Below, piece after piece: positions 1 through 64,000 of a stretch of 64,000 bases of DNA. This DNA is from Octopus sinensis (Eukaryota). The notes below the pieces were generated by a model that saw nothing but the letters and a program-made list of their open reading frames with translations, was not told where the DNA came from and ran no database searches. Numbering within the stretch: the stretch's first letter is position 1; each line of letters starts with the position of its first letter. The stretch lies in the NCBI RefSeq assembly GCF_006345805.1, contig NC_042998.1, positions 205,344,001-205,408,000 on the forward strand, in the 5' to 3' direction. The position numbers and the translations under genes are program-made.

Positions 1-2114
1 GCGGATGCTAAATGATGATGATGATGATGAAATACCTTTAGATACTCACATTATGAACCCCAAGCATTTTCCACACTGCAAACGATAGAAGAGAGACACC
101 AGAGATTGAATATAATGTCCCCCATGCCAGTGCACGAGCGGCAAACGCATGTCCAGTAACCGGGTATTCTCGACTGGGTATCAATGTCTGAAAAATACAA
201 AATAAACATCAAATGTCAGAACAATGAGATGACGAGTATTGTTCTGTTACCATGACATTTTCTCTTAAAGAACTTTATCATAAAAGGAGACCACAAAAGG
301 GCAGTTAAGGGAGTGGGAGAGGCTGCTGGCTCTCGCCTGTGCTTTTAATGCAATTATTTAACTCATTACATTCTAAGTTCAAATCCTTCCAGAGATTAAC
401 TATGCTTTTCAACCTTCCAGGGTCAATGAAATAGGTACGAGCTGAGCAATGGGGTTGATGTAATTTACTGCTCCTTCCCCAACAATTGCAGGCCTTGTGT
501 CTGTACCAGAAAAAGCACTACTACTACTACTACTACTACACTTGACAAAACACTTAGCATTTTGCCCATCTTTACTGGTTTCAAATTCCACCGAGATCAA
601 CTTTATCTTTCATCCTTTCTGGGTCTATGAAATAAGTACCAGCTTATTACTGGGGGGGGGGGGGGTCAGTGCAATTGACAAGCTCCCTTCAAATTTCAGA
701 CCTTGTGCCTAGAGTAGAAAGGATTATTATTATTAAGGTTTATAGCTGACAGAATGATTAAAGATGCCAAGCGAAGAAATGCTGAATGGCATTTCGTCCA
801 GCTTCATTTTCTGAATTCAAATTCTGCCAGGGTCGACAAAAGATGTCGTAATCAAGCGTTAGGGGTCGATATGATCGACTAGTCCCCTCCCCCAAATCTC
901 TCGTGAACTGAACAAAACGTTTCATAGCATTTTTCTCTGTCCTTAGGTTCTGTGTTCAAATTCCACCAAGGTTGACTTTGCCTTTCATCTTTCCAGGGTC
1001 AATAAAATAACTACCAGCTGGAGCAGTGGGATCAACTAACCCCTCTCCATTAAAATTGCTGGCTTTGTTCCAAAGTTAGAAAGTACCATTATTATCATTA
1101 TTATTACCAGACTAGACCAAATTCTTAACGATATTTTGTTCATTTTGTACATTCTGAGGAGAAATTTCGCTGAGGTTGACCTTGCCTCTCATCCTTTCAA
1201 GGTTGATAAACTGTAATACAGTCAGATACTAGTATAAGACCAACAAGCTGAGGGACGGGGAGATGTTGGTCAGGACCATCAATGCCATACTTAACTGGCA
1301 CTTTATTTTACAGACCCTGATAGGATGAAAGTTAAAGATGACTTGCCCCCACGTTCCATGCCACCTCTCAAAATTGCTGACCTTGTGCCAAAGCAATCAT
1401 TATTAAGGACAAATGTCCCTAATAATACTGAACAAAATATTGGGTTAGACTTTAAGGCAAGTCATCCTCAGTGTGACTGTGGTGGTGGTGGTGGTGGTGG
1501 TGGTGAAACCATCCAGTCATAGAATTGTTAGAGATAAGAACCTTCTTAATCAGTTGATCTCTCAAATGTCCCAGTTTCATTTCATGGTTGAGCGATTGGC
1601 AACAGCAGCAACCACAACAATAATCTCCAACTGTTAAACACCTGCTGAACCAAACGATGGAAATGGTTGAATTGGCAAACTTATAACATTTCGGATGAAA
1701 GAGAGGGCTGCCAACCGTATACAAAGGACAAACAGACACAACAGAAAAACATGTTTTCCTTTGGTGTCACAGAAGATAATGCATAAAATGTGGTGCAGTG
1801 AATTATTGATGGTTATTTATAATAGATCTCACAAGACTTCGCAAAGGAAAGTTGAAGGGCAGTTTTATGAGGTGGTTTGGTAGGTCAGGCAATCTTGGTG
1901 AAGCAAGTTTTGGGATATACAGTGGACGGGTGAGGGGGGATGGGGGTAAACAGTAGTAAATGATATGAAAGTTCATTCTAGAAGTGTTTAGAGTCAGACT
2001 CTGATGCAGAATGAGTTTTGTCAGGATAGAAATTACGAGGGAAAATAATGATTGAAGAAGAAACAGGTAGGTTTCCTTTGTATTCTTGGCTTTACAAAAA
2101 ATTATTAGATAAAT

Positions 2115-3018
2115 GCAGGAGTGGCTGTGAGGCAAGAAGTTTGCTTCCCAACCACATGGTTCCAGGTTCAGTTCTACTGTGTGGCACCTTGGGCAAGTGT
2201 CTTCTGCTAGAGCCTCAGGCTGACCAAAACCTTGTGAGTGGATTTTGTGGACAGAAACTGAAAGAAGCCTATCATGTGTGTGTGTGTGTGTGTTTGTCCC
2301 CCAGCACTGCTTGACAACCAGTATTGGTGTACATACATCTCTGTAACTTAGTAGTTCGGCAAAAAATATCAACAGAACAAGTACCAGGCTCAAAAAAATA
2401 AAAAAAGCACTGGGGTTGATTCATTTGACAAAAATTCCACAAGGAGGTGCTCCAGCATGACCAGTCTAATGACTAAAACAAGCAAAAGATAAACTTTAAT
2501 GACAAAGCAGCAACAACAACCAGCATCTGTTTATGATGTGTGAAACCAATTAGAAAATGTTCTGAGTTTCTCAAGATTTTTTTGGAGGGTTCAGTTAATG
2601 AAAATAATTCATTAACATTTAAATTTGTTTGGTCTAATTTATTCTTTTATTTGTTTCAGTCATTTGACTGAGACCATGCTGGAGCACTGCCTTTAGTCGA
2701 CCAAATTGACCCCAGGACTTATTCCTTGTACACCTAGTACTTATTCTATTGGTCGCTTTTGCTGAACCGCTAAGTTACGGGGACATAAATACACCAGCAT
2801 CAGTCGTCAAGTGATGGTAGGGGGACAAACACAGACACACAAACACACACATATATATAAGATGGGCTTGTTTCAGTTTCCGTCTAACAAATTCACTCAT
2901 AAGGCTTTGGTCAGCCTGAGCCTATAGTAGAAAACACTTGTCCCAAGGTGCCACACAGTGGGACTGAACCCAGAACCATGTGGTCAGTAAGCAAGCTACT
3001 TATCACACACCCACTCCT
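2115..3018. mobile_element. Two inverted copies of tRNA-derived SINE family B (2115-2492 plus, 2643-3018 minus)
   Basis: GGAGTGGCTGTG..GGTTCAGTCCCAC..GGGCAAGTGTCTTC..(TG)n..CAGCATGG..GACTGAAACAAG consensus. Confidence 0.8.
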
Positions 3019-3161
3019 AACTTTGATACAGGAAATAATTGAATCCTTTCCCTCTGTCAGGAATGGAGAAAAGAATCAAATTATTTTCTAGTTTCATTCC
3101 TGCAGCTTTCAGAATTGTTGTTGTTGAATCATCATCATTTGACATCCATTTACGATGCTGA

Positions 3162-3351
3162 TGTGGGTTGGAGAGGCTGGTGTGGGTTGGAGAGGCTGGT
3201 GTGGGCTGGAGAGGCTGGTGTGGGTTGGAGAGGCTGGTGTGGGCTGGAGAGGCTGGTGTGGGTTGGAGAGGCTGGTGTGGGCTGGAGAGGCTGGTGTGGG
3301 CTGGAGAGGCTGGTGTGGGTTGGAGAGGCTGGTGTAGGTTGGAGAGGCTGG
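3162..3351. repeat. G-rich 19-bp minisatellite, 10 units
   Basis: Unit TGTGGG(T/C)TGGAGAGGCTGG; explains the periodic ORFs at 3115-3504. Confidence 0.97.
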
Positions 3352-3640
3352 TGCAGTCTGAGTGAAGTCTTTATGAAGAATTATACTGCTTCCCTAAATG
3401 TAGTGGAGGACCAGGTTTCAGCCAAACATGGCATGGTTTCTATAGCTCACCCACCTCTTCACAGACTGGCAATGGCACAGGTGAGGTTGTCTTGTAACAC
3501 CTAAAGTTACAGAATCCTTGATTTATTATGATGCAAACATATGCACAAAGTAATATGTCTGAAGAGGTGAGCAGAAGAGAGAGCGACAACAGAAGAATAA
3601 GCAGGGGTGGGGGAGAGAAAGCATGAAGGGTTGTAATACA

Positions 3641-4030
3641 GGTGAGCTGGCAGAATCGTTAGCATGCTGGGCGAAATGCTTCGCAGTATTTCGTCTGCTG
3701 TTACGTTCTGAGTTCAAATTCCGCCGAGGTTGACTTTGCCTTTCATCCTTTCGGGGTGATTAAATAAGTACCAGTTACGCACTGGGGTTGATATAATCAA
3801 CTTAACCCGTTTGTCTGTCCTTGTTTGTCCCCTCTGTGCTTAGCCCCTTGTGGGTAGTAAAGAATAGGTATTTTGCCCATTATATGTTCCGAGTTCAAAT
3901 TCCACTGAGGTTGACTTTGCCTTTCATCCTTTCAGGGTTGATTAAATAAGTACCAGTAATCGACAATCCCTTTGTCTGTCCTTATTTGTCCCTTCTATGT
4001 TTAGCCCCCTGTGGGCAATAAAGAAATAGA
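3641..4030 (+). mobile_element. tRNA-derived SINE family A, head-to-tail dimer
   Basis: GGTGAGCTGGCAGAATCGTTAGC (A box) ... GAGTTCAAATTCC (B box) ... GCCTTTCATCCTTTCGGGG; the second unit restarts at GGTATTT (3867). Confidence 0.85.
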
Positions 4031-4192
4031 TGGGTTGTAATGCAGGTGGAAGTGATCAATGGTGAAAGTGAGTGATGGCTGGCATTAGAGGAGAGATTTG
4101 TGAGGAGGGGCACAAACAAAAAAAAGAAATCATCAAAGCAAAATCTATTTGAAAAAGTTTCAATGTTATTTTGAAATATTAAACTGATTTAC

Positions 4193-4293
4193 CTTAGCAA
4201 ACATAGCAGGGTCTTTCTTTTTAGCCATGGCCACCGTTGTTCCAAAGCCAAACAAAAGAGAAGTCGTTGTCAAAGTGGTAAAGAATGCGGCTC
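4193..4293 (-). CDS. TMEM242: Transmembrane protein 242, coding exon 2 (101 nt)
   Basis: Acceptor ttttgcttgtgtttcag| and donor AAG|gtaaat. With the phase-1 G from exon 1 it encodes GAAFFTTLTTTSLLFGFGTTVAMAKKKDPAMFAK, which matches the TMEM242 motif GGIFLGTV..GFITTLSLAKKKSPEWFNK as I recall it. Confidence 0.9.
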
Positions 4294-5878
4294 CTGAAAC
4301 ACAAGCAAAACCATTCTCAGCAATTTTACCATCTCTTATAATTCTATCAATAACATTATCATCGTTGATTTTTTGCTTGGATTCAGCTTTTGCTTTTTTA
4401 AACTGTTTTCGTAAAATTTGTTCAACTTTGCCACCCTGGGGTAATATCAGGAAATACACAATAATTATAATTTCACTTTTCTTAAGTTTCTTGGTGCTTA
4501 TATCCATGAAATGAATACTAATTTTCAAAAGCAAAATATTACCTGAAAATCAAACAAGTTTCTCATTTGTGTATTTGCATTTAATATCATTTCCCAGCTT
4601 TGATCAACACAAGCCACAATTCTACTCCACCCAATAATTTCATGAAAACTGCATATTTTTCAGAAACACTCTTCCTACACATTTTATGTTAATTCTCTCC
4701 CTCTCTCCCCCCCTCCTTTCTGTCTATGATGTAAAACAGGACTACAGAACTCAGCCAGCAACATTTTTGTTATATCATTTGTTATGAAAAGAGTCTGAAA
4801 CTATTAACATCTGTGTAGATCAGATCTAAGCTCATACAGCCAATGGCTTGAGCCTCCAGCTGGGTCTGTAACTTGTTAGAAATAGTAACCGAATATCTCT
4901 CAGATCACAACCTACTGCCTTTCAAAAATGAAGGACATATTGGACAATGATGTCTCAGATAATTTATGCCTGAATAGACAAGATGGTCATGACTGGAATG
5001 TCTTTTGATCATAACCTTGTTCCATCTATTCTCTCCTTTTCAATGAATTTCCCCCAATACCCCATGAGTCCTCCTCACACAATCCAAAACATGATGGCCA
5101 CTTCTGCTCCAGCTGCCTTGAAGTACATTTCAGCTGAAGGCCAGTAAGTCGGCCTGCATTAATATTTCAAATATCTAATTAATAAATTAATTTTATTTCA
5201 TTCTCAGCAATTAGTTACTCATTAGATGAGGACCAATCCAAAAGTATCGGGACTGGTGCTATAAAAAGAAAACTACAACACATAGCAAGAGCCAAGAAAA
5301 CCTGTCTGCCACAACAGAACGGATACCAGTGTTGGTGCCACGTTAAAAGCATCTAATACACTCTATGGAGTGGTTGGCATTAGGAAAGGCAGCCTGTCAT
5401 AGAGACCATCCCAGAACAGACTATGGAGCCTGGTGTGGCGCCTGGCCTTACCAGCTCCAGTCAAACCCGGAAACCCATGCCAGCATGGAAAATGGGCATT
5501 AAATGATGATGATGATGATATCAATTTGGCATTTAATCTCCTCCAAAGGAGCCACACTATCCAGTGTCGTTTTCAGTGATGGAAGCATTTCTGGAACTCC
5601 TTTCTTGGGACACTAAGTACCTGCCTCATCGCTTTCTCTTGGATTTCCTTGATGCCCTTGAAATTTCATTCCTTTCAAATGGGATTTCATCATCACCATC
5701 GTTTAATGTCTGTCTTCCATGCTGGCATGGGTGGGATGGTTTGACAGGGGCTGGCCAGGCATGAGTCTGCACCAGACTTCTGTGTCTGTTTTGGAATGGT
5801 TTTTACAGCTGGATGCCCTTCCTAATACCAACGGGAAAAAGGAAAAGTCACAAAGGGTGAGATCTGGTAACATGGTAG

Positions 5879-6170
5879 TTAGTTAGTTAGTTAATTTTTT
5901 GGCTCAAAAAGCAAAAAAGCAAGGCCATGTAGGGGGACATGGAGTTATGTACAGGATGGTGTTCATGCAAAGAGTTCAGGTCATTTGTGGTCAAGGGAGA
6001 CTTTGAACCGAGCGGTCGTCGGCATCTTCACCATCTTGTCCGGCAGCTTATTCCACAGATCCGCAACCCGGACGGAGAAAGCCCCTCTCCTTCAATTGAG
6101 ATGAAATCGTCGCAGATAGAGCTTTTCGGAATGACCCCGCAGCCGACGCTCTGGAGCAGGAGTGAAGAAC
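5879..6170 (-). mobile_element. CR1-group LINE 3' end with (TAAC)n tail
   Basis: Closely similar to 62779-63070; abuts a mariner relic. Confidence 0.85.
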
Positions 6171-6171
6171 G

Positions 6172-6510
6172 GATGAGGGGAATGTTGTGCTGGATCCAAA
6201 ACTGCAGTGAAAGGGCATGGTGCATTGTCCTGGTGGAGTTGCCACTCACCAGACACATTCAATTCTGTCCTTTTCTAATGAACAACATCCTACAAATGCC
6301 ACATGTCATGGTAGTCCTCCTTGTTTGTTGCCTGACCAAGTGGAGCAGACTCATGATGAACAAACCCCCTTGTAATAGAAGAAAACTGTCAATAGTGTCT
6401 TCACATTGCTTCGACTCTTTTATGCTTTCTTTGGTCTTGGAGAGGTTGGGGTTTTCCACTCTGAAAGATTGAATCTTGGTTTTAGGGTCGTAGCCATAGA
6501 CAATTCATCA
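6172..6510 (-). mobile_element. Mariner (DD34D) transposase relic
   Basis: Hand translation gives DE..YGYDPKTK...WKTPTSPRPKKA.KSRSNVKTLLTVFF...WQLHQDNAP with frameshifts and stops; a possible TIR remnant lies near 5228-5255. Confidence 0.8.
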
Positions 6511-7852
6511 AAATTAATTTTCTCCAAAATTCCATTTTTTAACATCTTTCTTCCCCCACTCCGCACCGACCACCATCTTTTAGAATTTTTTTTCTCACTT
6601 TTTGCCTTTTTGTAAAAAACATTTTATGCTTCTCAACCACCTGATTTTGTGTTCAATCCCTGTGTGTGACACTGCCCAGAAGAATTCTCAGTCAAAGGAG
6701 TCAATGCCAGTACTTTCTGTTTTTAAAGCCTGACACTTATTCTATCGATCTCTTTTGCCAAACCACTAAGTTATGGGGATATAAACACACCAACACCAGT
6801 AGTCAAACAATGCTGGGGGTAAAACAAACACAGACACACACGAGGGGGTGGCAAAATTAGTAACCAAGGTAAAACAAGTAATTTCTAATTTCTCATTTTT
6901 TCATCATCATTTTATATTGCTGCGTTATGTCTGGGAGTAGAAGTTGGGCAGCAGAGTTGTTGCTGTTGTTGTTGAGGTGGGAAGAGTTCAAAACATAGTC
7001 AAGCGACAGGTTCTCTTTTTTATCCAAGAAATTTTACCTCAACTCTGACCCAGTTATAATTGAGGTTGCTGGTGAAATAACTGGATGATTTTTGGTGTTT
7101 GACAAACAATATTCTTTTCTCTGTGGGAGAAATAAATATTTATGAAGTCTAATTTGATAATTTTCAAGTTTCAAAATATGCTGTCTAAAAATGGAGTAAA
7201 AATTGGTAATGCCTAATTCCTTCTCTTTAACTGCACGGCGAATAAATATATGATGAAGAGGACACTTCAGCAGATTGTGAAGAAGTTGTAGAGAATATTT
7301 TATGATGAGCTTTTCTATTTAGTCTAGTTTCATTAATTTCATATCATGGTACCATTTTCCTGTTCCTCTTTCATCTGACATACACACACACACACACATA
7401 TATATATTGGCATTTCTGATCTTTCTTATGTCTAGGGATGGATATTGGATGTGTATGAGTCGGTTTTCAAATGTAATTCTGGAAAACTGAAGTGGCAAGT
7501 TTACCTTATCCTGTGTTACTCATTTTGCACCAGTCAAATTTGTCTTTTCTATGCTCAAAGAAAATAGCGATAATATTCTGAAATATTCAGATTATGCTAT
7601 AATGCTTTTCAATGCATTTAGGGAAAGCCATTTGCTTAGCAATTTCATTTTTGTAAGGTAATGAACATTTGTAAAAACAATATTTTGTCTCCAAGTCAAA
7701 AATGCCTCATTGTGTCCCAACCCCATACGATGGGCTTCGTTCAGTTTTCGTCTATCAAATGCCCTCTCTGAGGCTGTAGTAGAGAAGATACTTGCTGAAA
7801 AGGTGCAACGCAATGGAAAGCAAACTTCTTAACGCACAGTAACACAAGCACT

Positions 7853-8254
7853 TACTCTCTTTTACTTGTTTCAGTCATTTGACTGCGGCCATGCTGGAGC
7901 ACCGCCTTTAGTCGAGCAAATCGACCCCAGGACTTATTCCTTGTAAGCCCAGTACTTATTTTATCGGTCTCTTTTGCCGAACCGCTAAGTTACAGGGACG
8001 TAAACACACCAGCATCGGTTGTCAAGCAATGCTAAGGGGACAAACACAGACATACAAACAAACACACACACATATATATATACATATATACGACAGGCTT
8101 CTTTCAGTTTCCGTCTACCAAATCCACTCACAAGGCATTGGTCGGCCTGGGGCCATAGTAGAAGACACTTGCCCAAGATGCCACGCAGTGGGACTGAACC
8201 CGGAACCAAGTAGTTGGTTAGCAAGCTACTTACCACACAGCCACTCCTGCGCCT
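7853..8254 (-). mobile_element. SINE family B
   Basis: Full-length consensus copy in TMEM242 intron 1. Confidence 0.85.
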
Positions 8255-8973
8255 GTTGTTGAATTTTTTTTCTTGTGTTATGAAATAAAATGATGAAAGA
8301 ATGCCAAAAACAAATTAATTTTAATTGTGGCAACAATTCCAAAGACACAAAAATGCTGGGGGGGGGGGCAAGTAAGAAATTTGTAAAAAAATGAATTTTT
8401 GAAAGAAACTTTTTTTTCTTGATGCGAAAATAAAAAGGACTTCTTCCAAGAATCCTCGTTTTGTTGACGATTTCAGTTAAATGATTGAATCTTCCTAATT
8501 ACTTCCTAATTTACACACAGACACACACGTGTGCCGGCGGTTTTACTTGCAAGTCTCCTTGGCTGAGGACTTAGAGTTGATATCAGTAAAAGAATGTGTT
8601 ATAGAATAGAAGCTTGCTGACCGAAGAGGCCAACTTAGGACTGGGATAAGTCAATCTTGGGTCCAGGACGAAAGTCACCCTTAACAAGACAACGGAATAG
8701 GGAACCCCTACGTGGTTGCTGGCCCAGCTAGAAATAATACTCAAATGACTTCACACCGTTTTGGCAAAAGAACGAGAAACTGTCACAGAATTGCAAGATG
8801 GACCAAGAACCGTGTGGTGCACTTGAGCAGTGTTTACAATAATTTCATAATTATTATTAAAACCGGTCGATTCTGATCCTGTGCCTCTACAGGACTGGCC
8901 TGGGGTTAAACACTATCACCTCAGACACTCAGCATAATGTTCAATGAATAATTAACATAAAAATAGAAAATAC

Positions 8974-9118
8974 CTTTTAAATTAGACAGTCTATTATTTC
9001 GCTGGTTCTTAATCTGCGTGTCCTCCTCATTAGTTCCTGCCAATAAAGTAGGTTCAGGCTTTATTTCTTCATTTAATCGGTTCTGCTTCGATCCGTCGTC
9101 GTCAGCCGATGAAGCCAT
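8974..9118 (-). CDS. TMEM242: Transmembrane protein 242, coding exon 1 (145 nt)
   Basis: ATG in caaaATGG context; MASSADDDGSKQNRLNEEIK...RLSNLK then G|gtattt donor in phase 1, which joins exon 2 in frame to give LKGAAFF. Confidence 0.85.
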
Positions 9119-9540
9119 TTTGAAAACATTGCCAAGGTGAATTTACAATAAATCTATAAATGTTATTATTTAAATCAAATTTCATTATCTTTTATATTTT
9201 GGTGTAGAAATTAAATTACTAGCAACACCAATTCTTTTTTCTTCATTTTATATTGTTTAATATTGCTCAAAAGAAATAAATGACAGACGACAACATTTTA
9301 ACCAATCATAGTGAAGAATTACATTTTCTGCGCTCCGGAATATCTCCTTAGCAACCAAACAACAAACAACACTCGTTTTTGTTTTTTTTTACTGGAACAT
9401 TTCTAAAGAGGTGAGAAAGAAATTTGGCGCCAAGACAGTTAGGTTAGTCCACTAAATATTCCTTCTTTATAATATTTACTGTTTTGTTGTGGAGCGGCGG
9501 AGAGCGATTTAACGAACTCCTCGACAATGACACCACAACT
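9119..9540. promoter_or_regulatory. Putative bidirectional TMEM242/RSPH3 promoter with a probable non-coding first exon of RSPH3 (donor AG|GTTAGT at 9442/9443)
   Basis: Local CpG enrichment directly upstream of the TMEM242 ATG. RFX half-site-like TAGCAAC within 9216-9226 and 9342-9355 (ATCTCCTTAGCAAC). E2F-like TTTGGCGCCAA at 9423-9433. The RSPH3 ATG exon has a splice acceptor 9 nt upstream, so an upstream exon is required. Confidence 0.55.
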
Positions 9541-10077
9541 AAAACATCTACGAAAATATTTTTGTGTAAAATTGTATTTCCTCTTTAATAGTTTTTTGTA
9601 ATATTTTATCCTACATATTAATTTTTTATATTTAATTAGTTTTATTGAAGAAATCTATTTATTGACGCAAAATATTTGTTAAATAGTGTTCTTAATTGTA
9701 AAGTAGAAAGATCTCAGAGAACCAGTTTTAATTTCCGGTTGCGGTTACATCTCTTACATAAATTGTAAATTTCCCTTAAAAAAAAGGCATGAACATCACA
9801 CAATCTCGTTCCTTTTCTCTAAGCCCAAAATGTTTCAATCTTTTCCCTTTGGTTGTCTCCCTTTAATTGCAAGTCAGAATCGTCTTCCCCGCCAACACTG
9901 TAAGAAGAGACACAGCCAGAAACTCGAATCTTTACTTGTACGGTGGTGGGCACGGGAGTAATTAAAGTGTCTAGTCATTTAACAATGTGACTGCAAACCT
10001 ATACATTCTGAGTTCAAATCTATTCAAGGTCAACTTTGCGTCCTTCCAGGATTGATTGATAAATAAAGCATCTCTCA

Positions 10078-10640
10078 CCAAGTCCTTTGTGAGCCGCTCT
10101 CCAGCTATCTATCTGAGGCTCTATATACCTATGGTAAGACCTCACCTGGAATTTGCATCACTGGTCTGAAACTCCTATCTTGCCCAGGATATTAATCGTC
10201 TGGAAGCCGTTCAGCGACGTGCAACCAAGAGAATACCCACCATCCAGCATTTGCCATATTCTGAATGCCTTACTTCCCTGGGCATGGACACATTGAAACT
10301 CCGACGTCTGGCAGCTGACTTGGCAGACACCCATAAAATTATTAACCATCTTACAAACAATAACTCTGAGCACCTTTTCAAACTCCACCCGTCTAACACC
10401 CGTGGACATGTTTACAAAGTCAGAAAACAGCACAGCTCCCATGACTTTTGGAAACATTTTTTCACGCTGAGAGTTGCTGAAGCATGAAACAAACTGCCGG
10501 CATCGGTTGTTTGTTGTCGGAGCACTGCATCCTTCAAAACTTCCATGCTTCCTGAGATTCGCCAACACTACACCTGATTTTCTCCCCTCCATACACTGTT
10601 CACTTCCCAGTTGTGGTGCACCTGAGCACTGTATACAATA
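10078..10640 (+). mobile_element. CR1/L2-group LINE 3' fragment
   Basis: LEAVQRRATKRI...PYSECLTSLGMDTLKLRRLAADL...NTRGHVYKV...FFTLRVAEA. Confidence 0.85.
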
Positions 10641-11539
10641 ATCTCATTATTATATATAAAGAACTGAATTGATTTACTGTTCTTGAAGAAGAACATCGGA
10701 GATGTGAACAGGATTACAGCAGAAAATTCCAGTCCTGTGTCCATAGTTGACGGAATACTTGTGAGGATTTGAACTCAACACCTCTAAGTTGCTTCGTTCT
10801 AAACATGATCCACATGGATATTTTCGTTTCCTTGGAACATACCACTGAATGAAATAATTTTGGTAATTATTTTTACTGACGAGTTGCGAAAAATAATGTG
10901 GGCCCTAATTAGCAGGGTAGAGCAGCTGTAATTAATGAGTCTTGGGTGTGGTGGGGGTTTTGTATCCGAATTGGCCTGATTTTCTTTTCACTTGTGTGCC
11001 CGGGGAGGAGGTTAGAGGTGGTCCGTTCCGGCGATTCTGTTACGGGCAGCATTTTTTATTTTGCTGTATAGGTTTGAGGGCATGAGGTAGACACACTGTG
11101 CCACTGGTTCTCTAGGGTCTGCAACCGTAGATGTGTTATTAACGCTGCTAAATATCTTGAGAATGTCACAGAACCTCAGTCCTTCTTTAAGAAATTCTTA
11201 TAACTCTTTATAAATAACCGAACATGTGTCTAAGTAAGAAATCAATTTATCGGACTGGCTGACTCGGTTGAATAGCAAAGTCATTAAAGGAAGAATTTCA
11301 ACTAAGAACAAGGAAGGGAAACAACTAGAACAAAGAAGATGAACGAAGGCAGTTGTGCTTTATTATCTGAGACCCAGACAAGGTTTTATGTAAGAAATGA
11401 TGGAGGAATAGAAAAACAGGTAGAAAAGTGAAAGGAATTGAAATAGTGAGGGAGTTTATGAAGAGACAAGAAAAGTCAGGTGGAAGGAGAAAGCTATGGA
11501 GTGATAACTGTCCAAAGTGTTGGTAGAGAGAGTAAGGGG

Positions 11540-12300
11540 AGAGGGGCAAACCTGTTCTGCACACTTGTGCTGTGTTTGAGTATTGCTCACTTGTGGAGTT
11601 GTATCAAACAGCTGTTTTGTGTGTGGGGTGGGGACGAATCTATCAACTGAATCCATTTTGAGGATCATCCCACCACCCATCCTTAACAAGGCAGGAAAGA
11701 TGGTGTTCCTCTGTCTAGAGACAAAAGAGGTTATGTGGTGGACGAAGCTGAAAGAATTGAGGAAAAACACATTCCTCTTTGGTCAAGCTCTCATCAACTG
11801 TTTTAAAGTTTCACTCAAAAAGGAAAGTGAGGGAGGAGAGAGAAGTGCTGCCTCCCAATGACTTTGTGAAAAGATGGGTGACTATGGCGAAAATTGTTAG
11901 AGTGAATGGCCCTACTCTAAGTAAGCGCTTGTAGATTGGAGAACAGGAGAGAGGCTTGTGACTTTGGTAGTCAGGGTGATTCTGGGTCTGTGGTGTTCCT
12001 TGATTGACCCTTGTTGGAGTTTCTCCTGTATCAGGGGGATTGCATCACTTGTGTTGTTCCATATTTTGTAGACTCTATACACTTGTATCTGTTGCCAGCA
12101 TCCTCTGAGTGGCAGATTCGGTCTGCTGTGGCTCCTAATGTGCGGACATACTTTTAGGTTACACCACCTGCAATGGTTTCTGGATGGTAAACATGTGTGG
12201 ACTCCATTTGTGAGGTATGTCTTTCTGCAGCTTGTCTCCTTAACAGAGCTGTAGTCCTGAGGGAAGAAAAAACCAAGACCGGGCACCTGGCACCTAGAAT
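11540..12300 (+). mobile_element. Tx1/L1-like LINE 3' end with 3' UTR
   Basis: KAGKMVFLCL..KEVMWWTKLKELR.NTFLFGQALINCFK; near-identical copy at 28316-28682; a related second copy follows at 12450-13320. Confidence 0.55.
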
Positions 12301-12449
12301 ATTGTCAGGTGCCCACAGCCCCCCCCCCACCAGTCGGGCAATGGGATTGATGGATGCCCCACTTTAGAAATCTATTGAGGATTAGTAGGGGGGGAAGTGT
12401 GACGATGTTCTTGGAGAGACACTGGGTGCCACTAAAAACGAACCGGCTA

Positions 12450-13320
12450 GTCCGTTCTAGAGAACTTTCTGTTCATGAACAATCTTGGATAATTTCCAGA
12501 TGTCCTTCGCCTGGCAGTGCTACCGGGGGGGGGGGTCTGGTTCAAGATAGACTCAACAATCACAGATGTGCTGTCAAACGGACTTGCTGTCTGAGGTGTG
12601 TGCTGAGTGACAAAACTGTTCTGCAGACACTTGTTCAGTGTCTGGTAATTGCTGATGTGTAGGGTTATGTCAAACAGCTGCTGTCACACATGGGATGGAT
12701 CAGTCTATCAGCTGATGATTGCCCCACCACCTTCCTTTAATTGGGTAGGCAAGCAGTTTTCCTTTAGCTGGAGGCGAAAGAGGTTGTTTGGTGGACAAGG
12801 CTGAAAGGCATGAGGACAAATAGATTCTTCTTTGGTAGAGCTCTCATTGACTTCTCCACGTTTCACTTGAAAAGGAAATTGCAAGTGGAGAGGGAAGCGC
12901 TGTCCTCGAGTGAGTTTATTGAAAGGTGGGTGAAAGTAGTGAAAATTTCAAGAGTGGATGCTACCTCTGTAAGCGTAGACCAGTGATTTGGAGAGGACAC
13001 TTGCTCTTGATGTTCAGGGAAATCTCAGAGAGTGGGGTTCCTTGATTATCCCTAGAGGTCATCCAGTATCAGGAGGGCAACATCTCTGTCATCCTCCATG
13101 CCACTTTTTGTCTTTTTTAAACCTTTCTATCTTTATTTCCCTTCCTTTTCTTCATAAACCGTGTCTACTCACATTGGTTTTTAATTTTACTTTTATTTAT
13201 ATTTATTTTTTGTTACTTATTTAATTATTTTATCATTTCATTATATATAAGCCCCTACTACACTTTATGTCTGTCTTTGTATTGTCCCCCTCGTCCTTTA
13301 CCCTTGTGGCAAATAAATGA
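12450..13320 (+). mobile_element. Second Tx1/L1-like 3' end (degenerate CCHC knuckle)
   Basis: TCCLRCVLSDKTVLQTLVQC is a decayed CxxC-x7-H-x4-C; AKEVVWWTRLKGMRTN...HLKRKLQVEREAL. Confidence 0.55.
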
Positions 13321-13339
13321 AATTGTTATTATCATTGTG

Positions 13340-14215
13340 ATGAAAACTCATACTTTATTTTACTGGATTTGATGGGAAATGTCAGCTGTCCACAGCCACC
13401 AGACTAAGGGGACACTTGTTTACTGGTCATGCTTCAAGAACCCTGCAAAGAATTCTTGGAGTTCCAAGCAATGCTGATTTTTGTAGGTGTTCTACTTTCA
13501 CACTTGCACCAATCTTTTGGTAGTTGATTGCTGATACTCCCAAGTGCACCAATCACTATTGGTATCAGGTCTACTCTCCTCATTGACCACAACCTTCATA
13601 TTTCCCACTTTAAATCGTCAGAGTTGTTTATTTTTTTTCTTCTTCTTTCACATTGATCCTGTTGTCACCGAGGCATGTTATGTCAATTATCATACATGTT
13701 CTTGCTTTTTTGTTCACCACAACAATGTCCAGTTTCCAATGTCTGGTCAGAGGATCACACTGAATCATTGCATCCAATAGGATTTTGCAGTTCTCACTCT
13801 CAGTGGTTTCTTCTGGGGTTTGCTCACACCATGTTTTTTGCTCTTTGTAGGCTGTGATTTCCACATAGCTCCTGATGGATCATTCTTGCCACATTGTCAT
13901 GTCGTCTTTTGTATTTGCGTTGTGCCAATTCCCAGCATTCGCTAATGATGTGCCATAATGTTTCACCCCTCTCTCCACACATTCTGCATTTGCCGCTGTT
14001 GGTAATATTGTCTATTCTGCACTTCACATAGTTGGTCCTTAATGCTTGTTCTTGAGCTGCGCATATGAATGCTTCTGGCTCTATCTTCAGGTCACTCCTC
14101 CTCATCTATAGCCACAGGTCCTTTGTATCTGTCTTGGCATTCGCATCTCTTGCAAACTGACCATACATTTTTTCCTTCCATGCTTTTTCTTTTTTTGTGT
14201 GTTCATACTTTCTTT
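13340..14215 (-). mobile_element. R4/Dong-like (restriction-like endonuclease) non-LTR retrotransposon 3' part
   Basis: AAQEQALRTN, CRMCGERGETLWHIISEC, RRHDNVA, DIVVVNKK..IIDI...KEEEK, IPIVIGALG...LQKSALLGT. Confidence 0.88.
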
Positions 14216-14242
14216 TTATGTTTATTTCTTCTTCTTATTATT

Positions 14243-14286
<44 letters not shown>

Positions 14287-14289
14287 GCT

Positions 14290-15460
14290 AGTTTAAGTAG
14301 TAGATATTTGATCTTGATGTTTGGTAATAACAAGTCTCCTCAAATCTCAAGAGTCTTCTTTAGGATTCTTGCAGAATGGTACTTTTCTAGGTAGCATTTT
14401 AGGTGTTGCCCTAAGTACACCAATCACTACAAGAATAATTGTTGTCTTCGTCTTCTGCAGTCTTCTCAGCTCTTCAGCCTAAATCCTGATATTTCTCAAT
14501 TCTTTTCAATTTCTTTGGTTTCGACTCTGCTCTGATAATGAATTGTAAACTCAAACATTCTTTGTTTATTTGGTCTTCTATAATTATATCTGCTTTTCTT
14601 GCTTCAGTTGTACGATTAGCTTTTATAGGGAAGTCCCATAATATCCGCTAGCTCTCACTTTCTATCACAGCCTCTGGTTTGTGTTCATACCAGTTTTTTG
14701 TTATTTGGGGTCCACACACTTGGCTAACATTGCAATGCACTCTTTCACCTTCACAGTCATGCCTGCACTTATACTCCTTTTGTGTTTGTATACTGCACTC
14801 ATTCAAGAGCCGATTGATACTTTCGTCTCCTTTCCTGCAGATTCTGCATGTGCTGTCTGCATTTTATTGATCTTTGTCTTTATCAGAATTGCCCTAATGG
14901 CTTGTTCCACAGCAGCTATAATTAGCGTTTCATGTTTCCGTCCGACAGACAAAGCCAGCATTCTTTAATTTCATCATTCTAAATTTGTTGCTTCAATTGG
15001 CCATATGATTTCATTTCTTTCCATTTACTTGTTCTGTTGTTCTTCCTTTTGTCTTTGGATTCTCCCACTATTTTGGTAATGCTTTGGTCTTTCTTCACTC
15101 CACACAACATAATTTATCAGCCCCAGGATCATAGTACAACTGGTGTCTTCTACATTTAGTAATCCTCTGCCACTTTCCTTTCTTGGTAGGTAGTGTTGGT
15201 CAGTATTACTTTTAGGATGAAGTGCATTGTACATTGTGAGCAGCTCCCTAATTCTTCTCTCCAAACTCTGGAGCCTGACTTTCGTCCATTCTTGAAAGGA
15301 AGAATAATATCTTAATAAGGGTGTAATCCATGTATTTATTGTTTTAAGGATTTCCCCTCCATTTCATTTTTCTTCTCAAGCACCTTCCTAATTTTCTCCT
15401 TGTACCCTTTAGTAACTTTCTCTCGCCTTTCTCCCATCATCTTGCTGTACCTTTACCTGT
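14290..15460 (-). mobile_element. Second R4/Dong-like element, separated from the first by (TTA)n at about 14235-14286
   Basis: LLTMYNALHPKSNTDQHYLPRKESGRGLLNVED; 3' end ...AGCT followed by (TAA)n, shared with the copy starting at 24088. Confidence 0.8.
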
Positions 15461-15799
15461 TTGTATCCCTCATTATTCTAACGATGTTTCTCTTATTACT
15501 TCCATGTCTTCTTACTCTCCTTCCATTCTTGAAGCCTTACCATTCCCCCCTTCCTGATTCTTCCATATCTACACTCTCTTCTCTTTACCTTTCTATAACA
15601 TATTATTGTGAGGGCACATTTTCGTACCTCATCTGCACCATAGATGTCTTTCTTTGGGTTCCACTGCAGCCTCCCATTTAGGTCAGGTGTTGTGTGTGTG
15701 GGTGGGTGGGGCATGCTCCACTGCAGCATGTTGTATCCACCATTTGTCAACACATTCTCTGGTCCTCCAGGTGAACAGTCAATCCTCATCTCCATGAGA

Positions 15800-16030
15800 T
15801 ACCTATTTCTTTATTACCCACAAGGGGCTAAACACAGAGGGGACAAACAAGGACAGACATAGGTATTAAGTCGATTACATCGACCCCAGTGCGTGACTAG
15901 TAATTAATTTATCGACCCCGAAAGGATGAAAGGCAAAGTCGACCTCGGCAGAATTTGAACTCACAACGTAACGCAGACGAAATACCGCTAAGCATTTCGC
16001 CTGGCGTGCTAATGTTTCTGCCAGCTCGAG
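15800..16030 (-). mobile_element. SINE family A
   Basis: Same consensus; the 3' end carries the GAAATA-GGTAT junction remnant. Confidence 0.85.
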
Positions 16031-16653
16031 ATACCGCCACCTCATCTGTCCTGAGCATGTAACATGTGCTTGACTAATGCAAGATGTCAACCCAACCAGA
16101 TCCTCAGTGAAGAGAACACAGTAAGCAGGGTCTAACTTGGAAAATCGAGCAATGTGGCCCCTACAGTTTCCCCGTCCATCCATGCAAAATTAAATAATCA
16201 CGAACATCCTTCACAACAGCAAACCTGTTCCTGCTCCCCACATCATACTTTTTTAACCACTGATCTTTTCACCCTATCTTCTCAGAGAAGATCAACCCAT
16301 TTCCTTTCCCGCAGTCAATAGCATTGATCAGCTGCTTATAAAGCTGTCGTGAATTAAGGGATCACCACAGTGATTTGTTTAATTTAGCAAGGAGGAAGTC
16401 TTGTCTACTTTTCTGAGGAGCTGTTAACAAACTTTGAAACAGTCCATCAGGAGACTTCATCCCTCTTCTTGCCACATAACAACAGCATAGAAAGAAGTGT
16501 TTGCATTCTTATTTAATACGCAGGAAGACTTTGTAAGGTTTCCATTGATTTCATTTCCTCTGACTAACACTGTATTGCACAATGATTATATACACACACA
16601 CACACACACACACACATGTATGTATGTATGTTTCAGAATTTCAGGTAGTGACG

Positions 16654-16775
16654 ATGTCTGTGTTGCCGCAAAGACGAGCTGGTACTGATGCTCCTCCATA
16701 TACATTCTCCAGTCAACCCCGGGTGGTGTCTCATCGCAAGAAATACAAGGAGAAGCCACTGGCACCAGCGCCTGA
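16654..16775 (+). CDS. RSPH3: Radial spoke head protein 3, first coding exon
   Basis: MSVLPQRRAGTDAPPYTFSSQPRVVSHRKKYKEKPLAPAP resembles the RSP3 N-terminus (YTYTSRPRAL). Upstream acceptor tttcag| at 16644; donor GA|gtaagt in phase 2. Confidence 0.88.
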
Positions 16776-17100
16776 GTAAGTACATACCAGTAATTATCCA
16801 GGGTAGACTGCGAGTGGGGGATAAGATTTGACTGCATTCATGTACACGTATATACTCACACCCAGAGTCACGCATATAAACATACTTTCACATGTGCATT
16901 CTTTTGGTTATTTTCCTATGTACGAGGCAATGGACTACCACCACCACCACCACCACCACCTCCATCATCTCACCATCACCACCCCCACCTCATCGCTTGG
17001 TATAGACTGCATCATAAAGAAATTATGAGTTGGGTGCAAACTCCAAACAAAGCTATGATTGGTGGCCCCAGTCCTCCATGTGGTGGACCCTGACGTGTTT

Positions 17101-17296
17101 TACAGAAGGGTTGAGAGACACCACTGATGGCCCTTTTTTAAGTGAACAGCAAGGAGGGCCCAGCCTGAATGTTTTCTACAGAGAGGTTTGGGGTGGAAGC
17201 TTCTCCACAACCTCTCTGTAGAAAACATTCAGGCTAGGCCCTCCTTGCTGTTCACTTAAAAAAAGGCCACCAGTCGTGTCTCTCAACCCTTCTGTA
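17101..17296. repeat. 88-bp-arm inverted repeat
   Basis: Arms 17101-17188 and 17209-17296 with 4 mismatches; 20-nt loop. Confidence 0.95.
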
Positions 17297-18076
17297 ATAC
17301 ATTACAAAAACACGTCAGGGAGCAGTGATCTTAAATTTGATGACGGAATATATCTACCCACCCTACAACAGCAATGGGTTCTTCCACATGGTTTCCATCT
17401 AGCAAATTCCATTCATTTGGCATTGATCAACCTGGGGCTGTGTGAGGAGGAGACTTGTTTAAGGTGCCACACTATTAGATTAAAACCCAAATCATGCAGT
17501 TACAGAGTGAAAGTGTTAACCCCACGGCCATATCTGCTGAAGAACAGGATAAAGGACTTCCATAAAATAGTTCCTCTATGTATGTGTGTTGACTCCATAA
17601 ACTCTGTGTGTGTGTGTGTGTGTGTGCCTCTTCTATGTATGTGATCATGACTACAGCCATACAACACTGACTGCGTGTTTCTTTTATATCTCAATGTTTG
17701 TGGATCTCTCTCCCCGACCAATGTCACTCGGAAGCACCGTACTCTACTCTCCTTAATTGCTTTCACTGTCCATTCAGTTGTGAGCAGACATTGACACCTT
17801 CTCGGCCACCCCTTCCCCCACCCTACCCATGACCAAGTTGAACATCCAGGAAAGAGACGGTTGCATCCGGCCCCTGGTTGGTACACATTTACAGCTGAGT
17901 AGACTGGAGCACTAAGGTGTCTTACTGAAAACCACACGACACCACCCTGTCCAGGAATTAAATCCTCAACCTTACAATCAACAACCAAACAATTTAACCA
18001 CTGGGCCTCCTACTTTTTTCGCTTTCTCTTGATACAATGATGTGTTTATAATGATTTTGTTTCTCTGTCTCACAAG

Positions 18077-18158
18077 GGAGGTACCTATGTACAGCAATAT
18101 TATGTACGACAGACGAGTGGTACGCGGAAACACATACGCACTTAGTACCATACCTGCT
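18077..18158 (+). CDS. RSPH3: RSPH3 coding exon 2
   Basis: cacaag|G; encodes EVPMYSNIMYDRRVVRGNTYALSTIPA (RSP3 hallmark NIMYDRRVxRGNTY); donor GCT|gtaagt. Confidence 0.95.
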
Positions 18159-18240
18159 GTAAGTATATATATCTATGTATTCGAGTTATCTCCCTTTACC
18201 TTATCGTTGCTAAGTAATCCTTTAGCATTTTAGCCAACCA

Positions 18241-18619
18241 CTAGCAGTATCGCCCGGCGTTGCTCGGGTTTGTAAGGGAAATAACTATATAAGCGTTTTT
18301 AGAGATGTAAATATAATAGCCATCTCAATATGGCTAGTTACTGTAGCTTTTTACGTTCTGAGATTTAATAATAAATTTTTAGAGAGTTACTTCCCTTATA
18401 TATGCCAAAAATGCATTAAAAATGGGAAAAATTGATGGTAAATTCTTTTTAAAATCGTAGACTCATCGTAGACGCGCACTAATACCCAGAAGGGCTCGAT
18501 ATGAATCACGACTATAAGATACCCGGTTTTGGTTAAACTGCACTGCAAAATGTGGGAGTAGTTAGGAATCTAAATCATAGGAGACAGACAGCTCACAACC
18601 TTACTTTTATATATAAAGA
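18241..18619 (-). mobile_element. Non-autonomous Helitron family A
   Basis: Reverse complement runs A|TCTTTATATATAAAAG ... CCCGAGCAACGCCGGG hairpin ... CTAG|T. Confidence 0.8.
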
Positions 18620-18747
18620 TATCCAGCCCAATTATTTTATCTGTTTTTTTTTTTCAAACCAGCCTGATTTGGCCCCTCACACCTACCCGACAATGCTGTT
18701 CTAACAATAAACGATCATACGCATGATTACTTCAAAACAATGTAAAT

Positions 18748-19070
18748 ACATACTCGTTGGCGCTCCAGCGATTGTGATGATGAAGGTTACGGTTGCTTCC
18801 CAGAACAGCCTGCTCGTGAAATCCATGTGCATGTGGCTGAGCACTCCACATGCACATGTAGCGTTAATGTAGTTCTCAGGGAGATTCAGCATGACAAAGG
18901 ATGTCACAAGGTTGGCCCTTTGAAATACAGGTACTCCTCGTTTTTTACCAGCTGAGTGGATTGGAGGGAGGTGAAGTAAAGGGTCTTGCTCAAGCACACA
19001 ACATGCTGCTAGGTATTGAACCCATGACCTTACGATTGTCAGCCAAATACCCAAAGGGCCTTCACTACAC
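18748..19070 (-). mobile_element. SINE family C (related copies at about 17850-18010 and 38905-39225)
   Basis: Shared GAACAGCCTGCTCGTGAAAT...GGTACTC..CAGCTGAGTGGA.TGGAG...GTCTTGCTC module with a tRNA-like end. Confidence 0.65.
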
Positions 19071-20483
19071 GCTCATAGGGAGTGAGCTGAATGCTAATGA
19101 GTTAAATCTTAATTAAGAAATATTATTGATTGTTGTTATGAATCTATGTTTGTTTATTTTAGATCCCACTTTGCCAAACTATTGTGCCATCAGTCACAGG
19201 TTTAGCTGAGGATCCCTGTTATTGGGTCCCAGTACTTAGGGCAGTCAGAGGAACAAGGGATTGTCTTTGCAACTTGGGTGAAACAAATACTATAAGCGAC
19301 TTCATTCGAAAGAATTTGTTAAAAGCAAACATATATATACACACTCATGGCAAATACTGGTGTCACACAAATGGCACCTGTGCCAGGGGCACGTAAATGC
19401 ACCCATTACACCCTTACAGTGGTTGGCATTAAGAAGGGCATCCAGCCGTAGAAAACCATACCAAATCAGGCTGGAGCCTGGTGCAGCTCTCCAGCTTGCC
19501 AGCTCTGGTCAAACCGTCCAACCCATGCCAGCATGGACAACTGACGCTAAATGATGATGATGATGATGATTCAGAAACACACACACATTTACACATATAC
19601 ATATACACACACGTCTTTTAAATTCGTTTATGGTAACGCTAACGATATGCAAATAAAGCTCCTTTTCATTATGCCAGCTACCAACTAATGAGACTGACCA
19701 GTGAGTCCGATTTTCAGGGTTGCATCATGGTTGGACCGATATAATGCAGGATAAATGTAACAACAACAACAATAATTCTAGGATGGCATTTATAAATATT
19801 TAACACATCACTTCACCCTTTTCCACAAATCCCATGATTTTGACATCAGAGTCAGTATCCTTGCAGTTAGTATCATCCATGGGCATCTGGTTGATCATCA
19901 TCATTGATTCATTTCATGAGGTGATACTGTATTATTGGATGAATACACATAGGTATTCATCTCTTATTATAAAAGGCAGATTTTATCTGCCTCCCTTTGT
20001 CACTTATAGAAATCTACAATATAGGATTTCTTCAATTACAATTTACCTAGCATTTTTAAGAGTAGAATGCATCGGGTCATGCCAGGTCCAGTTTTTAAAA
20101 TTTAAACTCTAATTAAGCAAAATTTACAGAAAACTCACATTCTGGTGTGTATGTCAAATGCTTTTCTTAGTCTGGTTTACAGTACACGCAAACGCACACA
20201 CACAGTGTGCAACGAATAAAGTGAAACTAATTCACTGTGAGTGTGTTGACAGGTAGACAATAGAATGCGATGACGATGTAATATTTGTTTCTGTCTATCA
20301 CGCTGATAGATACATGAGTAAAATGTATGGCAAGCTAAGAGATAAGAGTGAGTGAAAATGTTCTTGGAAGAGAGTAAATAGCGACAGAGTGATATGAGGA
20401 AGACTAAACTGAAAGTATGAAACAGTGTTTATGTATAAACAGACGACACTTATATATAGTTATTAATAAATGTATGCATCCGT

Positions 20484-20810
20484 TTAACCCTTTCGTTACC
20501 AAACCACCCGAATTTACCTATTCATATTTAAATGAGAATATCAGAGCAAATCTCTTTAGTACATTTGTGAAAACACGTATTATACTTCGTAAACACTTCA
20601 AATACAGTTTTGTACAAAAATCGAAGTGTAATTTTAATTCCGTGAATTATGGGAGATTTTTTTCCGAAATTTGTTCCTATTGTGTTTTCAAAATTTGTAA
20701 TTCTGACAAAAATTGGATACGAATTTCATTATATCAAGCAGCGAGTCAGAATTCGAAGGATTTTCTACTGAAGACCTTCATAAATCTAACTCTATGACTG
20801 AAAAAAAAAA
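20484..20810 (+). mobile_element. piggyBac-like left end
   Basis: TTAA|CCCTTTCGTTACC terminus and an acidic N-terminal remnant MDTNFIISSSESEFEGFSTEDL; interrupted by the Helitron at 20814; right end not found. Confidence 0.55.
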
Positions 20811-20813
20811 CCA

Positions 20814-21207
20814 TCTTTATATAAGAGTGAAGTTGTGTGTCTGTCTCCTACGATTTAGATTCGTAACTACTCCCACATTTTGCAGTGCAGTTTAACCAAA
20901 AGCGGGTATCTTATAGTCGTGATTCATATCGAGCCCTTCTGGGTATTAGTGCATGTCTACGATGAGTCTATGATTTTAAAAAAATTTACCATCATATTTT
21001 TCCATTTTAATGCATTTTTTTCGCTTTTATATAAGGGAAGTAACTCTCTAAAAATATCTACGATGTGTCAACGATTTAAAAAAAAATTTACCTTAATTTT
21101 TTTCAATTTTTAATGCATTTTTTTGCTATTTTTTGGCTATAACTCTCTAAAAATGCTTATATAGTTATTTCCCTTACAACCCGAGCAACGCCGGGCGATA
21201 CTGCTAG
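20814..21207 (+). mobile_element. Non-autonomous Helitron family A
   Basis: A|TCTTTATATAAG ... CCCGAGCAACGCCGGGCGATACTG-CTAG|T; inverted relative to the copy at 18241-18619. Confidence 0.8.
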
Positions 21208-21856
21208 TCTACACATAGAAGGTGGAAAAACAGCTGAATTGAGGTGAAAGTCTCCAGAAGTTGTTCAAGGAAAGAGAAATACGGTTGTTTTGGTTTTGTG
21301 TTGTTGGGAATGGAAGTGAGAGTTTGGGAGGATGTTGTTGTTGTTGCTGCAAACAAGAAAATACAGCATTGAAACAGTGTAGTGGATTATGGATGGTTCC
21401 AGTAAATGTAGCCCCAGGCATGGCTGTGCAATTAAGAAGACTGTCTTGCCCATGTCTTCTAGCAAAGTCTCAAACTGATTAATGCCTGGCACTGGAAATT
21501 GGTTGGTGAAAACAACAACAGTAAACAAATGTGCTTAATTAAAAAAAACTCTTTAGATAGGAAAAAAAATCAACTTTTCTATCCAAAGAGTTTTTAAACC
21601 CAATATTCACTGTAGAAACCATAGAAATCAGACTGGAGTCTGGTGCAGCTTCCCAGTTTACTAGCTCTGGTCACACTGTCCGACTCATGCCAGCATGGAC
21701 AACAGATGTTAAATGATGATGATGATGATGATTCGCATACTGTTGTTCATAGCTTTATCTTGCTTCAAGTTTCACCGTTAAAAGTTTCACCATTTTCTTG
21801 AAGTTTTTAAAATTCTTGTGATGTAAACAATATAATATTTAAAAAAATTTTTATAG

Positions 21857-22144
21857 CAATCTCAACCAGATCCTCTCGAGGCCCAACGTCGGCAAGAAGC
21901 TAAGCGAAGAGCTAATGCAAGAAGACGTGCTAAGGAACAGTTTGAGAGGCTGACCCCAGAACCAGTCCCCGGTAGAAAACACATCGATGTTCAAACTGAG
22001 CTTTATCTTGAAGAAATCTCTGACCGTGTTGAAGAAGCTGATGTTGACATCCAAACGGATTACTTTCTAGATCGTCCTCCAACACCTTTGTATGTCCCAG
22101 CCAAAACTGGAATTGATGTTGCAACACAGATACTTGACGGAGAG
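21857..22144 (+). CDS. RSPH3: RSPH3 coding exon 3 (288 nt)
   Basis: ttttatag|CAA; encodes QSQPDPLEAQRRQEAKRR...LTPEPVPGRKHIDVQTELYLEEISDR...QTDYFLDRPPTPLYVPAKTGIDVATQILDGE; donor GAG|gtatgt. Not listed in the supplied ORF track. Confidence 0.97.
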
Positions 22145-22250
22145 GTATGTCTTATCTTTGAACAAATTCTTCAATAGCTCCATATATTATTTTACGGAGA
22201 TGTACTCGCATAGCAAGTGATTTGATCTGAGATCGTGTGCTGGAACGAAA

Positions 22251-22533
22251 ACAATTGCAGCGTGGAAGGTGTTTGTAAGCCATTTAAGAAACACACAAAG
22301 CCGTTAGATTCACTTCAACATTTAAGTTTAATTTGTCAAAATATTTTCGCCGCTTTAAGAACGCGACCTGTTCACTGACAAAAATCCGTGCTGCATCGGA
22401 TTTTTGTCAGTGAACAGGTCGCGGATTTTAGCAACGAAAATATTTTGACAAATTAAACTTAAATGTTGAAGTGAATCTAACGGCTTTGTGTGTTTCTTAA
22501 ATGGCTTACAAACACCTTCCACGCTGCAATTGT
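22251..22533. repeat. Foldback with a perfect 99-bp outer stem and a perfect 27-bp inner stem
   Basis: 22251-22349 pairs with 22435-22533; 22362-22388 pairs with 22397-22423; 8-nt loop. Confidence 0.97.
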
Positions 22534-22591
22534 GTCCATATATTATATTTGTTATTTGAGATTGGTCGGTTGGCACCAGAGCTCAGTAGAG

Positions 22592-23034
22592 CAATAGTTC
22601 TCAACCATTTTTTTTCCTGTGGACCCCTTTGGTTCATATTTTACTTGACTGGGTCCTCATAGCCATTCAATGTCTAAAACATTCCTATCACATTTTTATG
22701 ATTAAATCTTAATAAGAAATTGTATAGAAAAATTGTTAAAGTTTTTATGTATTGCCGAAGTGAAAACATCTTAGAAAATGACTCTTTGTAAATGTGACAA
22801 GGAGAGATATTCAGCAAAAGTGCTTTGGAGTAAAGACTGTTTGCCAACATAACATGGCAGTCCTGGTTTAGGACGAATGTTGCTGTAATTTAGCCCCGGG
22901 AGACATCGTCTCCAGCTGGCCATACAACATGATCTGTGTCCTTGTATTTTCGAACAATTCATTACAGATAAATTTTAATAAAATCTTCTAGGGACCCTGC
23001 CAAGGGTCATATGGACCCCGATTGAGAACAGCTG
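22592..23034. mobile_element. hAT (Charlie-like) MITE with a nested repeat fragment (22789-22957)
   Basis: CAATAGTTCTCAACC ... GATTGAGAACAGCTG; TCAGTAGAG duplicated on both flanks, slightly offset on the right. Confidence 0.7.
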
Positions 23035-23428
23035 AATCAGTAGAGCATTAAGAATTATTAGAGTGGCAGAGAAAATGTCTTGTGGCTATTTCTTGCAGCT
23101 CTTCACATTCTGTGTTCAAATCCCATGGCAAACTTTGTCTTTCATTCTTTTAGGGTTGATAAGATAAAGTTCCAGTCAAGTCATGGGGTTAAGATTGACC
23201 AAACCCTTCAGGTCTTCTGCCTCTGCTAGAAAGAAGTATCATTAATCATTAAAAATGTGTTGAGAGAAGGCTTTACAGCATTTTTCTGGCTCTTTGTATT
23301 CTGAGTTCAAATCTTGCCTAGGTTAACATTGTCTTTCATTCATTCAGGGTTGATCAAATAGACTATCAGTCAAGTAGTGGAGCTAACTTGACTAACTCCC
23401 CCTGCTAGATCGCTGCCCTTCTGCCAAA

Positions 23429-23476
<48 letters not shown>

Positions 23477-23486
23477 AGGTGGTGAA

Positions 23487-23705
23487 CTGGCAGAATCGTT
23501 AGCACACAGGGCAAAATGCTTAGCAGTATTTCGTCTGCCACTACATTCTGAGTTCAAATTCCGCCGAGGTCGACTTTGCCTTTCATCCTTTCGGGGTTGA
23601 TTAAATAAGTACCAGTTACGCACTGGGGTCGATATAATGGACTTAACCCATTTGTCTGTCCTTGTTTGTCCTCTCTGTGTTTAGCCCCTTGTGGGTAGTA
23701 AAGAA
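23487..23705 (+). mobile_element. SINE family A between (ATT)n tracts
   Basis: Full A-box/B-box consensus copy. Confidence 0.85.
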
Positions 23706-23734
23706 AATTATTATTATTATTATTATTATGAAAG

Positions 23735-24470
23735 ACTCTCAGTTCTTAATTATCAGTTGTTCTTTACTTGAAAGCAGGCAATAACAAATCACCAAAGGTT
23801 TCAAGTAGTGCCTTCTCCTGCGACTCAAAAAGACAATAACTCTCCTAAGAATATGAGCTGGACCCAACAATGCTGTCTTCTGGATCACCTCCAGCCTGAC
23901 AGCAGCTCCAATATTCTTAATATGTTTTTCAAAGCCCTTGGAAACTGCTCCTACTGTTCCAGTTACCACCGGTATCACCTTTACTTTCCTCATAACTTTC
24001 CAATCTCGTCCCGCAGTCGCTGCTATTTCTCATTCTTTTCTCTTCCCTTACATTGCACCCTCAAATCGCCTGGCATCATTATTATTAAGCTATTACATAC
24101 TGCTTTAATTAGCAAGGATGCTATCTTAAGGTTTAGTGACAACAAGTCTCCTCACATCTCAAGAATCTTTCTCAGGATTCTCATAGAATGCATTATGGCA
24201 TTTATCTGCTGGTTGACAAGACACACCTCAATGCCACTATTCTTTAGTCCCTTAAATAACAGTTTGGGTACCAGACTGAAGAGCACCAATTATTACAGGA
24301 ACAATGTTTTGGGTGTCAAACTAGCACCCTTCATTTGCAGCTCCCACACTTTCTTCAAGGAATTCTTTTCTCTTTCCAGCTATTTTTTTTTTAATCGTTT
24401 TGTTTCAATTCTTGAAATCTTTGACTATTTCAGTGACTTCTTGAATATTTCTGGCTGCAGATTCTTTCCT
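23735..24470 (-). mobile_element. Two tandem R4/Dong-like 3' ends, each abutting (TAA)n
   Basis: KVKVIPVVTGTVGAVSK...IQKTALLGPAHILRRV; (ATT)n at about 23706-23729 and 24078-24087. Confidence 0.75.
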
Positions 24471-24476
24471 CACGAT

Positions 24477-26395
24477 CATCATCGTTTAGCGTCCGCTTTC
24501 CATGCTAGCATGGGTTGGATGGTTCAACTGGGGTCTGGGAAGCCAGAAGGCTGTACCAGGCCCAGTCTGATCTGACAATGTTTCTATAGCTGGATGCCCT
24601 TCCTAACGCCAACCACTCCGTGATTGTAGTGGGTGCATTTTACGTGCCACCAGCACAAGGCCAGTCAGGGTGGCGCTGGCAACATCCATGTTCAGATGGT
24701 TCTCTTATGTACCACCGGCACTGGTATCACAGCTGCAATTTCCATTGATGTTGATCGATTTTGATTTCGATTTTCACTTGCCCCAACAGGTCTTCACAAG
24801 TAGAGTTTTGTGTCCCAAGAAGGAAAGCTATGCATAAGTGGACTGACTACGTCCCAGGTAGGGGCCACGGGTTATGGCCTGACTAGTCCTGCCGGGTCTT
24901 CTCACGCACAGCATACTTCCAAGGGTCTCACACTCTAGTCATTTCCTCAGTGAGACCTAAAGTTCGAAGGTCGTGCTTCACCACCTCGTCCCAGGTTTTC
25001 CTGGGTCTGCCTCTTCCACAGGTTCCCTCAACCGCTAGGGTGTGGCACTTTTTCACACAACTATCTTCATCCATTCTCGTCACATGGCCATACCAGTACA
25101 AACGTCTCTCTTGCACACCATAACTGATGCTTCTTAGATCCAGCTTTTCTCTCAAGGTACTTACACTCTGTCGAGTATGAACACTGACATTACACATCCA
25201 TCGGAGCATACTGGCTTCATTTCTTGCAAGCTTATGCATATCCTCAGCAGTCACAGCCCATGTTTCACTGCCATGTAGCATGGCTGTTCATACACACGCT
25301 TCATACAGTCTGCCTTTCACTCTGAGCGAGAGGCCTTTTGTCACCAGCAGAGGTAAGAGCTCTCTGAACTTTGCCCAAACTATTCTTACTCTAGCAGTTA
25401 CACTTTCAGCACACCCGCCCCCGCTGCTGACTTGGTCACCTAGGTAATGGAAGCTTTCAACTATTTCTAATTTTTCTCCCTGGAATGTGGCAGAAGTTGG
25501 TCTCAGAGCATTTTCAGTGTTTATTGCTCCTGAGCATCTGCCACATACAAAAACTATCTTCCTTTGACATTGCTGCACCTCTTATGTGTCCATAGCTTAC
25601 ACTTGGTGCATCTTATAGAGTTTCTACCTACACCTTTTCTACAGATCGAGCAGGGCCATCTACCTGAAGGCGTTTGTGATTTGTCTACCTTCCTACTTAT
25701 TAGGACTTTGGTTTTAGCTAGATTGACTCTAAGGCTCTTCGATTCTAATCCTTTCTTCCACACTTGAAACTTCTCCAGTTCTGATAGAGACTCAGCAATT
25801 AGAGCAAGGTCATCAGCATAGAGGAGCTCCCAGGGGCATCCTGTCTTGAATTCCTCCGTTATTGCCTGGAGGACTATGATAAATAGGAGAGGGCTTGAAC
25901 TGAGCCTTGGTAGACCCCTACCTCTACCCGGAATTCTTCACTGTACACGTTGCCAACCCTCACCTTACTAGCGGCATCCCTGTACATGGCTCGCACAGCT
26001 CTCACTAACCATTCATCTATCCCTAGTTTCCTCATTGACCACCAGATAAGGGATCGGGGGACCCTGTCAAAGGCTTTCTCCATGTCAACAAAAGCCAGGT
26101 ACAGGGGCTTATCTTTGGCTAGGTATTTCTCCTGCAGCTGCCTTACCAGGAATATAGCATCAGTGGTACTTTTCCCTGGCACGAACCCACACTGCATCTC
26201 ATCTAAAGTGACTCTCTCTCTAATTAGTTGGGCTATGACCCTCTCCGTGACCTTCATTACCTCATCCAGCAACTTGATACCTCTGTAATTATTTGTATCT
26301 AGGGCGCCACCTTTACCTTTGTAGCAGTTGACTATTATGCTGCTACACCAGTCATTGGGTATGACTCCTTCGTGTATCACCTGAATTGTGGCACC
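24477..26395 (-). mobile_element. RTE-clade LINE, 5'-truncated (RT, C-terminus, 3' UTR with (ATG)n tail)
   Basis: RT motifs NYRGIKLL, AFVDMEKAFDRVP, GVYQGS; C-terminal MLHGSETWA...GRGRPRKTW; several stops and frameshifts. Confidence 0.92.
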
Positions 26396-27056
26396 AACGG
26401 TTGATGTCTTCTGCCTTTAACAAACATCTGCTCTAAGTTCCATGCACACTGTACTGTTAGCCCCCACCCCCAGTAAATAGGAAATTATCGCAATGTATGA
26501 AGTAGAGTAACTTAATTTATTGTGGTAAAGGAGATATCTTATGCTTAGAACAGGATCCGCCAATAAGCCAGCTTTCCCTAGGGAAGGAAAGTTTAATATT
26601 TAGGGCAATGGGGGACGCAACATTAGAGAATAGTGTTGTTGTTTGTTCCTTCTCAAGCCATGATTGGCTCACAAGGGCCAGTTTCCTGGTTACATTGGCA
26701 TATAGGATCCCCACCTGGACAGGACGCTGGTTCGCCGCAGGTATTAGGGAACAATGCTCTCCTAATTTTCAGATCTCTTCCTCCATAAAACTTGTTTAAC
26801 TTTGTTTTTGATTATTTTTGTTTATGCATCTCTTAAAGTGATCCTCCTGCAGGATGGTCAGCATGCTGGGCAGAATGCTTTGTCCAGTTTTATTTGTCTT
26901 TATGTTCTGAATTGAAATTCCACCGAGGCTGACTTGCCTTTCATCCTTTTGGGCTTGATGGAATTCCCTTACCCCAGCTCCCCCCAAAAGTTGAACTCAT
27001 TATTTCCACGTGTTGTTAATATCTCTACGTCTGTTGTTCTTATTTCTCACGGCCAG

Positions 27057-27260
27057 TTATTTGATTTCAATATCGAAGTGCAACCAATATTGGAAGTGCT
27101 CGTTGGGAAGACAATTGAACAGTCTTTGATTGAAGTATTGGAAGAGGAAGAATTGGCGAATCTGAGGAAGCAGCAGCGCCAATATATTGAGTTGCGTAAC
27201 GCTGAACTTGCAGAGCAACAACGACTGGAAGAGCAAAACAGGAGAAAAGTGGAAGAAAAG
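27057..27260 (+). CDS. RSPH3: RSPH3 coding exon 4 (AKAP-type amphipathic helix region)
   Basis: ccag|TTA; LFDFNIEVQPILEVLVGKTIEQSLIEVLEEEELANLRKQQ...VEEK; donor AAG|gtaaag. Confidence 0.97.
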
Positions 27261-28174
27261 GTAAAGCTTATTTATTGTTATCAAACTTATCTATTGTTAT
27301 CAAGGAAATGTAGGGATGTTGAGGTGTAGAATGGGATGTTTCCTCTTTCCCTGTTGGTCTGGAGGAAGGAGCTGTGCCCATGGAATTGTCAGGGTCTGTG
27401 AGATTGCTGAGATTAATGTGCCTCTTGCAGGGAATTTCCAGATGACTGATATTCTGGTGAAGAATGATTGGGGAAATGCTTAATGTGAGGCCTGGGCATA
27501 ATATGGGTGATGAGGTGAAGTGCTGGGGTTGCCAGGGAACCTCACTATAGCAAGACATCTTGTCTCCCTCTTTTATACTTCAACATCCCCAAACAACAAG
27601 TGGTATAAAGCCACCTCTTCCCACACGTCAAACACTCCACACCCAACTTACCTGAGTGAGTGGGTGGGGGAGGGGTGCTTTTTCCTTTTTGATTTTCCTT
27701 TTCTTTTCTTGGAAGTTACTTGGCAACCTCATATGTGCCACTGGTACAGGAAAAGAACCCAGTACACACTGTTAGGTTGTTGACATCAAGAAGGGTGTCT
27801 GACCCTGGAAACCATGCAAAAGCTGGCCTTGAAACCAGGTTCCTTCAAACTGTCCAAATTACCCTGGCAACATGGAGATCAGACATTAATTGGTGATGTT
27901 GATGATGATGATGATGATGATGATGATGACTAGGAGGAGGAGGAGGAACGGAGGAAGCAGAGGAGGAGGATGAAGTTAATTAAACATGGTATCAGGAATG
28001 AGGAGAATTTGGTCAGTCAAGACTCTTGGACGTTTGGCTGGAAGGGCTTTCATCTTAGATTTACTTCTTAATCAGTCAGAGATGACTCAGGGTTAAACAA
28101 CAGCAACAGATCCATAATCCTAAATTCTCCATTAATGATGAAATTGTAAAAAATTTCCTTACATTTTGCTGTCA

Positions 28175-28690
28175 GGCAGGACTGTCTGAGACACACTCAG
28201 AGCAATGAAACCGTTCTGCACGCACTCATTGCTGGAATTATGTCAAACGACTGTTGTCATGTGTGGAACAAATCTGACTCTTGGCCGAATCCGTTGTGAA
28301 GACTGCTCCACTTCCCACCACAAGGCAGGAAAGATGGTGTTCCTCTGTCTAGAGGTAAAAGAGGTTATGTGGTGAACGAAGCTGAACGAATTGAGGAAAA
28401 ACACATTCCTCTTTGGTCAAACTCTCATCAACTGTTTTAAAGTTTCACTCAAAAAGGAAAGTAAGGGAGGAGAGAGAAGTGCTGCCTCCCAATGACTTTG
28501 TGAAAAGATGGGTGATTATGGCGAAAACTGTTAGAGTGAATGGTCCTACTCTAAGTAAGCGCTTGTAGATTGGAGAACAGGAGTGAGGGCGTGTGACTTT
28601 GGTAGTCAGGGTGATTCTAGGTCTGTGGTGTTCCTTGATTGACCCTTGTTGGAGTCTCTCCTGTATCAGGGGGATTGCATCATATCACTG
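28175..28690 (+). mobile_element. Tx1/L1-like 3' end in RSPH3 intron 4
   Basis: SNETVLHAL motif, and high nucleotide similarity to 11686-12048. Confidence 0.6.
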
Positions 28691-28864
28691 TCTTTCCCAT
28701 TTCTTTCTCCCTATACTCTCTGTAAATCCCCATACAAATTGTTGCCTGTCCTTGTGATGTCCCCCCAACAATGTGCCTGTGGATAATTAAAGAAATAACC
28801 ATCATCATCATCATCATCACCATTTATATATTTTTTATTTGTTTTGTTTTTTTCCCCAAAACAG

Positions 28865-29027
28865 GAAATGAGAATGTTACAACAAGTTGCTGTTATGAAG
28901 AGAGAGAAAGAAACGGCTGAGAAGATTTCTGCCATGGCTTTTGCCCAGAGCTACCTAAGGGATCTTGTACCCACAGTCTTTGCAATACTTTCAGATAATG
29001 GTTATTTCTATGACCCAGTTGAAAAAG
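28865..29027 (+). CDS. RSPH3: RSPH3 coding exon 5
   Basis: acag|GAA; EMRMLQQ...KISAMAFAQSYLRDLVPTVFAILSDNGYFYDPVEK; donor G|gtaagt in phase 1. Confidence 0.97.
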
Positions 29028-29269
29028 GTAAGTCAGCCTGTTTCCATTTAATTGCTTTTATATTGCATTTAGGATGCAAGAGTAGCAAGAGTGTTTCTGT
29101 GTATTATGGCATAACAAATCTCACATGGAGTTTATCAGTTCAAAAGTATCAAACGAGTATTTGTTTTCTCACACATCTTTTGCCAAAATATAAAACCTAC
29201 ACACACTATAAACCTGTAGCAAAAGGAACAAGACACTTGGAGAAATTCACCCTTTTACCTGACCCTGCA

Positions 29270-30110
29270 GTTCTTGTAACATGGTGAACGATGCCTCAAT
29301 ACATTGCACTGTCTGTGAGCCTTCCAACCTCACAAACTGCCCCTAATCCTTTTGGTCCTTTGCCAAGAGAGACTTTGTCAATTTTGTGGATTCTTCCTTT
29401 TCTTCATTTCTCAAACAGAATGGTTCTGCAAGCAGTTTTCTCTCTGACAAACCCTCCACATTACTAAATCTTCTCCAAAACTTTCTATTCTGCTAGATTC
29501 ACCACAACAAACACCTCTTGTCACTTCAAATATAAAGGGCCAGTAGCCCCTTGTATAACCTTCAACTAATAGACCCAATGCCATCCCTGTCCTTACCAAA
29601 CTCTTCAATTTGTCTGTCTGTCTTTACTGACCCTCATTACTCTCATACTCTCAAAGATGATGAGAGCAGCCATTTACAATAATCTTATCCATTACTTTGA
29701 ATCTCTCCCCTTCCACCTAGTGACCACCACTACTGGTTTTATTAAGCTAGGTCCACTGCAGACCTACTCTAGTGGGCACTTGCACTCAACATATTTGCTA
29801 AAAGCAATGCCATTATCCTCAACAATTGTAAAACTTTTTAGCATTCCCAGCATGCAAATCTCCAGTGAAACTACCCACAATGCACTGCATTCATCCCTTA
29901 GATCAATGGCTTCCTGTTAGATTGCATCACCTCAACATGGGTTTCTGGTGTCCCCTTTAACCCGCACACTCTATCAATCCTGTTGCTCTTCACAATTCAG
30001 TGTTGTCTAACTACACCCCTGCATCAAAAACTTACTTGATGTCACCCCCAAAAATGATCACCCCTACATAAATGATTCCATTCCTGATTCCTTCCTAACC
30101 TTCAGCACAC
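29270..30110 (-). mobile_element. Old RTE-like LINE relic
   Basis: Only faint remnants of the C-terminal GRGRP-like and cysteine-cluster segments on the minus strand. Confidence 0.35.
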
Positions 30111-30571
30111 CTGTGCCATCCACATGCCACCTTAGACCCAGATACCAAACCTAAACTGACTCCTTAAACAGAGCCCTATAATGTGGTTGAATCGTTTTTG
30201 GACCCAAATCCACCAAACTTCAGTTGTTGGCAGCCAAGAATCTGAAGATCGTCGGGAATCTTTGGATTCTATTGTTATGGAGAATTTCTCCTGATGGAAA
30301 TACAACTTCATCGTAGTTAAGATTGTATTTCTAAGACTGACCCTCAGGTGGGACCCTGCTTGGTGTACTCGCTTTATATGGAGGACATTGCTACTGCTAC
30401 TACCTTTGCAGACATTCTTGATCACAGCCAAAGGAAGGTCACTCAACTATCTGACACGACTCATCAATACACTTCAGTATGTGGGTTACAGACATTATAA
30501 CGTCGTTACAGACATTCTGTGTCCTCTCTCTGTCTTTTCTACTACTACTACATAGTGTGTGTGTGTGTGTG

Positions 30572-30601
<30 letters not shown>

Positions 30602-30602
<1 letters not shown>

Positions 30603-31415
30603 CTATATTATAATTCTGAAATGCGAAAAGTTTGTTTGTTTGTCTGATTTTGACATTGAGAACGGGTTAAAGGCCACTAGATCCCGTCGGATTGACTCCA
30701 AAATTTACAGGGACATGTAAAATAAGGTGAGGATGCGAGTGGGCTAGGTTAGAAATCCCCATCTTAAAAGGTGTCGTTGCTAGGGCCACAAACGCACTTT
30801 GACAAGTCTACTCTCATTCTTTTATGTATCTGTCTTCCTCCATCACTCACTCTCTTTTCTCCCTTCCCATCACTTTCTCTCTATAACGTCGTTTCACAGT
30901 GTCTACCTCCCTTCACTTTCCCTTTATAACGCCTTTTCCTAGCGTTCTATATCTACCCCTCCCTGCCTTCGACAGCGCTTTCACACTCTCTCTCTACGTC
31001 TGTCTGCATTCATAGAGAGAATTATCATCGCCACCACCACCACCACACAATCATGAGAACAAATATTATGAATCAGATATTTATATGTGTGTGTGTGTGT
31101 GTGTTCTATATATAAATATGTATATATAATGTATATATACAAAGTGTATATATCTGTATTTATGTATATTAAACTTTTTAATACTTTTTGATAGTTATAT
31201 ATATTTTAAAAAATTATAAATATAAATTAATAATTTTAATTTTAAATTTAAATAATTTAAATGTTTCAATTTTATATTTTATATATTTTGTATATTATAT
31301 TTTTATTTTTATGTTTTGGTTTATGTTTTTCACTGTTTGATTTGCCTAATAGTGGTTTTATCTCTAATTTAATTTATATATATATATATATATATAATTT
31401 GTATATATAATGCAT

Positions 31416-31490
<75 letters not shown>

Positions 31491-32596
31491 GTGTGCATTA
31501 TGTGGTCGGTTGAGCTGAAAATATGCACACCTATGTTAAATGTGCTGGCGAGTTTGCATGACAACTATTTTTTTCCTCAAATGAAAGGCGTAACCTCTAG
31601 GACAAAATTCCTCATCTTATAAAACATGGCCCGAGTAGACCCGAATGAAATCAGGTTATATTAACCAAAATGTGAAAAGGGGGTTTAAATGGGGCTGGAA
31701 GGGGATTAAAATTTACAGGAGCGGGTGTTTAGGAATTCTCTGTTACATCAAGCTAAAAAATTTGCGTCAACCTTTAAATTGTCAATGTGTTGCTGTCCAT
31801 CATGAAGAAGTTTTGAATGCCTGCCATGGTGAGTCTACTATCGTGAGAAAGAATCACTTCAAAACTTGGTGTTTAGGAATTTTCTTTTACATCAAGTTCA
31901 AAATTTTACGCCAGCCGTTAAACTGTCAATACGTTGCTGTCCGTCGTTAAAAAATTTTTATTCAGCTCGCAAGTTCGTCTGTCCCTTTTAAATGTTAGTG
32001 TTTTGCTGTCTGCCTTGAAGCAGACCTTTCCGTTGTCACTGCCTGATATTTATGATTGATCTTTCAAAATATTTTATTTCTCAACTTACTCAAGATCTTT
32101 TGTTGTTTATAAATGGGAGAGAGATAGATAAAGATAGAGAGTAAGAGTCCGAGAGAAAAGAAAAGTAAGAGAGTGGGAAAGTGAGAGAGAAAGGAGAGAG
32201 AAACAAAGAGGGAGAATCATCATCATCATCATCATCGTTTAATGTCCGTTTTTCGTGCTAGTACGGGTTGGACAGTTTGACCAGGGTCTGGGAAGCCAGG
32301 AGGCTACACCGGGCTCCAGTCTGATCTGGAAGTGTTTCTACAGCTGGATGCCCTTCCTAACACCAACCACTCTGTGAGTGTAGCGGGTACTTTTTTCGTG
32401 CCACCGGCACAGGTGCCGGGGGGCTGGCAGCAGCCATGATTGGTTGGTGCTTTTTACGTGCCACCGGCACAGAAGCCAGTCAAGGCGGCGCTGCCATCGG
32501 CCACGTTCGGATGGTGCTTTTTACGTGCTGAAAGGAAGCAACAGAAAGTAACAACCACACTCTTACCCGCACGTAGAGCGGGTCACCTTAAGCTAG
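30602..32596 (+). mobile_element. Non-autonomous Helitron family B, unit 1 of a tandem
   Basis: A|TC 5' end (TCTATATTATAATTCTGAAATGCG), 3' hairpin CCCGC-ACGTAGA-GCGGG, 10-nt spacer, CTAG terminus. Confidence 0.8.
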
Positions 32597-32972
32597 TCTA
32601 TATTATAATTCTGAAATGCGAAAAGTGTCTGGTTTTGGCATTGGAACGGGTTAAAGGCCACTAGATCCCGTCGGATTGACTCCAAAATTTACAGGTGAGC
32701 ATGGGAGTGGGCTAGGTTAGAAATCCCTATCTTAAAAGGTGTGATTACTAGGGCGAAAAACACACATTTTGACAAGTCTCCTCTCATTCTTTTATGTATC
32801 TGTCTTCCTCTGTTTCTCTCTCTTTCCTCCCTTCCCTTCACTTTCTCTCTATAACATCGTTTCACAGCATCCTATATCTTCCCCCACCGCCTTCGACAGC
32901 GCTTTCACACTCTCTCTCTACGTCTGTCTGCATTCAAAGAGAGAATTATCATCGCCACGACCACCACCACAC

Positions 32973-33003
<31 letters not shown>

Positions 33004-34046
33004 GTTTAACGTCCGCTTTCCATGCTAGCATGGGTTGGACGGTTCAACTGGGGTCTGGCAAGCCCGAAGGCTGCACCAGGCCAGTCAGATCTGGCAGTGT
33101 TTCTACAGCTGGATGCCCTTCCTAACGCCAACCACTCCGAGAGTGTAGTGGGTGATTTTATGTGCCACCGACACAGGTGCCAGACGAGGCTGGCAGACGG
33201 TCACGCTCGAATGGTGTTTTTATGTGCCACCGACACAGGTGCCAGACGAGGCTGGCAGACGGCCACGCTCGGATGGTGTTTTTTATGTGCCACCAACAAA
33301 GGTGCCAGACGAGGCTGGCGAACGGCTACGATCGGATGGTGTTTGTTACGTGCCCACGGCACGGGGCCAGTCGATGCGGTACTGGCTACGGTCCCGTTCG
33401 GATGGTTTTCTTATGTGCCACCGGCACTGGTACCACAAGGATACAAATTCCATTGATGTTCATCTATTTGATTTGATTCAATTTGACTTGACTTTCACTT
33501 GCCTCAACAGGTCTTCACAAGTATCACAGCAGGAAGGTATGCACAGGTGGACTGACTACGTCCAGGTAGGGGCCACGGATTATGGCTTCACTAGTCTTGC
33601 CGGGTCTTCTCACGCACAGCATACTTCCATAGGTCTCGGTCTCTAGTCATTTCCATGGTGAGACCTAACGTTCGAAGGTCGTGCTTCACCACCTCGTCCC
33701 AGGTTTTCCTGGGTCTACCTCTTCCACGGGTTCCCTCAACTGCTAGGGATTGGCACTTTCTCGCACACCTATCTTCATCCATTCTTGCCACATGACCATA
33801 CCAGCGCAATCGTCTCTCTTGCACACAACTGATGCTTCTTAGGTACAACATTTCTCTCAAGGAACTAACGCTCATGAGAACAAATATTATGAATCAGATT
33901 TTTATTGAGTTAATTTAAATATGTGTGTGTGTGTGTGTTCTATATATAAATATGTATATATAATGTATATATACAAAGTGTATATATCTGTATTTATATA
34001 TATACCACACTCTTACCCACGCGTAGAGCGGGTCACCTTAAGCTAG
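32597..34046 (+). mobile_element. Non-autonomous Helitron family B, unit 2, with a nested RTE 3' fragment (about 32975-33870, minus strand)
   Basis: Starts TCTATATTATAATTCTG immediately after the CTAG of unit 1; ends hairpin-CTAG|T. The nested ORF RLRWYGHVARMDED...GRGRPRKTW is the RTE C-terminus. Confidence 0.8.
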
Positions 34047-34055
34047 TATATATAT

Positions 34056-34450
34056 AAAACTTAAATAATGAGGGTGATAAATTGAATATTAATTTAATTG
34101 ATATGAATTTAAAACCAGTAGCCTAGCATATAAAAAAATTTGAAAATTCAGAAAAATTCTGAAAAATTGTAATACATGCGTATAATAGGGATAACCACTA
34201 AGTGAACATCCAATATGCTAGAAGAAGATCACCTATGATCTAACTACAAAGAAAAGAATGTTCTCTTTGTAGTTAGATCGTAGGTGATCTATTTCTAGCA
34301 TATTGGATGTCCACTTAGTGGTTATCCCTATTATACGCATGTATTACAATTTTTCAGAATTTTCAGGTTTTTCTATATGCTAGTCTACTGGTTTTAAATT
34401 GATATTAATTAGATTAATATTCAATTTATCACCCTCATTATTTAAATTTT
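34056..34450. repeat. About 195-bp-arm palindrome, with a third partial arm at 34789-34869
   Basis: AAAACTTAAATAATGAGGG... pairs with ...CCCTCATTATTTAAATTTT; centre near 34253-34263. Confidence 0.93.
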
Positions 34451-34640
34451 AAATAATTAAGTTCTCTAACCGGCAACATTAACTGCAGTGAATTATCTAC
34501 TGCAGAATTGTTTCTGGAATTTAGCACACCAGAACTTAGACATTTGAAAATAACCCCAATGTAATCGGTAGGACTATGCACACGTCTAATTTTATAAGGA
34601 CAACAAGTGTATAGTTCTACATATTATATTGAATTGGAAC

Positions 34641-34713
34641 GATCGTACTGAAGAGTCCATGGACGAGAAATTATGTAAGTAATTATCAGTAATGGTGAAA
34701 CCGGTCTATGATT
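34641..34713 (+). ncRNA. Minimal type I hammerhead ribozyme motif, sense strand of RSPH3 intron 5
   Basis: Stem I GATCGTA/TATGATT (7 bp, 2 G-U), core CTGAAGA, extended imperfect stem II, GAAA, palindromic stem III ACCGGT, GUC cleavage triplet (cut after 34706). Confidence 0.7.
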
Positions 34714-34868
34714 AATTCTGTATATTTGTATATTTTCATCTCTCTTACTCACTTATGCTCTGGTGTTTGCTGAATTTCTCTAGAGAATATTCTTTTCTTT
34801 GTAGTTAGATCATAGGTAATCTTCTTCTAGCATATTGGATGTCCAATTAGTGGTTATCCCTATTATAC

Positions 34869-34934
<66 letters not shown>

Positions 34935-34976
34935 TCATCATCATCATCATCGTTTAACGTCCGTTTTCCGCGCTAG

Positions 34977-35066
<90 letters not shown>

Positions 35067-35514
35067 CATCGTCATTGTTGTTTAATGTCCACTTTCCATG
35101 CTAGCATAGGTTGGACAGTTTGACTGAGGACTGGTGAGCCAGAAGGCTGCACCAGGCTCCAATCTGATCTGGCAGAGTTTCTACAACTGGATGCCCTTCC
35201 AACACCAATCACTCTGAGAGTGTAGTGGGTGCTTTTTACATGCCACTGGCACGAGGTGGTAGTGGCATCGACCACGCTTGATTGATGCTTTTTACGTGCC
35301 ACCAGCACAGGAGCCAGTCAGGTAGCACTGGCAACAGCCACACTTGAATGGTGCTTCTTACATGCCTCTGGCACGGGTGCCAGTCAGGCACGGGTGCCAG
35401 TCAGGCAGTGCTGGCATTGGCCATGACAATAACTTCACTTTACTTATCAGGTCTTTGCAAGCACAGTTTATTGCCCAATGATTGAAGGCTACTCTTAAAT
35501 GGACTGGTTATACT

Positions 35515-35748
35515 TATTTCTTTATTGCCCACAAGGGGCTAAACATGGAGGGGACAAACAAGGACAGACAAATGGATTAAGTCGATTACATCGACCCCAG
35601 TGCGTAACTGGTACTTATTTAATCGACCCCAAAAGGATGAAAGGCAAAGTCGACCTTGGTGGAATTTGAACTCAGAACGTAGCGGCGGACGAAATACCGC
35701 AAAGCATTTCGCCCGGCCTGCTAACGTTTCTGCCAGCTCGCCACCTTA
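35515..35748 (-). mobile_element. SINE family A
   Basis: Full-length consensus copy. Confidence 0.85.
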
Positions 35749-36700
35749 ATGGACTGGTTATACTGCACTGGCATAGGCCATGGTTATGGTCTCGCTTGGC
35801 TTGCTGGGTCTTCTCAAGCACAGCATATCTCCAAAGGTCTCAGTCGCTTGTCATTGCCTCGGTAAGGCCCAATGTTCGAAGGTTGTGCTTCACTATCTCA
35901 TCACAGGTCTTCCTGGGTCTGTGTCTGTGTTTGTCCCCCCACCATCGCTTGACAACCGATGTTGGTATGTTTACACCCCCTTAACCTAGTGGTTTGGCAA
36001 AACAGTCCAATAAAATAAGTACTAGGCTCGCAAAGAATAAGTCCTGGGGTCAGTTTGTTCAACTAAAGGTGGTGCTCCAGCATGGCCACAGTCAAATGAC
36101 TGTAACAAAAGAGTAAAACAGTATATATCCATGCACGTGCACACACACACACACACACACACACACACCACATACACACACACACACACACACCACACAC
36201 ATCTACAAGAAAATTTTATTTTTTACATCCAACCCATTCTTTACTGTTAAATACAATGAAAGACTCCAATAAATAATTATATCTTTCTGTATATTACTAA
36301 TTAATGTGGTTAATTAATTAATTACTTGGAGTGTCCTATTGATGTTTTCGTACTACTCACCTGCCCTCATGTAGCACCTGCTGCCTGCCACTGCATCAGA
36401 GCAGGTGAGGCTGAATGGACGAGCTTGAAGTTGGAGCAAAGAAACTGGAAGCTGGCCCTTTTTATGTCTTGAGGATACCAGAAAAACCTGGGACATTTTT
36501 TCCTGGGGGCAGGTTCCATGAATTACCTAAGCGCCCTTCTTTGGGGCATTCTATTTATTTATTATTTTTCTGTTTACATATTCTTTTGTTGTACCTTTTA
36601 ATGTTTTCCTTTGATCAATGTAAACCGCACATATTCTGTGTGTTGTAGCTCATCCTTTGATATTGTCCGCCATATCTTGGGCCCTTGATGACAATTAAAG

Positions 36701-36731
<31 letters not shown>

Positions 36732-36749
36732 TATTATTTTGTTCTTCAG

Positions 36750-36979
36750 ATATTGAAGAGGGTTTCTTGCCCTGGTTAATGCAGAATGTTAACCAAGAAG
36801 TGAATAACAGCAAACTGATCTGCAGAATCGCCGATTCCATGATCGATCACGTGATCAAGGAGAGAAATCTAGCTTTTGTGAGATTAGGAGAACGCCTTAA
36901 GCAGGAGAAAGAGTTGGCGAAAATACCACCGGAACCATCTGGAACAGAGTTAGAGGAAGATCAGATTGAAGAGAGTGAG
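36750..36979 (+). CDS. RSPH3: RSPH3 coding exon 6
   Basis: ttcttcag|AT completes the D codon; DIEEGFLPWLMQNVNQEV...IADSMIDHVIKER...EESE. Strong donor GAG|gtaagt; read-through would instead stop at 37132. Confidence 0.9.
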
Positions 36980-37907
36980 GTAAGTAGAGAATTTGGTCAG
37001 AGCAATTCCATCGGTGGGGATATTTTCACATCTAATCTTGTACTGTCATGTTCTCTTAAACTACATAACTACGTGGAAATGAGTCGACTGGAGGGCTATG
37101 GTTGGAATGTTTTTTATTATAGTTCTACTTAATCTGGGTCTGACCTGGAGCTAAACAACAACAACACCAACAAACAACAGCTGTGTGTGTGTGTATTCAT
37201 TCATGTATGTATATTTATAAGTGTGTCAATGTACTCTCTACAAGTATTATATACACATGCACACACATACATATTTATATATCACAATGTAACGGCAGTG
37301 AATATATACAGTTTGATATTATACATGGAGCAAACATTAACTAATATAGAACTCAATACTTGCGCTAATGATCAGTCAGTGGCAAGATCAAACTCAGGGA
37401 GACTGTCATGTTTGGATGTAGTGACGTGTGGTGTATTACAGGTATATAACTGGTCAGAATGTTACCTTATGTTCCACAGCGTTATAGTGGGGCCTGGGAG
37501 AAGATAGGTTGGGAAACACTTCATTAGGGAGTCTTGTCCTTGATGTATAAAAACACAGCCACCCACAGTTGAAAGACTTTCTTCATAGATTTGCACAGAA
37601 ATTTAGTCTCAGATCTTTGTAGACATTTATCTTCTTTATCCTTAAAATGGAGATGCTTTTGCTAAATTCTAAAATCTTTCACAATTCTGTCTCAAAGTAT
37701 TTAGTCACAGCAGATTTTCATAGCAGATGGAATATCTATCCAGTTCCTGTAATTCCCAATCATAGAAATAAAAATATAAAACTCCTGTGGCATAATCCAA
37801 TTTTTAGGTTAAATGTTAGATCGAATATGGTCATTAAGTTTCTTAAGTGAATCATTTCATTTTAATTGGAATGTAGATATCAGAACACCTTACAAAATTA
37901 TTAATTG

Positions 37908-38278
37908 TAAATCTCACAATGAGAGAGATATTCAGCAACAGTACTTTGGAGTAAAGACTGTTTGCCAACATAACATGGCAGACCTGGTTTAGGACGAATG
38001 TTGCTGTAATTTAGCCCCAGAAGACATCGTCTCCAGCTGGCTATACAACATGATCTGTGTCCTTATATTTTCGAACAAGGGAATCTAGCACCCCTACTCA
38101 GCCCAAAACAATATCTGTGTATTGCGATTTCCAGGTTGTTTCCCTTCATCAGCACAGAATAATTGTTTGGCTAGAGGTGTCACTGCCAAATTCCTGTTTG
38201 AAATATATGGTTATCAAAGTGACAACTACTCACTGATCTATAAATTAGAAAATTACTATTTTTAAATCTCACAATGAG
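37908..38278 (-). mobile_element. About 355-bp hammerhead-bearing dispersed repeat bounded by a 16-bp direct repeat
   Basis: TAAATCTCACAATGAG occurs at 37908-37923 and 38263-38278; a truncated second copy lies at 22789-22957. Confidence 0.6.
38115..38157 (-). ncRNA. Minimal type I hammerhead ribozyme motif
   Basis: Reverse complement reads CTGTG-CTGATGA-AGGGAAACAACCTG-GAAA-TCGCAA-TA-CACAG: 5-bp stem I, intact core, short imperfect stem II, 2-bp stem III, AUA triplet. Confidence 0.6.
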
Positions 38279-38339
38279 GGAATGCCTTATTTACATTATT
38301 TACATTTGATGGATATTTGTCCTTATCTTGTTTGTTGTT

Positions 38340-38385
38340 AACACAACATTTCAGCTGATATACCCTCCAGCTTTCATCAGGTGTC
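38340..38385 (-). ncRNA. Minimal type I hammerhead ribozyme motif of a PLE pseudo-LTR
   Basis: Reverse complement reads GACAC-CTGATGA-AAGCTG(GAGGGTATAT)CAGCT-GAAA-TG-TT-GTGTT: stem I GACAC/GTGTT and stem II AGCTG/CAGCT; stem III ATGT looks like a CpG-decayed ACGT palindrome. Confidence 0.6.
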
Positions 38386-38419
38386 TTGGGAAATACCTTT
38401 CACAGAAAATTCCCTGTTG

Positions 38420-38880
38420 CCTTAATGCAAAATATATCTCTAGAATTACCGATACCAAAACTGAGAAGAGGTGTAATTGTAGAAACCCTAAAAACTGCCC
38501 TGTTAATGAAAATGTCCTTGCTGGTCCCTTCATACATGGGGCCAAGGTGGAATTGAATGATGACTCTCAACTGAAACCTTCCGTGGGGATTAGTTGAAAA
38601 TAAATGTAGAAAAGGATTTTATTTGCACAAGTCTTCGATGGTTAATCCACACAGAAGATTTTGGGGATTAAAACTAAATAATGACAATAGTTTTAATATA
38701 AAATGGTCTCTCCTTGCCTCAGTACCTGATTACAAACAAGACAACAGTAAAAAGAAAATGAATTGCCATCTTGGTTTAACTGGAAAGATTTTAGTATTAC
38801 AACACAAGAAGCAGTTGAACTCATATCTCAACATCCTGAGTATTTGTTTACATAAAGTTAAACAATTATGTAATTTCCAT
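38420..38880 (+). mobile_element. Penelope-like element GIY-YIG endonuclease relic
   Basis: KRCNCRNPKNCPVNENVLAGPFIHGAKV...SVG and ...LKLNNDNSFNIKWSLLA...CHLGLTGKILVL...LSICLHK match the PLE CNC/CP-GIY-YIG-IKW-CxLC pattern; broken by stops and frameshifts. Confidence 0.8.
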
Positions 38881-39898
38881 AAAAGAAGCAAAAAAAAAGC
38901 TGGCCTTCTGTTGGTGAAGATGGCGAGTGTTCCAGTTGATCCGATCAACAGAACAGCCTGCTCGTGAAATTGATGTGCAAGTGGCTGAGAACTCCACAGA
39001 CACACATATCCTTAATGTTGTTCTCAGAGAGATTCAGCCTGTGAAAAGACTGGCCCCTTTGAATTACTGGTACACTCATTTTTGCTAGGTGGGTGGACTG
39101 GAGCAATGTGAAATAAAGTGTCTTGCTCGAGGAAATATATGTGAAATAAATTGTCTGGCACAATCAAACTCATGACCTCACATCTTCACCACTGTAAGCC
39201 AAATATCCGAACCACCAAGCTATGCACCTTTACTTTCCATAAAGCTGACGACCTGCCATTGTACACGAGAGGTTTCTCACAGTTTCCTCTTTTATCTTTG
39301 TTTTCTGTTTAACTTTTGCATTTGGGATGTGTCATAGGCTGCTTCCAATCATCTTTCATGGTTTTAGAAATGAAAATTCCATCTGGAATGTTCTCTACAT
39401 TGGAATATTTTTCATGAAGGAATTGTGTAGCTTTCTCTTGTTTTCTTTGTTCCTTTCTTTGTAGTTTTACAAGTGAATGATATTTTGGAATTGGCCAAAG
39501 ATAGGTTCTCGGATGGAATTGTAGCAGTGTTAGTTTATTTATATATTTTTAAATAACCAAAATTTTCTTTCTTTTTTTCTTTATGGTACTGAAAACAATC
39601 GGTGATACATTTGTATCTGTTCCGATTTAGTTTTAGATGTTCGGCCAATCAGTTGCTTCTGTTGCTTCTCAGACATTCCTTTCAACCGTTTCCACTTTCT
39701 TTGTTCAGGTTTCGACTGATGATTGGAGACATGAAAAACAAAGTTCGAAAGTTTGAACTTTCAGTTTTAATAGACATAAATATGTTGTAACACTGTACAC
39801 TCAATATTGAGTGCTTTTTTTTTTGATCCGTCTTGTGTATACTCAAGTCCTTGCATTCTAGAGATTCCGTAAGACATATATAAATATATATATAGAGA

Positions 39899-40198
39899 CT
39901 AGCAGTATCGCCCGGCGTTGCTCGGGTTTGTAAGGGAAATAACTATGTAAGCATTTTTAGAGAGTTACTTCCCTTATATAATAGCAAAAAAATGCATTAA
40001 AATGGAAAAAAATGATGGTAAACTTTTTTTAAATCGTAGACTCATCGTAGATGTGCGCTAATACCCAGAAGGGCTCGATATGAATCACGACTATAAGATA
40101 CTCGCTTTTGGTTAAACTGCACCGCAAAATGTGGGCGTAGTTAGGAATCTAAATCGTAGGAGACAGACACCACACAACTTCACTTTTATATATAAAGA
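39899..40198 (-). mobile_element. Non-autonomous Helitron family A nested in the PLE relic
   Basis: Same termini as the other family A copies; an extra plus-strand 3' end fragment lies at about 40295-40313. Confidence 0.78.
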
Positions 40199-40879
40199 TA
40201 TGCCAACATATACATACACATTATTTACATTATTTACATATCCGTCCAATGTAAATAATGTAAATAATTCCTCATCTCTAAAATGAGGAATTATCGCCAG
40301 GCGATACTGCTAGTGTATATATAGAATTTTAAAATAGGCTAAAATCTTTATAAGAATTTATCAAGCATTTTGTCCAACACAAACAATCTGCCAGGTCGCC
40401 ATCACTGCCGCCGCCTTCACATTCTCCATGAATAAGAACGTATATTGATTACGCCATGACACCTCAGAATACTGAAGTGAATGACTTAGTTAAGTTAAGT
40501 AGTCAGCATGAAAAACCTCATAAGGGAAAAAATTTTAATTATTCCTTTTAAAGATGTTTTAAATCTGTTTTTAAAGATCTCACTTTAAGAGTTGCAGTTC
40601 CTTTGCATTCGGTACACTGTATTTAATATGGTAGTTTTGACTTTAAGAGTCCCTCATAGCGTGAGGCATTTATGTATGGTAATGTCCTCAATATAAATAA
40701 AAAGAAATATATATATAGTTAAAAAAAAAAAATAAAGTTGGAAAAGGCACAGAAGTTTATTTTAGAGAACGTTTGATATTTTTGTTAAAGTGAGTGATTT
40801 CAAATATAACCAGTTTCTATGGATCCAACTTACCAAATATTAAAAAGAATGTTTTTGAAAGTCAAAGAGAAAGTAAAAA

Positions 40880-41560
40880 TTGGGGGGTTTAACAGTTTGT
40901 GCCCCTATTTGAGTTCTTAGTACAGCTAAGGGTGTACCCATTGGCTCCTCTAGAGATGGCCAGGGCATCATCTCTGTAGAGACCAAAGAAGACAGAAGGG
41001 AATTTCTTAAGGACATTGAAGATATACAACCCAATGAGGTTGCATACATCAGTGCTGTCAAAGAAGCCCATGGGCTCGGTTTCCTTGACCCAGGTCGAAC
41101 CTTTATTGAACAGCACCATTTTTCTGGCATGCATTATGGCATCTATATCCTTATTACTAATGTCAGTGAAACCCCTAGCAAAGGAAAGTGCCTTGACTAG
41201 TAACCCATTTGATACAGATGGGTAAAAGTCGTCTATGTTGAACCTTGCTCTGCGTCTCCCCCCGTTGGTGCCATGCCGCAGGGAGAGGTTGGTGGCTCTC
41301 CTTATGTTGTTGTTAATGTTCATCAATATGTGTTTGCTCACCAGACTGATTTTGGATTTGGCCAGGTTGATCAGGCAGCATTGGGGGTGCAAGGTCCAGG
41401 AAAAGTTTGGTGTTTGTTAGTAATAAAGGCATTCCTTTTAGCCAATATCTCTACCCTGTCTGCTATATCCAAGTCGTTGGCTAATTGTTTGGGTTCACTG
41501 TTGATGTCGTTGTATGTGTGTGGTGACCCAGGGAACATCCTTAACTCCCGGACAGAGGTC
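40880..41560 (-). mobile_element. Penelope-like element reverse transcriptase relic
   Basis: YNDINSEPKQLANDLDIADRVEILAKRNAFIT, then CCLINLAKS...FNIDDFYPSV...HARKMVLF...PMGFFD..DVCNLIGLYI...GLYRDDAL, typical PLE RT motifs. Confidence 0.85.
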
Positions 41561-41794
41561 TTCGGACCCTGCTTGCACTTTAGGAAATTCCTGCTAGTGT
41601 CCTGGGATCCCAACAGGGTCAATTGCGAATAGAGGTCAAAGGGGACAATCCCTTGTTGTTGACAGAGTAATGAAATCTTTTCCTCTTCCATTTTCTAGAG
41701 AGGCCATAGGCCAACGGGTTTAGGGTCTGAAGAAATGCTGTAAAGCTAAGCACTTTAGGGATGTGAAGTTCAGGATAACCCCATAGACAGGCCA

Positions 41795-41890
41795 TATCTA
41801 TCCATCTATCTATCTATTTATCTATCTATCCATCTATCCATCTATCTATCAATCTACGTATCTATCTACCTATCAATCAATCTATCTATC
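41795..41890. repeat. (CTAT)n microsatellite
   Basis: Directly visible in the sequence. Confidence 0.95.
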
Positions 41891-42869
41891 TGTGTGTGTG
41901 TACACATACGCGCACACACACACAAAGCGAGGGCGAAAGAGACGAAGGGTAGGTAATGTAGTGACTTTGCTCAGATCAATCCTAAGTAATTTACTTTTGG
42001 AAAGAACACCACACACCTTTCTACTGTTGACGACAACGCTACCTTTCTCTCTTCCTCTCTCTCCAGCTTTCTATCTGCTAGTTTCATCCGTTCACACACA
42101 CACACGTACGTACATACACATACACGCACTCACACAAACATATATACACACACACAGACACACACTCCCTCATCAGGCAACTCTTTACATTTATTATGGC
42201 TTCTAAATAGCAGAAACGGGACAAAAGACCAGCCACAGCGGTTTAAGTGGTGGGAGTGGGAAGTAGTGGGAGGAAGGAGCCTACACTCACACACACACAC
42301 ACACACACATGTGTGTGTGTGTGTACTTTACTCAAATATAATTGCGTACACAATATATGTAGTGTGTGTATACAACACACACACACATCGTCTTCTTCCC
42401 CCATCGTTTCTAATTGTTCTATCATTGTGTGTGTGTGTGCCCCAAGTGGGGGGAGGGGTGAAAGGGCCACCGGAACTAGTTTGGGAAGTTAAAATATGGT
42501 AGACGGCTTGTTGCCTTGTTGCTGCCTCACACTTGAATGAACGACCAACAACCCAGGATGAATGGGGTCCACCCCGCCACCACCGTTTCCCCTTCCCCTC
42601 TCCACCACCACCTTACAGACTCCCTGACTGACTGACGGACTGGCTGCTGCCTGGTTGAGAGATTGAAACTGTTCAGCCAGGCATCGCTCTTACGGCTGTT
42701 ACGAAACGGCTTTTTCCCCAGGGAGACTCACAGCTTCTTCACTTTTTTACCGGAAAATAGAAGAAAAAAGAAACAGGCTTTGACTGTGGCAGGGGGGGGG
42801 GCCGTCTTTCTCTTCTTCTCCTCCCCGTGTTTCTTGCTGTGTGAGTTTTTGTAAGAGCAGAATGGAAGC

Positions 42870-42919
<50 letters not shown>

Positions 42920-43181
42920 AGAGAGAGGGAGGGAGAGAATTCACCAACATGAAATGAAATGTTCTCCAGAAAACAATAATATTTACAAATTACACCCTTT
43001 TTTTTTTTTACCTTTCACACCCCTGCAATCGCACTCACACACACACTATCTCCCCCCCCCCACTTTTCTCTCTCTCTCTCACACACACACTCTTTCTCTC
43101 TCACTCACACACTATCTCTCTCTCTCTCTCTCTCACACACACGCACAAACACTCTTCTTTGTCCCCTACACACACACACAC

Positions 43182-43214
<33 letters not shown>

Positions 43215-43546
43215 CGCACAAATAGACAGACGAACGGAGACAAGGTTGAGGTGAGGACAGACTAAAAGAAATACACTATTTTGTTACCCCCCCCCCCCAA
43301 ATATCCAACAACCCCCAACAACAATAACAACAACATTGGAATGAGGATCGATGAAATCTCAATAAAACAGCCGACATAAAAGACAGTATTGAGTTTCCAT
43401 TCTCAAAGAAAGAACGATCAGTCACAGTTAATATGTTAGGCACAGTACGACCAGTCTGTGTTAGACACACCAATAAATATTATTGGTCTATAGGAACAGC
43501 AATAAACCAGTTAATGATCTCACACCTTATGTATATATATATATAT

Positions 43547-43598
<52 letters not shown>

Positions 43599-44182
43599 TA
43601 TATTATATATATATATTATTAATATATATATATATATATTTATATATATACACATATATATATACCAGTTTGTATATATAGCAATAAATATGTTATTGGT
43701 CTAATGTATTAGATATACAGGGTTATGTATAGATTAATAGATCCATATTGATATATATACTCTTTTACTCTTTTACTTGTTTCAGTCATTTGAGTGCGGC
43801 CATATACAACGGCTTCTTTCAGTTTCCGTCTACCAAATCCACTCACAAGGCATTGGTCGGCCCGGGGCTATAGCAGAAGACACTTGCCCAAGGTGCCACG
43901 CAGTGGGACTGAACCCAGAACCATGTGGTTGGTAAACAAGCTACTTACCACACACCCACTCCTTCGCCTATATATATATATAATCAAAATAAGCAACAAG
44001 GATACCCAAGGTAGTGCCACCTGCAGAGGAGCCAGTGCAGCGGCACTGGCAACAACCTCACTCGAATATGTTTTCACATGTCACTGGCACAAGTGCCAGT
44101 AAGGCGACGCTGGTAACGATCACACTCAAATGGTGCCACACACACACTCACATATATATTTCATATATATATATATATATAT

Positions 44183-45310
44183 ATCATCATCATCATCATT
44201 TAATGTCCGTTTTCCATGGTAGCATGGGTTGGACGGTTCAACCGGGGTCTGGTAAGCCATGGAGGCTGCACCAGGCTCTAGTCTGATTTGGCAGTGTTTC
44301 TACAGCTGGATGCCCTTCCTAACGCCAACCACTCCGTGAGTGTAGTGGGTGGTTTTTACGTGCCACCGGCACAGGGGCCAGAGCAGGCTGGCAAACGGCC
44401 ACGATCGGTCGGTGCTTTTATGTGTCACCGACATGGATGCCAGTCAGGCGACGCTAGTATCTGGCACGTTCGGACAGTGCTCTTTACGTGTCACCGGCAC
44501 GGGTGTCTTAACTACACTTTCCATTTGAATTTTTATTTTGATGTTGACGTTGACGTACTTGACTCAACAGGTCTCCTAAAGAACAAAGGGTCACTCTACG
44601 ATCCAAGGTTAGCACAGCAGGCCGTCCTGCGAGCCATGAACTCACTTCATTTGTCGGGTCTTCACAGTCACAGCATATTTCCAGAGGTCTCGGTCTTTCG
44701 TCATAGCCTCTGTGAGGCTCAAAGTACGAAGGTCATGCTTGACCACCTCATCCCGTGTCTTCCTGGGTCTACCTCTACCTCGGATTCCTTCAACAGTTTG
44801 GGAGTGGCACTTCTTCACACATCTCTCCTCATCCATCCTTAGTACATGACCATACCAACGCAATCGTCTCTCCTGCATGCTACATCCAATGCTTCTTATG
44901 CCCAACATTTCTTTCAGGACGCTTACACTCTGTCGTGCATGGACACTGACAATACTCATCCAGCAGATCATGCTAGCTTCATTTCTTTCAAGCCTACACA
45001 TGTCCTCTGCAGTCACAGCCCATGTTTCACTGCCATGAAGCATGGCAGTTCGCACACATGCATCGTACAATCTACCTTTCACTCTGAGCGAGAAACCCTT
45101 TGTCACCAGTAGGGGAAGAAGCTTCCTAAACTTTGCCCAAGCTATTCTTATTCTAGTGGTAACACTCTCTGAGCATCCACCCCTGCTACTAACTTGGTAG
45201 GACCCAGGTAGCAGAAACTATCAACTACTTCTAGTTTCTCCCAAAGGTGTCTATTGCCCTTGTGCATCTGCCGGACACGAAAGCTATCTTCTTGGTTAAT
45301 TTTCCTTTGA
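44183..45310 (-). mobile_element. RTE-clade LINE 3' fragment, same family as 24477-26395
   Basis: GFSLRVKGRLYDACVRTAMLHGSETWA...GRGRPRK; same 3' UTR and (ATG)n tail. Confidence 0.9.
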
Positions 45311-45569
45311 TATTGCTGCATATATATATATATATATATATATAAATTAGTGTATATTTAAACGCAAAGGAGGTGAACCATAACAGGCCGCCTTACATAC
45401 TAGAAGGAACAGTCAAAAAGTCCAAACCACAGTTAAGAGCAATTTTTATTTTTCGTTTCAACTCTGAAAAGACAAAAACCACTCTGTAAAAAGGGTTTCA
45501 TAAAATTTTGTATTGAAAACATCAAAACGCCCACCTTTGGGCTTGTTTATTATTTAGAAGGTACCTTGA

Positions 45570-45945
45570 TCATGGCTGTGTGATAAGAAGTTTGCTTCAT
45601 AGCCTCATGGTTCTGGGTTTCGAACCATTGTGTAACACCTTGGGCAAGTCTTCTACTTATAGCCTTGGGCCAACCAAAGCCTTGTGAGTGGATTTGGTAG
45701 ATGGAAACTGAAAGAAGCTCATCGTGAATGTGTGTGTGTGTGTGTTTGTCCCCCACCATCGCTTGACAACTGGTATTGGTTTGTTTACGTTCCCATAACT
45801 TAGCAGTTCAGCATAAGTAATTGATAGAATAGATACCAGGCTTAATAATAAAAAAAGTATTAGGGTTGATTCATTCAACTAAAATTCTTTGAGGCGGTAC
45901 CCCAGCATGGCCGCAGTCTAATGACTGAAACAAGTAAAACGCAAA
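45570..45945 (+). mobile_element. SINE family B
   Basis: Diverged full-length copy. Confidence 0.75.
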
Positions 45946-47959
45946 AACAAAAAGAAGTTAATTACTCTAATTAATGCAAATTAGCTAATCAAGAGTAAAT
46001 TTAATTGAGGACCGGTTTAACATCTCCCCCTTATCATTATGGATAATGTGACCATGGTTGATGAAATGGTCATAGTTGGAAGGTCTACTTGATCAGAGAT
46101 AAAAAAAGAACCCAACAAAACAACAACAAGCACCTGTTAAAAGTATCTCAGACGAAATCCCGAACACAAAGTAGAAGAGATTCAGTAATATTAGAGAAGA
46201 GTTATCACCCTTTACATTCTGAGTTCAAATTCTACCAAAGTCGGCTTTTACCTTTTATCATTCAAGAAGTGAAGTTGATTCCTAAAAGCTTCCAATACAT
46301 AAATGGAATTATAATTGAAGACCAGCATTGGGGTGGTCAGTGTAGATTGGAATTGCTTCACCAAAACAGATTCCAGTCCAAGGGAATCAAAAAACAAAGA
46401 TTATTTGAATAAGGATAAGAAGAACACTGTCTTTAGTGGGAGCACTAAAATACTGATGAGTGTTTCATGCAGTGGGAGGGCTGAGTTCAACTCCAGTTAC
46501 AGCTGCAGAAGGGACAAAGTTGGACTGTAGCAAGCTGAGTTATCCCTGGTAGAATTGGGTTTAGAGGGAACTTCTACACGGTTGATTGACCTGCAGGAAA
46601 TAGCAGTCACATCTTAATAAAAAGAAGCGTATTTTGTCCTAGACATGCCAAGTCACTATAAAAACAAGATGGTCATGGTAAGATTGTCTTTACAACAACA
46701 ACAAGTGCAGACAACAGCACACAACCAGGGAACCTCTCTGTGGTTGCTCAACCTACAAGAAATAGCAGCCAGTTCTCCCTGAAATCACAAAAAGGGAAGG
46801 ATACATAGAATGATAGGTAGAATGTTTTTGATTATAGGTTCATTTGATCAAGACTGACCTGGGGTTAAACAACAACAACTACAACGAAACTATCAATGAT
46901 GCCTTCTGTGATTGAATCAATGGTGAAATGGTTAAGACGACACAATTTGGTGAAAGGGAGAGAGAGAGAGAGAGAGAGAGAGGCGGATGGACGGAGAGAG
47001 AGAGAGACTGAGGGAGAAAGAAAGAGCAGTGATGAGTAAAGTATTTCGTTATGAACACCCAACGTCGGATGAACCCTGATCCAGCAGATCTAATCAGTCG
47101 GTGGTATATTTCTGGGCCTTTTATTTTGAATGGTGAAATTACTGTTACAACATGATGATTTAAACAAACCAGAGAGACATAATTTGAGGAACGAAGAGAT
47201 TTAATTGTTATTTCTAGCATGGCAAGTGACTACATAGAAATTCCGAGATGCTCTCGTAAAAAGGTTCCGTTGCAGTGTTAAATGTAGTGGAAACCATGTG
47301 TGATCCATGGAGTATCCAGCTGAGGAAGGGTTGTCCACTACACAACCAGAACAGCAGTATTACATACATATATGAAGTGGTTTATAAATGTATAGCATCG
47401 CTGTATGTCAACATGTCAGTGTTGGTATGTGGCAGGTGTCTTGGAGCTTGTGAGAAAACATTCCCTCACCCGACCCCACAGCGAAAACATCTGTTACTGT
47501 TCGCCAGTAAGCCATCCTATGCTGTGTGGATGGATCTCTGACCATGTTGTCTTGCTTTGTAGTTAGGCCAAAGCAGCTTCTGTTATACAAACGAAAGAAA
47601 TGTAAACAGACACAGAAACACAAATCAGTCGATTTCTTAACGTACACAAAAGAATTAAGAGATTAAACTGACACAGCGCACTTCCTTTTGCCGAACTGTT
47701 AAGCAAGCATCGCAGTACCTGTATGTATGTAGGTGTGTGTGTGTGTGTGTGTGTGTATGTAGGTATGTGTGTGTGTATGTATGTAGGTGTGTGTGTGTGT
47801 ATGTGTGTGTATGTATGTGATACATGTATGCATGTGTGTATGTGTCTGTGTGTGTATAAATGCACTGTATGTATGTATGGATATATGTATATGTGTATAT
47901 ATATATATCTGTGTGTGTGTGTGTGTAACTGCTGAATATGTGGAGATGGACAAGAAACA

Positions 47960-48580
47960 ATAAATCATATTATCTCTGGCTGCCCAGTCCTGGCTAAGAA
48001 GGAATATATTCACAGACACGACAGAGTTGGAACCTACATACACTGGAAGCTATGCCAACACTTTGGAATAACAACAGAAAAAAGATGGTATAGGCACACC
48101 CCAGAAAAGGTCACAGAAAATGAGACAGCAACCATACTCTGGGATATGCCGATACACACAGGTAGATAAATTAAGGCCAATTGGCCAGTTATAGTTGTCA
48201 GAGATCACCAAGAGAAAAATGCCTTCTAATCGATGTATCGATACCAACAGATGACATTGTATCTCTAAAGAAATGGAGAAAGTCTCAAAATACAAAGATC
48301 TTGAAATAGAGGTAACTCGAATGTGGAACCTAAAAACAGAAGCAATTCCTATAAAAGTAGGTGCATTAAGTATGATTAAGAAACATTCAGACAAATCCAT
48401 AACCAAAACACCAGGACTTACAAACACATAAAACATACAGAAAAAAAAACACTGCTAGGCACTGCACACATCCTTTGTAAAGCACTTTCAATACAGTGAA
48501 AAATAAAAGCACCACTACAAACCACAGCACATACGCAAGGCACACAGAGCTGCGTTCGGTAGTACAGTGAAATAAGACTA

Positions 48581-48590
<10 letters not shown>
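47960..48590 (+). mobile_element. R4/Dong-like 3' fragment followed by a long (AAT)n/(TTA)n tract
   Basis: HNWPVIVVRD..KKCLLIDVSIP...KVSKYKDLEIEVTRMWNLKTEAIPI.VGAL...LLGTAHIL; tract from about 48584 to 48700. Confidence 0.85.
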
Positions 48591-48640
<50 letters not shown>

Positions 48641-48734
48641 TATTATTATTATTATTATATTATTATTATTATTATTATTTTTAATCATTATTATTATTTC
48701 TCCCATAGGTACAAGGCCTGAAATTTGAGGAGAG

Positions 48735-49225
48735 GGGACCAGTCGATTAGATTGACCCAGTATGCAACTGGTACTTAATTTATCGACCTCGAAAGGATGA
48801 AAGGCAAAGTCAACCTCAGCAAAATTTGAACTCAGAACGTAGTGGCAGACGAAATACCTATTTCATTACTACCCACAAGGGGCTAAACACAGAAGGGACA
48901 AACAAGGACAGCCAGACGGATTAAGTCGATTATATCGACCCCAGTGCGTAACTGATACTTATTTAATCAACCCCAAAAGGATGAAAGGCAAAGTCGACCT
49001 CGGCGAAATTTGAACTCAGAACGTAGCGGCAGACGAAATACCTATTTCTTTATTACCCACAAAGAGCTAAACACAGAGGACAAACAAGGACAGTCAGATG
49101 GATTAAGTCGATTATATCGACCCCAGTACGTAACTGGTACTCAATTTATCGACCCCGAAAGGATGAAAGGCAAAGTCGACCTCGGCGGAAATTGAACTCC
49201 GAACGTAACGGCGTGCTAATGACTC
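48735..49225 (-). mobile_element. SINE family A concatemer (184-bp period)
   Basis: Junction GAAATACC|TATTTC at 48858/48859 and 49042/49043. Confidence 0.85.
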
Positions 49226-49898
49226 TAATGATGATGATGATAATAATAATAATTATTATTGTTGTTATTATTTCTACTCTAGACACAAGGCCTTGCAAAG
49301 GAGGAAGGTAGGGAGGTTGTTGATTATATCGACCCCAGTGCATAACTGGTACTTATTTCATTAACATCGAAAGGATGAAAGGCCAAGTCGACCTCGGAGG
49401 AATCTTACTATAATGGGCGTTATGTGCGTCTGTCTGTACCCTGTTCAAGGTCAAGTGGCCAGACCAGTGGTCACAATGTTTTTAGAGATTACGAAGGATG
49501 TAATCAAGAAAGTCTTTAGTGAAAATAAATGTGAAAAAGTGTGTTTATTTAGTGGACATTAGGGGTAATTGTTCAGTTTACGGGCTTAAAAAAAGTAAAT
49601 AAAAATTAAGGGGGATATAACTAATAAAAGAAGCAAAGGGAAGTCAACTTCCTACCATAATCGGCATTTTGTCCATCTGTCTATCTTTTCCCCTTTTTTA
49701 CGGTCAAACGACTGGACCAATGGTCACTACGTTTTTCGGGATTACGAAAGAGGTAATCAGGCAAAGATATGAAAAAGTACGTTTCTTGAGTGGATATTGA
49801 ATTTTGTATTCATAAATCACCATTAATTTTTTTGTTAAAATTCCGGCGACGAGGATTAAATCTGGATTCCGTCCACCACCATCCCCCGTACAGATCGT

Positions 49899-50763
49899 TG
49901 TTGATTATGTGCTACGTATGTCAGTTGATACCATCTCTGGCAAGGGCTTTGAAATAAAACCAAGAAGTTCCAGACACCCAGCTGAGTACTTGACAGACAC
50001 TGACTTTGCTGACGACATCGCTCTTATCAGTGATTCTCTCTCCAATGCCCAGTCTCTTTTACAATCTCTTGAACAAGCCTCAAATTGTGTAGGTCTTTAC
50101 CTCAATGAGGCCAAAACTGAATACATAAACAAGTGCCTGTCCAACAGTGATTGCATCATCCACACTCTCAACAGTGCACCTTTAAATATGGTTTCTGATT
50201 ATAAATATCTTGGGTCATACATATCATCATCTGGAAAAAGACTTTCTAACTAGAAAGGGTATGGCCTGGTCAGCCTGTAATGACATGCATAAGATCTGGT
50301 CATCAAATCTAAGTAGAGACTTCAAACTTGAAATATTCAAAGCCACAGTCGAACCAATCCTACTATATGGCTCAGAAACCTGGACGTTATCAAAGAAGCT
50401 TGAGAGGCGGTTGGATGGAACCTACACTCGCCTCCTTATGAGAGCTCAAAATCTCTCGTGGAGGCGCCATCCAACTAAAATGCAAATATATGGGAAATTA
50501 CCACCTGTGTCATCTCTTGTGAAAGGTAGGAGAGTCCAGTTTGCTGGACATTGTTGTAGAGCTGAAAAAGAAGTAATTTCTACTCTTCTCCTCTGGAAGC
50601 CATCTACTCGCGATACCAGAGGGCGCACACTCGCCTACCCTGATGTAATCTCCAGGGATACAGGCATCCAGCAACAGGACCTCCGTAATGCTATGATGGA
50701 CCGTGAAGTCTGGCGCAACATGGTAAATTCCATTGTCTCGACCACGGTCGAACAATGATGATG
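49899..50763 (+). mobile_element. 5'-truncated RTE-like LINE (second family) with a 9-bp TSD
   Basis: DTDFADDIALIS, YKYLGSYI, EPILLYGSETWTL, LQFAGH-like motifs; (ATG)n tail; ACAGATCGT duplicated at 49890-49898 and 50764-50772; one frameshift near 50235. Confidence 0.92.
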
Positions 50764-51310
50764 ACAGATCGTAAATTTAGAGGGTTTAGATTCGCGATAC
50801 AATTCCTTTATTTCTCATCGTAGATAGGCAGATTCCTAGATTCTACTCACGCATTCACAGCAAACAAGGCACAGGGCCTGACATTTTAGATCGTCGCTAT
50901 GAGATGAGCAACGGACTCCAGTAATTTGAAAATTAGTGTCGGCCAAAAAAATATCGACAAAATAGTTTTGTAATCATATTGATATCGAAAGAAATATGAT
51001 TCATAATTTAAACAAGGAAATTTGTGAACTTTGAACGTATAGGAATATAAACAAGCGTAAAATAGTGTAAACCGCTAAAATAAAAGTATATCTAAATAAC
51101 ATTTTTTCTTAATACTTTTTATGTAGTAGTCGAAGAAAGGTGTGGTTCTCGTTAGGAGTGGGCCACATAACCATTCATAATACAGAGGCTGGGAACCTAT
51201 TTTTTTCAGTTTGGAAGTGAATCGCCATCACATGTCACTTAGTCACAAACACATGTCATACAGCTGCAATATAATGCTGTATCACCAACAATAATGGGAT
51301 TTCTCTAAGA

Positions 51311-51511
51311 CAGTGGTTTTCAACCAGGGTTCCGCCAGTACAGTCCAGGGGTTCCGCAAGAAGTTACAAAACTGCTAAAATCGGCAGTAATTTTTAATTC
51401 ACCTGTACAGATATGTGTGCATAAGACAATTAAATTATTGCACAGGGGTTCCTCGAGCCAGTGGAATGTTTCCTTGGGGTTCCGCTCCAGCAAAAAGTTT
51501 GAAAAGCACTG
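51311..51511. mobile_element. hAT (Charlie-like) MITE, 201 bp
   Basis: Termini CAGTGGTTTTCAA ... TTGAAAAGCACTG; perfect 8-bp TSD CTCTAAGA. Confidence 0.9.
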
Positions 51512-51814
51512 CTCTAAGACATCACCCAGTAATCTATCAAGTCTATTTATACATTTCCCAATACATATATTGCTGTTATGACTTTTTCCCTCATTTTATG
51601 CCTCCATCGTAGATGGGAAGATTTGCTAATAATAATAATAATGATGATAATAATAATAATAATAATAATAATAACCCGGCTATGGAAAATGAAGAAGGTG
51701 AAGATAGTGCGAATTATTGTTGGGTCCTTGGGAACAGTATCAGAAGGCATCAAGGGGAATATAAAGGAAATTGGAATAGAGAGCCCAGTAGAACTGTTAC
51801 TGGAGCAAATTGAC

Positions 51815-52172
51815 AACCCCTTAAAGAATGTTTGAGCGGTCCAAAGAGTTGGTAGTCGGGAGGGGTGTTCCAGCAACTCAAATCCCAAGTTTTCAATCGT
51901 TCCACCGGTGTGGCCGACTCTATGTGGGCGTGCATTGCTTTGACTATAGACCCCAGGATTTAGTGTGAATTGCTTGTTTCAGTTCGTTGCTCAGCATTTC
52001 ATTGGGGTCGATACGACTGACTGTAGACTTATTTTCCTGGTAATGTTCCCGTGTATGCTCTTTTGCGTCCCCCAAAACGGTTAGCATCACTTTTTATGCG
52101 GAAGTTTGGGTCCCGAATCTCTTTTTTGCTGGTGATTTCTGGTATCACTACCCCATGCTCTGGTTCAGAGTA
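51815..52172 (-). mobile_element. Mariner transposase relic (second family)
   Basis: KSPAKKRFGTQTSA.KVMLTV..DAK, NARPH, LGFELLEHP, DYQLFGPLKHSLRG motifs. Confidence 0.8.
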
Positions 52173-52184
52173 CGCACGTACGTA

Positions 52185-52335
52185 CATACGTACGTATGTA
52201 TGTATGTATGTATGTATGTATGTATGTATGTATGTATGTATGTATGTATGTATGTATGTATGTATGTATGTATGTATGTATGTATGCATATATGTATGTA
52301 TGTATGTATGTGTGCGTGTGTATGTATGTGTGTGT
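52185..52335. repeat. (TATG)n microsatellite
   Basis: Long, nearly pure ATGT tract; source of the YIHT/CMYV ORFs. Confidence 0.97.
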
Positions 52336-53532
52336 GTACATGTACATATATGCATATTATGTAACACTTTTGTATCTGTAAGCCTTGTTCATAAGAACAA
52401 GAATACATAGAAACACAAAAAAGATTCATTTAAGGCTTTTTATCATGTATTGAGTTCTTTGTTCGGTTAATATTTATTGCTTTTACTTATGAACACATCT
52501 GGTTGGTCTACCAACCTACCTGTCCACGTATTCCCGCATATGCATACACATACGCACACACATTATATGGAGACACAGAAAATAATTTGTGTGTGTGTTT
52601 GGCTGCGTACGTATTGTATGACATGTCGTTGATATATTATCTTTATCTGGAAGGCCTTCTATGTGCTGGTGTAATCAGGTAAAACATACTGGTTCCTGTA
52701 TGTTTTCGCAGTGACGAACTGTCTTCAGTAATAAGACATTTATTTTCCGACAGACAGAATAACTTGCTCTATTGCTTAGATACGTCTGTTTAGCTGTGGC
52801 GGATTAACTAAAATAAATTGTCATTGATCACGACTGTGAAGCGAAGTTGTTAATCTTTCGGAGTTAAGACGAAAACAAAATAGGCGATGGCGGGGTGGAA
52901 GGTGGAAGATAAAATAACAAGACGGGTAGAAAATAAAGTGGTGTACATGAGGAATAGGTTAGAAAGAGTTTTAGAGAGAATTAGTGGCGACTGGATGGGT
53001 GAGGCAGACGAGAAGGTTGTCTGTTTGGAGGGAGGGTGGCAATATCGAACTTATAAAACTGAAATATACTCACGTCCTCTAGTATCGATTTTCTGGAGTG
53101 AATCAATGGAGTTGTGAGGTTACCGAACAAAATGGAATATCGATGGTTCGCATATCCTCATGGATACTTAACTGCCATTAATTTAATCAGTCTAATGGTG
53201 GAGAACTAGCAGAGGTAGGTAGATCTTGTCCCTGTCGGCAGCTGGTAGCCGGAGTGCAGGGTATTTTACGTTCGATCGTGTCGAGTTCGAATTCTCTCTT
53301 CGAGTTTGGGACTTTGACAGAAACGGCCAAAACATGGGCCAGTTTCACACGAGTAACACCCTTAACTGGACATGGATATGTAACTTCACATCCGTAACTA
53401 AAAGGTCAACGGAAAGAAAGCAAAAAACAAATGAGATGAAACAAGGTGTAAGGATGTACGAGTTTCACCAGTTTTTCTTTTAACAACTAAACATTTTAAT
53501 CCGATATATTTTTATCGGCTTCAAATATATAT

Positions 53533-54168
53533 TCTTTTATTTGTTTCAGTAATTTGACAGTGGCCATGCTGGAGCATCGCCTTTAGTTGAACAAATCGAC
53601 CCCAGAACTTATTCTTTGTAAGCTTAGTACTTATTCCATCGGTCTCTTTTGCCGAACCGCTAAGTTACGGGGACGTGAACACACCAACATCGGTTGTCAA
53701 GCGGCGGTGGTGTGGGAACAAACACAGACACACAAACATACACACACACTCTCTCAAGAACACTCTCTTTTACTCTTTACTCTTTTACTTGTTTCAGTCA
53801 TTTGACTGCGGCCATGCTGGAGCACCGCCTTTAATCGAGCAACTCGAACCCGGGACTTATTCTTTTGTAAGCCCAGTACTTATTCTATCGGTCTCTTTTG
53901 CCGAACCGCTAAGTAACGGGGACATAAACACATCAGCATCGGTTGTCAAGCAATGCTAGGGGACAAACATATACACACAAACACACACACGCATATATAT
54001 ATATATACATATATACGACGGGCTTCTTTCAGTTTCCATCTACCAAATCCACTCACAAGGCTTTGGTCGGCCCGAGGCTATAGTAGAAGACACTTGCCCA
54101 AGGTGCCACACTGTGGGACTGAACCCGGAACCATGTGGTTGGTAGACAAGCTACTTACCACACAACCA
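53533..54168 (-). mobile_element. SINE family B plus a tandem extra 3' half
   Basis: Two successive TTGTTTCAGT..TTTGAC..GCCATGCTGGAGCA 3' modules. Confidence 0.8.
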
Positions 54169-54270
54169 CATGTATATATACGACGTGCTTCTTCCAGTTT
54201 ATACATATACATCGCTAGTATCGAACAGTGAGAATGAGTGATCAACGCCACATTGGTGGATAGACATTGT

Positions 54271-54488
54271 TTATTTGTGGCTTAACAAAGCAACCAATGG
54301 TTTCATGTAGCGATAAATCTCCCAACAATGATCAATCCTAACATGTGGGAACGTTGGTACTCATCTGCATTTTGGATGAGAATATAAAATGAAGACCCAT
54401 ACTGACGTTCCCATGTGGCAAGGCTTCATAATTGTTCAGAGATTCCTCTTTGCATGAAACCATTGGTAGCCTTGTTAACTCACAAAAA
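54271..54488. repeat. Old imperfect foldback (MITE-like)
   Basis: Nested matching arms ACCAATGGTTTCATG/CATGAAACCATTGGT, GGGAACGT/ACGTTCCC and CTCATC/GATGAG. Confidence 0.7.
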
Positions 54489-54507
54489 AGTATGTGTGCG
54501 CGTGTAT

Positions 54508-54555
<48 letters not shown>

Positions 54556-54992
54556 TATTTGTCAGAAGCAACTGAGTGATTGAAGGACTGAGAGTTTCGC
54601 TCGTTAGCTCTTATCAACACACGAAACTCTCAGCCGTTGAGTCACTCTGTTACATCTGCAAATATTAAGAAATATATATATATATACTCTTTCTACGGAA
54701 GCAGGACAGACAAACCATAAGAGGGAAAGGAATGTGTTTATAAGAAAAATTGCCTGTGTGCTGGACAACCGGTGTTGGTGTGTTTATGACCCCCGTAACT
54801 TAGCAGCTCGGCAAAAGAGTCCGACAGAATAAGTATTCGGCTTTAGAAAAAATGTCCTGGGGTCGATTCATTCGACTAAAATTCTTCTAGGCGGTGCCCC
54901 AGTATGGCCGCAGTCAAATGACTGAAACAAGTAAAAGATAAAAGAGATCATCTTTCGCCAGATGAGAGGAACTCTGGAACCTCCATTAGACA

Positions 54993-55365
54993 TTACACAC
55001 ACACACTTACACACACACTCACACACACACACACACTCACACACACACTCACACACACACACTTACATTCACACTCACACACACACACACTCACACACAC
55101 ACTCACACACACACTCACACACACTCACACACACACACACTCACACACACACTCACACATTCACACACTCACACACTCAACACACACACACACACTCACA
55201 CACACACACACATACGCGCATATACACTCTATACATACGTACGCACGCATACACACACGCGCGCGCGCGCGCACGCTGCTCTCTTCGTCGTCATTGCTGA
55301 AACAAACAAGCACGTGCGCACACGTATACACACGTGCGCACACGCACACGCGCGCGCGCGCAGAG
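54993..55365. repeat. Compound (CA)n/(CACT)/(CG)n microsatellite region
   Basis: Directly visible in the sequence. Confidence 0.95.
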
Positions 55366-55422
55366 TCATGTGTTGTGATTAACATTTACTGTCAATTGAT
55401 TAGATGCTCTTGATCATTTACG

Positions 55423-55454
<32 letters not shown>

Positions 55455-56070
55455 GAGACACAGAGACACAGGCAAGCACTAGTAAAATTTAGAGAGAGAG
55501 AGAGAGAGAGGTGGGGGGGAAGCCGCTTGGTGACGGGGGGGGGGTGGAGGAGAAAGAGGCAGACTGGTTTCAGCTGAGATATTTCCCTGTGAAATAAACA
55601 GTCTGACGGCCAATTATTATTACTTCCGTATACAAATAGGTGGCACACACTGTGTGTGTCTGTGTGTCTGTGTGTGTGTCGCTGTGTGTCATTAGCTTCA
55701 CTGCTGACGTTGTGGCACATGCTGGGAACATGAACCCCCGACGCCTCCCCCGTTTGAAACCTTCCACACTGGTTGGAGGAGGAGGACGAGGAGGAGATGT
55801 TCGGCTTCGGTTGTTGCTGCTGTCCCTCGCTGCTGCAGCATTCGTTGCTGTAGTATTTAACTGTTGCTGCTGCTGCACGGGTTGTCTGTTGCTGCTGTAT
55901 TTAGCTGTTGCTGCTTCAGTGTTTGTCTGCTGCTGCTGCTGCTGATGATGATGATGATATCGTTGCTATTATGAGCAAAACGAAGGAACCACTCTGTGGC
56001 CGATCAGCCTGCTAGAAATAATAGCCTAACTTCTTTTACTTTATATCAGACTGAAGGAAAGATATATATG

Positions 56071-56299
56071 TCTTTATTGCCCACAAGGGGCTAAACACAG
56101 AGGGGACAAACAAGGACAGACAAACGGATTAAGTCGATTACCTCGACCCCAGTGCGAAACTAATACTTTATTTATCGACCCCAAAAGGATGAAAGGCAAA
56201 GTCGACCTCGGCGGAATTTGAACTCAGAACGTAACGGCAGACGAAATACCGCTAAGCATTTCGCCCGGCGTGCTAACCACTCTGCCAGCTCGCCGCCTT
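56071..56299 (-). mobile_element. SINE family A flanked by a direct duplication of about 118 bp
   Basis: Flanks 55949-56067 and 56303-56419 are near-identical. Confidence 0.85.
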
Positions 56300-56962
56300 A
56301 GTTGATGATGATATCGTTGCTATTATGAGCAAAAACGAAGGAACCGCTCTGTGGCCGATCAGCCTGCTAGAAATAATAGCCTAACTTTTACTTTATATCA
56401 GACTGAAGGAACGATATATCGAATAATTTATTTGTAAAGGTGAAATAAACGCCATAGATGCTTTGCCTCACACAGAAACTGTAGGAGGTACTCAGAGGTT
56501 TTGCAAGATCTTCTAAACCCATCATTTTATCAGCAGGTCTCAAAGATACAAGTGTTTCGCTCAAAGCAGTATAGTCGCACTCATACATAATATTACTGGA
56601 TTAGCGACAGAGTTCTTCTCCTTACGACCTCCATTCAGATGGACGGGTAATATATATGATGTTCTAAACACTGGTCATTTACGGTGTAATTTAAATTTTA
56701 AATCACACTATTTATATGTCTTGTCTACTATTCCATCATTTTTACATTTACTGATCGTTTTCTCCCAATATGAATCGCATACAACACGTGAACTGGACAG
56801 TTGTGCAATGTCAGATCAGACGTTTTGATGCAAGTCTGATGAAATGTCACTGAATCTAATCAACCACAAATATTACGTCACATTTCACGCGAACTCATTT
56901 ACGTGCAATGGCGTTCAAAACGGAGTGGTACCGAAACAATTGTATTTTGTTATACAGATGTG

Positions 56963-57002
<40 letters not shown>

Positions 57003-57037
57003 ACTTGTGTGTGTGTGTATGCGCAAGCGAGGATGTG

Positions 57038-57510
57038 GGATCTTTACCTTTTGACGTACAGATTTTTAAAAATGTTTGTAACTAAACACTTTCAAAATTC
57101 GGAGGACACTGGTAGAATGTGTCATATAAAGCATCTTTTACTCTTATCATTTTTGAGAAAAACTTGTATTTACGAAATTATTTCACGTTAAGGTTCTGGT
57201 ATTTCGGTAATTTCAACCAATCAATGACGTGTATTCAGCTGAATAAAATTACTGCTGTTTTTTGTCAACAACAACTATTGGTGGTGTATTTTTCGTTTGT
57301 CACTGTTATTTATGACATCGTTCGTGCGTTTGTACTGGTTTTAAGGTTTTAGGGTTAGGGTGTTAAGGTTAGGGTTAAGGTTTTAGGGTTGCGGTTAATG
57401 CTAAGAGTAAAAGATGTTTTGTAAGACACATTCTACCAGTGTCCGAAGTTTTAAAGCGCTTAGTTACAAAGAATTATTTTCTAAACCTGTCGGTCAAAAG
57501 GTAAAGATCC
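57038..57510. mobile_element. MITE with about 109-bp TIRs (GGATCTTT...), 8-bp TSD and internal degenerate TTAGGG repeats
   Basis: TSD AGGATGTG at 57030-57037 and 57511-57518; arms 57038-57146 and 57402-57510; a deleted relative lies at 62638-62774. Confidence 0.88.
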
Positions 57511-57842
57511 AGGATGTGTAGTAAAATGTTTACTTCGCAGCCACAAGGTTCCGGGTTCCAGCCCTGCCATAGCCTCGAGCCAACTAAAGCCTTGTGAGTA
57601 GATTTGGTAGACGGAAACTGAAAGAAGCCCGTCGTGTATGTATCAATGTGCGGACAATACTCCAGACCAAACAAGAATTAATTAGGAATGTTCGTTTATT
57701 AAAAAATACCCACAGCCACTGAACAGGCTATAAAAAACCATCAGTAATACCCGATTCACCTTTTAATATGAATTAATTATCGTAGAAAGTCTATTTGGGG
57801 CTCATTCTTAAGAAAACCAAAATTCGTGCAGCAGCTATCATC

Positions 57843-57975
57843 TGTTTACCAACCACATGGTTCTGGGTTCAGTCCCACTGCGTAGCACCTTGGGCAAGTG
57901 TCTTCTACTATAGCCTCGGGCCGACCAAAGCCTTGTGAGTGGATTTGATAGACGGAAACTGGAAAGAAGCCCGTC

Positions 57976-58053
<78 letters not shown>

Positions 58054-58268
58054 TGTTTGTGTGTCTGTGTTTGTCTCCCTAGCATTGCTTGACAACCGAT
58101 GCTGGTGTGTTTATGTCCCCGTTACTTAGCGGTTCGGCAAAAAGAGACCGATAGAATAAGTACTGGGCTTACAAAAGAATAAATCCCGGGGTCGAGTTGC
58201 TCGATTAAAGGTGGTGCTCCAGCATGGCCGCAGTCAAATGACTGAAACAAATAAAAGAGTAAAGAGTA
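57843..58268 (+). mobile_element. SINE family B with an expanded internal (TA)n
   Basis: Consensus copy, 5' slightly truncated. Confidence 0.85.
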
Positions 58269-58789
58269 TCTTATTTAGCCGACACCTTGTTAACATAGAA
58301 GAGATATGTTTTAAGATGATCTTTGGGAGGGAAACAGCACTCATTGATAACATTATTGTTCGACAGACTAATAAACAATCATTCTCTATAACACTCTCGT
58401 TATTATTATTATTATTATATCACTTTTTCGTGTCTCTCTCTTTTCTAACTCTCAAATCACATATTCTCAATGGATAAAAGCCTTTATGTGACCTTCACGT
58501 GCGACTGCCGGCTGAGCTTAGCTCATGAACGTTGGCCAATCAATCTGTACGTTAATGGATGGCGCTCTGAGCCATATTGCTACTTCAGAGACAAACCATT
58601 CTTATAACAGCGTGAAGAGCAGACATACTTCGCAACACAACTCCATACACTTTTGAAAAGTCTAATGCGAAATAGGTTCAGTCTATTCCGATATTTTAAA
58701 ATGTTTTCAAATTCCAATTCTGTTATATTCTCTATGCGTTTTCAACTTCATTCTATTTCTCCATTTGTTTGAATTAATAACAATCTCTG

Positions 58790-58835
<46 letters not shown>

Positions 58836-58849
58836 ATATATATATATAT

Positions 58850-58910
<61 letters not shown>

Positions 58911-58914
58911 ATAT

Positions 58915-60610
58915 ATAAAATCTCGGACATAGCCTTCACTGCCTCTGACATCATAGCAGCAATAAATGAGGTCAAATACTATTCTGCTGTAGGCCCTGAT
59001 AGATTCCCCACTAGTCTCCTGAAGGAAGGTAGACACTAACTTGCAGTCCCTCTGACCAACCTCTAGAGAAATTCGTTAGACTCAGGTTATATACCGAAAC
59101 AGCTTCTATCTCAGTCGGTCATCCCTGTTTTCAAACAGGGAAACAGATCCCTCGCAGTCAACTATCGTCCAATCTCACTCACCTCCCACATCATTAAAGT
59201 ATTTGAACAGGTGCTGAGATAAAGGATAGCTGGCTTCCTGGAGACCCACAAACTCCTAAATGCAAATCAGCATGGCTTTCGCTGTGTCAGGGACTGTCTA
59301 ACACAGCTCTTACACCACATTGAAGATGTACTCAAAGCCTTGGGAACAGGTTCGAACTCTGATGTCATATATCTTGACTTCAGTAAAGCGTTCGACAGGG
59401 TTGACCATAATATCCTACTCTCAAAATTGGCAAATGTTGGAATCTGTGGAAAACTACTACACTGGATTAAGTATTTCCTGGCGAGTAGAACACAACATGT
59501 TGTAGTTGATGGAGTCCACTCAAGCCCAGCAAAAGTCACCTGCGGTGTCCCCCAGGGGACTGTCTTGGGCCCGCTACTCTTTATAATTTACATAAACGAC
59601 CTTTCTAGTGTCGTACATTACTGCAAAGTGAAAATATTTGCTGATGACACTAAGCTCCAGCCAATCGTCAATGAAGAAACAGACCGAACTCAACTCCAGT
59701 CTGATCTATATGCTGTGAGTCAATGGGCAGACAGAAACAAAATGCAACTGTTTTGAGGGAAAATTTGAGCTGATGCATTTTGGAAGAAATTCCTCACTAA
59801 AACATACTCTCTTCCTTCAGGGGAACCGCTCACAACCTCTAACAATATCAGAGACCTGGATGTAATTGTTGATGACGATCTCAGTTGGAGTGCACGCATC
59901 AACAATAAGGTCGATATACCTCGTAGGATGAGCTCCTGGATCTTAAGAACTTTCCGGCCCAGAGAACAAGGCGTCACCATTTCACTTTTCTCCTCCTTTG
60001 TACGGCCACACCTCGAATAGTGATGCCCCTTGTGGTCTCCCCATACAAAACAAAACATCTCGAGGATCGAATCACCCCAGAGGGCATTCACTAAACAAAT
60101 TGAAGGCATAACTAATCTCGATTATTGGGACCGCCTCAAAGCCTTGAAACTCTACTTTCTCCAGCACCGCCATGAGTGGTACATCATTTATACGATCTGG
60201 AGAATATGCCATCAGCATTGGCCAAACAACCTGAACATTAGTTTCAAGGTTCATCCAAGGCTGGGACCACAGGCCATACGTCCCCTGCCCAATTCAGGAT
60301 TGCAGCATATAGGTACACTGCGACATAATTTCTTTTCCTCAACAGGCCCTGCCCTGTTTAACATTGTCCCAAAAGACATCAAAGAGGAAACGGATCCCAT
60401 CACCTTTAAACAGAGTCTGCACAGATTTCTTCAAGGAATACCAGACAAGCTGCCCATACCTGGATACAACACACTCAATAAGAACTCATTACTTGAATGA
60501 ACCATAAGCAAAACTTGACATTAAAAGGATTTAGATAATCCTATCAGGTGGTGTTATTAAGTTAGACATGGTCCGGACCAATCTTTGGCTGAAACATATC
60601 TAAGTTTTTA
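58915..60610 (+). mobile_element. CR1/L2-group LINE ORF2 relic (RT and C-terminus)
   Basis: NYRPISLTSH, NQHGFR, LDFSKAFDRVDH, GVPQGTVLGPLLF, FADD, VRPHLE motifs; stops and frameshifts. Confidence 0.92.
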
Positions 60611-61444
60611 TGTTTCGAGCCTACGCTCTTCGACAGAAAGGATTAAGAGGGAAAGTAGGGGAAAGAATGAAAAGAAAAAAAAAAACCGAGCGAAAGATAA
60701 TTTTTTGTAGGGGTTAACGAAATATCCAGTATGTTTGTATGTATGTATGTATGTATGTATGTATGTATGTATGTATGTATGTATGTATGTATGTATGTAT
60801 AACAACAGCAAAAATTCATAATAATGCTAAATAGTTCAAGTCTACGGTAAGCAAATTGGTTACAGACACAACTGCAGATAGGAAAAGAAAGTTGTCCGAT
60901 GGCCACTAAACAAGACGGGACCAAATGCCGAATGACGAAACTAAAATCAATGTCTCGAATTGAAAGACCTTCATTTTAGTTCCTCTTTTTTAATAGATTT
61001 TATTATTTCTTGCAAACCATCAAACTTCCAGAAACTTCATCCATTTGGATATATTTTGAACATTTAAATTATTATACATACAGACCTACATTTATTCTGC
61101 TAGTGATGGGTCAGGTTTTAAATTGGATCTGGTTTTTGGGGCCTTAGTAAGTGAGTTCCAGAGTTTTGAAGAATGTGGGACCACCTCTTAGCCGCTGTTT
61201 TCCCCAAGTCTGCTCTGACCCGGTGTAGTAGCACCTGTTAAGGTCCCACTAGCATGTCTCTAGAACCGGCTTCAAACCCAGGCTACTGTGCCTGTTCCGA
61301 TAATCAGCGAATCCTCTGCATTGGTTGACTTTCGACTACAAAATGAGCCGCGACTGATCATACTATTCCAAAGTGTGTGTGCAGGTGACTGGGGACCACA
61401 TGGGAACTTGTTTTTCCACTGAAACTCCGAGCATGAACTCTATT

Positions 61445-61841
61445 TCTCTTTTTCTTTACTACCCACAAGGGGCTAAACACAGAGGGGACAAACAAGGACA
61501 GACAAACGGATTAAGTTAATTAGATCGACCCCAATGTGTAACAGGTACTTTATTTATCGACCCCGAAAGGATGAAAGGCAAAGTCGACCTCGGCGGAATT
61601 TGAACTCACAACGTAACGACAGACGAAATACCTATTTCTTTACTACCCACAAGGGGCTAAACACAGAGGGGACAAACAAGGACAGACAAACGGATTAAGT
61701 CGATTACATCGACCCAGTGCAAGATTGGTACTTTATTTATCGACCCCGAAAGGATGAAAGGCAAAGTCGACCTCGGCGGAATTTGAACTCAGAACGTAGC
61801 GACAGACGAAATACCGCTAACCATTCTGCCACTTCGCCGCC
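61445..61841 (-). mobile_element. SINE family A dimer
   Basis: Same junction at 61632/61633. Confidence 0.85.
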
Positions 61842-62637
61842 TCATGGACTCTATTTCTCATCAACAACTGACGGCTCCGTTTACGGCGTCCGCACTGGGC
61901 GACACACTTGCTCTCCCAATGAAGGAGTTTGGCAAGTTTGCAAGCTGAATTTTTTTGCCCCCATCCAGCCGACCCCGTCGGATGTGGTCAGTATTCGTGA
62001 GGAACGTAGTAACCCAACCCACTCCGACTGAATGCCGCCGCAAGCACAACTAAACGAGCACATTCCTCTGCTTCTTTCTGCCCTCAACTGGTTGTCATAT
62101 TCTTTTTGGGTCTCTTTTTTTTCTCCCCACTTTCTACGACCACACTGATGATGTAGTGAGACGAAAAAATAAGGGGTTCGAATCGATTGAAGTAACTCCT
62201 TCAACCATATGGAAGTGAATGAGAAAGTCTGCTATGATGAGAATTGATCCATGAACGCAAAGAAAGAAAACTAAATGCCACAAGACAGTGGGACAATAGT
62301 CCACGGTGAGGTTTGAACTCTGCACGTAGAGGTCGCTCAAATTGCTAGAAATAGCAGCTAAATCTCCTTCAAATCAAACACAGAAATTTTGATAAATGGA
62401 CTGATTAGGTTAAGAGGCCTGTGACTAACTGTTCTTGAATATAAGACTGGATAGTCACGGTCGAAACGTCTTCAATCATAATTCTGTTTTTGGAGGGAGG
62501 TGAATCAGGGTAAAACATTTCCAACAACGATACTACTGCTATGACTTTTGTACTTGATGACAATGATGATGATGACGGTCATAACGACAACGACGACGAC
62601 TATGACGGCGATAATGTCAATGGCTGAATTGGTAGAG

Positions 62638-62774
62638 GGATCTTTTCACTTTGACCGGCAGATTTTTAAAATAATTTCTTTGTAACTAAACACTTTTAAA
62701 CTTTGTATTCTGGTAGAATGTGTCACATAAAACATCTTTTTCTCTTGGAGTTGCCGGTCAAAGTGAAAAGATCC
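62638..62774. mobile_element. Internally deleted member of the GGATC-TIR MITE family
   Basis: GGATCTTTTCACTTTGACCGGCA ... TGCCGGTCAAAGTGAAAAGATCC; no TSD visible. Confidence 0.75.
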
Positions 62775-62778
62775 TGTA

Positions 62779-63324
62779 TGTTAGTTAGTTAATTCTTTGG
62801 CTCAAAAAGCAAAAAGCAAGGCCATGTAGGGGGAAATGGAGTTAAGTACAGGGTGGTGTTCATGCAAAGAGTTCAGGCCACTTGTGGTCAAGAGAGACTT
62901 TGAACCGAGCAGTCGTCGGCATTTTCACCATCTCGTCCGGCAGCTTATTCCACGGATCCGCAACCCGACAGAGAAAGCCCCTCTCCTTCGATTGAGATGA
63001 AATCGTCGCAGATAGAGCTTTTCGGAGTGACCCCGCAGCCGACGCTCTGGAGCAGGAGTGAAGAACAGCTCTTTCGAGAGGTTACACTTTCCGCTTATGA
63101 TGTTGTGAGCAAGAATGAGATCACCACGGCGTCGTCGTTTTTCAAGAGAATAAAGGTCGAGCATCTTCAGCCTTTCTTCAAAAGACAAATTCTTGAGACC
63201 AAGAACCATGCGGGTAGCCAGCTTCTGAACTCTTTCGAGATGCTGTATGTCTTTGAGGAGATAAGGAGAAGAGGCTTGAATCCTGTACTCCAAAATGGGT
63301 CTCACCAGCGTGACATAGAGCGGT
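62779..63324 (-). mobile_element. CR1-group LINE 3' fragment with (TAAC)n tail
   Basis: RPILEY...LERVQKLATRMV...YSLEKRRRRGDLI; the same 3' end recurs at 5879-6170. Confidence 0.9.
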
Positions 63325-63783
63325 ATGTGTATAAATTATACAAGTATATGTGTATGTGATGTGTATATATATTTATACATATACATATATATGTACGTAA
63401 ATGCCTGTATGTAATGTATGTATGTATGTATGTATGTATGTTGTATGTATGTATGTATGCCTGTATGTATGTATGGATAGACACATTATGATAATTATAA
63501 TCACTCCGTTTATGTTATATATAACTGTACGTTATGTCTGTCTGCATTTTCCGCGTTGACTGCATCATTTACTTTCGATTTCCGCTCGATAAATTGTACT
63601 TAGTCGAAATAAGCATTGGACGGCTTCCGTTGAAAATCTGCAGAGATTACCGCTGGGTTTGTAGAGAAGAACGTCTTAAACTTCAGAAAATTTATCAGAA
63701 ATTTGATTGTTGAGTCAAGATAGATGAAAACGTTACTTTGATTAATCAGAGATGCATCCTGTTGCATTCCCACTTCTAACCAA

Positions 63784-64000
63784 TCTCTCTATATAAAGCT
63801 GAAGTTGTCTGTGTGACAGTTTTGGTAGCCTTCAACTAACACTATCTCCTCCGAGACCCTGCGGCGCAAGTTGACCAAAATTGAGAGTATGATAGAAGAC
63901 GGCTTGCTCTTCCTTCCGTAGAAGAAAAAATTCAAATCGGACCATGTTAACACCAAAAATTATTTACATCAAAAAGGTGCTTTTTTTATGAAAATCCTTA
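63784..64000 (+). mobile_element. Probable Helitron 5' end, cut off by the window edge
   Basis: A|TCTCTCTATATAAAGCTGAAGTTGTCTGTGTG resembles the 5' ends of families A and B; the 3' end is not visible. Confidence 0.4.

What the first reader, a model, noticed from the sequence alone, without database searches (positions are those of the whole stretch)
34641..34713. Sense-strand hammerhead ribozyme with an intact core inside RSPH3 intron 5
Seen: all catalytic core nucleotides (CUGAAGA, GAAA, GUC), a 7-bp stem I, and a self-complementary stem III ACCGGU. Established: palindromic stem III is the hallmark of PLE-associated minimal hammerheads that cleave as dimers, and intronic hammerheads have been retained in amniote genes. 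Inference: every RSPH3 pre-mRNA carries it, so it could cut intron 5 co-transcriptionally and influence splicing to exon 6 or premature termination.
Basis: partly seen in the sequence, partly recalled or inferred. Interest (0 to 1): 0.7.

Follow-up and report, generated by a model that had tools for sequence, protein, structure and literature searches.

The report
Solo retroelement-type hammerhead motif in intron
The hammerhead-ribozyme-like sequence is real and lies on the sense strand of an RSPH3 intron, but it is a lone copy with an abnormal helix II. It is most likely a leftover of a Penelope-like or retrozyme mobile element, not a regulator of the gene.

Summary
- stem I, 34641-47 pairing with 34707-13 (7 bp, two of them G.U)
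- CUGAAGA at 34648-54
- GAAA at 34697-700
- palindromic ACCGGU at 34700-05
- cleavage site C17 at 34706

The + strand is the RSPH3 sense strand. The motif lies in the GT..AG intron 29028-36749.

Chance is unlikely. The family-consensus helix II (GUCC..GGAC) directly follows the core box, and I estimate about 5e-6 such composite matches per window.

It is not a canonical hammerhead:
- 32 extra nucleotides separate GGAC from GAAA.
- Rfam's register reads GAGA in place of GAAA.
- Rfam scores it 18.8 bits against a threshold of 34.
- A model built from 22 natural look-alikes scores it 10.5 bits (E about 1).

The version without the 32 nt occurs in 26 metagenome contigs, several of them 3' of RT+GIY-YIG (Penelope-like element) ORFs.

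The window holds no second copy to dimerise with and no Penelope-like ORF remnant.

The motif sits in a ~307-nt, 34% GC domain that folds strongly on the sense strand only (z -5.2 against -0.95), like a solo retrozyme monomer.

In that context the active fold has a predicted probability of about 0.1%.

Verdict: an ordinary mobile-element relic. A role in splicing is unsupported.

The parts
34641..34647 (+). Stem I, 5' strand (GAUCGUA)
   Evidence: Pairs with 34707-34713 over 7 bp, two of them G.U.
34648..34654 (+). Core box C3-A9 (CUGAAGA)
   Evidence: Exact match and unique in the window when followed by GTCC..GGACGA.
34655..34664 (+). GUCCAUGGAC: the family-consensus helix II strands GUCC/GGAC with only a 2-nt loop; the 10 nt form a palindrome
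   Evidence: Rfam RF00163 aligns these as helix II. The natural relatives retrieved all have 5-9 nt in this loop, though the search pattern only admitted 2-8 nt between GTCC and GGAC.
34655..34696 (+). Equivalently, 32 extra nt (34665-34696) between GGAC and GAAA.
   Evidence: Folds into an irregular hairpin of -6.1 kcal/mol, which is not unusual (168 of 1000 shuffles fold as well). G10.1.U11.1 is not predicted to pair and U34656 is bulged.
34697..34700 (+). G12 A13 A14 A15.1 (GAAA)
34700..34705 (+). Palindromic helix III element ACCGGU. It cannot form a hairpin and could pair only with a second copy.
   Evidence: The HHR-competent homodimer modelled is -25.9 kcal/mol, against -37.2 for the dimer minimum.
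34706..34707 (+). Predicted scissile bond, 3' of C17 (GUC|U)
   Evidence: Position follows from the motif. Cleavage was not tested.
34707..34713 (+). Stem I, 3' strand (UAUGAUU)
34470..34776 (+). Sense-strand-specific structured RNA domain of about 307 nt (34% GC) that encloses the motif. Candidate solo retrozyme or PLE-derived monomer.
   Evidence: For 34456-34781: + strand -89.2 kcal/mol, z -5.17 (0 of 100 shuffles); - strand -65.2, z -0.95. An outlier among 30 random windows of the same size. No other copy in the window.
34462..34468 (+). TTCTCTA, left copy of a 7-nt direct repeat flanking the structured domain (weak candidate for a target-site duplication)
   Evidence: Read from the sequence. 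Chance is roughly a few percent, so this is inference only.
34776..34782 (+). TTCTCTA, right copy of the 7-nt direct repeat
   Evidence: Read from the sequence.
29028..36749 (+). RSPH3 intron that contains the motif (GTAAGT donor, CAG acceptor). Upstream exon about 28865-29027, downstream exon from 36750.
   Evidence: Pfam Radial_spoke_3 matches on + strand ORFs, and splice sites read from the sequence.

Best explanation
The motif is a single genomic copy of a type I hammerhead of the kind carried by Penelope-like elements (PLEs) and their non-autonomous derivatives, the metazoan non-LTR retrozymes. It lies inside a ~307-nt, AT-rich unit that folds strongly as sense-strand RNA. That unit inserted into a repeat-rich RSPH3 intron. 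In the source element such ribozymes work in pairs: two tandem copies pair through the palindromic ACCGGU to build helix III, and cleavage releases unit-length RNA. This copy is alone and its helix II is abnormal, with 32 extra nucleotides between GGAC and GAAA. I therefore infer that it is a dead-end mobile-element relic that cleaves RSPH3 pre-mRNA very poorly or not at all. Shown: the anatomy, the family resemblance, the absence of a partner, the strand, the intron and the predicted structure. Inferred: the retroelement origin of this particular copy and its lack of activity.
For: - All motif blocks are present in the correct order.
- The composite is expected about 5e-6 times per window.
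- The version without the 32 nt, CTGANGAGTCC-N-GGACGAAACCGGTC, occurs in 26 low-GC metagenome contigs. At least 7 of 10 adjacent long ORFs on the same strand match RVT_1 and/or GIY-YIG, which marks PLEs. One contig carries four tandem copies (L008).
- The window has no second hammerhead and no second ACCGGU-type 3' half in context, and no other copy of 34456-34781.
- The 326-nt unit has z -5.2 on the sense strand and -0.95 on the antisense strand. A natural tandem hammerhead unit shows the same signature, -3.6 against +0.4.
- Size and GC match the published description of animal retrozymes: about 300-bp monomers with GC below 45% (PMC7229834). Solo monomers are described as non-transposing offspring (bioRxiv 10.64898/2026.07.22.740005).
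- The motif scores below threshold in Rfam (18.8 against 34 bits) and 10.5 bits, E about 1, with a model of natural look-alikes.
- The catalytic fold has about 0.1% predicted probability in context.
- A single Schistosoma PLE minimal motif showed no detectable cleavage in vitro (PMC4209133).
Against: - No relative of the 326-nt unit was found: the window has only this copy, the 26 loci show no similarity, and an exact search of metagenome contigs found nothing. Its status as a repeat family is therefore unproven.
- It is not in tandem and no PLE ORF remnant is nearby.
- Most of the structure signal comes from two hairpins upstream of the motif (34470-34517 and 34557-34631). The hammerhead segment itself is not unusual (z -1.0). 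The structured domain could be an unrelated RNA.
- Thermodynamic models cannot exclude transient co-transcriptional folding. Natural PLE hammerheads show similar competing folds.
- The 42-nt helix II could be native to an undescribed cephalopod family and could be active in dimers.
Confidence: 0.72

Rival explanations
1. One reading: a catalytically competent minimal hammerhead cuts RSPH3 intron RNA co-transcriptionally, as a trans-dimer or with chaperone help, and thereby affects splicing to the next exon or causes premature termination.
For: The unpaired core letters, the A15.1-U16.1 pair, C17 and a 7-bp stem I are intact in one register. The motif is on the sense strand of the intron, 2.0 kb upstream of the acceptor. 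The modelled HHR-competent homodimer is about as favourable, relative to two monomers, as in natural PLE hammerheads.
Against: No second copy in cis exists within the 64 kb, so dimerisation would need two separate pre-mRNAs. G10.1-C11.1, described as highly conserved in PLE hammerheads (PMC4209133), is replaced by G.U plus a bulge. Helix II is 42 nt long, so a loop1-loop2 contact is implausible. The motif is below the Rfam threshold. The active fold has about 0.1% probability in context and the cleavage site is paired with about 99% probability. A single PLE minimal motif was inactive in vitro and dimers were weak (PMC4209133). In Xenopus, retrozymes are depleted from introns (the 2026 preprint).
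Confidence: 0.06
2. A native long-helix-II hammerhead family: the 42-nt helix II is not damage but the normal form in an undescribed cephalopod retrozyme or PLE family that is active in tandem arrays. This copy would be a solo, non-mobile offspring.
For: The surrounding unit keeps a strong sense-strand-specific fold, which suggests little decay since insertion. The extra nucleotides form a hairpin that is kept in the context minimum-energy fold. PLE minimal hammerheads are reported with enlarged helix II and a bulged base at its 5' end (PMC4209133).
Against: The hairpin is not more stable than shuffles (168 of 1000). The GUCC-AU-GGAC block directly after the core looks like a canonical helix II with a collapsed loop, which fits an indel in a once-canonical motif. 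No relatives are available to show covariation.
Confidence: 0.18
3. A chance resemblance with no hammerhead ancestry.
For: The loose descriptor is expected about 0.08 times per window, and another loose hit exists at 25849-87 on the - strand. My covariance model ranks this motif no better than random hits (E about 1). Rfam's E-value of 0.023 for 131 nt scales to about 11 for the whole window across all families (my scaling).
Against: GUCC..GGACGA directly after CUGANGA was found in 0 of 100 shuffles. Together with GAAA-CCGG-UC and a 7-bp stem I the expectation is about 5e-6 per window, or about 0.2 per 2.7-Gb genome before the CCGG palindrome is counted.
Confidence: 0.04

Closest known systems
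Hammerhead ribozymes in the pseudo-LTRs of Penelope-like elements (Cervera & De la Pena 2014, PMC4209133; also Lunse et al. 2017, cited from my own knowledge)
   Same: Type I topology. CUGANGA/GAAA/UH core. Helix III reduced to a short palindrome (A-CCGG-U) that implies action as a dimer. Mostly found as scattered single motifs from truncated elements. Blocks identical to hammerheads found here 3' of RT+GIY-YIG ORFs.
   Different: No PLE ORF or pseudo-LTR is recognisable in the window. Helix II carries 32 extra nt and lacks a G10.1-C11.1 pair adjacent to G12. There is no second copy.
Metazoan non-LTR retrozymes (Cervera & De la Pena 2020, PMC7229834; bioRxiv 10.64898/2026.07.22.740005)
   Same: A non-coding unit of about 300 nt with low GC, a type I hammerhead and a strongly folded sense-strand RNA. 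Solo monomers are a described class.
   Different: The defining tandem arrangement with at least two complete hammerheads is absent. No circular RNA evidence. The family is not shown to be repeated. None of the papers I searched or read described cephalopod hammerheads or retrozymes.
Rfam RF00163 Hammerhead_1
   Same: The consensus blocks aUccag-CUGAnGA-GUCC..GGAC-GA.A..UC-cuggAu align across 34642-34712.
   Different: 18.8 bits against a gathering score of 34. The best alignment puts G at A14 and a 36-nt insert in helix III. No hit at the gathering threshold.
Conserved intronic hammerheads of amniotes (HH9 in RECK, HH10; De la Pena & Garcia-Robles 2010, cited from my own knowledge)
   Same: A type I hammerhead on the sense strand of an intron of a protein-coding gene.
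   Different: Those are conserved at orthologous sites across amniotes and fold as canonical motifs. Here conservation could not be tested and the motif is non-canonical.

Membership tests
Hammerhead ribozyme, type I (RF00163) | Core C3 U4 G5 A6 N7 G8 A9 | tested here: met
   CUGAAGA at 34648-54.
Hammerhead ribozyme, type I (RF00163) | G12 A13 A14, the A15.1-U16.1 pair and H17 | tested here: inconclusive
Rfam's best alignment instead uses GAGA at 34665-68, which puts G at position 14.
Hammerhead ribozyme, type I (RF00163) | Helix II closed by G10.1-C11.1, directly flanked by A9 and G12 | tested here: not met
   Either G34655.U34696 with a bulged U and not predicted to pair, or G-C (GUCC/GGAC) separated from GAAA by 32 nt.
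Hammerhead ribozyme, type I (RF00163) | Stem I pairing that flanks the core and the cleavage site | tested here: met
   7 bp, 34641-47 with 34707-13.
Hammerhead ribozyme, type I (RF00163) | Score at or above Rfam's gathering threshold | tested here: not met
   No hit at gathering. 18.8 bits against 34.
Hammerhead ribozyme, type I (RF00163) | Site-specific self-cleavage | not testable with these tools
   Needs an in vitro transcription and cleavage assay.
PLE-associated dimeric hammerhead | Short palindromic helix III / loop 3 | tested here: met
   ACCGGU at 34700-05, identical to 22 distinct natural motifs.
PLE-associated dimeric hammerhead | Location in the flanking repeat of an element that encodes RT + GIY-YIG | tested here: not met
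   tblastn with 14 PLE ORF translations finds nothing in the window. The only located RT ORF (59223-59753) is 25 kb away and is a strong RVT_1 match. A second + strand ORF matching RVT_1 was not located.
PLE-associated dimeric hammerhead | A second copy nearby that allows the double-hammerhead | tested here: not met
   No other match with the covariance model, the descriptor or the GAAACCGGTC search.
Metazoan non-LTR retrozyme | Tandem repeat with at least two units, each with a complete hammerhead | tested here: not met
   Single copy. No tandem repeat at the locus and no second copy in the window.
Metazoan non-LTR retrozyme | Non-coding unit of about 200-400 nt with low GC | tested here: met
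   About 307-326 nt, GC 0.34. No tRNA and no Rfam family.
Metazoan non-LTR retrozyme | Highly structured sense-strand RNA | tested here: met
   z -5.2 on the sense strand against -0.95 on the antisense strand. Yardstick L008: -3.6 against +0.4. Most of the signal lies outside the hammerhead segment.
Metazoan non-LTR retrozyme | Expression as linear and circular unit-length RNA | not testable with these tools
   Needs RNA data.
Conserved (domesticated) intronic hammerhead | Presence at the orthologous intron site in related species | not testable with these tools
   The best homologue of an RSPH3 exon in the protein collection is 77% identical. The exon-6 ORF is not on record. No close relative's intron is available.

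The most novel reading that the evidence does not exclude
The motif is a domesticated intronic hammerhead with an unusually long helix II. It cleaves RSPH3 pre-mRNA, for example when two nascent transcripts pair or with help from a chaperone, and tunes expression of this radial-spoke gene in ciliated or flagellated cells. It would be an invertebrate counterpart of the conserved amniote intronic hammerheads.
Probability: 0.03. Interest if true: 0.6.

Novelty: new member of a known kind. Interest (0 to 1): 0.2.

Why it matters
As it stands this is one more scattered PLE/retrozyme-type hammerhead in an animal intron. The literature describes thousands of such motifs per genome, so its main use is as an annotation: a mobile-element relic, not a regulatory element. 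It would gain modest value if genome-wide searches showed that the ~307-nt structured unit belongs to a cephalopod retrozyme family. The papers I could search do not describe one. It would gain more value if the long helix II proved to be a native, active variant, because that would widen the known tolerance of the hammerhead fold.

Tried and rejected
- Internal ~33-nt tandem duplication as the source of the two alternative registers ('ATGGAC-GA-GAAA' and 'ATGGT-GAAA'). Local alignment scores lie within the shuffle distribution (360 and 897 of 2000 shuffles) and TRF finds nothing. Rejected.
- Type III hammerhead reading at 34610-34675. 14.9 bits, E 3.9, out-competed by the type I alignment.
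- Exact search for the 5' half in metagenome contigs. No hits.
- Similarity of the flanks or of the whole window to the 26 natural hammerhead loci. None.
- PLE ORF remnants in the window. None.
- Custom covariance model R1. It gave no significant hit and so did not help to choose a register.
- Look-up of the exon-6 ORF to fetch the same or a sister locus. Not on record. The conservation test was therefore not possible.
- tRNA-derived SINE head. None.
- Thermodynamic dimer modelling as a discriminator. Natural PLE hammerheads show the same competing folds, so it is uninformative. My first dimer constraint was topologically wrong and was redone.
- 'Mirror structure' energy on the minus strand. 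Invalid, because non-canonical pairs are not penalised. Ignored.
- The palindrome plus partial tandem at 34051-34876 as a single PLE-style complex insertion with a 532-nt unit. It is compatible with published PLE insertion patterns and with the (TA)n flanks, but the arm boundaries do not fit cleanly. Left open.

Full report
**Observation.** The + strand at 34641-34713 reads GATCGTA CTGAAGA GTCCATGGACGAGAAATTATGTAAGTAATTATCAGTAATGGT GAAA CCGG TC TATGATT.
- CUGAAGA at 34648-54.
- GAAACCGGUC at 34697-706.
- A 7-bp stem I, GAUCGUA/UAUGAUU, with two G.U pairs.
- The self-complementary ACCGGU, which puts the scissile bond at 34706/34707.

**Gene context.** Translating + strand ORFs and scanning Pfam gives Radial_spoke_3 matches.
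- Exons end at 22144 (profile positions 1-62), end at 27260 (58-140), span about 28865-29027 (...AFAQSYLRDLVP...GYFYDPVEK) and start at 36750 (184-224). An NIMYDRRVVRGNTYA exon lies near 18.1 kb.
- The motif therefore lies on the sense strand of the intron 29028-36749 (GTAAGT...CAG). It is 5.6 kb from the donor and 2.0 kb from the acceptor.
- Five RSPH3 exons are visible in the window. I could not verify the numbering 'intron 5'.
- I could not verify the species. The nearest protein fragment in the collection is only 77% identical.

**Is it more than chance?**
A loose look-alike exists at 25849-87 on the - strand.
- The core box here is followed directly by GUCC..GGAC-GA, which is the helix II of the Rfam type I consensus. 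That block is unique in the window and absent from 100 shuffles.
- The joint expectation is about 5e-6 per window.
- I conclude that the sequence descends from a real hammerhead.

**It is not a canonical hammerhead.**
- Rfam finds nothing at its gathering thresholds.
- A permissive local scan gives Hammerhead_1 at 18.8 bits against 34, E 0.023 for 131 nt.
Helix II is GUCC-AU-GGAC, the next box is GAGA (G at position 14), and 36 nt are pushed into helix III.
It needs all 42 nt between A9 and G12 to be helix II: G.U at 10.1-11.1, a bulged U, CCAU/AUGG, then an AU-rich irregular hairpin of -6.1 kcal/mol. That hairpin is no better than shuffles.
- Each register therefore breaks one strongly conserved feature.
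- Cervera & De la Pena list the G10.1-C11.1 pair among the features that recur in PLE hammerheads (PMC4209133).

**Relatives.**
- An exact search for the 5' half found nothing in metagenome contigs.
- The same blocks without the extra 32 nt (CTGANGAGTCC-N2-8-GGACGAAACCGGTC) occur in 26 low-GC contigs, with stem I of mostly 4-7 bp and 5-9 nt in loop 2.
- In these contigs the hammerhead lies 3' of long ORFs on the same strand that match RVT_1 and GIY-YIG. That is the Penelope-like element (PLE) architecture. One contig has four identical copies in tandem.
- The motif type is therefore the PLE/retrozyme type I hammerhead, whose palindromic helix III implies action as a dimer (PMC4209133, PMC7229834).
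- A covariance model built from 22 distinct natural motifs scores the window motif at only 10.5 bits (E about 1), skipping helix II. It finds no other hammerhead in the 64 kb.
- Searches for the 3' half likewise find no second copy in a hammerhead context.
- No PLE ORF remnant is present.

**Surroundings.**
- The 326 nt between two repeat blocks (34456-34781) have no other copy in the window, are 34% GC and hold no tRNA or Rfam family.
- As sense-strand RNA they fold to -89.2 kcal/mol (z -5.2, 0 of 100 shuffles). The antisense strand gives -65.2 (z -0.95).
- Among 30 random windows of the same size, only a symmetric (TA)n region is more extreme, and none shows such strand asymmetry.
- A natural tandem hammerhead unit (L008) shows the same signature, -3.6 against +0.4.
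- The structured part spans about 34470-34776 and is flanked by a 7-nt direct repeat, TTCTCTA, which is a weak candidate for a target-site duplication.
- Size, GC, non-coding nature and sense-specific folding match published animal retrozyme monomers (PMC7229834). Solo monomers are described as non-mobile offspring, because two hammerheads are needed (bioRxiv 10.64898/2026.07.22.740005).
- Caveats: most of the signal comes from hairpins at 34470-34517 and 34557-34631. The hammerhead segment itself is unremarkable (z -1.0). There is no tandem arrangement.

**Likely activity.**
- Inside the 326-nt context the catalytic fold is 7 kcal/mol above the minimum, and stem I has about 0.1% ensemble probability.
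- AUGGAC (34659-64) pairs with GUCUAU (34704-09), which covers the cleavage site, with about 99% probability.
- A productive homodimer is about as favourable as in natural PLE motifs. With a single copy per transcript it would need two pre-mRNAs to meet.
- Published assays found no detectable cleavage for a single Schistosoma PLE minimal motif and only weak cleavage for its dimers (PMC4209133). Axolotl monomers cleaved 6-22% per hour (PMC7229834).
- I infer that any cleavage of RSPH3 pre-mRNA is negligible. This is prediction, not measurement.

**Verdict.** It is unsupported on 'intact' and on the proposed effect on splicing or termination. The best reading is a solo PLE/retrozyme-derived hammerhead relic, a new instance of a well-known kind and of low interest. 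Conservation at the orthologous site, genome-wide copy analysis and a cleavage assay would settle the remaining alternatives.

Noticed in passing
window 34557-34631 (+): Hairpin 10 nt upstream of stem I, folded as a 79-nt segment (34555-34633): 23 bp in two blocks plus a small apical stem. -29.7 kcal/mol, z -7.1 on the + strand against -17.8, z -2.6 on the - strand. Its dimensions resemble a miRNA precursor. No Rfam match. It could be a branch of the retrozyme-like RNA or an independent intronic small-RNA hairpin.
   Followed up: partly
window 34051-34455 and 34782-34876: A near-perfect ~405-nt palindrome (arms 88-95% complementary, centre about 34258). A third 95-nt copy of the inner arm starts about 10 nt before the centre-equivalent position. 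TA-rich microsatellites flank it on both sides. It is either a foldback/MITE-like element or part of a PLE-style inverted plus partial-tandem insertion. Not resolved.
   Followed up: partly
window 34867-35066: Long (TA)n microsatellites produce spurious sub-threshold Rfam miRNA hits (mir-297, mir-1277, mir-3149).
   Followed up: yes
window 35065-35385; also 32222-32528, 32989-33308, 44154-44505, 24476-24660, 19375-19567 (-), 5335-5521 (-): A SINE-like repeat that starts (CAT)n-GTTTAA(C/T)GTCC...CCATGCTAGCA. It has at least seven copies in the window at 73-82% identity.
   Followed up: no
window 59223-59753 (+): An ORF fragment with a strong RVT_1 match (78 bits), probably a LINE-type reverse transcriptase. 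It is 25 kb from the motif. A second + strand ORF that matches RVT_1 was not located.
   Followed up: partly
window 25849-25887 (-) and 39709-39751 (+): Two loose hammerhead-like matches: CUGAUGA with a 6-7-bp stem I. Both lack a proper helix II, and 39709 also lacks a placed GAAA. They illustrate the chance background for relaxed descriptors.
   Followed up: yes
window 34675-34689 (+): Inside the extra 32 nt, GTAAGT...TTATCAG resembles splice-donor and splice-acceptor consensus sequences only 15 nt apart. That is too short for a spliceosomal intron and is probably coincidence.
   Followed up: no
window 60730-60801 (-): Three RSPH3 exon fragments give weak tblastn hits on the opposite strand (best E 2.7e-5, up to 65% identity). 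Probably low-complexity charged sequence.
   Followed up: no
L008 (metagenome contig TBL_comb48_EPIDRAFT_1049144), 34-1463 (-): Four identical type I hammerheads spaced 607, 185 and 607 nt apart on a 1.5-kb contig. The 607-nt unit folds strongly on the sense strand only. It looks like a retrozyme or PLE tandem array in an environmental sample.
   Followed up: partly
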